DNA of 60,829 nucleotides, from contig ML002242.1 of NCBI GenBank assembly GCA_003614675.1, forward strand, positions 1 through 60,829, read 5' to 3'. Each line of letters begins with the position of its first letter. The first letter of the stretch is position 1. Positions 1 through 60,829 of the stretch are shown here, in pieces. The notes under the pieces were generated by a model. It was not told the DNA's origin. It worked only from the letters and a program-made list of their open reading frames with translations, and did not search any database. The DNA comes from Dimargaris cristalligena. Lineage: Eukaryota. The translations under genes and the position numbers were made by a program.

Positions 1-930
1 CCCCAATTTGGCCGGCAACTTAGCCGGTCGGGTGTAGTTACGGGTGGCTACATATTGATAGAACACTTTAGCCTGTGGCTGCGGGAATTTGTTAAGCCAC
101 GCGTCGAAAAATTTACGCGCGGTTGCATAGTAACAATGGTCGTTGTCCTGACCGATCCGTAGCAGGGACTGGAGGGTCTTGAGTTTAAAAGTGCGTTCGG
201 CGTAATAGTAGCGTACGAGATCCGGAATGTGGGCCAAAGTGCAGCAGGCCTCTAAATGAGCGGCTGACGAGGCGGTTGTGGCGGAAGAGAGGGTTGTTTC
301 ACTTGAAGTAGAAACGGTGCTTCGGTCCGCCAAGTCGGCGACCTCCTGCGCATAACTCAGGAGTAGCGTAACAGTCTGGGTCGGGTCCAAATCTAGTATC
401 GGACTTAATTGGAGGACAAACGGTGTCACCGTGGGCTCCTGGGGTGCGAATTCGCCCAGCTTAGCTTTGATCTGATTTTGGAACTGGGTCGTTCCACTGG
501 CCGACGGGGGTTGGAAACCGTCCAAGGCGAGTATAAGGCTTTCGGTAAGTTGGGTGACGGCGGCTTCGATGCGAACTGGTGTTATCAGCTCAGACGACGC
601 CTCCTCGAGCGCAATGAAGAGCTGCCGCCAGGACCTAGGATATCAGGGGTGGAGAATCAGGGTTATAACAACATTGGGGGGGAGAGGTTAATATTTCATC
701 GGATACAAATTAACTGCGGCCCGGAGGGCTTGGGTGTGGCGCCACTCCACGCCCTTGGAACTTCTGATTCCGAGCGGAGGGGTCTAGTAAAGCCTACAAT
801 CGGTCTGGACTGAAAACAAGCGCTGGAGATTCACCAACCCGCTTTCCCCGACATTTACAACCTCAAAGGTTCCTTTAACTATTACTAGGGGAGCCATCTA
901 CCTGGTAAGGGGATCGGAATTGTTGCCCAT
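1..930 (-). CDS. NUP188: Nucleoporin Nup188, N-terminal part, running off the window start; exons 930-902 and 634-<1
   Basis: Manual splice: ATG at 930, donor AG|GTAGAT at 901, acceptor tcctag at 635, then open frame to base 1. Translation MGNNSDPLTRSWRQLFIAL...FQPPSAS...LSPILDLDPTQTVTLLLSY...LVRYYYAERTFKLKTLQSLLRIGQDNDHCYY matches the remembered Nup188 N-terminus (ISKFLGLDEEQSVQLL...ADYYYEERTCILRCV...DERHPY). Absent from the ORF track. Confidence 0.8.
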
Positions 931-1674
931 GGTGGGTTGTTGGAGAGTAGGGACGGTGATTAGAATAGGAAAGTTGGATTCGAGCGCGACCGGAATGGGT
1001 TAAACGGTGAGGAGAATAATAAGGGATGACTAGGAACACGGGAATCGGAACAAATGCCACAAAAAAAGACGGAGAGATAATGCTAATAAAAAGGTAAATG
1101 GGGTATGGGAATGAGGCTAAAAGCAAGTTGGGTTAATCGGGCCTAAGAACTCATCGAGAACCGTGTTGCGGAGTTTAGTGGGCTACGACGATCAACTAAC
1201 CTAAACAACCAAAAAATAATGCTAAACAGGAATGAGTCGACGTGCAAGTTAAGTCCGACTTGGGGTAAAAGGCAGCCAGTGGAGCTGAAATGCTGGAAAC
1301 TGATTGAACTTCCCTTACTGGCAACTTCCACTGGTTGGCCCAGCTATGTTTTTATACTATGCTGGTGGCGCCATTACACACATTTTATCTCATTAAACCA
1401 ACTAGTTCAGGTCACAGCTTCCAACATGGTGTAAATGCCCTCTTTATTTATTTGCGCTCCTATTGAAAAGGAAAACCATAAAACATGGGCCAAAAGACGC
1501 TATACCACTGATCCAGACATGGCAAAGTGTAATACTGTCCACGCAAATGACCTAGGGATCCAGTGAACTGCACTCCGGTATAGCATCCGATTAAATATTA
1601 CAATGGATACGGAGCACTCTAAGGCCCGTACCAAATCAATCAGTATCAAAAGTCAGATTTATAGCCAAGCCAGT

Positions 1675-2532
1675 TTATTCCTGAATCAAAACGTACTCAC
1701 GGGTGCTGAACCCGAATTTAATCACATCTTGGGCGCGTAGCTCGTAGTAGCGGGTGGCCGGTAGTCGCTCACCGTTCACATATGTACCATTACTGGATGC
1801 CAAGTCAATAAGATAGGGTTTGACCACGAACGGAGGAGGTGTGTTGGAGGTGTCCGCATCGAAAGCGGCGGTATCGGCCGGTTTTCGGGGCAAAGCCACT
1901 TGGCGGTACTGTAACGCGGCGTGCTGTTTTGAACAGGACGGGTGGTCAACGGGCAAATCAGCCACTTTACGATCCCTTCCGACGAGATAGGCGGACTGCC
2001 GGGCCACGGGTATCACCTCAAGCTGCTGGTCTCCTTTAAACACATAGAGGCGCCATTTGGCAGTGGGCACCCGCGCTTCGGGTGGTTCATTGTAATCGAC
2101 AATGGTACCGTTGACTGTGTTGGTTTCGGCGGCCAACTTCCCCGACAATCCGAAATTTGGTTTTACCTTTGGCGACGAAGGTTGGACTGATGGTTCGTCG
2201 ATGGGTGTGGCTGTTGGTGCCGACACCGTAGACGGGTGGGATCTAGTGGATCCGGCCGTTTCAGCAAGGGGTTCTTTAAGGTGTGTGGGTTGTGGGGCTG
2301 GCTGTGAGGGCAATGAGGGCGGGTGGGTGGCCTGTGAAGGGACCCGTGCTGGCCTTGAGTTGGAACTGTGGGCATCAGACGAACGTTGGGAATGTCTCCC
2401 GTTCCGATCGCGACGACGGTCGGGTGAGCGGGACCGGGACTGGGACCGAGAATGGCGCCTCCGCCTAAAGGAGCTATGAGGAGGAGGAGACCTATCCCAG
2501 CGGCTTCGGCGTTCTCTCGATGAATATGGCAT
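1675..2532 (-). CDS. SNIP1: FHA-domain RES-complex splicing factor (SNIP1/Pml1-like)
   Basis: RS-rich N-terminus, KPNFGLSGKLAAETN, YNEPPEAR, WRLYVFK, FHA motifs GRDR..DHPSCSKQHA and DLASSNGTYVN, ending FGFSTREYVL. Single exon. Confidence 0.93.
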   Translation of the reverse strand: MPYSSRERRSRWDRSPPPHSSFRRRRHSRSQSRSRSPDRRRDRNGRHSQRSSDAHSSNSRPARVPSQATHPPSLPSQPAPQPTHLKEPLAETAGSTRSHPSTVSAPTATPIDEPSVQPSSPKVKPNFGLSGKLAAETNTVNGTIVDYNEPPEARVPTAKWRLYVFKGDQQLEVIPVARQSAYLVGRDRKVADLPVDHPSCSKQHAALQYRQVALPRKPADTAAFDADTSNTPPPFVVKPYLIDLASSNGTYVNGERLPATRYYELRAQDVIKFGFSTREYVLIQE

Positions 2533-3545
2533 GCTATATAAATGCTCTATTTGTAAAATAGAAAAAGGCGGGAATGGTATATTAAGTGGTTAGGCGAAAG
2601 AAGATGTACAGGGATTGAATGAATACAGGAGTTGGAGAAAGTGTGAATGAAATGCAAGAAAAGTGGAAATGCGCCATAAACCTGTAAGTTCTAATGCAAA
2701 GAAAGACCCATGTGGACAACGTAAAATTAGGTGCTCTACAAAATTATTTGTTATTTAACGCGATATATCGCCTGACATGGGGGTATAGTGTGTAAATGGG
2801 GGTGAAAAATACCTTAGATACTTCGTTTCAATTGAATCACACCAAAACTATATGACAAAACGGATTAATAAATTGAAGAGCCGCAATAGTAGCAGTAGGT
2901 CGGCGGTGGGCCACGATGCACTCACTCGGGGGACCTTTACCATTTATCCAAAATTTAAGACCACTTAACAGTATTACCACTGGGGGGGCATTGGCTAAAT
3001 AATTGGGTAAATACCTACTACATACAATGCCACAATGCCATGATAAACTGGCGACGGGATCTTCTGAGCCGCGTATGATATTAATTATATAAATTGCTGA
3101 CCGAGTTGAAGCACCTTCCAATATGGAAAATACACATAACCACTAATAAAACAAGGAAGAATAGCCCAGGTCCTAAAAGGCAGTCTGTTACGACAATCCA
3201 AAATCACTGCCACTTGCGAAATGGGTAGGCTATTATAAAACGTTATTGGTCATGGGTGAAAACGTGGAAGATAATTCGGCTAAACGAATGAGTGCAAGAA
3301 ACATATTACTAGAACGACACGAATCAATAGAACAAAGCTAAGATCAATAAAAATAATTAGTAGTTCTGCCACAAGGATCCGGATAAGCGACTGTAAAAAG
3401 GAAAACAAAAAAAATAAAATATTGAATTGTGCAGTGGTAAACCATGGAGCGCTAGCTCATGTTAAAAACATGATTTCCTGTTATTCCCCAGCCAAGGAAA
3501 TGTTGACAGGTGTCAGATAGGGAACACTGTCGGGGCGTATTTACT

Positions 3546-5414
3546 TCATTGGCAAATGTAGGATTCCGCAAGCTGTTCTACTAAAAAAGTAGGAACGCTT
3601 TGATTAAGTGATCCATCACTGCCCAACTGGAAATGGACGGTGTCCAGAAGAATAGCACCACAGTCCAGAAATATCACATCAGGCACTACTTGCAGGGGAG
3701 GGGGACCAGGGGCCCACCAGATTGTTTCCATAAATTGGGCCGCCTCAATTAGGCCGACCTGGTCAAGACAGGTCAAATGATACTGCAATAAAATCCCAAA
3801 GGGCAGCTCTTGTTCACCTTCAATAGATAAATTCTCGGGGACCTGTTGATCTGGGCTATCAAATAGACAAATATGAGGCAGGATAGTTAATTTCCCATTG
3901 AGGCCATCCATGCACTCCATTACAGCACTCAACATACTGGTGTCTTGACACAATGCCGCTAGGGTCATGATAAATCGGACATGTGATCAAATGGCAAACA
4001 GAATATCCCCCTGAGTGTACTCATCATAGAGGGATGTCAGAATGCTGGTAAGGGAGGTGTAGGTCCAGACTTCATTGAGAATTGTGTCCAGGAAAGCCAA
4101 CAAGGATGTGGGATGCTGGTGTTTGCAGTAAAGTTCCCAGATCAGGGTTGTCAGGACTTGCTTCAACATTGAAAAAAAAAATGAAGGCAGTCGGGAACTG
4201 ATAACCCAACTGGGATAGTTCCCCAGCCTGTCAGCTAAGTTGTAGGGGAGTGTAGCCTAGCCAATCCAGAGTGGCTTTTAGACCTGTGTCTCCCCCTTTC
4301 TCATCTAAGCCAGTGCCCCAATTGATATCCTTGAGCTTTGATACTATGGGATCAGCCAATTGCAGCTTCACCATGCTCATGCTTGCACAATAGTTGAAGC
4401 TACTTGGATTATAGCTCACATCACTGGTCTTTACCCACAGACAGAAAAGTTCTATCATGGAGAACAGGTCTGTTGGGGTTTGGTGAATCATCTGACCACA
4501 CCACATAACTAGAGGAAAGTACACATTCCATTCCTTGGTACTCAAGGCTGCCAGGTTCATCACACACCATTGACCTCTGGATTGAATAAATGGATGGTGG
4601 ATATTAAGGCTTCAAAACCACCCATCATCTACTCCATTAGTTTCACTTGTTGGAATTCCAGAATTGGTCTGTTGACTGGAATTATAGCCTGATGGATACA
4701 CTGGAGGCCGAGGTGACCTTTCAGGCAATAGAGTGCCCCACATTTCAACTGATACAGCTGAAAACAAAGGAATCCAAACTGGTCCCAGCACCTTTGGCTG
4801 GTGATAATGTTTGTCATGTAAGTAAGCCTCTATTGACAAACAAGGCAAATTATAGGAAGTTTAACATTAGAATTGAGTAGGGGGGATATGCAGGGGACTT
4901 AATAAATATAGAGTAATAGATATATGGATTAGACTTGGCAAATAGCCTGCCTGGCTGACTTATTTGGGGACAAATAAGTGCAGATATATTGGAGGGATAT
5001 CCCCTCATATATGCACATGCCCTATAGCAATAGGCTAACCAAGGGTGTTGTTGTCTGCTCTCACCTATCAATTCCAATATAATACACTGCCAATTCATTC
5101 TAACATATGTGCTTAAATGGAACACTTACCCCCTTTAAACAGATTTCCCAAACCTGCAAATAATATTCAGAAACTTTCAGCAATTTTAATAGAGTAACAT
5201 GGTCAGTAAACTCCAGGGCTTGATTGAACAGTTCATATGGAAATATGCCCCATGTTGACCTCCATAACCTGGTAGCATTGTCAATTGGAGACTAAGCAAT
5301 AATTGACTGATGTTTCCTGGCAGGCTGGGTTAGTAACCCATAAACTGGAGTGTATGGACTAAACCAAGCACCATAGAGAGCAATGCTCAGCAAGTTAAGA
5401 GGTGTGGTTTTCAT
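3546..5414 (-). pseudogene. Pseudogene of a putative secreted protein (hydrophobic leader + F-box-like segment + ~400 aa unknown domain)
   Basis: ATG at 5414 (MKTTPLNLLSIALYGAWFSP..), premature TAG near 5292, WGIFPYELFNQALEFTDHVTLLKLLKVSEYY, GTAAGT donor near 5129. ORF pieces 4848-4612 and 4563-4231 are in one frame joined by TGA. A one-base frameshift, probably in the A10 run at 4172-4181, leads to 4169-3987 and 3968-3546, again joined by TGA. Confidence 0.7.
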
Positions 5415-7740
5415 GAGGATACCTGCAAAAGATACCCAGTAATCAAACAGAGATCAATAGGCAAATTTCAATAGGTATTTAATAAATGCCAGGAAATGGG
5501 GTTATCTACTTATGCTGAGTTAAATTGAAAAGCTGCACCAGGTGTAGGGGCCTATTAGGATATATATATATAATGGTACTTATGGTAGTGTATTCTAAAT
5601 TATTGGAACAATTTTTGAGGGGTATTTTTCCTATTCTCCATAGTCCATGGCACATTAATGGTCTGGGGTAAATGCAATAATGGAGTGAAGGGTTGGAATA
5701 ACTTGCTCCCTACATCATGGCCAAGCCTCCTGTCTCCCCACCCTTGCTTTCATTTAAGTCACCTGTAATACAGGCATCATTTTGGGAACCAGGGAATACT
5801 TAGTGGTCCATGAGTCCCACCTCTATACTACTATAATTCTCACTATAAATACCACATGTGCATGCAATAACATGCACATTTCAGACCACATCAGGGGAAT
5901 TATACCTACTATGGGCCAGGGAAATGCTAAACTAGGTACACCATATATGTACTACCTGGGACATCTGGCCTATTGTTAGTAGCCTTCAGGATTTGTGAGG
6001 AGGCAGTGGCCTCCTTACCAACATGGCCTGAAGTCACGGTGGCCAGCTCCCTGGTGGCAGAAGATGGGAGGTTTGTGGAGTGGGATGAGACCAGGGCAGA
6101 ATTGGATATTGAAATGGTGGGTTTTCAGAGGGGGTGGGTAGTCAGTGGATTGGACAGAGGATGGGGGGAGGGTATAATGAATGATGTGAAAGTTTTATTA
6201 AAAGTAAATATAAAAAGTGGTGATGTTAAATGATAAGAAATAATCAATAAAAAAATCAGGACTGAGTTTAAGGGATAGTGGAATTTGAGTTTCAAATAAA
6301 ATGAGTGATGATTGATGGTCCAAATAAGTGGGAATTCACTGGTTATTTATTTAGCCATCCCATGGGCCTTAGGGGCCAATAGGTGCAAGAAAAAGGATGT
6401 AGAGAAAAGGTCAAGAAATGGAACAAGATGGAATGATAGGGAATCTGCTGAAAAATAAGTCAGACTTTTAGATGTAAGGAAAAAACAGTGGGCTTTTTAA
6501 TGCAAACCACAAGTATAAAGAAATGAATAATATTTTATTGGCTTTTGGTGTGTGCCACAGTGTAGGTGGTATATATATATATATATATTTGTGGTTAAAT
6601 GGTAGGAGTGATACTGCCATTGCATGCCACAGCATATTCTGCCCTCTGACAATGAGGACTGGCTGTCCATAGTCTGGGGATAAGTGCCAACCTCCAGATG
6701 GCACTACATATACTGACTATTATATGCTCACTTGTCGGCCTCACTCAAATTCAGAACTACACCAGCACCAGCTTACTTTCCTCTAAGTAGTGGGGGACAC
6801 TTTGGTGCTTAACTTTAAAACTGAGTTTGGATTATGTTACCTGGGTTAACTACTCTTAGTCCATCAAGAGCCCTGAGGATAGGCTTCTAATGGCAGGTAG
6901 GGCTTAGGTTTAGCCAGGCTGGCTACTAGTGTTAGGTATGGGGCATGGCACTAACTAATAAAGGCTATGGTGGGTATATGTAAGGGATGTGTAGTAGGTA
7001 TATATACTAGTCAGTATAAGGGGAGTGAGTATATATAGTATATATTAGGGGTAAACTGAGGGGTAAAAGTAAGCTAAGAAATCTAACCAGTCCTAATAGG
7101 GCCCAATTATATATACATAGGAAAAACTCCAGAGGGAGGTCCCAAGGCAAGGATACTACTAAGACTAAGGTATAGGTAAATAGGCCAACTAGATGACTAT
7201 GAGTATCTAGAAGACTCTAATGGCAACTATAAGAGTCTTCAGATTAGCACCTAAGTGATTAGTGTAAATAGATGGAGTTAGGCTGGGGGAAGGTTATATA
7301 ATAAAGGATGATCCCATGATACTGGGTGTAACTATGGGAAGGCTAATATAATACTATAAGGCCTAATATGGTCAGATACTAAGCCAGCTGGATTAGGGTG
7401 GATTAGATAGTCCAATAGTTAGTTCCAGGTTTTTAGAACTACCTCCACTCTGAGGTACTTCATATAACCTTAAATACAACTGAAGCCCATTGGTTAATAT
7501 CCAATTATAATTATATATATAAAATGATACCACTATTCTATAGTTCATACCTAAAAGCTAGAATTGTGTAGTTTTTTTTACCATACTTGGCAGCTCATCA
7601 TAATATGTAGCACCCCTCCTTTAGTTACCTCTCCATGACAATTTCTAAATTTAATATTTGAGGCTTATCCATATTTAACACTGATGTAGTGAATAAGGGA
7701 CATTTTAATTTTTCTACCAGGTAGCAGACCAAGTTGGTAA
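3600..7740. repeat. CpG-depleted, probably methylated and repeat-derived island; 6780-7700 is heavily degenerate and TpA-rich
   Basis: About ten CpGs by eye in ~4.1 kb (about four between 3990 and 7740), against normal CpG density on both flanks. Stops in the frames inspected in the right part; no element protein recognisable. Confidence 0.65.
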
Positions 7741-9160
7741 TCTCGATTTGAGATTACTCAAGATTATATTTGATTATTAGGTCTGACTCAGGCCAGACCT
7801 TATCGCCGTTGGGTAAAAATTTAGACCGATTGTGGATAACTAGCTAGAATACCTCCTCATTCCCCTAATATATACTTACAAAGTCAACGATAAGTTCCAC
7901 AAAATGCCCTTTAAATACGATGGGCTATACTTCCACAATACTTATACCCCACTTTAATGGTCTAGTTCATAGAGTAAATAAACGACCGGGCCGTATTCTC
8001 AAATGGTATATACGTGTATTTGAGCCCTTACTTTGCTGTTCATAGACCCATCTTTTATATTTGAACCAAACCATCGTGTTTCCGGAACATGGAACCATAA
8101 TAATGGCGGGCGCTCTTTATGATAGCTTTCACGACCATCACTCCTGTGGTACATCCCGTAATTTTTGACCCATATAAGGAAACTAATACGTTAAACTTTA
8201 AAGAAATAATAATTTCAAAACATGCGGTAGCCGTAAGTTGCCATTCGATCCCACCACTACGAAATCGTTAACCAGGATGTTTGTGTTACCCAGAAAAATT
8301 GGGCAAAGTGGTTGACGGAGCACCCCTTTAGCCCTGATAGATCAAGCGATAGGTTTGGAGCCTACGGTCTGTTTCCCATAGGCAATTCACGGGGTTGGCT
8401 TTATGTCTATTTTCTACGTTCCTTATGATGTGTTTCCTACACCCTATACCTACTAACTAGAGTACACCTTTATATAGGACTCTGTTTCCCTATTACCAGA
8501 TTTCTTTGAACCCCCCCCCCCCACTCTCACCTTTTCCCCTACACACACCTCAACTCTCTCTTTCTCTTTCTCTCTCTCTCCTGCTCTATTCGTGAATTCC
8601 CAATTTAGGCATGCTTATACTTTAGTCGACCCGTGAATAGAAAATGAAAAGACAGAGCAGGGGGGAAAGGGGGAGACGGGTCGGCTGGTTTCAAATTACT
8701 GGAATAAGTCTGTGGCTATAATTCGGGTACCACCTTCACAGGCTCGAAATGGCACACCAAATGGTCAGGCTGAAGAATTTCGAGTCCTCATTGGAAAAGG
8801 TGCATGTGCGAGACCCCTCGTCCTACCGTAGCATTGATGGAAAATGTAAAACCATACCTTGTGGTGCTTAGCCTTACCTTACTCAAATGATTTTGATGCA
8901 GTTGGGGAGAGTTTCCATCCCCCCCCACTCCGAAAAAAAAGGACATCCCTGGGTTTTCTTAGATAAATAAAAGCACCAGGATATATATATAAAGCAAGTG
9001 GGTGCTACTTCAATGTACCCCATTGACTGTCAGTAATTGTATCCTATTATTTCGGTGGATTTTAACTTTATTTTAATTAGTGTTGCCCACTGTTTATATT
9101 TAACTGCCCACTTACTATTTCACCATAACACTCCACACCTTTTCGTCACGACGTTAAAAT

Positions 9161-10415
9161 ATGCAGCCTCGCTATTCACCGTTCAAGTCACTGATAGTGG
9201 TGATTGCTATGGTCAGTTTAGGCCAAAGTACAGTTGTTCATAACCCACTGAATGTCCAAAGGTCGTATTCCGACGGTGCGACCCAATTTCACTCCAATGC
9301 CTACGATAACACCGAGACGCTGGAGGTAAGTATTATATTAGTCATGTTTAATTTTAAGAGGTGCCTTATTGTAGAGCTCCATCACGCCAGGAATACTATC
9401 GACGAATACGGCCTAGTTTCAGACGGCAACCCATACGGGGCGTGGCTTGACCAACCCCGGCGTTACATTCATTAACAATTAATTGTTTGTTCCTAACCCC
9501 ATTGGCACCGACCTACCTGTGGATAACTGACATTTTATAAATACCGTAACATAGCCCGACTCTTCCATCTCGCCTTGTCTTGACTTGCGCCGAATCCTTC
9601 CGTTGGTTAAGCAGCTTTGTGAGTCTTTCCGTAGTGGATACGAATCCAACATGGATGACGGCGACAAGGAACTCATCTACGAGAGCTACTTTAGAATTCT
9701 TGGGTCCAGCTTTAGGGCCTATTTGATGGTCGAGTCCGGCCATTCTTCCGAGATCATCCAGTACCCTTATCAGGCCGCCTTGCCCGACTTGGCCGAATCC
9801 CACCCACTCTACGCCTGTATGCAGGAAGAACCCGAGTTAGCCATCGATGTGCTCAAGCAGGGGGCTTCCTTGGTGTCGTTGATTGGCACCGACGCTCACC
9901 TTGCCCAGATTTTGCAGCGGGTCCAGCTGGCGCAATCCCAGAGCCGCTGGAGTCGGGCCCTGACGCGTGCGAAACGCCTTATGAGGAAATCGGGTAGTCA
10001 GAATGAAGAGGTGGACCTGGTGAATGATTCCCAGATGGCCTATGTCTACCCGGATTTTCCCGCAGATAACTTAGTGGAAAGAGCCTTATGGTATTTTAGT
10101 GTTGTTCTGACGGAAGTGCAGGCCGTGGCCCAGGCCCAGGGTAACTCAAAGGCAAGGGAGCTAGCCATGGACATGCAACATCAATGGCAGGGCGGACTCT
10201 ACGGCTACTATGCCAGCTCTGATGATGAGGATATTGATGATGATAATACCTCCTATTTCCCCGACCCTATGGCCAAGCATCAATCGACTGGACGCACAAA
10301 ACGTCTGATGTTGGCCTTTACTAAAGCGGATGCCACCTATTTCTTTGGCCCAACCTTGAAGCGGTGGGCGCGGAAGGTAAAGATTGGAGCTAAACGCAGA
10401 GAGTCGACTGCATAG
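9161..10415 (+). CDS. Putative secreted protein of unknown function (paralogue A); exons 9161-9325 and 9555-10415
   Basis: Hydrophobic leader (FKSLIVVIAMVSLGQS). Phase-0 intron GTAAGT 9326 to catag 9554 joins TETLE|PDSSISPCLDLRRIL in frame. Clear similarity to the gene at 20189-21454. Confidence 0.8.
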
Positions 10416-11295
10416 CAATGAAGCCAGTCGATTATGAATAACACCTAAACCAACTTCTTTTCTTTTCAACGAGCACCGCACTGACTATTTTTTGAACGAT
10501 ATCCGACGTCGAGTATTAGTTTTATATTTGCAAATAAATAGCGTGTATAAGTGATGACAATACAGCGATGGCCCCTTAATATACTCAGCAAAGGTGCTCA
10601 CATCGCATAATTACCTGTCAAATTTAACACTGGTGCCCGAATATGCATCGTTTGGGTGGTCCAATTCAATCGTATAACGAAATGTCCGTTGGATGAGGCA
10701 ATTGCTACTAGTTGAGAATGAATCCCCCACCTATTTTCCCATACACACATTATTTAAAACCTTATTCAGCTGGGTTAAATTCCACCCATATGAATTAGGG
10801 GGTAAAATATGGAACAGCAAAAATTGACCGGCACCCCTGCTATACGGAAAATGGGCCTCGGGTGGAAACAATGACTGTACTTGGAATGTATATGAATGAG
10901 CACATCAATAATGCAACGATAGTGCCCAGGAATTATATTACCCCAAATATAAGGGCTTCCTAGTAATGGTCGATACATGCGATGCTTTTCCATTGACATC
11001 GGATATTAACAGAAGATCATTAAATGTTAGAACAGAGGTGGTAAACAGGCGCTTCTAGTGCTGGACATGGTTCAGTAGAATGCTACAGTAACATGCTGCA
11101 CGATATGTGCTTCCTACTACACAGCCTATAGTACGTTCACTTAGGGACATAGGTGGCTCCGATTTTGCCGAATAATTGTATCCCAAGCCTTGGCGTTAAA
11201 TAGCATAAGGCGAAAGTGATATTTTAATTCATATTACATTTTTATTTCATCAGGCCCCGCAAGGCTGATGGGCCGGAATATTCGAGAAATACCCT

Positions 11296-12211
11296 TTATA
11301 GAATAGTGATTGCTTGGTTAAAAACTGCACTGAGCTCTTGGTTCAGTAAACCGTCAAGAGTGGTCTGATCCCGGCTGTAAAACCACTTGCCTTCCGTGGT
11401 ATCGTAGTCAAAGCGTTTAGGGCCACTCAAGGGCGATGAAAGCCAGATTTGCTTGTTAGGGGGCTGCTTGTTAATAACGTAGGTGCCATGCTCACCTAGT
11501 TCGAGGGTTAAAACGCCGCTCTAAAATAGTGCACCGAGGGATTGTGGGGGATCAACCGGAGCGATGGGGGTGTAAAAAAGGTGAAGTGATTCGAGAGGGG
11601 AAGGGTTAGAAAACATGTGTCGTTTGGTTAGGGGATCCTCTATGAGTTCAGTAGAAACGCAAAACTTACCGAATATTCCACGTCAAATCCCGGAAGGCTG
11701 GTACTTTCACCGAATTCCTCCAGATAATCCAAAAGCGATTCCATAGTATGAGTCGAAACATCATGGTAGTCGGACTCGGTCAGTGCACTAAAATAGGGTA
11801 ATCAAACATGATGGAGGGGGGTAGAGGAATCAATTAAAATCAGGAAAATGAGGGGCTGGTCATGTGAGGAATAGTTCCTTTGGTGACCCTTCGATACACC
11901 TATGGGAGGTGTGATTAAACAGGTAGTCAAGAGAACGATCAAACAATTTGTTTTGGAGCGAGTAATAGTAGATAAAGGGCACTGTACCTAGCGCTGTATG
12001 AGGGCGTTGAATACCATCGGGCGGCGGAAATGAAAATGGGGTCGCATGAGCGGCAGGACCATTGGGAATCGACGGGTGGCCCATGCGTCCGCTTGCTTTT
12101 ACTAATGTGCGGTTGGTAGGAGACAAACTGACGGGAAAAGACCTGGGTAGGTCGCTGGAGCCGGCGTGCGATACCGACTTGCCGAACGCTCCGTAAGCAG
12201 CCAGGGTTCAT
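11296..12211 (-). CDS. YFH1: Mitochondrial frataxin; exons 12211-11988, 11787-11670, 11520-11296
   Basis: Arg-rich presequence. Spliced core [24 protein letters not shown]...[45 protein letters not shown] is the frataxin/CyaY signature. Both introns are GT-AG and keep frame. Confidence 0.95.
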
Positions 12212-12820
12212 GGTGAGGTTGACAGATGTAGAACCACTAAAAAAACGAATTTAAAACAAGGTAAGGGTAGAAGAAACAGTTGACTGGAAAAAGGCAGAGT
12301 GGGCTTCAAAGTCACTCTCCCTTGGTAAGCCCGTTAATACAGTATGGCGAATATATATGACGAGTGTGCCCCCTAATACTAAGCACACTTTAAGTAACCC
12401 CTTAATAGCACAGCGCTACTACCCTCCCCACTGCCACCCAGAGCCTATATATTATCACGTGACCTTTGCATCGGGCCTTACCAAATTTCGGAGGCAATCC
12501 ATTCGAAACTGGACTAAGGTTCGCAGAACCAAAGCTAGTCCAGTGGACACTACTACGACTTGGTATAAGAAATCCCTGCGTAAACCATCACATCCCACAT
12601 TGAGGGTGGGGAGAGACCACGGCCCATGATTCAAAGGGGAGTGGTGATCGAAAGAACACTGTGGCATTTAGAATCGATCCCAGAGTAACTCTTTCAACGA
12701 TTCAACAACCACTTTAGTTAACTTGTGTTTGCATAGCTCTTTTACTATATAGTTTTGTTGGATTTATAGACTTTACTGGGGTCTCCACAGTTGGTCATTT
12801 TATTTTTATTGTCTTAGCCC

Positions 12821-13697
12821 ATGAATTTTCTCGCACACGCCCCTATTAGGACCGGCGCCTCGTTAGGCTCCCCCGTGTCCGGGTTGACGCTAATCGGAAG
12901 CCGACTCTTGACCCCGACCCTTACGCAATGGGTAAGTAGATTACATCCCTGTCTTACCAGATCAGAAATATGTTGAATTCGGCCGTCAGTCACTTTCTAG
13001 GCCCGCTCAATACTTGACATGTGTACTATGACTGGTCGACATTACTGCTCTGAGTCAAGTGCAAGACCATTAAATTTGCTTGATTAACTAATTAATATTT
13101 GTATATTTATGTATATGTGTATATATGTCTGTATATTACGATATCATATGACGTGGTGCTTGGCAGCGTGGGGTTAAAATGGCCAAACGGATTAGAATCA
13201 AGCTCCTTATGGACAAGCCTGGCATGGGGCAGGCAGGCGATGTCGTGGAGGTCAAACCCGGCTTTATGCGCAATGAACTATACCCCAAAGGAGTGGCCGA
13301 ATACGTGATTGTGTATACCGGTCCCCGGAATCGCCAGGCCGAAGCGGAGCAGGTGGCGGAACAGGCCCGTGAAAAGGCGATCAAGTCGGGCCAGCTCGAC
13401 CCTTCGATCCACCGGGACCTCTACATTCGGCTGCGGGCCAAGGCCGATCGCATTGAGTCGTTGTCGGCCATTGAGTTCGTGCGGCCTCGGATTCGTCCCA
13501 ATGATTCCGCTATTTTCGGATCGGTGTCCGCGGACGATATCCTCAACCAACTACGCAGCGAATACCAGGTCGAATTGGACCCCAATTCGATTGAAATTGA
13601 GCGTATCAAGGCCCTGGGCCAATACACCTGCCAGATTCAAATCCCCCATCTGGGTAAATTCCCCCTCAAAGTCAAGGTTAAGGCGCCCCAGGCTTAA
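12821..13697 (+). CDS. MRPL9: Mitochondrial ribosomal protein bL9m; exons 12821-12931 and 13167-13697
   Basis: L9 N-domain GQAGDVVEVKPGFMRNELYPKGVAEY and C-domain IFGSVSADDI...IKALGQY. A presequence-like first exon is joined by a phase-0 intron (GTAAGT 12932 to ggcag 13166). Confidence 0.9.
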
Positions 13698-15221
13698 TTA
13701 CATGATAGTTCGCCCGAAAAGTTCTCAATACAACCCCCTCCCCTCATCCCACCTCCCAGAGACCCCGCCATTATACCCAAGACTCTCTAGAACTATTACT
13801 TGGCATTCGTAAAATAAACCACCACCGAGGTTCTAGAAGCACACGCCTGAACCCGATGACCGAGCCGTGTGCTGGTGTTTTTTTCTTAGTTCCAACCGGT
13901 TTGATTATGCAGCCTATGATATCCCACGACTAAACCACCCCTTATATTTTAAGTCCGGGTCAATTGCTCGGAGTAGATTTAGACGATAACACATTATCCC
14001 CGTCTGAGTGACTATGCTGATTTAAAGGAGTCTTAATAAGACCGATCTTTTCATGCAGGGGTCTAGAAATTGAATGACTGGGAAACTTATAAACTGAAGG
14101 AGGCGGGTATTGTTGAATAATCGAACTATTATTGTTACATGGAAATCACCGCCCACGCGGTGGAGTTTCTGGAATACCAATAACTAATGGAGAATAGTAT
14201 GGCCGAATGTACGAAACAGGCGGGAAGACCGCTCTCGAACCCAGGAAAGCATCGGGGTTGCCAAACACAACCAAAAACATTGTATTGAACCAGCGAAAGT
14301 TGCAGCCCAACGCCGCCTGCCGGAGATCTGCACGCTATACTTTGTGCACACCTACTGCTTTGCGTCATGGGAAGCAGTTGAAAATGGCATCAGGGGGCTA
14401 TTATGTTGATATGCCATAGTATAGCGGAACTGGGGGGTAATCCTATTGAGTTGGCGGAAGACTCGCTGATCACCATGGTGGATTTATCTAGAATTAATCC
14501 ACACCCGGGAATCCCCTTTATATACGAAGGTCTCACTGCTAAACCTTACAGTAGAGATTTGAGTCGTTAAGCTGCGGCCCACCATGTGACCAAGTGGACG
14601 TTCACACCAACTGGGGATGAGTAGGATATAAGTAGAACGACTGACTGGCTATCCAAGTGCGTCGAGGATTTCCCATATGCCTGATTGAATAGGGCATGTC
14701 AGACCAAGCAATGCTGGTGGAATTGGGATTATATACCAATCAGGTATTTGCCAATGGGCATTTAAATACCCTGGACCGGCGCAACTGCCTCTACGCTCCA
14801 AGATATATACTCTCATTATTTTCAAACTTACCTTCTGTCGCCCGACATTTACATTTCGTATTGCTGCTTTTTTATTTCTAGGGCCATTCCTCTAACTGGA
14901 ATCCTCGACCCGTAGCGATTTTCCTCTCGATTAGCATCTTCGGTACCAGGTCTTTTGTATTGGTCGCGTATTGGATTTGCCATTGGCCATTATCAAACCA
15001 TACAGCCAAGTCATTTTTTTATATACTTCCCCATTCGTTTAATACAGCGCCCAGTATATATTACTGCTTGCGAGGTTAATCATTCGTTCTAGTATTTAGG
15101 GCTGCGCTATATAATTATAATTATAATTATAAGTATCCTTATTTGTAAACTGATATTTATCCAATTTACCCAGGCGTGCATTATTTTGACTATAACTCCG
15201 CCTTCACTATAACACTCCCCC

Positions 15222-18050
15222 ATGACCAGCACCATTCCCGCCGTGGGACCTCTTCCGGCCCCTGAGACGTTCCGCCCAGAAAAAGTGACTCTAGACGGGA
15301 TTAGTGTGGAGCAACTGCAACACCATCTCACCCTGTTGAAATGGTTCAAGGAATTGGAATCCGGCGACGTTGCGGCCGACAAACGCTTTCTTCTTCTCGC
15401 TGAGCAGCGGTATGAAGCCTGGGCGCGCATTCTCCAGAGCCTCGCTGACCGCCCGAACGATGTGCCCGTACCGCCCATTGGTAAGTCCTTACTGCCCCGT
15501 ATTGCAGCGCCCTCCATTGCCCTCCCAGCCTTTTTGTGAAACTCCGCCCGTGATTGCGCCAATACCTAGCACCCGCCGCCTGTTCAACCGTCTTCACCTC
15601 TGTTGGCCTTCCCGCACTTAAACCACCCACTCTATTTTTCTGCTTTGGAATACCTCACAATGGCTGACCATAGACATTGCATACATGTGGCATAGCCATA
15701 TGCTCTCACCCCACCGCTACTATGAGGACAATTATTATCTCCAACGCCGCGATACGGTCATGAACATTGCCTTCCCCCTACGCCAGCTCCACGATACGTA
15801 CATGAGTGGTAAAAAACCCAGCGATACCACTATTCGTCAATGGGAAAAAGTCACACATTTGCCCTACAAGTTGGATATAGCGGACCATCCCGACTACAAG
15901 TCCAACTGTAAATGGTGTGATAAGGCTATGCGGTTGGACTGGCCAACTATTATTGACCTACGCACTGCCAAAGTCCCCAAAAGCCGCGTTACTTGCGATG
16001 GCTGCCAGGCGGAGTGGAATCGCGATACTGTCAGTGGACATCTCTTTTGGACGGATGTGAAGCGATATTTGGATGACCCCGCCCAGTCCCTGGTCAGGTA
16101 AGTAAGCGCTCCCCACCCCTAATCCGGGCCAAGAGGCCCGTGTAATTTTCTCACATACCCACTATTTGGGGAAAACATATGTATATCCCCCTCTGGCCCC
16201 TCGTATCCAAATTACTCCGCCCCTGTACCGAATATTTGCGGAGGGTGCCACACTTCTCCATGCTAAATTTCGTTTTATCAAAATTTCCTAAAATACTAAT
16301 TTATCTGCAAATCTATCTAACCTTTTGATATACGCGCAGAGGGGCCATCCTTTCGCCTGGCATGGGGTTTACCGACCCTAGCGCGGCTGACCAAGACCAT
16401 GTCATCCTTTTCGACGGGCTTTCTTCCGAAGATATACAAACCCGCCTGGTGGATTGGAAAGCCTGTCAGTGGAAGAACATCATTGCAGATCTTAAGGAGG
16501 TCAAAACTCGGGCCATATCCCGTCGTCGTTGGCGCGCCATCCATCCCCAGACCGTCGATAAGATGGGGGGCGCTTACCGCGAACTTACCGCGCCATTCTC
16601 CCTCGATCTTTGTTTGGCGGTTCAGCGTCAAAGAAAGTTCACGGATACCATGGCGAACATCCAGTGGGATACCCCAACTTCTCTTGGCATGTAAGTTCCA
16701 TCCAGCTGTGCAATACAACCTCTCCAGGTCCCCATCGGATTGTTTATACGGGTCGTGCCCTACGATACTACGGACAATTACCTTCACTGTCCAACGAAAC
16801 CAGTATCTAATCGGGCTGTAGCATCACCGGTATTTGGGTGTACCCTCTATCATTCGATTATATATCTTTGTTTGTTTTCCACTGCAATAGCTCCATTTTA
16901 CGGTACCACCGGTTTTTGCAACTGATGACCGGGGATGGCAGCTCCATCCGCGTCCCCACCATCGATATTGACTTGGCCTGGCATACCCATCAGCTACATC
17001 CCGCCCGCTACCGAGATTACACCATAGAGAAAATTGGCCACTTTATTAACCACGATGATACCATTTCACCCAAAGATCTTAAAAGATCGTTCGAGACCAC
17101 TGCTCTGGCATGGCACAAAGCCTATAAGCAGCCCTACACAGTAGACAGCCTTAATCGCACCTATTTATCGCCACTACGTGTAAGTAAGCCCAAAGTCCCG
17201 TTTGGTTGGTATCTAATCCCGTTACTCCAAGTGGAAATGCCTCGGTGTAGTCTGTAGCCGGCCAAACGCCACAATCCGCCGACTCACGCATAGTTAAGGC
17301 ACCATACCAATATCATTTTCACCTAATCATACCCCTGTGTCACAATCCCCTCTCCGTATACCAATGTATCCTCCTCCCTACCTACAGGTGGCGTTTAGTG
17401 TTATAAACCCCGTCTTTGCCTTTTTTGTTGTCCGCAGATACATGCAATTGTCAAAAGCGCGACAAAAACAGAAAACCGTGCCCAATAGCAAATCCCAGTC
17501 AAACCAACGCGGGGAAACAGGCGATGACGACGGGCCTCCCAAACAGTAAGTAGATTACTAGTTAGTAGGGCTTTGTTATTCGTTTTGGCATGGCCTAGTT
17601 TAAGCAGGATGCTCTTACTGCATCACCTCAAGATTCTAAAAATTCATCGGATTGGTTATACACTCCTCTCCCACCATCAGACACTATTGGCTAACCACAC
17701 TGACATACTGCATTTTAAAATTTGCAATGGACGGCTTCCGACTGCATTATATATCTAGGGATAATCGACCACACCACGCCATGTGCACTGCATCCGTTCC
17801 CTTTTATTTCCCAATCTGGTATGATGGCGGTATGGGCTATGGCTATCCGTCCGCCGGGACTTACGACTGCAACAGCCCCGTTGGTTGGGGTCAATACGGC
17901 GATGGAGGAGCGGGAGGGTCCGGCGCCGGTTGTGGTGTGGGAGGCTGTGGATCAGGTGGAGATGGTGGTGGGGGCGGCGGTGGGTGTGGAGGCGGTGGAG
18001 GTGGTGGAGGATGCGGTGGAGGCGGGTGCGGGGGTGGGGGCGGAGGATAA
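15222..18050 (+). CDS. Glycine-rich domain protein (GRDP/DUF1399-like); exons 15222-15480, 15674-16097, 16340-16690, 16891-17179, 17388-17545, 17759-18050
   Basis: Two DUF1399-type repeats (AEQRYEAW..PPIDIAYMWHSHMLSPHRY and RYHRFLQL..VPTIDIDLAWHTHQLHPARY..INHDD), FSLDLCLAVQRQRKF, and a Gly/Cys tail. All five introns start GTAAGT, end AG and preserve frame. Confidence 0.88.
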
Positions 18051-18741
18051 GAGAGCCGATCGCCCCCTTATAATATAACAAGTCCGTTACTACTAATTCT
18101 CTGAAGGGAATTTCAAAGACATTATATACCCTCTACTCATTATCTAATCGGCCTAAGTCTTTGTCCACCATGCGTATAAGCATTTGGTAGCATGGCTTAG
18201 TCTGTTTCCATCTAACCGGCAATCACTCCATACTTCTTTAGCCCCACATAAGACTGTGTTTAATAATAGAGCCATGGGGACACCCCGATATATTCAAATA
18301 GCACTAATTAAAGCTGAGTTTCGAATGAGCACGTCCCCGATTCGTCTGTGACCCGAGGTTTCATAACCCGATGACCAAAAACTACTAATGTCTTAGGTTG
18401 ACCTTGTCCTTGATTGTGGTAGACAGGAGTATAGGGGTTAATCCGAAACCACCGGATCATTAGGAAACTGCATACAGTTCCACTTCAGAGAATCTGCAAA
18501 TGAGTACTATAAGTCCGCTGTCATTCAACCGTACCTTTACATTAGTATATCCACCATCTAACTTGACTTGCTTTCAACCTAATGAACAATTTTATAGATC
18601 GCTTATATTAATACATTCGATAATTCACCGAATAATAAGATACGGTTTAGTCTCGCTTAAAATTTAGAATTACGTTGCTCCTGATACTATTATTTTCCTG
18701 GTTTGCGCATCGGTTCCTCGCTTTCAATCGGAAGTCCAGAG

Positions 18742-19905
18742 ATGGACCAGCCAATTAATAGTGGAAACCCTCCCCCCCAACTTCGTTACCGGTACCCACC
18801 CCCTATCCCGTATGACAACCCCATCGCACCCTACCCAGCCCAGGTAGAACGGGCATCCAGTCCCAGCCCCAGTCCCAGCGATGGCCAAACCGGACTACTC
18901 AGTCGACTTCACCGCCGAATTTTTCCCCTCAACCAATGGGTGAACCACCCGTGGGGCAGCCGTGAGACGAAGGCCAAATGGAAAGCCAGCGATCGCGATA
19001 TGCCCATCGACTACGTCCCCCTGCACGATCTCAGCCGCGTCTTAGCCCGTCACAGCTGGCTCTACCGACTCCGCTACCGCTACCGGGAATACCTAGCCGA
19101 ATTCGTGGGTATGTATATCCAAACCATCATTGGTCTGGGGGCTATTTTCACGGCCAAACTGAACCCTGACGCTTTGCACCAGTCCTTTTTTCTGTCCAGT
19201 TTCGGCTGGATCCCGGGACTGATGATGGGCCTCTTCGTCGCCCAGGGGGTATCGGGGGGACACTTGAACCCGGCCCTCACTGTGGCCTTTGCCTTTTGGC
19301 GCCATTTTCCCTGGCGCAAAGTGCCGGGCTACATTTTTTCGCAGACTCTGGGGTCGTTCGCGGCCGCCGCGACGCTGAACTTGTTATACCTGCAGTCCCT
19401 CAACGCCTACGAGCACCACCAACTTACCATCTACGGACCCACCGCCACTGCCTCTCTGTACACCTCAGTTCCCCTCAAGGAAATCAACAATGCCACGGCT
19501 TTCCTGTCCGAAGCCCTGGGTACCGGTATGATCGCCATGGGCGCATTCGCGGCCACGGATGGCTACAATATGCCCCCCAAAAACTGGACCCCCCTTGCGT
19601 TGGGCATTATTGTGGGCACCATGGTCCTGTGCTTGGGTTTCCAAGGAGGCGGGGGCCTTAACCCTGCTATTGATTTAGGGCCCCGGCTTTATACCTTGGC
19701 CGCGGGGTACGGTCCCGGGATGTTTACCCTGCATGACCACTACGCCTGGGTCCCCTACGTGGCGCCCTTCTGCGGGACTGTGTTGTGCGGATTGATTTAT
19801 AACGTCGTCATCGTCTCGCATGTGGAGTTGCACAGTCATCATCCAACTATAAAGCCGAAGCCATGGCGAAAGATTCTGCCCGGTCGGCTACGCCGTCACC
19901 ACTGA
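18742..19905 (+). CDS. Aquaglyceroporin (MIP family) with atypical selectivity filter
   Basis: EYLAEFVG, GVSGGHLNPALT, FPWRKVPGYIFSQTLG, second motif NPAID(LGPR), six hydrophobic helices. First ATG at 18742. Confidence 0.93.
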   Translation: MDQPINSGNPPPQLRYRYPPPIPYDNPIAPYPAQVERASSPSPSPSDGQTGLLSRLHRRIFPLNQWVNHPWGSRETKAKWKASDRDMPIDYVPLHDLSRVLARHSWLYRLRYRYREYLAEFVGMYIQTIIGLGAIFTAKLNPDALHQSFFLSSFGWIPGLMMGLFVAQGVSGGHLNPALTVAFAFWRHFPWRKVPGYIFSQTLGSFAAAATLNLLYLQSLNAYEHHQLTIYGPTATASLYTSVPLKEINNATAFLSEALGTGMIAMGAFAATDGYNMPPKNWTPLALGIIVGTMVLCLGFQGGGGLNPAIDLGPRLYTLAAGYGPGMFTLHDHYAWVPYVAPFCGTVLCGLIYNVVIVSHVELHSHHPTIKPKPWRKILPGRLRRHH

Positions 19906-20188
19906 AAACCTACACCTGTATGTATCCTTTAATATCCCTATTGTACCTCTTTGCTTCCCTTGTAGGTATTTCTTTTAATTCACTAGAAATTCAATAAAAA
20001 TAGGCTTCGAAGAGTAACACATGATTGTAACCCTGGGTAGATGAGTTATTTATATAAAAATGGGGTATAATGAGCGATGTAGATGTCCTTATATTTGCAA
20101 ATATTGGTGTTTGCACGCACGAATCAACTGGTGGGAGAGGCTTAGTTATGAAACATATAACTAAAGGTACTAGCGATTAAAACCACGC

Positions 20189-21454
20189 TTAGTTGCCTTC
20201 GCTCCTTTGGACGGAATACTTTCCGGGTATCTTTCCCAGAATGGAACGAAACGATCGAGTGAGGGCGGAACCAATAAAGGTCGAGGCGTCGTCTTTGGTG
20301 AAGGCTAACTTTAGTGTTTTCGCATCCACCGATGGTGCATGGGCCGAGTGATTGACATCACCACGGCCTTGGGACTGATAATTAGCACTTCCTTCGTTTG
20401 GCACCATGGCGAATTTGTCTCGAACGGCATAGCTCTGCTGAACCTGAGCCACATTGTGCATTTCCTTAGCATACTGCCAGAAATAATCCGAGACAGTATC
20501 CACTAAATGCTTCCTATCCATGACATTGGCATAGAAAGCACTGTCCTCCCAGCTATAGTCTGACAGGCCATCTGTGTCTAATTCACTTTCGGCCGATTCG
20601 AAACTAGCTGTTCTTGCTTGGACATTCCCCGGACCCTTAGTTGGTGTACCGCTCATGGAGCTGTCTTGGTAGCGGGGTAGTTTGGCTGACACAGACTTAG
20701 GCAAATACTCCATTAATTTCCTGTCGTTCGCAATACCTTGGACAAGTACGGATCCTAAATTAAACAGTCACCATGATAGGGTTGGATCCACCAACATGCA
20801 GGCATAAAGCGGGTGCGATTTGGCTAGGACTGGTACGACTGTCTTATAGGTATATTTGACAATCTTGGTCCGTGGATTGGACTGGCTGGACAAATAGGCG
20901 TTGAAGCTTGCCCCGAGAATTTCAAAGTAGGTCTTATAGAGGGTTTGGATCTCGCTGGAGCTCAAAGTCGACTCCGCATAATCCTTAATAGCCTGGGCGT
21001 GGGTTTCAGTCCAATCATGGATTTTAGTCACTTTCGAGCAGGCTGAATTGTAGGACTAGAATGGTAAGCATATGGAGTGGGGGATAATCAATTATAGTTA
21101 TGGGTGGAATGGAGCGTAGAGAACGGATCAATATATGGGCATTAAAACACTGTAATAACCACGCTATAGTTCCAGACTGGGCCACGATATAAACCTGCCT
21201 TGCCCAAAGGGGGGAGGATATATCTCACCCAATGTAGGTATAATTAGATACATAGTCCGGCCATCGCAACTTACAAGTAACAATTTCGCGACATTTCTAA
21301 TACCACTTGCTGGAGTTTGGTTAGTACTGGGGACATTGGAAATTAGTGAATCCGAGGAGCCGGGGAGATTATCGGTGCTTTGACTTCCCCAATTCATACA
21401 GACCACTGTCGCAACCAAAAGCGGCGAAGCCCAGAGTATCTGATGAACTAGCAT
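20189..21454 (-). pseudogene. Putative secreted protein (paralogue B) with one in-frame TGA at 20768-20770, either a recent pseudogene or readthrough; exons 21454-21275 and 21055-20189
   Basis: Leader MLVHQILWASPLLVATVVC. Phase-0 intron 21274-21056. Shares YFxILGxSFxAYL, SHPLYACM and LAFTKxDA with paralogue A. The two ORF-track pieces are in the same frame, separated only by TGA. Confidence 0.72.
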
Positions 21455-24400
21455 GTTGGATAGAAATCGCTAGAAAGCAAATCGGTGGTTAGTCTGGCAA
21501 CTTGGTACGTGGAGCTACTCTCAATGAAAGTAAACTGCATCGGAAATGTGGCAAGTGAATAAGACCCGTGTAATAGAAAGTAAGTGGGAAAAAAGGCAGG
21601 TGAACGCGGGGATTAAAGGTATCATATATATATATATATATATATTATACGCAAACTGCCATCCTCCATCTCTTTTGCCATTTTTATCCGCTATACTTGA
21701 CCCTAATGTTCCGACTGGATTAGTCGTATAGCTGAGCTCGGCTCCGCATACCCCCAACCCACCCTGGCCACAAATAGACCAATAATATCATTTTACACCC
21801 TCGTGCACGAGAAAAACCAACGAATGCGTCGCCTTCAAGTCCAATAAAAATCGAGGCTATCCGATTAGGGTTGCACAAACCAAACCGTAGGTTCTTTCTG
21901 GTAATTCGAATTCAACTTTCATTGTTTTCCTTTTTTCATTTCCGGTATATACATACCCACCCTCCCACATCTATTCACTCACCCCCCCTTTTTTTTATTC
22001 GTGGCTCGTTTCATTCACATATGCGTATTTGGGTCTGGTATGAGCAGCTACCACCTACGATAAAGCCGTATATGTGCCTTGTGCACTACAAGGGGTAGCT
22101 AATTGGATTTCGGAGCCCCAGATTTTCCCTTTTCTTAATTTGGGCGCGATGCGGCAGCCGGCAGCTAACTAATATGCAGAATTTACGTCCCATAGGGCAG
22201 TTCTCGTAGCCACCATTCCGCGCAGAATTTTTCTCGGAAGGGGAAATGGCCTGAACAACTCCACCGGGATCTACCCACACCCATGGAGTGACACCGCGAC
22301 TGGAAACAGAACTAAAGGGCGGACTTTCTAGAATCTCGAAAATTAGGAGAGAATGGGGAGTGCCTCCAGGCCATAAACTTGAGATATACCGTAAAGCATA
22401 AACGATGGGGCAAGTATGAATTACTAGACGAAGCCCCTCTTGTATATTTATGAAGGTAGCAAGGACAATAGCTGGTCGTATAGCTAGAAACGTTTCATAG
22501 GGCGTAAATTACAGGAGTAAAAATGATTTTGCCGATTATTATCCTATGTATAAACCATTCGGAATCCCATACGGCTGTATTGGATTGTGCCCATGTATTA
22601 TGATTTGCAGATTTGGTTAGTCCCCTAGAAAGTTACATTTATAAGTAGCGACTAGAAATAATAACATATTAGAATATATGCCTGGCCAGCTTTTACAAGA
22701 ACCCCCGACTGCTCTTAAACCATAACTAAAATTGACACCCGTGGTTGCAGACGACAATGTGGTAGAACTACCAGTGAAAATTGTCTTGTAGAAACAATGG
22801 GCTGCTGTGGGATTATTTGTATCGTGGAAATTAGACAAAGGGGAGGTGGGGTCAAATGCTCGACTATAAAATAAGTGACTAGTCAACGAAGTGATAGAGC
22901 GGTGAATACCGTTAGCATGCTACGGCTTAAGAGGGTGATACTAAAAGGGATTTAAGAGTGAGTAGGTGCACGTGTAAGGAATGGAGAAGAAAAGTAGGTC
23001 AGGCAAATAGAATAAACGTTGGAAACCTCAAATATGCTAGCTATAAATTACAATAATAGGCGACAGACCGTTGGGTAGGATAAATATAACTGAGTAAATG
23101 GCCGGCTCACGCGGGAAACTGGTTTTTCCGGGGACGACCAGGCATCATTAATTTGGTACATCTCCAAAAGGAATGGAATTAGTATGGCACACATGTGCGC
23201 CTTGTAGACTGGGCACCTCTGGTTAGCCCCAGGTCACCGGGCTATACCCTATAGCCCATGTACCTACTGTCCTCCATGCGGAGAGTATAGACAATGCCCC
23301 TTCGCCATGGGCTAATATAATGGGGCTTTATAGTCGCAAGACGCCAATGGTTGTATTAACCACCTTGGAGGGCCCGGTTCCGCCACCCCCCATAATGTAA
23401 GTTCCCCCGAACTCAATAGCTCAATGCAGGATATCGTATACACTCAAAATGGAGTGCATTTTCGTCTTGAAACCAGCCCCACCACTAATCTCTCCAGGGG
23501 CTGTTGTTGTTTGGTTCAAATTATTTGAATTTTCATAATAAAAAGGTTTGTTTTAAGCCTCAAGGCCACATAGTATAGACTAGCTAGCCCAAGTGTGTGG
23601 TATTCGATGTTTTTGGGGAAAAGTGTCAAAAAACCCTAGCCAATGAATATTAACTGCATGTCAAATATCCGTCCCAAATACTCCAAAAACCTGAAACCAA
23701 ATACGGGTGAAGATGGCAGCCTTGCTTCACCAAACCTGACGTGCCCTATTTGAACCCAGTAGATATACCTCGTGTACGCATCTTTGGATTACTAATGCTA
23801 TGAATAATGGGTCAGCTAAAAGTTTTATCCGAACGCAGCAATAGAATACCTGCAAGCGTCAGTCAACTTGGCGGACATGCTAACGGGACAAGCGGTACAG
23901 TTTATATTGGTCTAATGACATTAGTAGCACCAACGTAAATAAGAATTACCGACCAACGCAGAGTAGATGTAAAAGGCAACGGGTGGGCAATGGGTGGAAG
24001 TTGGGCCGGCTTAGTTGCACGGAGTGAACATTTCTGTTAAACCGAGACCTTTAGGGAGGGAGTACTGAGTAACGCCTGTAAAACAGCCTTGTCACCATGT
24101 AAAGCAATGGTATATTTTTAGGCGACTATGGCACACATATAATTACCGCCAGGACAGATTTACCGGCGAGGAGTAATACATGTAATTGTATAAATATCTA
24201 TGGAGCACAGGCTAAGGTTACTTTTGCCCCAATGCACGGGCCATTTTCGACTGCCGTGCGTTTTATTCTCAAATAATGGTTTTGGGGGGGTGAGGGGAGG
24301 GTACTACCTATCAGTGCAATTGGGCAGATTGTTTTACAAAATAACTCCGGTTCACTAATGGTGCTTGGTCCACTGTCTGGGTGGACACTACCAATGTAGC

Positions 24401-26066
24401 GTGAATAGACATGAATTGTACTTGATAATATGTTATTTCTAGGTAGCATTGTACCTCTTTGATGGAAGTGCAGGACCGGTCGACCACCAGCGATAAGTTT
24501 AGTTTAGTCTTAAATTAACAGCTCCCTGGAATTAGGTTTGGTTCACCAACTGCACTAAATATGTTTGGGCCGACTCCATAAGCCATTAGTAGTGCCATAG
24601 AGCCCTGTGATTATGTTGTTGTTGTTGTTGTTTCGAAAAAGGAGAGTGACCAGCCCGCTGAGAAAACTTGGAAAGGGCTGCCATTCGCCCCCGAAGGAAA
24701 GGTGTGAAATTCACCGACATGGGAGTCGCTGCATAGGGGCGGTTAGGCCGGCTTTGGTCTGTGGATGAGCATGGAAAAGGGGACAATGGAAGGAAGTTCG
24801 GAATCACTAGGCTTGGGGCAGTGTATCTCTAGAAGGAATAGCGGAGGTGGGTGATTGGCTTGGATTCCCCCTCTGTGCCAAAATTCTGGGAATAGGCAAG
24901 CATGCCTCTCGCTAACCCTTCCACAACGATAAGCCCATATAGACAGCGACGAATCCAACGATCCGACTGGTGGGCAGTTTAGAAAGAGAAATAATGCCAA
25001 GGAGGGCTGAGGGAGAGGAGAGAGAGAGTACACCCGAGAGAGAACGACTGAGTAGATATGTAAGGGGATGCTATAGTGGGAAATGGAGGGGAGAACTAAT
25101 AGTGGCTAGAAAACGAGGACGGGATAGTTCAATCAGTTTGGGGTTTCGCGAAGATTTCACATCCCGGCCGCCACGCCATTGTACTGTGGTATACTATTTA
25201 TCCGAAAATAGTACATTTACCTAATGAGTGTGAACGGGCCCCTTGTAAATCGGCCTGACACTATATCCCAAACCACCTCTGTAGTCGGGGAGCCCAATCA
25301 CATAGCGAAAAGTTGGTTTCCTGCCTCAGGCACCTATCAACCCCTATTATTTGACCGGCTAGTTCACTCTCCTTATTCGCTCCGATTATTGCTTCGCGAG
25401 TGGATAATGACTCCGCGCACCACGATCGGGCACCCGGCCCCAAACCCTCCACTCTTTGACGCCGTCTTTCCGGGGTCCATTATTATACTCCTCCTTCCCT
25501 TTTCAATATGTTATGTTGGCCTTCTCCCTTATACCTCCCCCTCCTTTGAGTCTCCCAACCTAGCGGGACCGCTTTATCCATGCTTCCTCCTCCCCCAATT
25601 TACCCTCCCTTGCCCTACGCCTCGGCCCGCTGCCAATATTACTATACCGACTGCCATTCAATACTACACAGCCCGTAGAAGCGCGGTAGTGCCGAACGGG
25701 GCAAAAAGAAGACCCTCTCCCTTTACGCAATCGCGTATTCATGGATTGGATTCTGGTATAACCATCTGTTGCACACCCCCGATAGTTTTACCAATGGTTT
25801 AGCCCTAGATCTTGCCAAAGGCACCCTCCCCCTAGTCTATTTCATATTTTAACCACCACTACTGCTTTTCAGAGTCCTGCTTACCCGCGTATTCTCCCCC
25901 TAGCCCCTAATCTAATATACACCACCCATGGAATAGTACTCATATACTAGTAAATAGTTTACTGCAAGACTGCCGCTGGGCTCGGCTCATATTTAAATCG
26001 GCCAACCTGTACCTTTTTCATTCACCAGCAGGGCCCGTTCCAACTTGTTCCTTTACCCCCACCTCG

Positions 26067-26099
<33 letters not shown>

Positions 26100-26698
26100 C
26101 TTCCCCTTTCGCCTCCCTTCCCCTCAATTTTCTTCTCTATCCCTCTCTACCCTCCCTTGCCCAGCTCGCTTTACTTTACTTCCCCGCCCGACTACTCATA
26201 CCCGAGAATTCGGCCCACCTATTGATAGCAATAGGTAAGTAGCTATATACTACACAATTTTCCTGTTATGCATTACCATTTGGCACTAGATGTTCACGAC
26301 AATGTGTCGTCCGCTGCTCCTTTGACACCCCCAACTTGACTTAATCCTGTGCCAATTCCTTCGAATAGATAAGGCTATTCGTGAAATACTGGGCGTGACG
26401 ATAGTGCCACTTCCCCCACAGTTTACCTCAAACCACCTCTAACTATATCGGTATTTACCTCCACTCACCCCAAGCTGCTATACTCCATCGACTGCTTACC
26501 GTTTGTTAACCCTTCTATTCGTTTATATTTTTTCTTACCGCTGCCTTTTCCGTACTGCCTTAGTGAGAACCCTTTTGCTAAATATATATAGATATATATA
26601 ATCTCTAAAGGGATCCAACATCACTCCACCACAATTTGACACTTCACCCGCAGGTCGGACCCCTTCCTCTCTCCCCTTTATAATCTGACTCCAAAACC

Positions 26699-28933
26699 AT
26701 GATTATACGTATTTCTGGGCTACTGCTTGTGGCCACTCTGCTTGCGGAAACCACGGTGCAGGGTCGGTCTATCCCTGAATACCCCGGCCTTTACCGCCGC
26801 AATTACGACGTCAACAACCTGGACCCTACCACAGACGGTGCGGTATGTGATACCCCCGGCTGCCCCGGGTTCGACACTGAAGCCCCCAACCCGGTGGAAA
26901 CCGCCCAATTCACCGTTCCCGGTGAAGGAGGACCCACCCCCATCGACTATACCGACTATGACCCGGCCAATTTCGATCCCACCATGGTAGAGTCTTCTTC
27001 GGACCCGGCTAACCAGGACCAAGGTCTGGACCAGGATATGCCGGAAGGTGCCGAAATGGGCTCATTTGACAGTCCACCGGCCGATTTCGGACAGGATTGC
27101 TCTGCCCCCTCCCCGACCACCGTGTACGCCACCATTACCATGACTTCCACGGTGACGGTGACCGACTGTGAAACCGGTCTGGCCCCGGCCGCGATTGATA
27201 CTGGTATTCCCGCGGTACCCTTCGGAGCGGAGGCAGAGGACTGTGACGAGGACCCGGCCGCCTCCTCTTTTGACACTTTGGATACTCCGAAAGCTAAATG
27301 CAACCCTATCACTACTATGCCCACGCCAGAACCGATGGCCAGCGAGTTATACCAACCCGAGGAAGAGGACTGCGAGGAGGAGGACCCCGCGCCCGCTCCG
27401 CAGGAGTTCATTCCCCCCGTTGCCCCCATGGAGACGCCTGCGGATTTGTACCAACCGGAGGAAGAGGACTGTGAAGAGGAGGTCCCCGAGCCCGCTGCCA
27501 CCGCCATTGTCGCCCCCACTGAGTCATTCGACGAGGACTGCGAAGAGGAGGTCCCCGAGCCCGCTGCCACCGCCATTGTCGCCCCCACTGAGTCATTCGA
27601 CGAGGACTGCGAAGAGGAGGTACCCACCACCATCCCCACCGAATCGTTCGGTGAGGACTGCGAAGAGGAGGAACCTACCACCCCTGACAATCTCAATACT
27701 GCCCCCAAGACCAAGTGCAACCCCATTTTGACGATCCCCGCGGCCTCGGAGCCGGCGGATTTCTTGGCGCCCGAGCCTGAACCAATGACTTACCCGGAAA
27801 CGGAGCCCGAACCTGCACCAATGGACTTTGCGGAGCCTGAACCCGAGCCCATGAATAACTCGGTCACTGAGCCTGAGCCGATGAACTTCTCGGAAACCGA
27901 ACCCATGCCCACGGATTTTGCCGAACCCGAGCCTGCCCCTCTACCTACCAATGAGCCTGAAACCATCCCCCAGATGTTCGACCCCGTCGAGCCCGAACAG
28001 CCGGAAAACTTTGAGGACCCTTCCTTCGACACGAGTGTCCCTACCAAGACGAAGTGCAACCCCGTCACCACGATTCCCGAACCTCTCAACCAGGACTTCA
28101 GTGTGCCCGCCGAAGTCCCTGAGGAGGAATGTGAAGAGGAGGACCCCATCATTGCCCAGCCCCTTAACGAGGAAGTCAATATGCCGGAGGACCCGATCAT
28201 CCCCGCCGTGGCCTCCTTGACTCCCGAAAAGACCAAGTGCAACCCCGTGGAAAACATCGATGCCGCCTTCAGTGAGCCTTGTGAGGAAAGCCCGACCCCT
28301 ACCTTTACTTCGTCGACGCCCGCCAACCTAGTGACCGAACCCACTACTGCCCCTGCCACCAAGTGCAAACCGGTGGAGACTATTGAAAATGTCCAGCCTG
28401 AAGAGGACTGTGAAGAGGATCCCGCCCCCGCCAACATTCAGGCTGAGGAAGACTGTGAAGAAGACCCCGCCCCCGCCAACATTCAGGCCGAAGAGGACTG
28501 TGAGGAAGACCCCACTCCCGCTAACGCTCAAGCCGAAGAGGACTGTGAGGAAGACCCCGCTCCCGCTAACGCTCAAGCCGAAGAGGACTGTGAGGAGGAG
28601 CCCACTCCCGCCAACGCGCAGGCCGAAGAAGACTGTGTCGATGAGCCCGAAGCCACCGGTGACGCCACGTCCACTGCCGACTTCATGTACCCCGAAATTG
28701 CTACCACCGCTGATGCCACCTCTGATACTACCCTGACCCCTAACTTCGTGGATTTTTCGGACGACTCCACGATGATGTCCCCAGACACCGATGCTGCCCT
28801 GGCCCTCGGCCTCCAGGCTCCCTCGGACTCCACCGCCACCACAGAGACTTCCACTGATACCACCGCTGAGGTTGACACTGGCTCCCCCAGCTACCTGCGT
28901 CGCCGCTCGTGGAACCGGTCCACTATTAACTAA
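26699..28933 (+). CDS. Secreted acidic Glu/Pro/Thr-rich repetitive protein with periodic Cys motifs (possible cell-wall/matrix protein)
   Basis: 744-aa single coding exon with signal peptide and Kex2-like YRR site. Repeats vary mostly at synonymous positions. Probable 5'-UTR intron(s): donor at 26235, acceptor at 26653. Confidence 0.88.
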   Translation: MIIRISGLLLVATLLAETTVQGRSIPEYPGLYRRNYDVNNLDPTTDGAVCDTPGCPGFDTEAPNPVETAQFTVPGEGGPTPIDYTDYDPANFDPTMVESSSDPANQDQGLDQDMPEGAEMGSFDSPPADFGQDCSAPSPTTVYATITMTSTVTVTDCETGLAPAAIDTGIPAVPFGAEAEDCDEDPAASSFDTLDTPKAKCNPITTMPTPEPMASELYQPEEEDCEEEDPAPAPQEFIPPVAPMETPADLYQPEEEDCEEEVPEPAATAIVAPTESFDEDCEEEVPEPAATAIVAPTESFDEDCEEEVPTTIPTESFGEDCEEEEPTTPDNLNTAPKTKCNPILTIPAASEPADFLAPEPEPMTYPETEPEPAPMDFAEPEPEPMNNSVTEPEPMNFSETEPMPTDFAEPEPAPLPTNEPETIPQMFDPVEPEQPENFEDPSFDTSVPTKTKCNPVTTIPEPLNQDFSVPAEVPEEECEEEDPIIAQPLNEEVNMPEDPIIPAVASLTPEKTKCNPVENIDAAFSEPCEESPTPTFTSSTPANLVTEPTTAPATKCKPVETIENVQPEEDCEEDPAPANIQAEEDCEEDPAPANIQAEEDCEEDPTPANAQAEEDCEEDPAPANAQAEEDCEEEPTPANAQAEEDCVDEPEATGDATSTADFMYPEIATTADATSDTTLTPNFVDFSDDSTMMSPDTDAALALGLQAPSDSTATTETSTDTTAEVDTGSPSYLRRRSWNRSTIN
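27464..27625 (+). repeat. Coding tandem repeat, 69-bp unit (EDCEEEVPEPAATAIVAPTESFD), ~2.3 copies
   Basis: Near-identical units start at 27464, 27533 and 27602. Confidence 0.9.
28394..28648 (+). repeat. Coding tandem repeat, 45-bp unit (QAEEDCEEDPxPANx), ~5.7 copies
   Basis: Units every 45 bp from 28394, differing mostly at third codon positions. Confidence 0.9.
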
Positions 28934-30144
28934 TAGTAGTGGGGACCTATAAAAATACATTGGCCAATAATAGCCGACCCGCTCTTTACCCATACCCTCT
29001 ATGATTAGATTTTTGGTCCCGTCCTAAAATAATGAGTGTGTGCATCGTTGTCCTTTGTTCCTTATAATGAGTCTAAGCTGGGTCATCGTTCTTTCCATTT
29101 CCTCTTTCTTGTATAGCGGCGACCTCTATCTGAGATTGACTATTGTTATCGTCTTTCCTTTTGCCTCTCATGACAATGACTATTTTTGCCTTTGATGTAA
29201 ATATTATTTTATGTACAGACACCCCCTTTTTTTTACAGTTAAACATTTTCAATATCACCTCTACCTTTAAGTCAAGGCTGTGTGCCCGCGGCTCTTGGCT
29301 TTGTAAAATTTGGTTCGATTTTCATGTCTATAGGCTGCTTTAGTATTGCGTTGTTTTATTCCTTGTAAGTTTCCCAGTTGGCGGGCTGATAAGTAGCCGC
29401 TGTGGGCAAACTAGGACGATTATATACACCTTACGTATTTCGATTATAAACTATAAATATATCCACATATGAATTGAGTTGTGAAAATGGGATACCTCAC
29501 ACGTGATCTGTCCAATAATTAGATTGAGATGTTAGGAGATCTCCATGACTTTTATTAGCCACATAGATAGTGCGATTGCTACGGAGTCGGCCAATTTTTA
29601 AAAGTGGAACATGTTATACCTATAACTGATATTCGGCGGACATCGCCACGTCCAAGTCCCAAAGACCGATGCCGGGGGTTTTAAATACTATGGCATGCCT
29701 ATAGCAAACCAGCATTAGCGATAGTTAATATACCATTCCTCTACAATTCACAAAATAAAATGGCATCCCCCTTCCCCATTCTGTCTACATCAGATATCTC
29801 ACCCACCAATAGCGAAGCCGAATGGATAACTTGACCAATGTATCAGTTTTACACATGATTCGATTAAGGTGAGATAATAATAGCACGGTTTAACCATACC
29901 TCCTCCAGGTGACTTGGCTTCATTCGGCTTATACCATGTCTCCTCACCCTTCCTCTCCCGCCACTGTACTTGAAGTTACCCCAGTAGTTCGGCAGGCCCT
30001 GCTTACGTAGTCTCCCCCATCTTTACCCATTCCAAATTTATAATCAAAACATATCCTCCTCACCTTACCTACCTACATTCACCTGATTGCTCTATTCCAT
30101 TCGCGCCTAGCTTCACTGATCTGGCCATTAATGCACATTCTAGC

Positions 30145-30977
30145 ATGGCGCATCGTCCTACGCTAGCTCGACCCACTTGGGCAGCCTTACAACGAATGAC
30201 CGTCCGTTGCCGGCCAGTCCACATGCCAACGCTCCCAATGAGGACCATGGCGACAACCCATGCTTTCCTCCCTCTTCGACCAACGCCTAACGTCCGGTCG
30301 GTCGAGCGAATGACTGCTATCCCATCCTTCACCCCTTGGCGTACGCGCTTCATTACGACCATGGTCACACCGAAGAATAGCGCAGAGGGTACGCCACTCA
30401 GCTTGACTCTGACGGACACGGCCGGAAAAGTAAGTCAGTATAACCCTTACCATTTGCCTCGGCGTAGCCGGACCCTCCTCCCCACCTTCCACTACCCCCC
30501 CCCTCCTGGAACTCCCATTATTCTCGAATATACCATTATATAGGGCCTGGTTTTCGACCTAGTCTCGTTCCTCCTACTAACCCGGTTGACCCATCGGTAA
30601 GACTATCGCATAGTTTCTATAGGCTAACCCAGACTTCCTATGTATATACTACTGCCTACTCCTGTCGGTTTCAGCAATTACAAAAAATCGCCCAAGACAA
30701 AAGCAATCCCCAATTAAAACTACGAGTACTAGTCGAGTCGGGTGGCTGCTACGGGTTCCAGTACAAATTCCAGCTGACGGATCAGGTCAACGACGACGAC
30801 GCCGTGTTTGAAAATTCCGGTGGACAAGTAGTCATTGATGAAGTCTCCCTCTCGCTGCTCGACGGCGCCACGGTTGACTACGTGGAGGAACTCATCGGAT
30901 CCTCGTTTCAAATTGTTAAAATCCCAATGGCTACCTCCGGCTGTGGGTGCGGGGCCTCCTTTGATATTAAAATATAG
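30145..30977 (+). CDS. ISA2: Mitochondrial iron-sulfur cluster assembly protein Isa2/ISCA2; exons 30145-30429 and 30675-30977
   Basis: Arg-rich presequence, phase-0 intron 30430-30674. Exon 2 reads LRVLVESGGCYGFQY...VVIDEVSLSLLDGATVDYVEELIGSSF...SGCGCGASFDIKI*. Exon 2 is absent from the ORF track. Confidence 0.92.
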
Positions 30978-31589
30978 GGCGTTTCATAATTTTCGTTTGT
31001 GATGGATTTTATACCTACTAGAGAAACGGGGTGCCTTAAAGGACTGGTATTATTTCCTACCATTTGCGAACCGGAATCGCTATATAGGACATCTCGAACC
31101 CCCCGAGGCCCCTACATTGGGGTTAAAAAAGTCATGCAATTACTGCATTTATATGACCAAAGTCCCCACCCCCACACCGATTCTCAATTGAATACTTTAA
31201 ACATTTCCGAATATTTTGGCCTGTGAATTAGACAAACTTCAATAAATACTAATGTAACATATGTCTATTACACATTCTTGGCCCAAAATTAGATACCGTC
31301 ATCCGTATTTTAACGGAGCAGTTGGTTATTTAACAGTATAGTGGTGGTATTTATTGTTGAATAGTAATATATTTGGGCTAAGAGCAGAGATTGCAAAGAT
31401 AAACACGACGATGGAATTTATAGAAGGGTAGGTAAAGCCTGGCCAGTTATCAAAGATTCGCTGGGATGAGCCAGCGGTCGGGCGGATGGCCCCAATCTAC
31501 GGAGGAGGTTAACTCCCCGAGTTTAATAACCGAAATGCCGGAGAGAGAAAAAGAGAGAGCGCGCGGGTTGCCATGGCCGAAGGAAGAAA

Positions 31590-32726
31590 TTACAGTTCCT
31601 GGTGGCCACCAGCATTGGGCAGGACCTGCTTGAAGAAGTCCAGGATATTCTTGCGGATATTGAAGCTATCGGCATTGGCGGCGGTGAGGTCGCGCTTCTT
31701 GAGGATTTTATCGAGGCGGGTGATTTCCTTGGAGATGAAGTCCCGGTTACTGACGAGTTTGGTCATGACCTTGACGTAGTACTTGGCGTACTGGTCCTTC
31801 AGACCCTGGGCGGTTTCCTCGGCCTTGGCCACGATCTGTTGGCGGCCTGATTCGGCGGATTTCACAAAATCATTGACCAGCTGGTTCATCCGGTCGACGA
31901 GGCCGGCCTGGGCGTCCAGTCCACCACCGGGCAGACGGTGGGTGCCGCAGTGGGTATTCAGGAAAGTCACCAGATCCTCTTCGGTACGCCCGACATCGTA
32001 TTCGATGGGGGTATCCGAGCCGGCGGGGAAGAACTTGAGGGTGGGGTAACCCTGCACGTCGTAGCGGGTGCCCAGTTCGGGCTCCACGGTGGCATCCACT
32101 TTGGTGACCAGGCAGTTGGGCTCGTTGGCGAAGATCTTGGCGACCTTCTCGTAGGTCGGGGCCAGCTGCTTGCAGTGACCGCACCAGGGGGCATAAAATT
32201 CCACCAGCACGCCCTTGGTAGGATCCAGCGCCACCGAGTCAAATTCGGCGGTGGTCAGGGAACGGGTGTAGGTCTTCTCCTTGGTGATACGGGGGGCGGC
32301 ACCAGTCTGGTCGGTGATGAACTGGGCCAGGGACTCCAGGTCCCGGCCCTTGTCGTAGGCCAGGGGATTCTTGAGGTCAGTCGTGAAGAGCTTCAGAGTC
32401 GGGAACCCCTGGACGTCGTAGCGGGCCCCCAGGCTGCGGTGGTCATCGGCGTTGACTTTGGCGATGACGACGGTGTCCTTGGCGTGGGCGAAGGCGCCGG
32501 CCAGCTGTTCGTAGATGGGGGCCAGGGTCTTGCAGTGGCCGCACCACGGCGCGTAAAACTCCACAAAGACGGCCTTGGAGCCGTCCACCACGGCGTCAAA
32601 ATTGTCGATGGTCAGGTCCACGACATGGCTAGGCTGATCATCGGCCTGGACAGGCTTGCCCAGAAGAGCGGCGCCCAGGACCAGGAATAGGGTGGCCAGG
32701 GCCAACCGGAAGTGCGAGGAGAACAT
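31590..32726 (-). CDS. tigA: Protein disulfide isomerase, TigA/ERp38 type (two thioredoxin domains + ERp29-like C-domain)
   Basis: Signal peptide from ATG 32726, two FYAPWCGHCK motifs, helical tail with AKYYVKVM..KEITRLDKIL, C-terminal HQEL. Confidence 0.92.
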   Translation of the reverse strand: MFSSHFRLALATLFLVLGAALLGKPVQADDQPSHVVDLTIDNFDAVVDGSKAVFVEFYAPWCGHCKTLAPIYEQLAGAFAHAKDTVVIAKVNADDHRSLGARYDVQGFPTLKLFTTDLKNPLAYDKGRDLESLAQFITDQTGAAPRITKEKTYTRSLTTAEFDSVALDPTKGVLVEFYAPWCGHCKQLAPTYEKVAKIFANEPNCLVTKVDATVEPELGTRYDVQGYPTLKFFPAGSDTPIEYDVGRTEEDLVTFLNTHCGTHRLPGGGLDAQAGLVDRMNQLVNDFVKSAESGRQQIVAKAEETAQGLKDQYAKYYVKVMTKLVSNRDFISKEITRLDKILKKRDLTAANADSFNIRKNILDFFKQVLPNAGGHQEL

Positions 32727-35700
32727 GCGAACGGAACTCAACCCAAGGCTAATGTTCAAGGGTGGTTGGGAGGAGGAGATGAGATAGAAAAGTAGAAACG
32801 AGTCGCCAATTGGCCGCGGGGTTTCAATTGGGCGTCAATATAAAAAGGTATCAGTAATGTTCAAGAGAGGGATGAGTGATCACTGGATGACAGAGGCATA
32901 TGGTCAGAGGGTCATACACTTGCTTCTTCTCAGGAAGTATGCCGTCTATGCATAGAGAGACGCAGTTGAGCGGGCACCACGGGTTTAAGACCCTCCGTCA
33001 TGGATCAGGGCCAAACCAAGGGGGGAGAGGCAAGGATGAGACCACCAGGGCGACGTCATTCGCCAAATGGGAAAATAAATGGCTCGTCCTGAATAAGAAC
33101 CGACCCATGCATGCAACGTGTCCAGGGGCTTACCAGACAATTTAGTCCGCCACGAAATTTTGGAATTGGAGGGCGGGGTCCCTGGAGTTGCGCAGACAAA
33201 CGGGCGCCTGGATGGCTTCGGCCATTTCAGGGGATCCGTTTGGAAACTAACCAAAAGTAGCAATATCAGGTGGGGAAAACGGTATTTTATAGGACTTTCC
33301 TGTTAGCCTGCATGAGAATGAGGTACATCGGTGGATCAGGCTATCAAGCGGACCCCGTTCCTTTTGAGTTTATTTGGTAGCGGAAAAAAAGGGAGCAGCG
33401 GTATATTGATTCGATATATTAGTACGGGTGGCTCATCTTGTTCGCTTTTCATGGGTAAAAGCAAGGACAAAATCAACCTAAATGAGCCCAATTCGGATAA
33501 TTCCACCCTACCCTACCCCTTGGACGGAGTATTGCCAATCGATTCCATTTTTAATGGCATCAACCGAGAATAATACAGAGAGGTGAAGGAAGTCCTATTA
33601 GGCATGTACATGACTAGTTGGAGATACACACAACCCATCTTTGCCATTTACCGACATTTCCTTCAAAGTGGCAACGGCGTTTTCCAAATACCTGGCTGAT
33701 CCGAAGTCACTGACCATTTCCCCATTCCACTTACTCTCATCAGCCCCTCACTTATACGACCCCCCGGCCGTATTTTACGCGCTTGCCAATTGGTATAACC
33801 AGCAGGTACGGAGGGGGAGAAACAATACGTTTTATAATTTGTGCTAATCGGAATATTTCACCCTAGTAAGGTTTTACTAGGAGAGAGTACCCAAGGCAAA
33901 TCAATTATATTGAGAAATGATAAATAGGCAGATACCCTGGCAACTTCGGTAATTTAAGAGAATAACATTGAGAACCATCACCCATGGATTTATACATGGA
34001 CGGAGCTTTAGTCCAGGTCGGTGGGACCCCTTAACGGGGTAAGAAGGGGGTTTGGATGTGGTTTAACCAAATCCAGTTGTATAGCGAGTCTTGGGGGATC
34101 TAGCCTCTTTTTTCAGCGCTCACTTCCCTTGAACCAATGTCTTTTCTCAGCTTATTAACCGCTTTAGGCTTCTCGGCCAAGTTACTATATCAGTCCACCG
34201 GTTCTTAACCGTGTGACCCATTAGCATCTGGTCTCGAATACCACCGAAACAAAACACGAATAGTGCACCCACAGCCCGAAGCCTCTACTGCCCACCAACA
34301 AGGTCCTCTCTCTCTCTCTTTCTCGTACTTATCACTGGGCTGTCTCGCTAATCATCAAACAACTCTAATCGTTTGTGTAGAGTTTCAGCTCGGCTGATCA
34401 ATTTCATCACAAGCCCTGCGTTTATCATTTGACGGCGAGGGTGGATGGGCTATTTTCTTTCGTCACCACTCCATCTTGTAATCTGGTCTAGCTGATGGCA
34501 TGATGCCGAATCCCCCAAAGCACACTACCTGCGCAAGAACGATGGCCATAACAATGATCCCCTTCCCCCCAAAAAAGCCCTTCGGCTGAAAATGCTTGAA
34601 CTAATATACTGCGGTGCAAGAATAAGCTGTCCCGGTAGGCGTCTACTTACCACTGTAAGAGTGTATGTATAAGATGGTTATTTTGGTCAAATTGGGAACA
34701 GAGAGCTACCCTACCTCTGGTAGGTGTGGAGTGAGAATGGGTATCCTTAGCACACCACTTCCCTCGTTCTGGGCCAAATTAGAGTGATGCCTGGTGATTG
34801 AAGTGTATGACCAGTAATTACAATACATCTGGAAATACGGAACAAAGTTGTCGAAAGAACGTAGTATGGAAGCGCGGGGGTTATGGGTTGGGTAAAACGA
34901 AAAAAACAATGGGGTTAATTTTGGAAATACAAAGGCAGGGTGATCGCATGAAACTCGGACAACGAGGTATAAAAAATACCAGATTTTAGAAACTATAGTG
35001 GGCTTAAGTAGGTACTAGTATTCGCCAATGGTATAGTCGTGTCAGGGTTCAACGAGGCGGTCAATGAGAGGGCCCCGCCAATATACCATGTGAAAATATT
35101 CTATTGTTTTTATCACAATCGTTCCTGCGTATGTAGTGCACCCGAGGGCTCATTTACGAAATCTAGCACCTAGCTGGTCAACCTTAAAGCGAAAATAGCA
35201 TTGTCAAAATCTAGTTTAGTATTTACTATTGCCATGTAGTAGGCTTCATGGTACTTTATCCAAATCTTAATACTGCTAAAGATGTAGGTAATGAATCAAC
35301 TGCCGAATTTATACCGCATTATTTAGCCTATAGTTAGCTGATCTTAGGTGCCAAGTTAAATTAAACGAATCCGACTGCTGAGGGGAGCACTAGAGGGGGA
35401 GGGTAGCTTGGCCGGAAAATACTGATTACCGGTAACTTCTCTAATCCGCTCTGGTATTTCCTATAATGTACCCCAGTCTAAATAAGCTATCAGCCATTTT
35501 CATGTTACTTGATTTGGACCACTCCACAGCCAGTTCCAGTCGGCTGATCATCTAAGGCTGGATCATAGAAATTGGTCCCGCCTTTTTATCAAACCTACGC
35601 GGAAATTCCTCAGCCACCAATAGTATTATAAGTATTTAATTAACACCTCCCGCCTGAGAAACACGCCGTCTTCCGCTGTTCCCATCGCGTTTGCTATATA

Positions 35701-38700
35701 TATATATATATATTCACGCACAATATGACCAGGCAGAAACCTCGGAAACAAAAAAGAAAAAGAAAACATTTCTAGCGCGCTGGAAAGGGGAAGGCACCGT
35801 TTAAGCACCAGCCAAATCAAGGGAATCCGACCAGTTTTCTGGATAAGTAGACATTGCCTTTATTTTTGAACATCCCGGAATCCTCCAAAATAGGGCAGGA
35901 GGGCTGGGGAAGGGGAAAGGCGAAGGTTTGGTCTGACCCGGTCGACCATACAGATGATTAAGGGTGGGTAGTACGATTCCCTTTGGGGTAAAAGCGATGG
36001 ACACAGGTGGAACCTTTCTTAGTCAACTATGATTGCAAACAACACGGAGGGAAAGGTGGGCTGGCCCAGATGGCCTACCGAAGGCGCGTGAAGGTGAAGG
36101 GAAGGACGGGGAAGACAGGGAGGACGAAGGATGGACACGGATAGTGGCAGTGCCTGGGCCTCTTCGGCTCTTTTTGGTAATTCCTTAAGTAGGCTATTTG
36201 AGCGGAGAAGAGGGAGGGGGACTCGGAAAAACTAATGCGATATAGCAAACCACCCAACCAATTTTAACCACCAGTTAGGTATGTGTATCAGGTAATGTCA
36301 TGCCTAATTAACTAGATTTTTTGAGCGACTAGTTAGGTTTGTTTCAGACTCCGATAGTGGGTGCATTAAAAACTGATGAACTATTCACAAGAGTGGCGCA
36401 ATATAGATTGTCCTTGTTATTTGACCGACCATGTTGTGAATAAGAGATTAAGTTAACGGTTTTTATCGGAAAAGTAAGGTTCAACGGGGCTTGGAAATTA
36501 GGTTGCATCAATTCCTAGAATAGCCCCTCCCTTTAAAAACACGCATCACTTCGGCAAATGGAGTCAGGCACGATGCTGGAATTTTTCTGGACATCAAAAA
36601 ACAATCTTCTTCACGCCCTTAACCGATACGTTCGCAGGCGTACAGTGTAAAATTTATCACCCAACCACTGCCTATTGGTCGCCAATGTAATTGATCGGTA
36701 TAGGATAATACCTCCCCTATAATTTGCTGGACACCCCCCGACCGAAGCTCAGGCTGGTGAATGTGTAGCGTGAGTAAAGAACTGTGGGGTATGAAGGGAG
36801 GTTGGTTTGGGCCATTAGGGGTCAGCCATTCAACGCCCACCACAAGTATTTGTGATACGGATCTGGTTTTACAGTCATTGTAGAAGAAGAAGAGGAAAAA
36901 AAACGGGCATTCACTTCAGTCCCAGTCTACTGCCATGGGACCACACACTGCCCTGCGGGGAGAGGGTATTTACTGAGTTTAACTCACTAGAAGGGCTGTT
37001 TTGATTGACCTGGCATAGTGGTAAGCATCGTAAGTGGCCGAATACAGTAGCCGATAGCAACACCCAATTCTCTGCCAATCTCTCTCACAGGAGGGAGATT
37101 CGGGTCGCTAGCCATGGACGATCACAACCATCTATTACGACCTTTCCCCACTCTCTCACCCTCTCGGTCCTCCCTCCCATTTCGTTTTTTTGCCCAATTC
37201 TAGCTAAGGATCGTGTTTCAGAGTGGGCGGGTAGGGGGAGGCATTGTCCATAAGAATATACCTAGACCGATCTATTCGGGCCTCAACATCACACTCGTGC
37301 CCATACTTTTCGGCAATCGTGGGCCAGTTCTCTTCAGTGTGACCGAATGTTTTTTTTAATTTATATCTAGGATCGTCCGTTATCCGACAATCTCGACCTT
37401 TGGAGGGCAAAGGCATCAGTGTCTAGGATGCTAAACTACATACAACGCTGGCGTTACACAAATCGGTATTTATGGGGTAGGTAGATAATAGGTCATGAAG
37501 GCCAATGGATGGGAGATGGGGTGGTGTCAGGTCGGCGGATCATTAAATATGCGGGCGGATATTGTCGCTTAGGCCATGGGCGACTAAGAATAGCCCTTGC
37601 CCAAATGGTTATAGTCATTCTTATAGTTTATTATAGATGCATGTGGCATTAGTGTCTAGAAAAAGGTGCTTCATCTCAAAATGCGGGGGAGTGTAGCGTG
37701 AGCAAGTTTTCCTTGGACTGTAATGGATCGGACATCACCAAACAAAACGCAGAAAAGGGTCAATTAGATGTAACAATAGGTCTGTCTTATTAGCAGAACT
37801 AGGTAATGGTCCCATGCCAATGCCTGCGGGTTGTCCGAGACCAGGTGGGCTTATGCTCCCGGTTTAGCATCTTAAATCCAGTCCGTGCTATTTCGGCGGG
37901 CATCCCACTGCGCAACCACACTCGGTTAGTTGGGCAACGCAATGGGGCGTGGCATCGATGGTCAGTCAGTGGTATAAACATGTGACTAAAGCGACCATTT
38001 GTTTTCAAAGAAAAATGGGTAACGACAGGATAGAGAAGAGATTCCCCCGTTTTGGACTCAGCCTACCCATCCCTTTCGCTAAACATATAGCTTGTCAAGA
38101 ACAAGAGAATGTTTATCCATCAGGCATGGTCAATGTCATATCAATTCAGCGGCAGGTACGGCCCGTGATAGACGCACCAGCCCTTTAAGAGTAACATAGA
38201 TGGATTACAGGCTGCTTCTGGCCCCTCCCCCCGCATGTGGAAGGCATTGGGGTGCTTTGGCAGCTCATTCTTCTGAGGCCATTTTTTTAAATGTGTATTT
38301 ACTTATGCAGGGGAATAGGGCGGGCCTCACTTGAAATATTTGGGCGGTTAAATTAAGGCTATGCTAGGGTGTCTATGCGGTAAATCCGATTAGGCTGGGG
38401 GATGCACTGCAGAATTATCGCCTTCCACAGGTGTTCTAGATGCACGATAATCGGCAGCATCACGCAGCCGAACATGTCCTCCCGGGGGTTTTTTTAGAGT
38501 TTAGCCCAACGCGGAACACGCGGGCAAGTCCATGGTTCAAAAGGGCCTGGCAGGGGGTGACTAGTATAACCCGTATCGGCTCCCCATCATTAGTTTATAT
38601 GGGGCGCGAGAGCCCTACTAATGTCCCTTTGGCTTAATTGACTGGCTTGGCTAGATCTATATACGCTCTCTCCTTAAATTTTTGAATGTTAGTCGTTCCC

Positions 38701-40625
38701 TATTCCCCCCCTTTCCCCGGTCCACACGATTACTATATTTAGGTTCACCACCGCCTCTCTCTATTCGCGCCAAAGAGGCGTGTACCCCCATCGGCTGGCA
38801 CTATTCACAAGTTATAGGGTATCCTCAGGTTACACATGTACATAGCCAATCCCCGGCTGGGTTCACCTGGATTAAACGAGATGAAACTTGGTTTATCTAC
38901 ATCCACATGAGCCGCACCAACCGGCCGCCATTCCACCTAGGCTTATTTTAAGGTCCGGTTCGTAAAGTACCAAAAAACCCCCAAAACTAACGTGCGTTTG
39001 ATTTATTCTTTTAGCATTCGTTATAGCGCCCCAGGCATAGCGTAAAGGTGCTACGGTGGGTGGTCCCTTTTATTTGAATAAAAGACACCGCACACCTGGG
39101 ATTGGACATTGTTTATACCCAACCTTGCACTTGCCCCATCGCTTTCCCTTTCATCCCTCACTCCACGGTTAGGCTATTTTCAATCTAGCGATAGGACTAT
39201 GACCCTATTGTTTATTAGCGATTCGGCGAATTGGGCCACCCAATATGGTAATAGTGGCGGCGTTCGAGTCTCAGCCCCGCGGCGGTTGAAGTAGTGTTAC
39301 TCGCCAGGCACCGGGAATTCTCTCCCTCCCACATCTTCCTCTCCCTGCCGTTGTTTCCTCAAGGGGGCCTACCTAGATTGAAATCTTGGCGTACAGGCCC
39401 CCTGGAAGTAGCACTTTGGCAACATTGTACACTCTCGAGGTCCTTGAAAGCCCTCCCCAACCTCACCGGGAAGAGTTCGTCGGAGACAAGAAAAGGAAAC
39501 GAGGAGGGGGATGGCAATGTGGAAACCATTGAGCCGTACATTGGTGCCCTTTACTTGAAAAAACCCCGGGAAAGTATGGCGAACCTCTGTGTATCACAAC
39601 CAAGAACGAAAGAAAGAAAAGGACCAGTGGATCTCGACTTTGTAACCATTAATAGACCAATATTAAGAGGGGGAGGGTAATGGAAAAGGAGGGAGGGGGA
39701 AGAAGAGGGATACTAGGGAAGGGGGGAGGCGGATGGGGTGGAGAGTATATACCAATGCAATGTGAATGGATATCTAATTATCCGGTTCATCTGACCCATC
39801 TTTTCCGTTCCGTCATCCCTCTTCTCCTCCCCACAATTCGTTTCCATCGCACTATAAGGGAAATCACTTCCCATCTCAGTCTGGCCAGGCCTCCCTAGGA
39901 ATTTGGGGTGAGTCAAGTTGGTACGAATCTTTATAAATACCCGGGAGGTTGGCCCTCGCTTTGTTCTAGGACGTATATGCAATCTCTCCCTGCCCAGGTG
40001 TTTCTTGTATAAACACATGTATATATTATAGTATATACCATCTAAACCTTGTATGTTAGTGCCGCTTACACGTATTATATCTTCTACCTCTTCTTCTTCT
40101 TCTTGTCACTGATATATTGTCTATAGTTACCCTGTTTAGTTGTATCCGCCTTATTATTGCCAAGCCTATTGGGTTCTCATTTATTTTACAATTTATACAA
40201 TTTGGTTCGTTTCTACCGTTTTTATGCTGTCGGTCCTTTTCGGTTGTATTCGACGGTGAAAATCATTGGGTGATTTTTATCCTTTATTTCCACAGTCGCA
40301 TGAGACTTTTCCCCTTTCGCCGGATTCTCTTTATTTTCCATCGGTTTCCTGGGCGCACATTTATGCATCATTATCAACGGAAGATAAAATAACCTTACAT
40401 ATATATTTAGTCACGTTCCCTTGATATCCGCAGCTCGCCTGGTTTATTTTCCGGTGGCTTGTTAATTTTCCAACCTACCCCTCCTATATACTACCTTCTC
40501 GATATCTCCCGGTCTGCGCCAAAGGCCCATCCGAACTTCCGGGACCACACTGCGACATTTTAAGCACGCGCGTGTGTGTATGTGTGTGTGTGCACCACTT
40601 CCCTTCACTTGTCCATAGCCGTTTC

Positions 40626-43271
40626 ATGGACCAGCGCCGCCAACTATCGAGCTCACCCAACGCGTCTCTACCACCTCCTAATAGTAGTCTTCCAGCGGAT
40701 TCTAGTGTAACCATGAGTCCGCTCAATCGGCCGGTAGGTTACCCTGGTCACCGTCACCATCATAGCCACCAACCCCACCCTCACCGGGATCAACAGCAGC
40801 CCCCACACGGTTCCCACCCGTCCCCCCGACCCACTGCTGAATCCCCGGCATTGGCCTATAACCCTTACTACGGCGGACCGGAAGCCTTGCCGTACACATC
40901 GCCTAGTTACACCTACCGGTCCCCCAGTGAAACCAGTATCCGGCTGCAACCCCCGCACCAGCTAACTAGTGCCACCACCCTGTCCCGTTTCTCCGCCCAC
41001 CCACCGGGCCATCGCCAACAAGCTACCCACCCCAGTCCGCCACACCCCGCGTACAGTATCCACCGGGCATCCCCGCGGGCGCGCACCACACAACGCCCTT
41101 CCCCCATTTTCTCACACCACCGTAACCCCACCGCCGCGTCCTCATCACCCACCATGCCTAGGGGAAGCCCCCACCAACCACCACCACCGCTGTCGTCGTC
41201 TGCCTATCCGCCCATGTATTCCTACGGTATCCGCCCATCGAGCGAGTCCGCCCGGGGAATGGGCGACTTGTTACCCGCTCTTCGCATGGGAGGAGGAGGC
41301 TATGAGGTGGGCGGGCCCCGGGCCTACCCTCGCCAGCCTTCGCCCCATTCCACCGCCCCGGCCCATATAGCAGCAGGAGCAGCCACTCACAATACGCACA
41401 CTACCTCTTCCTCCTCCTCCCCTCCCGTTCGCTTGGGTGAGTCGGGTCCCCGGTTCTCCCCTTCTACCGGGCTCAGCCAACCGGTAAGGCGGGACTCGGC
41501 CCCCGCTCCCATGGGTAGCGGTGGTAGTAGTGGTCCGGGACCTAATTTCGCTATTGCCCACTTCAATTCACCCGGGACACCCTCACTTTTGAGTCGGTCT
41601 AGAAGTCCCGGCGGGAGTGGGGCCGATGGTTCAGGGTCTCGATCTAGCAAGGGTAAGCTGTCGGTGACGGCCCAGGGCCCGGTTGGGGGAGAACCAGCCC
41701 CATCAACTGCCTCGGCCATGGTAGTGGTTGATAATTTTTCAGACGTACCCCTAGCCAAACAGCCCCTCCCCGAGGAGAAAACCATTAAACTGTGGCCCGA
41801 ATATAGCGTCCGTTTATTGCTCAGTCTACGCAAACGACTCTCGGCCCAATTCGCCCGGATGGCCCGCAACAACACCCTATGGGTCCAAATTGCGGATACC
41901 CTGCTAGAGCAAAACATTGACCGCACCGCCAACCAGTGCCTCTACAAATGGAAAAATTTGAGCCGAGCGTATAATCAGTGTGTGACCCAAAATGCGACGC
42001 TACCCCCCGACCAACACCGGTACAGTCCGTTTTACAATGAAATTAAAGAAATTAACGATTTGGACGAAGCCCACCGGCGCAACGATCAGCAACCCCCTCG
42101 ACCGCGCATTACGGGGTTTGTTATGGAAGGGCCGGCCAAAACTGGGGGGACCTCCTCTAGTACCGGTGGCAGTAGTAGTAGTAGTAATATGAAGGCCACC
42201 CGGGCCGCTGACGCATTGATTAAATTAAATGCCTCCGATCGCTCAGTGTCGCCGTTCTTCCCCTCCGATGCCCAGCCCACCCCTCCCCCCTTCCAAACAA
42301 CCGCAGCAGCAGCCATGGTGGCGGACCGGTCGACCACCGGTAAGGAGGACCCTTCTCTGGGGGAAATAGACAGTCACCACCCTCACCTGTCCACCAACGT
42401 CCGTACGAAGCGCGTTTTCGAAGACCGTGACGACTCCAGTAGCAGCGACTACGGGTTACTTAGTCCGCGACGACCCCACCAATTACGGCGTCTGTCGGGT
42501 AACCGGCCCACTCGTTCGGAGTCCCTGGATTCGGCTTCACCCCCCGCAGCCACTACCACCGCCGCTGCGCTTCCTTCCTTACACTCCATAGTGGCCTCGT
42601 CCCCGTCCACTACCCCTTATTACCCGGGGAGTAATTTGGATTCTGCTCTACTACGCCCCACACCATTGGGCAAATCCCGGACCTCCCCTACCCTGACCGC
42701 TGAATGGCGAGCGGACCCGGATGATTTGATGGACCCGGACCATCCCGTCTTGGGTTTACTACGGGCGGCAGGAGGAGCGACCATGTCAAGTGAATCATCT
42801 GAGCCCCGAGCGGGACTGGGCGGCGGTGATGGACATCATCGCCGGGTCTACAGTCCAGGCATTAGCAGTGGTAGCGGTAGTGACGGTAGTAGTAGTAGTA
42901 GTAGTAAACGGGCGAGGCTGGACCGCTTATCGCATAGTGAGCCTAGTTCACCCCGGGAGCGGGGAATGTCGCCTTTAGATGCCCAGGGCCCCCTCAGTGC
43001 GCCTCTCTTGAGCCCACCCCCCCAACTCCCGGCCCTTCAGCAGCACCAGCAGACAGAACAGCGGGACTCTACCCATACTAGCTCAAAGGAACCCTTGGGT
43101 ATCCAGTTGCAGCGCTTAGAGGGTAAAATCCATAAGGTCCATGGTATGTTGCAACAGGGTCAGGAGCTCCAGTACCAATGGATGCGACTCTACCGGAAAG
43201 CATGCGAGGGAATAGATGAGATAAGCGCCGACTGCGCGGAACTTAAAGCTGAGATAAATCACCGCCTTTAA
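40626..43271 (+). CDS. Trihelix / Myb-SANT-like DNA-binding protein (probable transcription factor)
   Basis: WPEYSVRLLLSLRKRL...LWVQIADTL...RTANQCLYKWKNLSRAY...SPFYNEI fits the Myb_DNA-bind_4/trihelix pattern. Flanks are disordered and there is a C-terminal coiled coil. First ATG at 40626. Confidence 0.85.
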   Translation: MDQRRQLSSSPNASLPPPNSSLPADSSVTMSPLNRPVGYPGHRHHHSHQPHPHRDQQQPPHGSHPSPRPTAESPALAYNPYYGGPEALPYTSPSYTYRSPSETSIRLQPPHQLTSATTLSRFSAHPPGHRQQATHPSPPHPAYSIHRASPRARTTQRPSPIFSHHRNPTAASSSPTMPRGSPHQPPPPLSSSAYPPMYSYGIRPSSESARGMGDLLPALRMGGGGYEVGGPRAYPRQPSPHSTAPAHIAAGAATHNTHTTSSSSSPPVRLGESGPRFSPSTGLSQPVRRDSAPAPMGSGGSSGPGPNFAIAHFNSPGTPSLLSRSRSPGGSGADGSGSRSSKGKLSVTAQGPVGGEPAPSTASAMVVVDNFSDVPLAKQPLPEEKTIKLWPEYSVRLLLSLRKRLSAQFARMARNNTLWVQIADTLLEQNIDRTANQCLYKWKNLSRAYNQCVTQNATLPPDQHRYSPFYNEIKEINDLDEAHRRNDQQPPRPRITGFVMEGPAKTGGTSSSTGGSSSSSNMKATRAADALIKLNASDRSVSPFFPSDAQPTPPPFQTTAAAAMVADRSTTGKEDPSLGEIDSHHPHLSTNVRTKRVFEDRDDSSSSDYGLLSPRRPHQLRRLSGNRPTRSESLDSASPPAATTTAAALPSLHSIVASSPSTTPYYPGSNLDSALLRPTPLGKSRTSPTLTAEWRADPDDLMDPDHPVLGLLRAAGGATMSSESSEPRAGLGGGDGHHRRVYSPGISSGSGSDGSSSSSSKRARLDRLSHSEPSSPRERGMSPLDAQGPLSAPLLSPPPQLPALQQHQQTEQRDSTHTSSKEPLGIQLQRLEGKIHKVHGMLQQGQELQYQWMRLYRKACEGIDEISADCAELKAEINHRL

Positions 43272-45940
43272 ATAATGTACCTTAGCAACCCGGCCGCTCC
43301 CCCTCCCTCCTATAGCCATAATATTAGGAAGTGCTTTTATCCATCTGTTTTTCTAATTTTAATTTACCCCATATTATTTGAGCCCTGGATCATAGGGATA
43401 TTGGTCTATCGTTCTTTAGAAAATGTATATTAAGAATTTCCTAAATAAAAATATAGTCTAGTTGAGAGATAAGGTGGCTTGCGGATTTTAAAAAACGGCA
43501 ATTTTAGGACTGTTCGTTGTCCACTGGAACATCGTTAAATGTATTGGATTTTACTATTTATTGCATGGTTGACATACTATATCTGAATCACATGACTAAT
43601 AACTTGCTCACTAAGTTAGCAGCACTAGCATCACGTGATTATAATTTAATCTGTTAAATTGCACTCATGGCTAGTATAACCGAAGGGGGTCCGGGTTGGA
43701 CCGAAGCGAGGGTGATTCCCCCTCCCCACACGGACTTCACCTACGGTAATCAACTAACTAGTAAAGTATAAATTATGATTTTATTGAAATATCATGAACC
43801 CGGTCTTCCGGTAGGTTCGGCTGGTTTTATACGTTCTATGCCTGTCTTTTTGGTCTGGTCACGTCGACTTTCGTTCGCGCTACATTCGGGCTGGGATCCC
43901 GGGAGAAGGGGTCACGTGATGTGTTCAGGTCTTGGGGGTTCCTTGGCCTGGCTGTTGCACCAGTTGCGCTGAGTGTTTCTTGTTCACTTTGGTGTGATAT
44001 GTGAGGCCTTTGAAGTGAAAAAGTAAAGTGCCCAATAGTATTGAAAAGTATAGAGGAAAAAACAAATGAGTCTTCGGAGGTCGGGGGATCCAGCCAATGA
44101 ATACTAATCATATAAATGAAGAGCAAACTCCACTTAAGATACAGTAACGAGAATAACCACTTCCTACCAGTCAAGAGCTCCGTTAAACCAGCTGTAAAGT
44201 AAATCCACTATAATACTGGGAATAAATAAATTACCTGGCACTGTACCTTACAGATAACCTGTTTATGCCAGAAATCAACTGTAACGGCGATCACATGGCG
44301 CTGTTAGCCTACTTTGCATGTTCGGCTTTTAGTTGAATCCATCCTTGGGACAATTGGACCAATGGATGGGGTGCTCTCTGCACCCCCACAATTCATATGT
44401 GTGTCGTTAAAGGCAGGCTGTAGAAGGGCTTTTCACTACCGCGGTGATCTATGCGTTTGAATCGGAATCCACGCGGCCCATATGCTTCTGTTCAAGGGAT
44501 GAAGGGGTTATAGGGATATATCGTGTAGCTTGGGGTTTTTGGAAGCGAGGTAGCATGAGGAGGGAAGGGGTGGGGGGGGTGGTGAGATATTTCCTCCCCC
44601 GTTCCGCAATCACGGACCCTAATCATTTGGATGTGAAACCCATCTATACGATTCGTCGTTGGACACACCTAACATTTGGTGTAATTAGCTATAGGCAAAG
44701 AGCGCAAGGAAGACGGGTGGGCGGATTGGTTTCATCCCTGTCGGGCGAGGCTCATGCAGAAGGCAAAAGAGGTTTCGCACTATCAATACGCCAATTTCAC
44801 CCCAATAGAGGAGGACTGCTACTACTACTACTACTATAAGCCCCTTTTAAAATTTTATTTCCCCATTTCTACCAATAGGCCTCCTACTTGATAGAGAGAG
44901 AAAGAGGGGGGGGTGTACCCCATAAACCTTTTCCCTCCGATATTCTTCTCACCTTCGCTACTTACGCCAATACAATTAATTTATAGATGCAGCCCCCCCA
45001 CCCAATTGGCAAAGCCTGCTGCGCCTAGTCAAGGGAATGTCACTCAATTCCCCAGGGATAGGTGTGGTATATACACCCTTCTTTGCTTCCTTTCCCCGTT
45101 AGTCGTGCTTAATATAGAAACTCTATTTAATTTATCATACGCTGATTTCTTCTATCCTTTGCTTACATACCCCCCACATTCATATCCACCCTAAACGTTA
45201 TATAGTCTCAAGACCCGAGAGACTTGCATATTCCATTTTCGCATATTTAATCAAGACTTTCATATACTACTTGGACTGACAGCGACAAAGATCAACTGTT
45301 TTACCTAGATTTCTTCTATATATACATATTTACCTTGCACGATTCATTAGAATCGTCATCTAAATCCTATACACGTCATTTTTCTTGTATTTCTAGTCCT
45401 GGCAGCATCTTCTGGTTTACTGGGGAAATTTCGCGAGCCCCATCCACCACCAATTCAAATAGTCTTAATTACCGAAGGCCCATCATATATATATGTTCCC
45501 GTGACAGACCGGCTTACATAATTATTGCCGACTTACCTACCTACCCTCCTCCTACGTATTTCCCAAAGGGTGCCATTTTTTTATAGTATAGTTTTAGTTG
45601 TTCACGGAGTCCACGGGGCTCTCCCAATTCACACAGTCGCACTTGACTTCATTTGACCATTCTTCATTAAGCACGGAGGGAAGAGGTTCATTCATCTATA
45701 TATCTCGGTCAGCGCGGCCCTTTACATCCACTATGCCTTGAAAGTGCCTTTAAAACCTTTCTTATTTATCCGCTACTTTATCTAATCCTCTCCCCGTAAT
45801 TTCATTCGTACATTATACTACTGTATGGCCTGCACTTAGCAATCTTGCATTTTTTTTATTTTTACTAGCCCCGTTAGAATTAGCCTATCCCTGCGCAGGA
45901 TATACATTGCTTACGTCTAACAATCAACTGCCAAAGCGAT

Positions 45941-48604
45941 ATGGGTGCTCCCCGCCTACGCCCAGCCGGTCACCACCGCCACCACTCCCCACCGGCCTGG
46001 GCCCCCCATAACCATTATTTCACCAGCCTCGACGAGGCCAAGCTCCATCCCATCGATTTCACCCTTACCCAGCTCCCCGATTCCCTCGTCAAGGACCGGG
46101 CCATGCAGGCCTGGAGCCCGGGTCTCTGCGTGGGTCTGTGGTTGCACCGTCTCGTGCGGCCGGCCCTGGGCCCCCTGTTGGTCACGGCCTTTTGGCTAGG
46201 TCGTCAATTCACCCTCACACTCATCGCCTTGCTGGCCGCTGTGGCCCTGTTGACGAGTAACCTATACACCCTGGTCCGGTCCGTGGTGTGCCTCATGTGT
46301 CGTACGGTGCATGAACTTCCCCGCGAATCGCACCTGGTAGCAGGGGTGTTTGAAATGCCACCCGCCCACTTTCCCAATGGGGGAGACTGCGGTAGAGGCA
46401 GCGGCGGCGACTGTAACGGTGGTAGTGGTTATCCGTCGCCCGAGTCGCTTTCGTCAGTCGATTCGGAAATCGGCGGTAGGTGCGATGATCAACCACCCGG
46501 GACCAGGGCCGAAAGTAATCACCGATACTGCCACAGCCATCATCCCAGTTCGCAGAGGCATCCCGCCCCCGATGGTAGGAGCGGTGGTGGTGGTGACCCT
46601 TCTCCCTACGGCACTGCCACAGCCCCGGTTCTGCGGCGTAAATCCCATTCACGGTCGTATGATGATCTTAATGCCCTTCGTTACGCGCTCCATTCGCACA
46701 ATTCCTCCATCAAATCATTGGGTGGTACCGGAACCTCCACCCCCCAACGAGGGGCCGGTGGGGGGGAATCTGTTGGAGAGGGACGATCGGCGGTGGTATC
46801 GGGGGCCAGTCCCAACGAAGCCCTAGTCCGTACAGTATCCCTCCAAGGTCCACCTCCCCGGCATACCGCCCATTCTTCGCTAAATATGCCACTCGATTCC
46901 TCCGGTGTAGAGCGAGGGGGGGCGACAGCAGCAGTAGTAGATCCCCGGGCCAAAGGGTCCGCTGGTGGAAGCAGTTTGAATCCGCTGCGCCAGCTGGTTC
47001 TCGCCCGACGGGCACGTCGGCGTAATCGCCTTAATAATAGCGCATCGGCAGTCGATCCTCCGACCCCGGACGTTGATAAGTCCGCCCCTACTGGTCCGGT
47101 CAAGGGGGGAACCCCGGAAAGTTTAGGGGATCTACTACAACATGGTGCTTATGAAGGGGTAGAGTTGGTTGAAAAGATACCACACATCCTCCATAAGCCT
47201 ACGAAGCTGTACCAACGGGCGGTGCGGCCCTTAAAAGAGGGGACCTATGATAATGGCAAGGGTAACAGCTCATCCGCTAATCAATCCGGAATCGCCGTGG
47301 CGCCGGTTCGGGGCCTCGAAAGCCAGGGAACTAGCGGTAGCGACCCTCACTCAACAACCACAGCAGCAACAACGGCGGCTTCGTCGCATGGTCATGTGTC
47401 GTATCAGTTGGAATCGACGGAAGGGAGTAATACCACTATTGATCCTCGTCAACCAGCTAGTCTTCCGCTAATCGAATACGAAATAAATACAAATGGCAAT
47501 GCCCGGACCCGGCGGTATACTATAGCCCCGTCGCAAACATGGTCTCAACCCCGATCCAGGAACCACACGTCGACACCTTCTACCCCAATTCACCACAGTC
47601 GCCAATCATCGGTTGAAAGGCGCTTACACAATAACGGTTCACCGGTTCCTCATAATGGCAGTTTTCCGCATCACCTCTATGTGGATCAAGAAGGGCCCCC
47701 GGTGGTGCTAAGGGAAGAAGGAGGATACATTGGGCCAACGGGAAGTGCGCACCTGCTGGATCATTATGAACTATCGAACTACAACACCAACGGCAGCTCA
47801 TACGAAGGCAATTCGACGGCCCGGTCCAGCGGTCGTAAAACCCACCGAAGACGGTTCCGCGAAAAATTATCCAGTATTTTCCACCCGAAACGTTCCCAAT
47901 CCATGGCTGCTCAACCCCCACCGCCCCCAACTGGAGTTAATGGGAGTGATAGCAGCCACGGTCTTGAAGGGCCGGAGTCAGGTTATAATCCGGGGGTTCG
48001 CTATTCCCCTGACCACCACCACCACAATGGCGAATACCATGGTGATCATGACCCGTCCTATGTAGCTATGACGTCGGCCGTGATGCAACCTAATAGGATG
48101 GATTCGGCCCTGGCGCCACCCCAATCACTCGATTCATATCGCGTCAGCGAAGACCACGGCCGCCGTAGTCTTTCCCAGTCCAATTCCCAGGATAGTTTGA
48201 ATAGTGACTATAGCCTGACCGCTTCGTCGTCATCCTGTAATAGCGACCAGCCAGCTTCTCCCCATCATCTGCACTCCCGTCACGATTCCGGCCATCACCA
48301 CCACCACCATCATAGACGAAGCCACAGTAGTGGCGATGGCGATACCAAACTGTACCATCATCGCCGACATCATCGCCAGGGCTCTACTAAACCCCGCCAT
48401 CATCATCGACGACACCGACGCCGACACTCCTCCGGGTCGGCGGGAGGATCCATCACCGATGGTGGGAGAGATGCTTTACATAGTGACGAAGCGGCTGCTC
48501 GGTTGAGTTGCGATGCTGAGCGCGACGAAGGGAGTCATCGACTGGCACCTTATTCGATGGCCGGAGCGGGTGGAGTTATGCCCATTTCCAACCCTAATTA
48601 TTAA
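45941..48604 (+). CDS. Hypothetical protein: N-terminal hydrophobic segment(s) followed by a long disordered Ser/His/Gly-rich region
   Basis: 887-codon ATG-started ORF with a hydrophobic stretch at about aa 60-120. No domain recognised. Confidence 0.78.
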   Translation: MGAPRLRPAGHHRHHSPPAWAPHNHYFTSLDEAKLHPIDFTLTQLPDSLVKDRAMQAWSPGLCVGLWLHRLVRPALGPLLVTAFWLGRQFTLTLIALLAAVALLTSNLYTLVRSVVCLMCRTVHELPRESHLVAGVFEMPPAHFPNGGDCGRGSGGDCNGGSGYPSPESLSSVDSEIGGRCDDQPPGTRAESNHRYCHSHHPSSQRHPAPDGRSGGGGDPSPYGTATAPVLRRKSHSRSYDDLNALRYALHSHNSSIKSLGGTGTSTPQRGAGGGESVGEGRSAVVSGASPNEALVRTVSLQGPPPRHTAHSSLNMPLDSSGVERGGATAAVVDPRAKGSAGGSSLNPLRQLVLARRARRRNRLNNSASAVDPPTPDVDKSAPTGPVKGGTPESLGDLLQHGAYEGVELVEKIPHILHKPTKLYQRAVRPLKEGTYDNGKGNSSSANQSGIAVAPVRGLESQGTSGSDPHSTTTAATTAASSHGHVSYQLESTEGSNTTIDPRQPASLPLIEYEINTNGNARTRRYTIAPSQTWSQPRSRNHTSTPSTPIHHSRQSSVERRLHNNGSPVPHNGSFPHHLYVDQEGPPVVLREEGGYIGPTGSAHLLDHYELSNYNTNGSSYEGNSTARSSGRKTHRRRFREKLSSIFHPKRSQSMAAQPPPPPTGVNGSDSSHGLEGPESGYNPGVRYSPDHHHHNGEYHGDHDPSYVAMTSAVMQPNRMDSALAPPQSLDSYRVSEDHGRRSLSQSNSQDSLNSDYSLTASSSSCNSDQPASPHHLHSRHDSGHHHHHHHRRSHSSGDGDTKLYHHRRHHRQGSTKPRHHHRRHRRRHSSGSAGGSITDGGRDALHSDEAAARLSCDAERDEGSHRLAPYSMAGAGGVMPISNPNY

Positions 48605-49273
48605 TCAGTGCCACCTAGGCATGCATCAATCCTTCTTGGTATTTGCTTGGTTTGTTTTGTTTTTGTTTTTGTTTTTTGCAAAGCTAGGATGGCTATCATA
48701 ATTGACCCTCATTATAATCGTAGAGAATGAGTGAGGTTGGTTGTTATGCTAATTCACTTTCAGCTAGCTCTGACCTCGGGGCAAGAGCAGGAGGACATTT
48801 CGAGTTATTTAAACAAATATCCCTTTAATAATGAAAAACTCGAATATGAACGATCCATGATTCATTCGTAATGAAAACATTGAAGTTCATAGAGACTACC
48901 ACCGCTTTTGGCTTGTATTCCGAAATTAAATTGAATTGTCATCTGGACTACACCACAGTTGACCATGCCAATAATTATAATTATAACATTTTTCGGATTT
49001 TTTTTTAAAAAAATGATCAACGCACCCTAAGGAATTGTTGGGGCTTTGTATTTAAAGAACAATGGGTAAGTTAAATTAAACAGGGCCGCGGGTGATGATG
49101 CATCAGAAAACCGCCAAATTATTTGGCGTATTTCCTTTTAAATATTGGGTGGCGGGATAGAACCGGCTGAAACAATGGTAAACGCGGCGATGATAAAGTA
49201 ATCCGTACAATAAACCTGGGAAAGGGCTGATAAAAAAGACAGCCCTCATCACCCACTCACTCAATAAATACAT

Positions 49274-49311
<38 letters not shown>

Positions 49312-49322
49312 GACGAATAAGA

Positions 49323-50201
49323 CTAATCAAAAGCAAACTTCGGGTTGAGTAGCAGCCCCTTCAGCGTTCGTAATTCCGACTGAATTTTCACATAAGCGTC
49401 GTTGGTGTCGGCATAGGGGCTCGTCGAATACGGCGAGTAAAAATATGGGGAGGTATAGGGCGACACCAGGTCGGTTTTGCCCAGGCTAAAGGCTAGGTCA
49501 CCTTTCGTTTGGGATACCTTTCGCTTCAGAATGATCAGGTCATAGTCCTGGGGCGGCTGGTTAGCCAGGGATTTTTCTTCCAGTTGGATCCGGAGACGTT
49601 CCGAAAGGGTACTGAGTCGTAAGGTGGCCATTTGAAGCGAATCGCCAGCGGGTAGCGCCCCCGCAGCAGCGGCAACGGCCGTTGCTTCTACTTCTGAGGG
49701 TGGTAGTAAACCCCCTTCGAGCATCACTGCTGACCCTGAAGCCATGGGGGAGTCAGTACCAGATGGTCCTTCCAGGAGGGAAGTAGTAGTGGTATGGTTA
49801 CCGTCGTCGTGGTGATGGTCCAGTACCGTTAGAAACCGGGGTTTGATTGCTAACGTGAGGTCCGCCACGGCAGTCAGGTCGCCCAAGGCTACCCCCGTGG
49901 TGGTGGGGTTAATGTGGCCGATGGCGAGTCGGTGGTCGTTGAGTAGTTCGAGTAAACCGGTCACGAGTTGCAGCCGGAGCGCACTTTGGGCCCGGAGGTA
50001 CCGCATGTGGGCGCGAATGCGCTGGACCACTAAGGTGGTGAGGGTCATTACACTGACCAGAATGAGCCAGGTGGCGAATATCCGCCGGAAGGTGGCCCAG
50101 CGTAGGAACGCCGCTAAAACGCGGTCCGGCCAGCGACGGAGTCGGGTTAGCCAGTGTAGAAGGGCCCCCTTAACGAGGTTTGCGTAAACTAATGGAATCA
50201 T
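49323..50201 (-). CDS. Peroxisomal docking-complex protein, Pex17/Pex33(Pex14/17)-like
   Basis: One TM segment (IFATWLILVSVMTLTTLVV), coiled coils, and C-terminal KIQSELRTLKGLLLN resembling the KxEIRSxKGxLL motif of Pex14/Pex17/Pex33. ATG at 50201. Confidence 0.6.
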   Translation of the reverse strand: MIPLVYANLVKGALLHWLTRLRRWPDRVLAAFLRWATFRRIFATWLILVSVMTLTTLVVQRIRAHMRYLRAQSALRLQLVTGLLELLNDHRLAIGHINPTTTGVALGDLTAVADLTLAIKPRFLTVLDHHHDDGNHTTTTSLLEGPSGTDSPMASGSAVMLEGGLLPPSEVEATAVAAAAGALPAGDSLQMATLRLSTLSERLRIQLEEKSLANQPPQDYDLIILKRKVSQTKGDLAFSLGKTDLVSPYTSPYFYSPYSTSPYADTNDAYVKIQSELRTLKGLLLNPKFAFD

Positions 50202-51776
50202 GTGAGTCAAGACGCGGGTAACCGGTAAAGTGTCTGTGACTATATATATATATAATTGTGGGTGTGTGAGTGGAGGGGGGCGGTATCTCGTCCGTACGTC
50301 GAATATATATCGATAGAAGGTCAGAGTAGGGTAGAGGGGGAGCTAAAAGAAATGAACGAAAAGGTACATTGTGAAAATGGCATGGAGGTAGGCAAAGACC
50401 CAGAGTGGGCCAGTGACTGGCACAACTAGCACCTGATAAAACACTAATTACACCACCAGTACCAATTACCCCGGCGGCGGGGAAAGTAGTAGACACTTGG
50501 GAACAAGCTGGTTAAGCTTGTGTGTGTGGGTTCGGGGGGTATACATAAGCTGCCTACCTTCTCCCACTTCAAAGACAAGACCTCCCCGAACAACAGTGTG
50601 TCGCGGGCATCTTTGTGTATTAAAAGATGCATCGATGCAATGACAATGGTGTGGGAGTGGGAATGAGCGACCCTAGCATGTTGTCCGTTGGGGCAGAGGA
50701 TACTTAGCCTAATGCCTCTTCTGGCCGGCTAGCTCAGGGCAAACTCGCGCATTGAGCCCATGTCCGAATATATAGAGCAGTCTTACTCCTTCTACCTATA
50801 CCAAAGGACCGTATGCCCTCCCAAAGAACTATTAATTGGATATTGTCCACAGAGCATTGCCCACTACACGAATTAGATGTTTCGCCAGAGACTGCATGGT
50901 CTAGACAATTTAATTAATTAGAGACGTGTCCACGGTAGCGAAACTACTGGATGGGGTGCGAAGTGGATGAGTTATGGCTATTTAATGTTGGGGGCATGTG
51001 GGATAAATTACCCAGCACCCCTCCGTCAAACCGGGTTCCTTTACAATCACGGTTTACAGCTGTCATGCTTAATAATCCATAGGATTAAAGCCGATTAATT
51101 ATGAAGGTCTAGGCGCCATCATCGCCTAGTTCTATCAACGGGGCGCGGGGATTTGGCCCTGTTGAAAGATCACCTTCCTTCAACTATTCCCGCCACTCGA
51201 TTCACCTATTCCATATATCACCTTTATTATATATCCATGTATTATTAGTTACCCAATATATCGCTATCTAGTAGCATCTTCTATGCTGGTTTGACACCTT
51301 TATCATTAGTCTGCTTGGCCATATAAAGCCGAGCCAATTCCTATAGTTATTCTCTAGTTAATTACCATTTATTCTATACCCCCTTTTATAGTTAACTCGA
51401 TCTCTGATACCTCTCCCTTATTATTATCTATAAAGGCCCTTTGCATTAACTGCTTGTGTGCTATCTCTTGTAAACTTGTCCGAGGCGTAGACACTTAATC
51501 ATCCCTTGGATTATTGCCTACGACAGCAGCTTTTCGTAGTCCAATCCCGGCTTCATTTTGGTTTGTTTTTGGAATTTAGCCCCACTTTACAGGTCCTTTG
51601 TGTTTCTTAATAGTTTATGGAGATGTCATATGTCCTAGGAAACTCGTTCAAACTAAGCGAAGGTAATTAATATTTCAAGATAAGGTGGAAGTGGAGGATA
51701 AGTTCATATTAAATTATATATAAAATAATTACAACGCGATACACGTGTGGGATCATATAATAAGGGTGCAGATGGG

Positions 51777-53456
51777 TTAAAGAATATAATTAAACTGATT
51801 GGATTCGGTTGGTTGGTCCTTGGGCTTTTCCGGTGGGCGGTAGCTGGGGCCAGCTAGTTGGATACAGTGCGGGGCACAGTCGGCTTTACACAATGGGCAG
51901 GCCGACGATTTTTGCACCAGCCATTCATCGATGCACTCGACGTGATAGATATGAAGGCACGGCAGTTGGCGCACCGTCTGACCCTTAGCAATATCATCCA
52001 AGCAAATGGTGCAAGTATCATCCCCCGCTTGGGTTACTCGGGAGGTGATGGCAATGGCAATGGCCTGGGAACTGGCTGTGACCATAGGGTTTGAGGTGGA
52101 TACGGTTAGCGGGTCTACCACCCTAATTACCCATTTTTCGTTGGGCTTCTCCTTCTCCTTCCCGAATGATGACGCGGCTGATTCCGAATCCACGGAAGTC
52201 CGGGAAGCCGTCAAGGTAGGAGGAGGAGGCAGGGGGAAAGCAGGCAGGCCTCCGGCGCCCCAATCGGTGGCTTCATCGATTAGGTCGGATTGGGCCGTAA
52301 AGCCCTTCCCAAACATCGATCTTCTGGCAAAGACGGACCCAGTAGCGCGTTCCAACGTCGCCAAGGGTTCCTGCCGGGTATTAACGAGCCGAAGATACTG
52401 GAGTAGCTGGGGGTCGAGTGGGCGGGGTGATTTATCATTTAGAGTGGTAATGAGGGACTGGATACCCTGCTGACGACGGGCTGCCCAACCCTGGTTACTC
52501 CGGCGACGCCGTACCGTTAGGATGGTGCAAAATACCATGAGACATATGAGCACCAAGCCTAATAGACCCCCGATGACCGCGCCGGTAATCATGACTTTAC
52601 TGCTAGAGATGGTGTCAGTAGACTCTAGAGATTGGGTAGGTGCATCTACTTTGGTTAGTGCAAGTCGAAGGTAAATGGCATCCATGGACAGGTCCTCGGA
52701 ACCCTCCGCGTGGGGCTGCTGCACGGAGTCACTAGTTGGGTTCGTTGAAATTAGCACGAGCAGGTTCTTGGCGGTGGTGGGGCTGATGATCAGGCAAGGT
52801 CGGTCAAACGCTGCGGTGTACAGTCCGCAAACATTGGGCCCATTGGCGCTATAGACCAAAATGCCATTAGTGGTGTTCCAGTTGTAGCCCTGGAGGTCGT
52901 CTGGACTACCTGTTAGGGTTGAACGGTCCACCAACAACAAGTACCCCAAGCGGGATTTATACTCGAGACTTGTGTTGTTCTTGTAATCGATGATCAGACC
53001 CTAGTGGAATAAGAGCCAATATATACGGATATAGTACAAGACTGTGAATATACGGCGTTCAATAATGACACTGTAGGACGGATAGGTATGGCCTGTAAAG
53101 CACACTGATTACCATATGCCATGTTAGCTAATTCAGCGTGATTACACCGGCGATATATCTAAACATGGCAGTGAACAACAACCAACAGGATTGGCCCGTT
53201 GTGAACAATTGCACAAATTATTGAATTCCCCCGCATCACTTACCTCCCATTTTTCTGATTGATTGACTGGGATAACCATGTCCGATGAATTGTCGGCAGG
53301 GATGTCCCAAGAGGTGGAGTTGTTCACCATTTCCCATTTCGAATTTAAAGTGATTTGGTCAATTGAAATGGCGAGGGCCTGCTGCGTGTAGGCCAGGCTT
53401 TCAGGGATAGCCTGAGAAATGATGGCCAGAAGGGCCAGACGCCAAGCGAAGAACAT
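51777..53456 (-). CDS. Signal peptide / lumenal PA-like / TM / RING-H2 E3 ubiquitin ligase; exons 53456-53244 and 53000-51777
   Basis: Leader MFFAWRLALLAII, phase-0 intron 53243-53001, TM helix followed by RRRR, RING-H2 CTICLDD..LPCLHIYHVECIDEWL..CPLC. Confidence 0.88.
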
Positions 53457-56113
53457 GGTATGCGAATGAAGAAGTACCAATTGGAATAGGGTATGCGGGA
53501 AGGTAAACTTGACTATGGAATTAGCCTGGTTATCATTAATATCCCAAATAAGGCCAACTACGGGGGCAACGATATACGCTGGTGACAGGAAAAGGGGTAT
53601 AGTTTGGTATGGAAGGGCGAAAGCCGATTCCCTCAATATGCCTATTTTAAGAACTTGTTGGACGGTGATATTCGGAGCCAAATTTACTGTTATACGGGTG
53701 GGAGAGTCGGCATCAAAAAGATCAGCAATAATAGCGGGCTATCCTAAAAAGGTTAAACCACAAATCTGGCGATTATCCATAACACTTTCACCCAGTCCAC
53801 CGGCTATCCATTAGATCAGGCGGTCTTCTGGGTAAGATCAGCGACGAATAATGGTGAAGAACGGGTATCATAAAGCTGACATCAATCAACTTGAACTAAA
53901 CTTGACCAAGTACTTCGGTAGTACCGAGCCTTACTCAACCAGTATAGTAATTGTCCTTACTTACCTTGGGTTCAGCAGAGTGCGAAGTAAAAACCACGGA
54001 TGCAACGTTCGAGTGGCAGATGGGGGCTACGGGAGGAGGGGAGGTATCGACAACGGACTGGGGTGGAAGTGGCCTGGCGCAAAAATCGGACTAAAATCTA
54101 GAATTGGATACAAAGCCGGGAAAGTAAGCAAAAGCTCAGTGACCTATAGGGGCTGGGATAGTCTCGTTGGAACCTGAATAATATGACAGGGTTGATATTA
54201 GATACCAGCGGGAATTGCTGCTTGGTTATATAGGGGATTTATGGCTACATGGCAGCGGTACGTAAACAACAGTGTGGTTCGTTTTACTTAAAAATATATA
54301 CAAGGGTAGAGGGGCCTGGGCCTGGCGTATAATGATCGCCAAGTTGCTATTTGGGGAACCTGCCATATCCCGAAATGGATGGGGCCAAAGACATTTGGAA
54401 GCCTATTCTTATGGACGTTCGGCAAATGCAAAATAAGGTAAACGATGTCTTATGTGGTCTTGGCTTTTTTTTTCTTGAGTGATTTTAGGGAATTAGCAGG
54501 TTAACAGGCGCTGTTAGTGAAGGTGTTGGTAATCCAGGTAACCGGAAGACAGCAACTAAACAACAAACCGGGTGAAAATCTGATTTTGCAGGTCTATACG
54601 GTTTCCCTATTTCTGGAAATGGCGGTATGTCATCTTTTTGGAAGTCGGCAAATCAAACAGATATCGGCTGAAGTGGTGTCTATAAGAACCGGGAAAATAT
54701 CTTACCGCCCTCGATACGATTCCGTTGTGTATAAAAGATCTGGTGATATGAGCATTGCCTATGGTATTCAACTTAAGGATTTCTACCGTCTTACTGTGTT
54801 GATAATGGTGGCTTTTTGCCATTTTGATATACCAGTGAAAATAGCCCGAGTGTCTTCAACTCATACTATAGATAACCCCCCGAGCCGTGGTGTCTTTTCT
54901 TATTTAGAGCTATTGGAGGTATAGGTTACCCTATTTAGCCAGGGTTATCTAAATAATTCTGCTCTCTTATTTGTTGGATTGAGAGTCACTGAAATTCACT
55001 ACAATCCTCCACCTATTCTCTGAAAAGGGTTATATTACCAAAATATACTAGTGTAAATGAGGCACCATTGTCGGTTCCGGACTCATTTAATTAGGAACAC
55101 TTGCTCGTTTGTGAATTAGCCCGGTATTTACTGAAAGGGTGGATATGGGGTTGTTTGTTGAAGTAGTATATGGGAGAAGTTCATCCAAGCTGTATAACGA
55201 AAAATCCATTAGATTCGGCTAATATTACTAGTTAAAAATACATTTCCCATATATTTTCCCATACACGTATAATGTAAACCTTTATATGGCTGGGCCGAAT
55301 TTCACCCATATTGAAGTTGATTGTTGCAACAGCCTTTGCCATACTGGTGGAAGTCATGGTTACACCTATAACATGACAAGATGTTATTGTTTAAGAAATG
55401 TAGTGCATAGGAGCTTGATACCCTTTCCAATAACTCCGCTGAGTTGAGGTGAATGGTTAAAGGATAGCCTGGGCAATGAAGGTCCCCCTGTTATATCCTT
55501 GTTCGCAAGGTGCTACCACAGGTATTACCAGTCTATATAAAAGCTGATTCGGGTGCAGATATGCCCCAAGGTGTCAGCAGGTAGACTAACTAATCCGGAA
55601 GCATCACGTGAAGCATACCATTTCTTCAGGTTAGCCGAAATGCATCGCTTCCATTGAGCCAGTCTGGTGCTGTTTAGAGGGCGGTGATCCAATACATATA
55701 TTCATAGTGTACGTCAGCCTATTAGCACATGAGAAGTAAAATGCCACTATAATCCTTTGCGGGACAATCCAAGTTCCGTTCTGTTTCGTCTAAGCTAAAG
55801 CCATCACTATGCTTAGCCTAGCATCCCGCATTATTTACCACTACTAGCCTAGCCAACCTGGCTAGAGAAGAAGGGAGGAGGGGGGCATAGCTTGACTGAA
55901 GGTGAGGAGAGGGGCTCTCTCTTTGCATTCATGGATCCTCCTCCAATAGAATAGCCTCCGGCTTTGCTCATCTTTGCCCGGCCTTTTCAGCATTGGCTCT
56001 ACTTGTCTCTAGCCTAATAGCCCCCCGTCTTATTTACTCCTTACTTACCCACTTACTTATTTACTTACTGCTTTCCTCCCTCCCATCATACTCCTTCCGG
56101 TGCCCCTGTCAAC

Positions 56114-56650
56114 ATGCCAATCCAGCTTACCCCTTCACACCTTGACGAGTCCCACCACCACCACCCGGCCACCGACTCGGGCAGTGAGACCCAGTCCAAC
56201 CGGGGCTCTTCCAGTACCACCGCTACGGGCACTCTCAATGGAACAGCAACAACAAGCTACTCCCACCACCAAATGAAGCAACGGAACACCTCTACTTCCA
56301 CCAACGCCAAGGGCAACGGTAACACCACTACGACCACCTCTACCAATGCCGCTGGCGGTGGAAGTGCCGCCTCCCCATCCGTACTCTCGTCACTTCGGGC
56401 CCAGTCGGCCGTATCGTCCTACCAGCAGCGGCAACATGGCTTCGTCCGGCGTTTCTTCGAAGCGGTTAAGCTATCCATTTACCAGTACGAGGTGACCACC
56501 GGTCTGTATATGCTGGAGCCTTGGGAAAAGACCATCTTTAACTCGATTGTGTTGGTGGGTCTCCTGTTTTCGATGTACACGGCCTACACCTATATGCCTA
56601 CCTATATGCGTAATTTTGCCACCAAGGTCATTGAGTATAGCAGCATTTAA
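56114..56650 (+). CDS. Serine palmitoyltransferase small subunit (SPTssA/B-like) with N-terminal low-complexity extension
   Basis: QYEVTTGLYMLEPWEKTIFNSIV followed by a TM segment and YMP is the SPTss signature. Confidence 0.88.
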   Translation: MPIQLTPSHLDESHHHHPATDSGSETQSNRGSSSTTATGTLNGTATTSYSHHQMKQRNTSTSTNAKGNGNTTTTTSTNAAGGGSAASPSVLSSLRAQSAVSSYQQRQHGFVRRFFEAVKLSIYQYEVTTGLYMLEPWEKTIFNSIVLVGLLFSMYTAYTYMPTYMRNFATKVIEYSSI

Positions 56651-57380
56651 GCAGCCCTTTTTTAGGGGCAGATCTGGTGCTTTTAATGACCCTTATTGCT
56701 ACCGCCTGGTTTGTTTTTCCGCTATTACTCTTGCTCTATAGTTGCATCGCTATCTAATAATACTATATACCTTAATGTGACAAAGTATGGGGCAGGTATT
56801 GGTTGTTGGTTCAGATAATACTAACAATACCAGTAGTATGAACTCCCGGAATTGATATAGAGACTATCCTTTATTTACGCAGATGCCAGCCACCAAGTGA
56901 TGGAAAGGTATACTCTAGGGAATTTGGCGGCATAATAGAGAGCCCCCATGAGTGAGGGTGCACACCCCAAAGCGGTGGGTGGTACTGCAGTTAAGGGATA
57001 GCCATACTATATCAGTAGGGTAGGCCTTATATCTCCTCTACTCTTGGTTTCGGTAGGTTGTTCGTTACTAACCTTTACTTGATTCCGTTCACTTTATTAC
57101 TTCCACAGCTCTCCTTCACCGTTCATCCTCTAAAGTATCGCGAACTCCGTATTTTCCTCCACCTGCTTCTCACTAATTTTATCTGGCGTTTCCCACCGCC
57201 ACTGCCCCCTTGTTGTGACATTGAGGGCGCGCCCATCCGGACGGATTCTCTCACCCGCTCTTTTCTAACAACAACGCTCCTCCCCCTCTCTTTTCGCTAT
57301 ATTGGGCTCCACCCATTCCCCCCACTCGACTTGTTGCCCTCCGCTCTCCCCGCTCCCTGAAAAAAAATAACCCCGCGCCT

Positions 57381-58130
57381 ATGGACCAAAGACTCCAACT
57401 CATTATCGACACGGTGCTCCACAGCGACCCGGATGTCACGGGGGTGCTCCTTACCGATGAAGCCGGTCTGTGTCTCGCTTCGCACGGGACGTTACGGGGA
57501 AGCGACCCCGTGGCGGGTCAACTGGGCCAATTAGTGCGGTCCGTCCAACTGCTGGGCCCCGACGTGGCTGAATTGCGCAAAACCAGTAGTGGTGGTAGCA
57601 GTAGCAGTAGTAATAGTGGTAGTGGTAGTGCAGCTATGGCTACTACTACTGCTACTACGACGGCTGCTACTTCTACTACTGGTGGAGGTACCCCGGTCGG
57701 TAGTATCAATGGTGTACTGTCCAGTCGGTCGTCAATTAAAGCAAATCGGGATAGTGTCCATGGTCAACCCACTCCCTTGGGGAGCAGTACCAGCATCCAC
57801 AGTGCGGTGGCTGGTGGTGCTACTGCTACAGGTAACCATACCAGTGCCAATGTCAATACCAATACCAATACCAATACCAGCTCCAACACCAACTCCAATA
57901 CGGGCGCTACTCTTAGCCATACTCCCGGCAATAATGCTGGTTCGGGATCTAATTCGACCACCTTTTTCGGCGGAGGCAACGGATCATCGGGCGATACCGA
58001 AACGCCAGTCGTGCAACTAGTCACTAACCAACGCATTCTGCTTATCAAGAGCCATGGCAATATAACCGTTTGTATCGCCAAAAGGAAACCAACTTACCCA
58101 TCATCAAACTGGGGGGACCCAGCGGAATAA
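57381..58130 (+). CDS. LAMTOR5: Ragulator subunit LAMTOR5/HBXIP-like roadblock protein with a large internal insertion
   Basis: VTGVLLTDEAGLCLASHGTL..AG and PVVQLVTNQRILLIKSHGNITVCIAK match the two halves of LAMTOR5 as I recall it ([20 protein letters not shown]..AG and [26 protein letters not shown]). Confidence 0.82.
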   Translation: MDQRLQLIIDTVLHSDPDVTGVLLTDEAGLCLASHGTLRGSDPVAGQLGQLVRSVQLLGPDVAELRKTSSGGSSSSSNSGSGSAAMATTTATTTAATSTTGGGTPVGSINGVLSSRSSIKANRDSVHGQPTPLGSSTSIHSAVAGGATATGNHTSANVNTNTNTNTSSNTNSNTGATLSHTPGNNAGSGSNSTTFFGGGNGSSGDTETPVVQLVTNQRILLIKSHGNITVCIAKRKPTYPSSNWGDPAE

Positions 58131-59725
58131 CCTAACCCAACCCTTCCCTTCCTCTCTCTTACTCCATACCAGCCCCATACATATCCACTGTGGAGTCCGT
58201 GGCATGCCGAGAACTTATTAAATTCAATTTGATGTGGGTGGCCGGTCCCTGTATTCGGCGGTATCATCGACATTTGTATTTCTTTTATCCACTATCCTCC
58301 CCCCTCCATACACACACACACGTCCATTAATTAGTTTGCTATCGCTCTATAGTTCAGCTGCACCCCTTTAAAATTTGAAAAGCGGACTCCCGTTACATTA
58401 CTATCCCCCCTCCCCCCCAAAAAACAACAATATTATATTCCTTTGAAAATATCGTACACGCAACTTCATTTTAATAGTATCCAACCATAATTAAACCAGT
58501 TTTTTTTTGTCGTTTTGACATGACCGACGGCAACCATGAATCACAGCATCTGTAGGGACGAATCTGGTTAACTATGATATGAACAAAGTGAGTCACGACC
58601 GACCTGTAACTGAGCATGATGGAGTGATTTATTAGTGACAGATGGTCAAGTAAAAAAAAGGGTCGGGTGAATTCGTGTAAATGACAAAAGTGCGAAGTGG
58701 GTAGGGAAGTGTATATATGAGTTCGATAAAACAGTAATGATGCATATTAAATATTAGTAATGAGCGAGAAGAGTTCGGGTAGGTTTATAACGGTAAGAGG
58801 GAATATGTAGAGAGATGTGGGGGGGTGGGAGATTGAGAGTGTAGGAGGGGGTGAAAAGAGGGGGGGGCAAATACAGAGGGAGCGTGATCAAACTAGAGGG
58901 GGCGGGCGGGGATGTGGATAGGAATATTTTAACCGGGTGAATAACCTAAAGCGGATTGCCGATATATCTAATAATGTGATGGGCGGGTTGTTTAGAGAGA
59001 GTGGAAGAATCGGATAAGAAAAAGATGAGACTATGGCTAGGCCGGATTAAAATGTTATTAAATAAAGACCTTGCGTGGGCGTGTGTGTGCGTGCGTAGAT
59101 GGAAAGATGGGTGGTAGGGTAATTGAGGGAAAAGTAATGGGAAGTATGGCCAAAGTTTGGGGAGCCAACGGGATACCCGCAAGTAATGGTGGGGCATTTA
59201 TAATAGGGGTAGCAACTTCAGTGGTGGTTGAGAATTAAGAATTGGACTGTACAGGGTTTAAAGAGAAAATGAAACTGGAGGAGAAGGAAAGCAAAAAGCA
59301 CCAGCACTAGTTTTTGATTTTTAAAAATGTATATATATATATATATATATATAAAGCATCAGTAGTCGGGTGTATGCGGCTTTGTAGAGACGAAAGTAAT
59401 CATTGATTGATAGGATGGTGTGGTCGAGTGCCGCCCCATTCATTCAAGGTCACTCTCCAAAAGAACTTAAACTGCGAAGTAAGTGGGCAGAGGGTATATA
59501 TAGGGTGGAAACAAACCCATATATATATATGTGCGAATGTCAAGAAAACGCCAGATAAGTATATGTATAAAAAACACTTATAAATGATTGAAAATGAAAT
59601 AACTAGCAAGTGTAAAGAATTCCCTCTTACCAACACACATACCACACATTATCCGCACTACACCACGCACTCACTCGCTCACCCACCCACTTGGCGATCG
59701 TCTAATATCGCCTCCGAGCCAAGAT

Positions 59726-60829
59726 CTAGAAGGTCTCGTCTTGGTCGGGACAGTCTTCCGTCCAATGATCCCCGAAAACTTCGCAATTATCGCAGAACGG
59801 CCGGGAGCTGCCGTAGTAATCGGGCTCATTCTTAAATACACCGCCCACGCTATCCGCATCATAGTCATCGTCGCCTTCCTCCTCCCCGTCATCTTCATCG
59901 CCACCGCCAACTCCACCCCCTAGACCGCTATCATTTTCGTGATCAAGAAGACCATTTCCGATTTCCCCGTTACCATTCAGATGGCTGGGGCGCTGACTCC
60001 GGTCAACCGTGCCGTTTTTGCGGCTGGTCAAGGCAGTGGTCGATTTAAGCAACGGACAGTGAATGAAATCGTGACCTAATTGGTCGCACAAGTCGCATAC
60101 TTCGTCGGTATCCGAGTTACCGCCCATCGTGTCCGTATAATCAGCCTCCTCGGTGGTATTGGCCGTGGATTGGGCGGCCGACGCCCCCGCCACCACGGCC
60201 GCCACCGAAGCCAAGTTGGGGGATTTCCGCGCTAGCGGGGACGACGCCAGTGAAGACAGTAACTTGCTATCGTTGATATCGACCGACAGTCCCTTTTTGG
60301 GGGACCGTACCCCACCACCCATCAAATAATTAGCGGTCGCAAACGCACCCGAACCCGAACCATTGGCGGAACCAGCGGTGGCATCGGCCAAAGCCTCCTC
60401 GAGCTCCTTGATGCGTTTCACGTCAAGGATGTGTTGGTCTTCCAAATCCGCCTCCCGGAAACTCTTGTTTTCAATCAGGGATTCGAGTTCACTGAGGTCA
60501 TTATTAAGGCCCTCGATTTCCTGGTTCTTGGTGCGTTCGAGTTCCCGGAGCTGTTTCTCCCGTTCCCGCAATTCCCGCCGGTGCTCCTGTTGCAGCTTTT
60601 CGAGTTGCTGCTGTTTGTCCTGGAGGAGTTTCTTGTGGGCTTCACCGCCCGCGGCCTGGAGGGCTTCGGAGAGTTGGGCGGGGTCGACCGTTGCGCTGCC
60701 GTTGACCCCTGTACTACCTTCAGCGATGGAGGCCAGCCCAGCGGGAACAATCGCTGAGCTATTGCCGAGCAGCGTGCGCACGTCCAGGGAGAGGGAGGAC
60801 TTGGCACTGACTGTAGACAGTTCCTTAGT
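59726..60829 (-). CDS. CLIP1: CLIP-170/Tip1-like microtubule plus-end protein, C-terminal part (5' end beyond the window)
   Basis: Coiled coil (ELESLIENKSFREADLE), two CCHC knuckles (CDLCDQLGHDFIHC and FCDNCEVFGDHWTEDC) and terminal DETF (EEY/F-type motif). Confidence 0.87.
   Translation of the reverse strand, partial: TKELSTVSAKSSLSLDVRTLLGNSSAIVPAGLASIAEGSTGVNGSATVDPAQLSEALQAAGGEAHKKLLQDKQQQLEKLQQEHRRELREREKQLRELERTKNQEIEGLNNDLSELESLIENKSFREADLEDQHILDVKRIKELEEALADATAGSANGSGSGAFATANYLMGGGVRSPKKGLSVDINDSKLLSSLASSPLARKSPNLASVAAVVAGASAAQSTANTTEEADYTDTMGGNSDTDEVCDLCDQLGHDFIHCPLLKSTTALTSRKNGTVDRSQRPSHLNGNGEIGNGLLDHENDSGLGGGVGGGDEDDGEEEGDDDYDADSVGGVFKNEPDYYGSSRPFCDNCEVFGDHWTEDCPDQDETF

What the first reader, a model, noticed from the sequence alone, without database searches (positions are those of the whole stretch)
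5130..5414. Signal-peptide-like leader followed by an F-box-like motif: candidate secreted ubiquitin-hijacking effector family
Seen: the pseudogene's first exon encodes a hydrophobic leader then WGIFPYELFNQALEFTDHVTLLKLLKVSEYY, resembling the F-box pattern LPxELLxxILxxLDxxxLLxLxxVS, followed by ~400 aa of unknown domain. Known: F-boxes bind Skp1 in the cytosol or nucleus, and bacterial and viral pathogens deliver F-box effectors (Agrobacterium VirF, Legionella AnkB). Inference: a secreted F-box only makes sense inside another cell, so this could be a relic of an effector family that a parasitic fungus uses to co-opt host SCF ligases. The methylation scar suggests it belonged to a multicopy family.
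Basis: partly seen in the sequence, partly recalled or inferred. Interest (0 to 1): 0.72.

Follow-up and report, generated by a model that had tools for sequence, protein, structure and literature searches.

The report
Fungal parasite's secreted F-box family
This stretch is a dead copy of a gene from a large, apparently undescribed family in a fungus that parasitises other fungi; its intact members join an export signal to an F-box, the part that plugs proteins into the cell's ubiquitin tagging machine, which suggests they are sent into the host to redirect protein destruction.

Summary
Window 5414-3546 (minus strand) is a two-exon pseudogene (four premature stops, two frameshifts, CpG decay) with an intact paralogue, 69% identical in DNA. 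Alone its F-box motif is weak (Pfam E=0.12), but the paralogue's motif folds as three helices whose best structural matches are F-boxes (9 of 11 Foldseek rows by title, 13 of the top 18 VIA rows; none significant singly). I examined 82 loci with this layout in the genome: 54 have leader + F-box-like motif, then a phase-0 intron about 40 codons later and a 300-500 aa helical domain of no known family; 14 have the leader only. 33 of the 50 Pfam F-box hits in the genome are of this type. All 30 library relatives looked up are Dimargaritales mycoparasites (26 Dimargaris cristalligena, 4 Tieghemiomyces parasiticus). Best reading: secreted SCF-hijacking effectors, convergent with Hessian fly SSGP-71. 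Secretion, delivery, expression and Skp1 binding are not shown. The CpG scar is better explained by two adjacent high-copy repeats than by family size.

The parts
5130..5414 (-). Exon 1 of the pseudogene (95 codons): leader, linker, F-box-like motif
   Evidence: 55-56% aa identity to the stop-free exon 1 of paralogue G000:C43:54984-55268
5337..5414 (-). Signal-peptide-like leader (about codons 1-26)
   Evidence: hydropathy heuristic passes (9-aa mean 1.89, net +1, no charge in core); SignalP not available
5292..5294 (-). Premature in-frame stop (TAG) at codon 41
5130..5243 (-). Degenerate F-box-like motif (FPYEL... to the exon end)
   Evidence: PF00646 E=0.12; 63% identical to the paralogue motif whose model has three helices and matches F-boxes
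4830..5129 (-). Phase-0 intron, GTAAGT donor and AG acceptor retained
   Evidence: aligned to paralogue intron; same joint used by public gene models of other members (P0006, P0007, P0008, P0017)
3546..4829 (-). Exon 2, decayed copy of the family's ~425-aa all-helical domain; premature TGA at 4614, 4233, 3989; frameshifts near 4766 and 4204-4169
   Evidence: paralogue model pLDDT 67, pTM 0.73
3509..5826 (-). DNA-level duplicated block (upstream region, intron and both exons), 69% identical to G000:C43:54544-56897; only these two copies in the assembly
5943..6713 (.). High-copy repeat 1 (~770 bp, CpG o/e 0.04)
   Evidence: 20 of the scored places cover most of it at 78-91% identity; 935 candidates for the 2-kb query, 40 scored
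6825..7425 (.). High-copy repeat 2 (~600 bp, no CpG)
   Evidence: more than 20 scored places at 76-82% identity; two copies also flank the paralogue
3977..7743 (.). CpG-depleted island covering pseudogene and both repeats

Best explanation
The locus is a dead duplicate of a member of a large Dimargaritales family of secreted F-box proteins. SHOWN: two-exon genes; exon 1 = hydrophobic leader + variable linker + F-box or F-box-derived motif; a phase-0 intron right after the motif; exon 2 = a fast-evolving 300-500 aa helical domain of no known family. INFERRED: the leader routes the protein through the secretory pathway at the haustorium; the mature protein reaches the cytoplasm of the host fungus (route unknown); the F-box binds host Skp1 and joins a Cul1 ligase; each variable helical domain picks a host protein for ubiquitination and destruction. 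Members that lost or degraded the motif, as in this copy's clade, would bind targets without the ligase or bind Skp1 weakly. This copy arose by DNA duplication of 2.3 kb, decayed without constraint, and lies in a methylated repeat island.
For: Intact paralogue and 17 further loci. 33 of the 50 distinct Pfam F-box hits in the genome have this short-exon layout, 13 are conventional long-ORF F-box genes, 4 neither. Leader heuristic: 18 of 18 nearest members, 20 of 22 Pfam-found members, against 1 of 11 conventional F-box genes and 18 of 147 background ORFs. Donor 38-43 codons after the LP motif in 19 of 21 and 16 of 19 genes. Motif model: helices 8-16, 20-29, 34-42, pLDDT 76.7; Foldseek 9 of 11 rows are F-box/Skp1 entries by title, TMq 0.54-0.69; VIA 13 of top 18, best 5ibk Z 5.1 rmsd 2.8 over 43, 1nex Z 5.0. 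Six Pfam-found exon 1s pass a curated F-box cut-off (L036, L040, L041, L047, L053, L054). Long domains link the sets: P0027 E 5e-25 and P0049 E 7.6e-5 to the clade profile library-wide; P0049 hits Pfam-positive C143 at 1.5e-37. Same architecture in Tieghemiomyces parasiticus (P0047). All 30 of 51 library hits looked up are Dimargaritales, which parasitise fungi through haustoria (PMC9866270 passage). Long exons are mostly soluble (5 of 68 with a TM-like window), Cys-poor (median 0.85%) and have 88 N-glycosylation sequons against 125 expected (weak hint). Precedent: Hessian fly SSGP-71 (PMC4617103, PMC5133890 passages). Pseudogene: divergence flat over codon positions in exon 2 (0.31/0.23/0.31) and close to the intron (72% vs 68% identity).
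Against: The window and paralogue motifs score no significant Pfam hit; none of 50 full-length relatives hits an F-box family at E<=0.05; profile searches of PDB sequences rank F-box proteins only at E 0.1-1.3, mixed with unrelated chains. No single fold match is significant (Foldseek E 2.8-9.4; VIA Z<=5.1, a range that small helical bundles reach by chance). 14 of 45 labelled members in the tree lack the motif and the label needs 8 changes, so it is dispensable. The clade's third helix lacks the usual V-C/S-R-x-W pattern seen in the genome's conventional F-boxes. Start codons and motif anchors were chosen by me, which inflates the leader and P/E counts. Homology of clade and Pfam-found long domains is weak for most (6 of 22 at E<0.01; HHalign 75%). 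How a secreted fungal protein would enter another fungus is unknown.
Confidence: 0.62

Rival explanations
1. Secreted, host-delivered effectors in which the helical domain does the work; the F-box is ancestral but acts as a Skp1 sink or is vestigial, above all in this copy's clade.
For: 9 of 18 nearest members have no motif; at least 5 gains or losses forced on the tree; degenerate third helix; a Hessian fly SSGP-71 member also lacks the F-box (PMC4617103 passage).
Against: 54 of 82 loci keep the motif at a fixed distance from the intron while linkers share nothing; several pass curated Pfam cut-offs; the P and E positions, recalled as Cul1 contacts in Skp2, are kept (47 and 50 of 51; partly circular).
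Confidence: 0.2
2. The proteins stay outside the host cytoplasm (interface, wall, or the parasite's own secretory pathway), and the F-box-derived helices serve only as a structural cap or pro-domain.
For: No translocation motif was identified; no delivery route between fungi is known to me; the Atlas gave a feature-level lead to the secreted M13 peptidase N-domain (0.92, 154 of 256 shared).
Against: The M13 lead is not backed by Pfam, PDB sequences or folds, and HExxH occurs in 2 of 68 long exons; low Cys and sequon counts are not what extracellular proteins usually show (general knowledge); recognisable F-boxes would not be kept without Skp1.
Confidence: 0.1
3. The leader is an uncleaved membrane anchor or organelle-targeting sequence, and these are the parasite's own membrane-tethered SCF adaptors.
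For: SignalP could not be run; my heuristic cannot tell a cleaved signal from an anchor; the parasite has two Skp1 genes, one divergent.
Against: Leaders have the short core, positive N-end and small-residue end typical of cleaved signals (sequences; pattern recalled); extreme paralogue divergence (17-25% identity) and restriction to a parasitic order fit effectors better than housekeeping.
Confidence: 0.08

Closest known systems
Hessian fly (Mayetiola destructor) SSGP-71 effectors
   Same: Eukaryotic parasite, secreted family with N-terminal F-box plus a variable C-terminal domain; some members lack the F-box; SSGP-71 interact with host Skp proteins (review passages PMC4617103, PMC5133890; primary paper Zhao et al. 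2015 not read).
   Different: C-terminal part is LRR there, an unclassified helical domain here; insect on plant versus fungus on fungus; Skp binding tested there, not here; no sequence comparison was made.
Bacterial F-box effectors: Ralstonia RipG/GALA, Agrobacterium VirF, Legionella AnkB and LegU1
   Same: F-box plus substrate-binding domain used to co-opt host SCF (PMC4312480 passages; PMC4617103; search listings). The AnkB-Skp1 structure 5k35 is among the fold matches.
   Different: Injected by type III/IV systems, no ER signal peptide, few paralogues, no introns.
Microsporidian NemLGF2 (Nematocida displodere)
   Same: Large lineage-specific family from a fungal relative, signal peptide plus a ubiquitin-ligase module, about 467 aa, proposed to act on host ubiquitin (PMC4928854 passages).
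   Different: RING domain at the C-terminus rather than an N-terminal F-box; intracellular animal parasite.
Conventional cytosolic fungal F-box proteins (Cdc4, Met30, Grr1 types; names recalled)
   Same: F-box fold; 13 such genes in this genome gave the control profile.
   Different: No leader (1 of 11 pass), F-box inside long exons, WD40/LRR partners (recalled), canonical third helix.

Membership tests
F-box proteins | Pfam PF00646/PF12937 above curated cut-off, this copy and its paralogue | tested here: not met
   window piece 12.8 bits vs cut-off 20.5; paralogue no hit
F-box proteins | Pfam cut-off, other family members | tested here: met
   6 of the 12 Pfam-found exon 1s rescanned pass a cut-off; 0 of 9 clade exon 1s with the motif do
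F-box proteins | Three-helix F-box fold | tested here: met
   paralogue motif model; F-boxes fill 9 of 11 Foldseek rows and 13 of top 18 VIA rows, each weak alone
F-box proteins | Binds Skp1 | not testable with these tools
   needs a binding assay
Secreted F-box effectors (SSGP-71 type) | N-terminal cleavable signal peptide | tested here: inconclusive
   own heuristic: 18 of 18, 20 of 22, controls 1 of 11 and 18 of 147; SignalP and secretion assay not available; starts hand-picked
Secreted F-box effectors (SSGP-71 type) | Large, divergent, lineage-specific family in a parasite | tested here: met
   82 loci examined; 30 of 30 looked-up hits Dimargaritales
SSGP-71 proper | C-terminal leucine-rich repeats | tested here: not met
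   all-helical non-repeat model; no LRR family in 50 proteins. Works-like claim only
Secreted F-box effectors (SSGP-71 type) | Expressed at host contact and delivered into host cells | not testable with these tools
   needs dual RNA-seq and localisation
Pseudogene | Disabling lesions and loss of codon constraint against an intact paralogue | tested here: met
   4 stops, 2 frameshifts, flat codon-position divergence in exon 2
M13 peptidase N-domain | Sequence or fold match and HExxH partner domain | tested here: inconclusive
   Atlas lead 0.92 with low shared count; not listed; HExxH in 2 of 68

The most novel reading that the evidence does not exclude
Dimargaritales deploy an arsenal of some hundred secreted F-box adaptors, built as an exon cassette (signal + F-box) in front of a new, fast-evolving substrate-binding fold, which cross into a living fungal host and reprogram its SCF ligases. 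This would be the first F-box effector family from a fungus that my searches could find, and the first cytoplasmic ubiquitin-hijack in fungus-on-fungus parasitism, implying an unknown protein-delivery route at the mycoparasite haustorium.
Probability: 0.5. Interest if true: 0.88.

Novelty: new variant of a known kind. Interest (0 to 1): 0.76.

Why it matters
How biotrophic mycoparasites control a living fungal host is almost unstudied; the genome papers I searched discuss proteases, chitinases and secondary metabolites and do not contain the word F-box in their main text. A family in which an export signal precedes a strictly intracellular module gives a direct handle: Skp1 is nearly invariant in its F-box-binding end across the 24 fungi aligned, so binding can be tested in yeast, and each variable domain points to a host target. 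It would add a fungal case to the convergent use of F-box mimicry by bacteria, viruses and gall midges, and offers natural degraders tuned to fungal proteins.

Tried and rejected
Complex prediction of a Mortierellaceae Skp1 (P0110) with the paralogue's 43-aa motif: no verdict (score 0.03, alignments not used, partner fold uncertain); no evidence either way. RNA runs: none was listed, so expression and splicing were not checked; no reads were laid. Long-domain fold: no clear match (Foldseek best E 0.52; VIA best Z 7.5, rmsd 3.6, 170 aligned, generic helical solenoids); no PDB sequence match; this does not show the fold is new. Word-index homologue searches gave only 1 and 2 D. cristalligena proteins. 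Atlas on P0021 gave F-box clusters at 0.86, a lead only; M13 lead not supported. Weak Pfam hits on other window ORFs not pursued. 'Scar marks the multicopy family' rejected. Retrocopy rejected: intron and upstream DNA are in the duplicated block. RIP-like strict context not seen: C-to-T is 0.47 at CpG and 0.19-0.28 elsewhere. A shared 'FP' motif count in long exons is only marginal (44 of 68, shuffled mean 29, max 41). The tree is the quick one, midpoint-rooted, long branches; the careful search did not finish; L118, L129, L130 and most Pfam-found members were left out of it. In one search the L041 start was two codons late. Literature searches with no paper on this family: 'Dimargaris'+'F-box' 0 papers; 'secreted F-box'+3 terms 0; 'Zoopagomycota'+'F-box'+'secreted' 4, one checked and unrelated; listings. 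Subscription journals and supplements were not searched and could hold a mention.

Full report
Observation. A search of the own genome with this exon found one other place, G000:C43, 55% identical and without stops. The DNA match runs over 2.3 kb at 69% identity and includes upstream DNA, the intron and a second exon. In the paralogue the second exon is open for 425 codons; in the window it has three premature TGA and two frameshifts. Identity is about the same upstream (68%), in the intron (68%) and in the exons (72-73%), and differences in exon 2 fall evenly on the three codon positions (0.31, 0.23, 0.31), so the copy has decayed without coding constraint. Of 92 aligned CpGs in the paralogue, 6 survive, 31 read TG and 29 CA. 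The genome holds a cytosine-methylase family match. The pseudogene call is secure.

The scar. Only 4 CpGs lie between 3977 and 7743. The island also covers two unrelated high-copy repeats, 5943-6713 and 6825-7425. Forty family gene bodies have median CpG o/e 0.865 (lowest 0.28), against 0.11 for this copy. So the scar reflects the repeat neighbourhood and loss of function, not the size of the protein family. That methylation caused it is inference from the mutation spectrum.

The family. The paralogue's long exon found 17 further loci with open exons of 339-476 codons. All 18 have an upstream ATG exon with a hydrophobic leader; 9 end in an F-box-like motif and 9 do not. Independently, Pfam F-box searches of the genome gave 50 distinct places (28, 22 more). 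Of these 33 have the same short-exon layout (27 with an in-frame leader ATG, 25 passing my heuristic), 13 are conventional F-box genes in long ORFs and 4 are neither. Three more searches gave 31 further loci that I examined: 18 leader + motif, 5 leader only, 1 motif without a leader found, 7 unresolved. In all 82 loci, 54 with leader + motif and 14 with leader only; further hits were not examined, and the tool calls its counts lower bounds. The donor lies 38-43 codons after the LP motif in 19 of 21 and 16 of 19 genes, and public gene models use the same joint. Linkers between leader and motif vary from about 5 to 90 residues. Links between long domains are strong within clades and weaker between them: P0027 and P0049 match the clade profile at 5e-25 and 7.6e-5 library-wide, P0049 matches the Pfam-positive locus C143 at 1.5e-37, 6 of 22 Pfam-found long exons hit the clade profile at E<0.01 with the best decoy at 0.31, and the two profiles align at 75% probability. 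One superfamily is likely but not proven for every member.

Range. The profile search of 1.84 billion representatives returned 51 proteins. I looked up 30: 26 are named Dimargaris cristalligena and 4 Tieghemiomyces parasiticus; five of these clusters carry the automatic name 'F-box domain-containing protein'. The Tieghemiomyces protein P0047 has leader, motif and long domain. Dimargaritales parasitise Mucoromycota and Ascomycota through an appressorium and a biotrophic haustorium (PMC9866270, passages).

Is it an F-box? For this copy alone the case is weak: 12.8 bits against a cut-off of 20.5, nothing for the paralogue, nothing for 50 full-length relatives at E<=0.05, and PDB profile searches that mix F-box proteins with unrelated chains at E 0.05-2. 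At family level it is good. The ten-motif clade profile, whose loci were found through the long exon, aligns to the genome's 13 conventional F-boxes at 92.9%, 87.7% without its three best rows, and under 2% for reversed or motif-less controls. Nine of 29 motifs hit PF00646 at E<=0.2, and 6 of 12 Pfam-found exon 1s pass a curated cut-off. The paralogue's 43 residues, folded with 29 rows, give three helices at pLDDT 76.7. Foldseek returned 11 rows from 350,542 chains, 9 of them F-box entries by title (a tenth, 5jh5_A, is recalled to be the F-box protein KDM2B), TMq 0.54-0.69, E 2.8-9.4. VIA ranked F-box chains in 7 of the top 8 and 13 of the top 18 of 48,161, Z 3.9-5.1. No row is significant alone; the enrichment is the evidence. 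I cut the motif segments by eye, which biases residue counts. The clade's third helix departs from the canonical pattern, and the motif was gained or lost at least 5 times on the quick tree, most simply by repeated loss (midpoint root only).

Is it secreted? No SignalP was available. A hydropathy and charge rule passed 18 of 18 nearest members, 20 of 22 Pfam-found members and the window copy, against 1 of 11 conventional F-box genes and 18 of 147 background ORFs; starts were hand-picked. Of 68 long exons 5 have a TM-like window, none ends in KDEL/HDEL, median Cys is 0.85%, and sequons number 88 against 125 expected. The long domain models as all-helical with a small C-terminal hairpin (pLDDT 67, pTM 0.73) and belongs to no Pfam family.

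Mechanism. Shown: gene layout, family size, range, F-box ancestry of the motif. Inferred from established SCF biology: an F-box works only with Skp1 in cytosol or nucleus, so an export signal in front of it points to action in another cell. The best reading (0.62) is secretion at the haustorium, entry into the host fungus, binding of host Skp1, and target choice by the variable helical domain. The F-box-binding end of Skp1 is nearly invariant across the 24 fungal proteins aligned, so one motif could serve many hosts. Rivals: effectors with a decoy or vestigial F-box (0.2), extracellular proteins (0.1), the parasite's own anchored adaptors (0.08). Delivery, binding and expression remain open.

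Known systems. The nearest in kind is Hessian fly SSGP-71: secreted, N-terminal F-box, LRRs, binds host Skp proteins, one member without the F-box (PMC4617103 and PMC5133890, passages; the primary paper was not read). Bacterial RipG, VirF and AnkB use the same trick by injection (PMC4312480, passages). Microsporidian NemLGF2 joins signal peptides to RING domains (PMC4928854, passages). This family is not SSGP-71 (no LRR) but works like it by architecture. Searches and word searches in the main texts of PMC9866270, PMC6784888, PMC9391592 and PMC9656242 (no 'F-box') found no description of it; PMC8146833 (passages) says supporting material for F-box roles in eukaryotic pathogenicity is lacking. 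Supplements and most subscription papers were not seen. Earlier notes of this scan do not cover it.

Verdict. The locus itself is a dead, degenerate copy, but it marks a real and large family of signal-peptide F-box proteins in haustorial mycoparasites. New variant of a known kind; interest 0.76.

Noticed in passing
window 5943-6713 and 6825-7425: Two different high-copy, CpG-free repeat elements of no assigned class. Repeat 2 lies in 4 of 74 family loci and 0 of 15 control loci, too few to call an association.
   Followed up: partly
L086 (G000:C77) and L087 (G000:C314): Two Skp1 genes: one only 60% identical to a Mortierellaceae Skp1, the other with a long low-complexity insertion. The parasite's Skp1s are more divergent than most fungal ones aligned.
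   Followed up: partly
window 9555-10415 (+) and 20189-20767 (-): Two unannotated ORFs share a short C-terminal motif (15 of 34 identical, pairwise E 2e-5); possibly another lineage-specific family.
   Followed up: partly
L042 (G000:C1781), L045 (C464), L146 (C46), and several rows: Other broken or CpG-poor family copies (L042 o/e 0.28; L045 split exon; stops inside matches), suggesting birth-and-death turnover.
   Followed up: no
G000:C729:14251-14691: C5 cytosine methylase domain in a 1097-codon open frame, the likely writer of the CpG scar.
   Followed up: no
window 26684-28933 (+): 749-codon ORF with a leader and acidic Cys-containing repeats (EEDCEE), probably a secreted or wall protein.
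   Followed up: no
window 15622-16101 (+): 159-codon ORF with CxxC pairs and a sub-threshold hit to terminase GpA (E 8e-4); unexplained.
   Followed up: no
L003:4304-4450 and window 4850-5045: The intron holds an internal branch/AG signal and an open stretch that looks conserved between the two copies; no use as an exon could be shown without RNA.
   Followed up: partly
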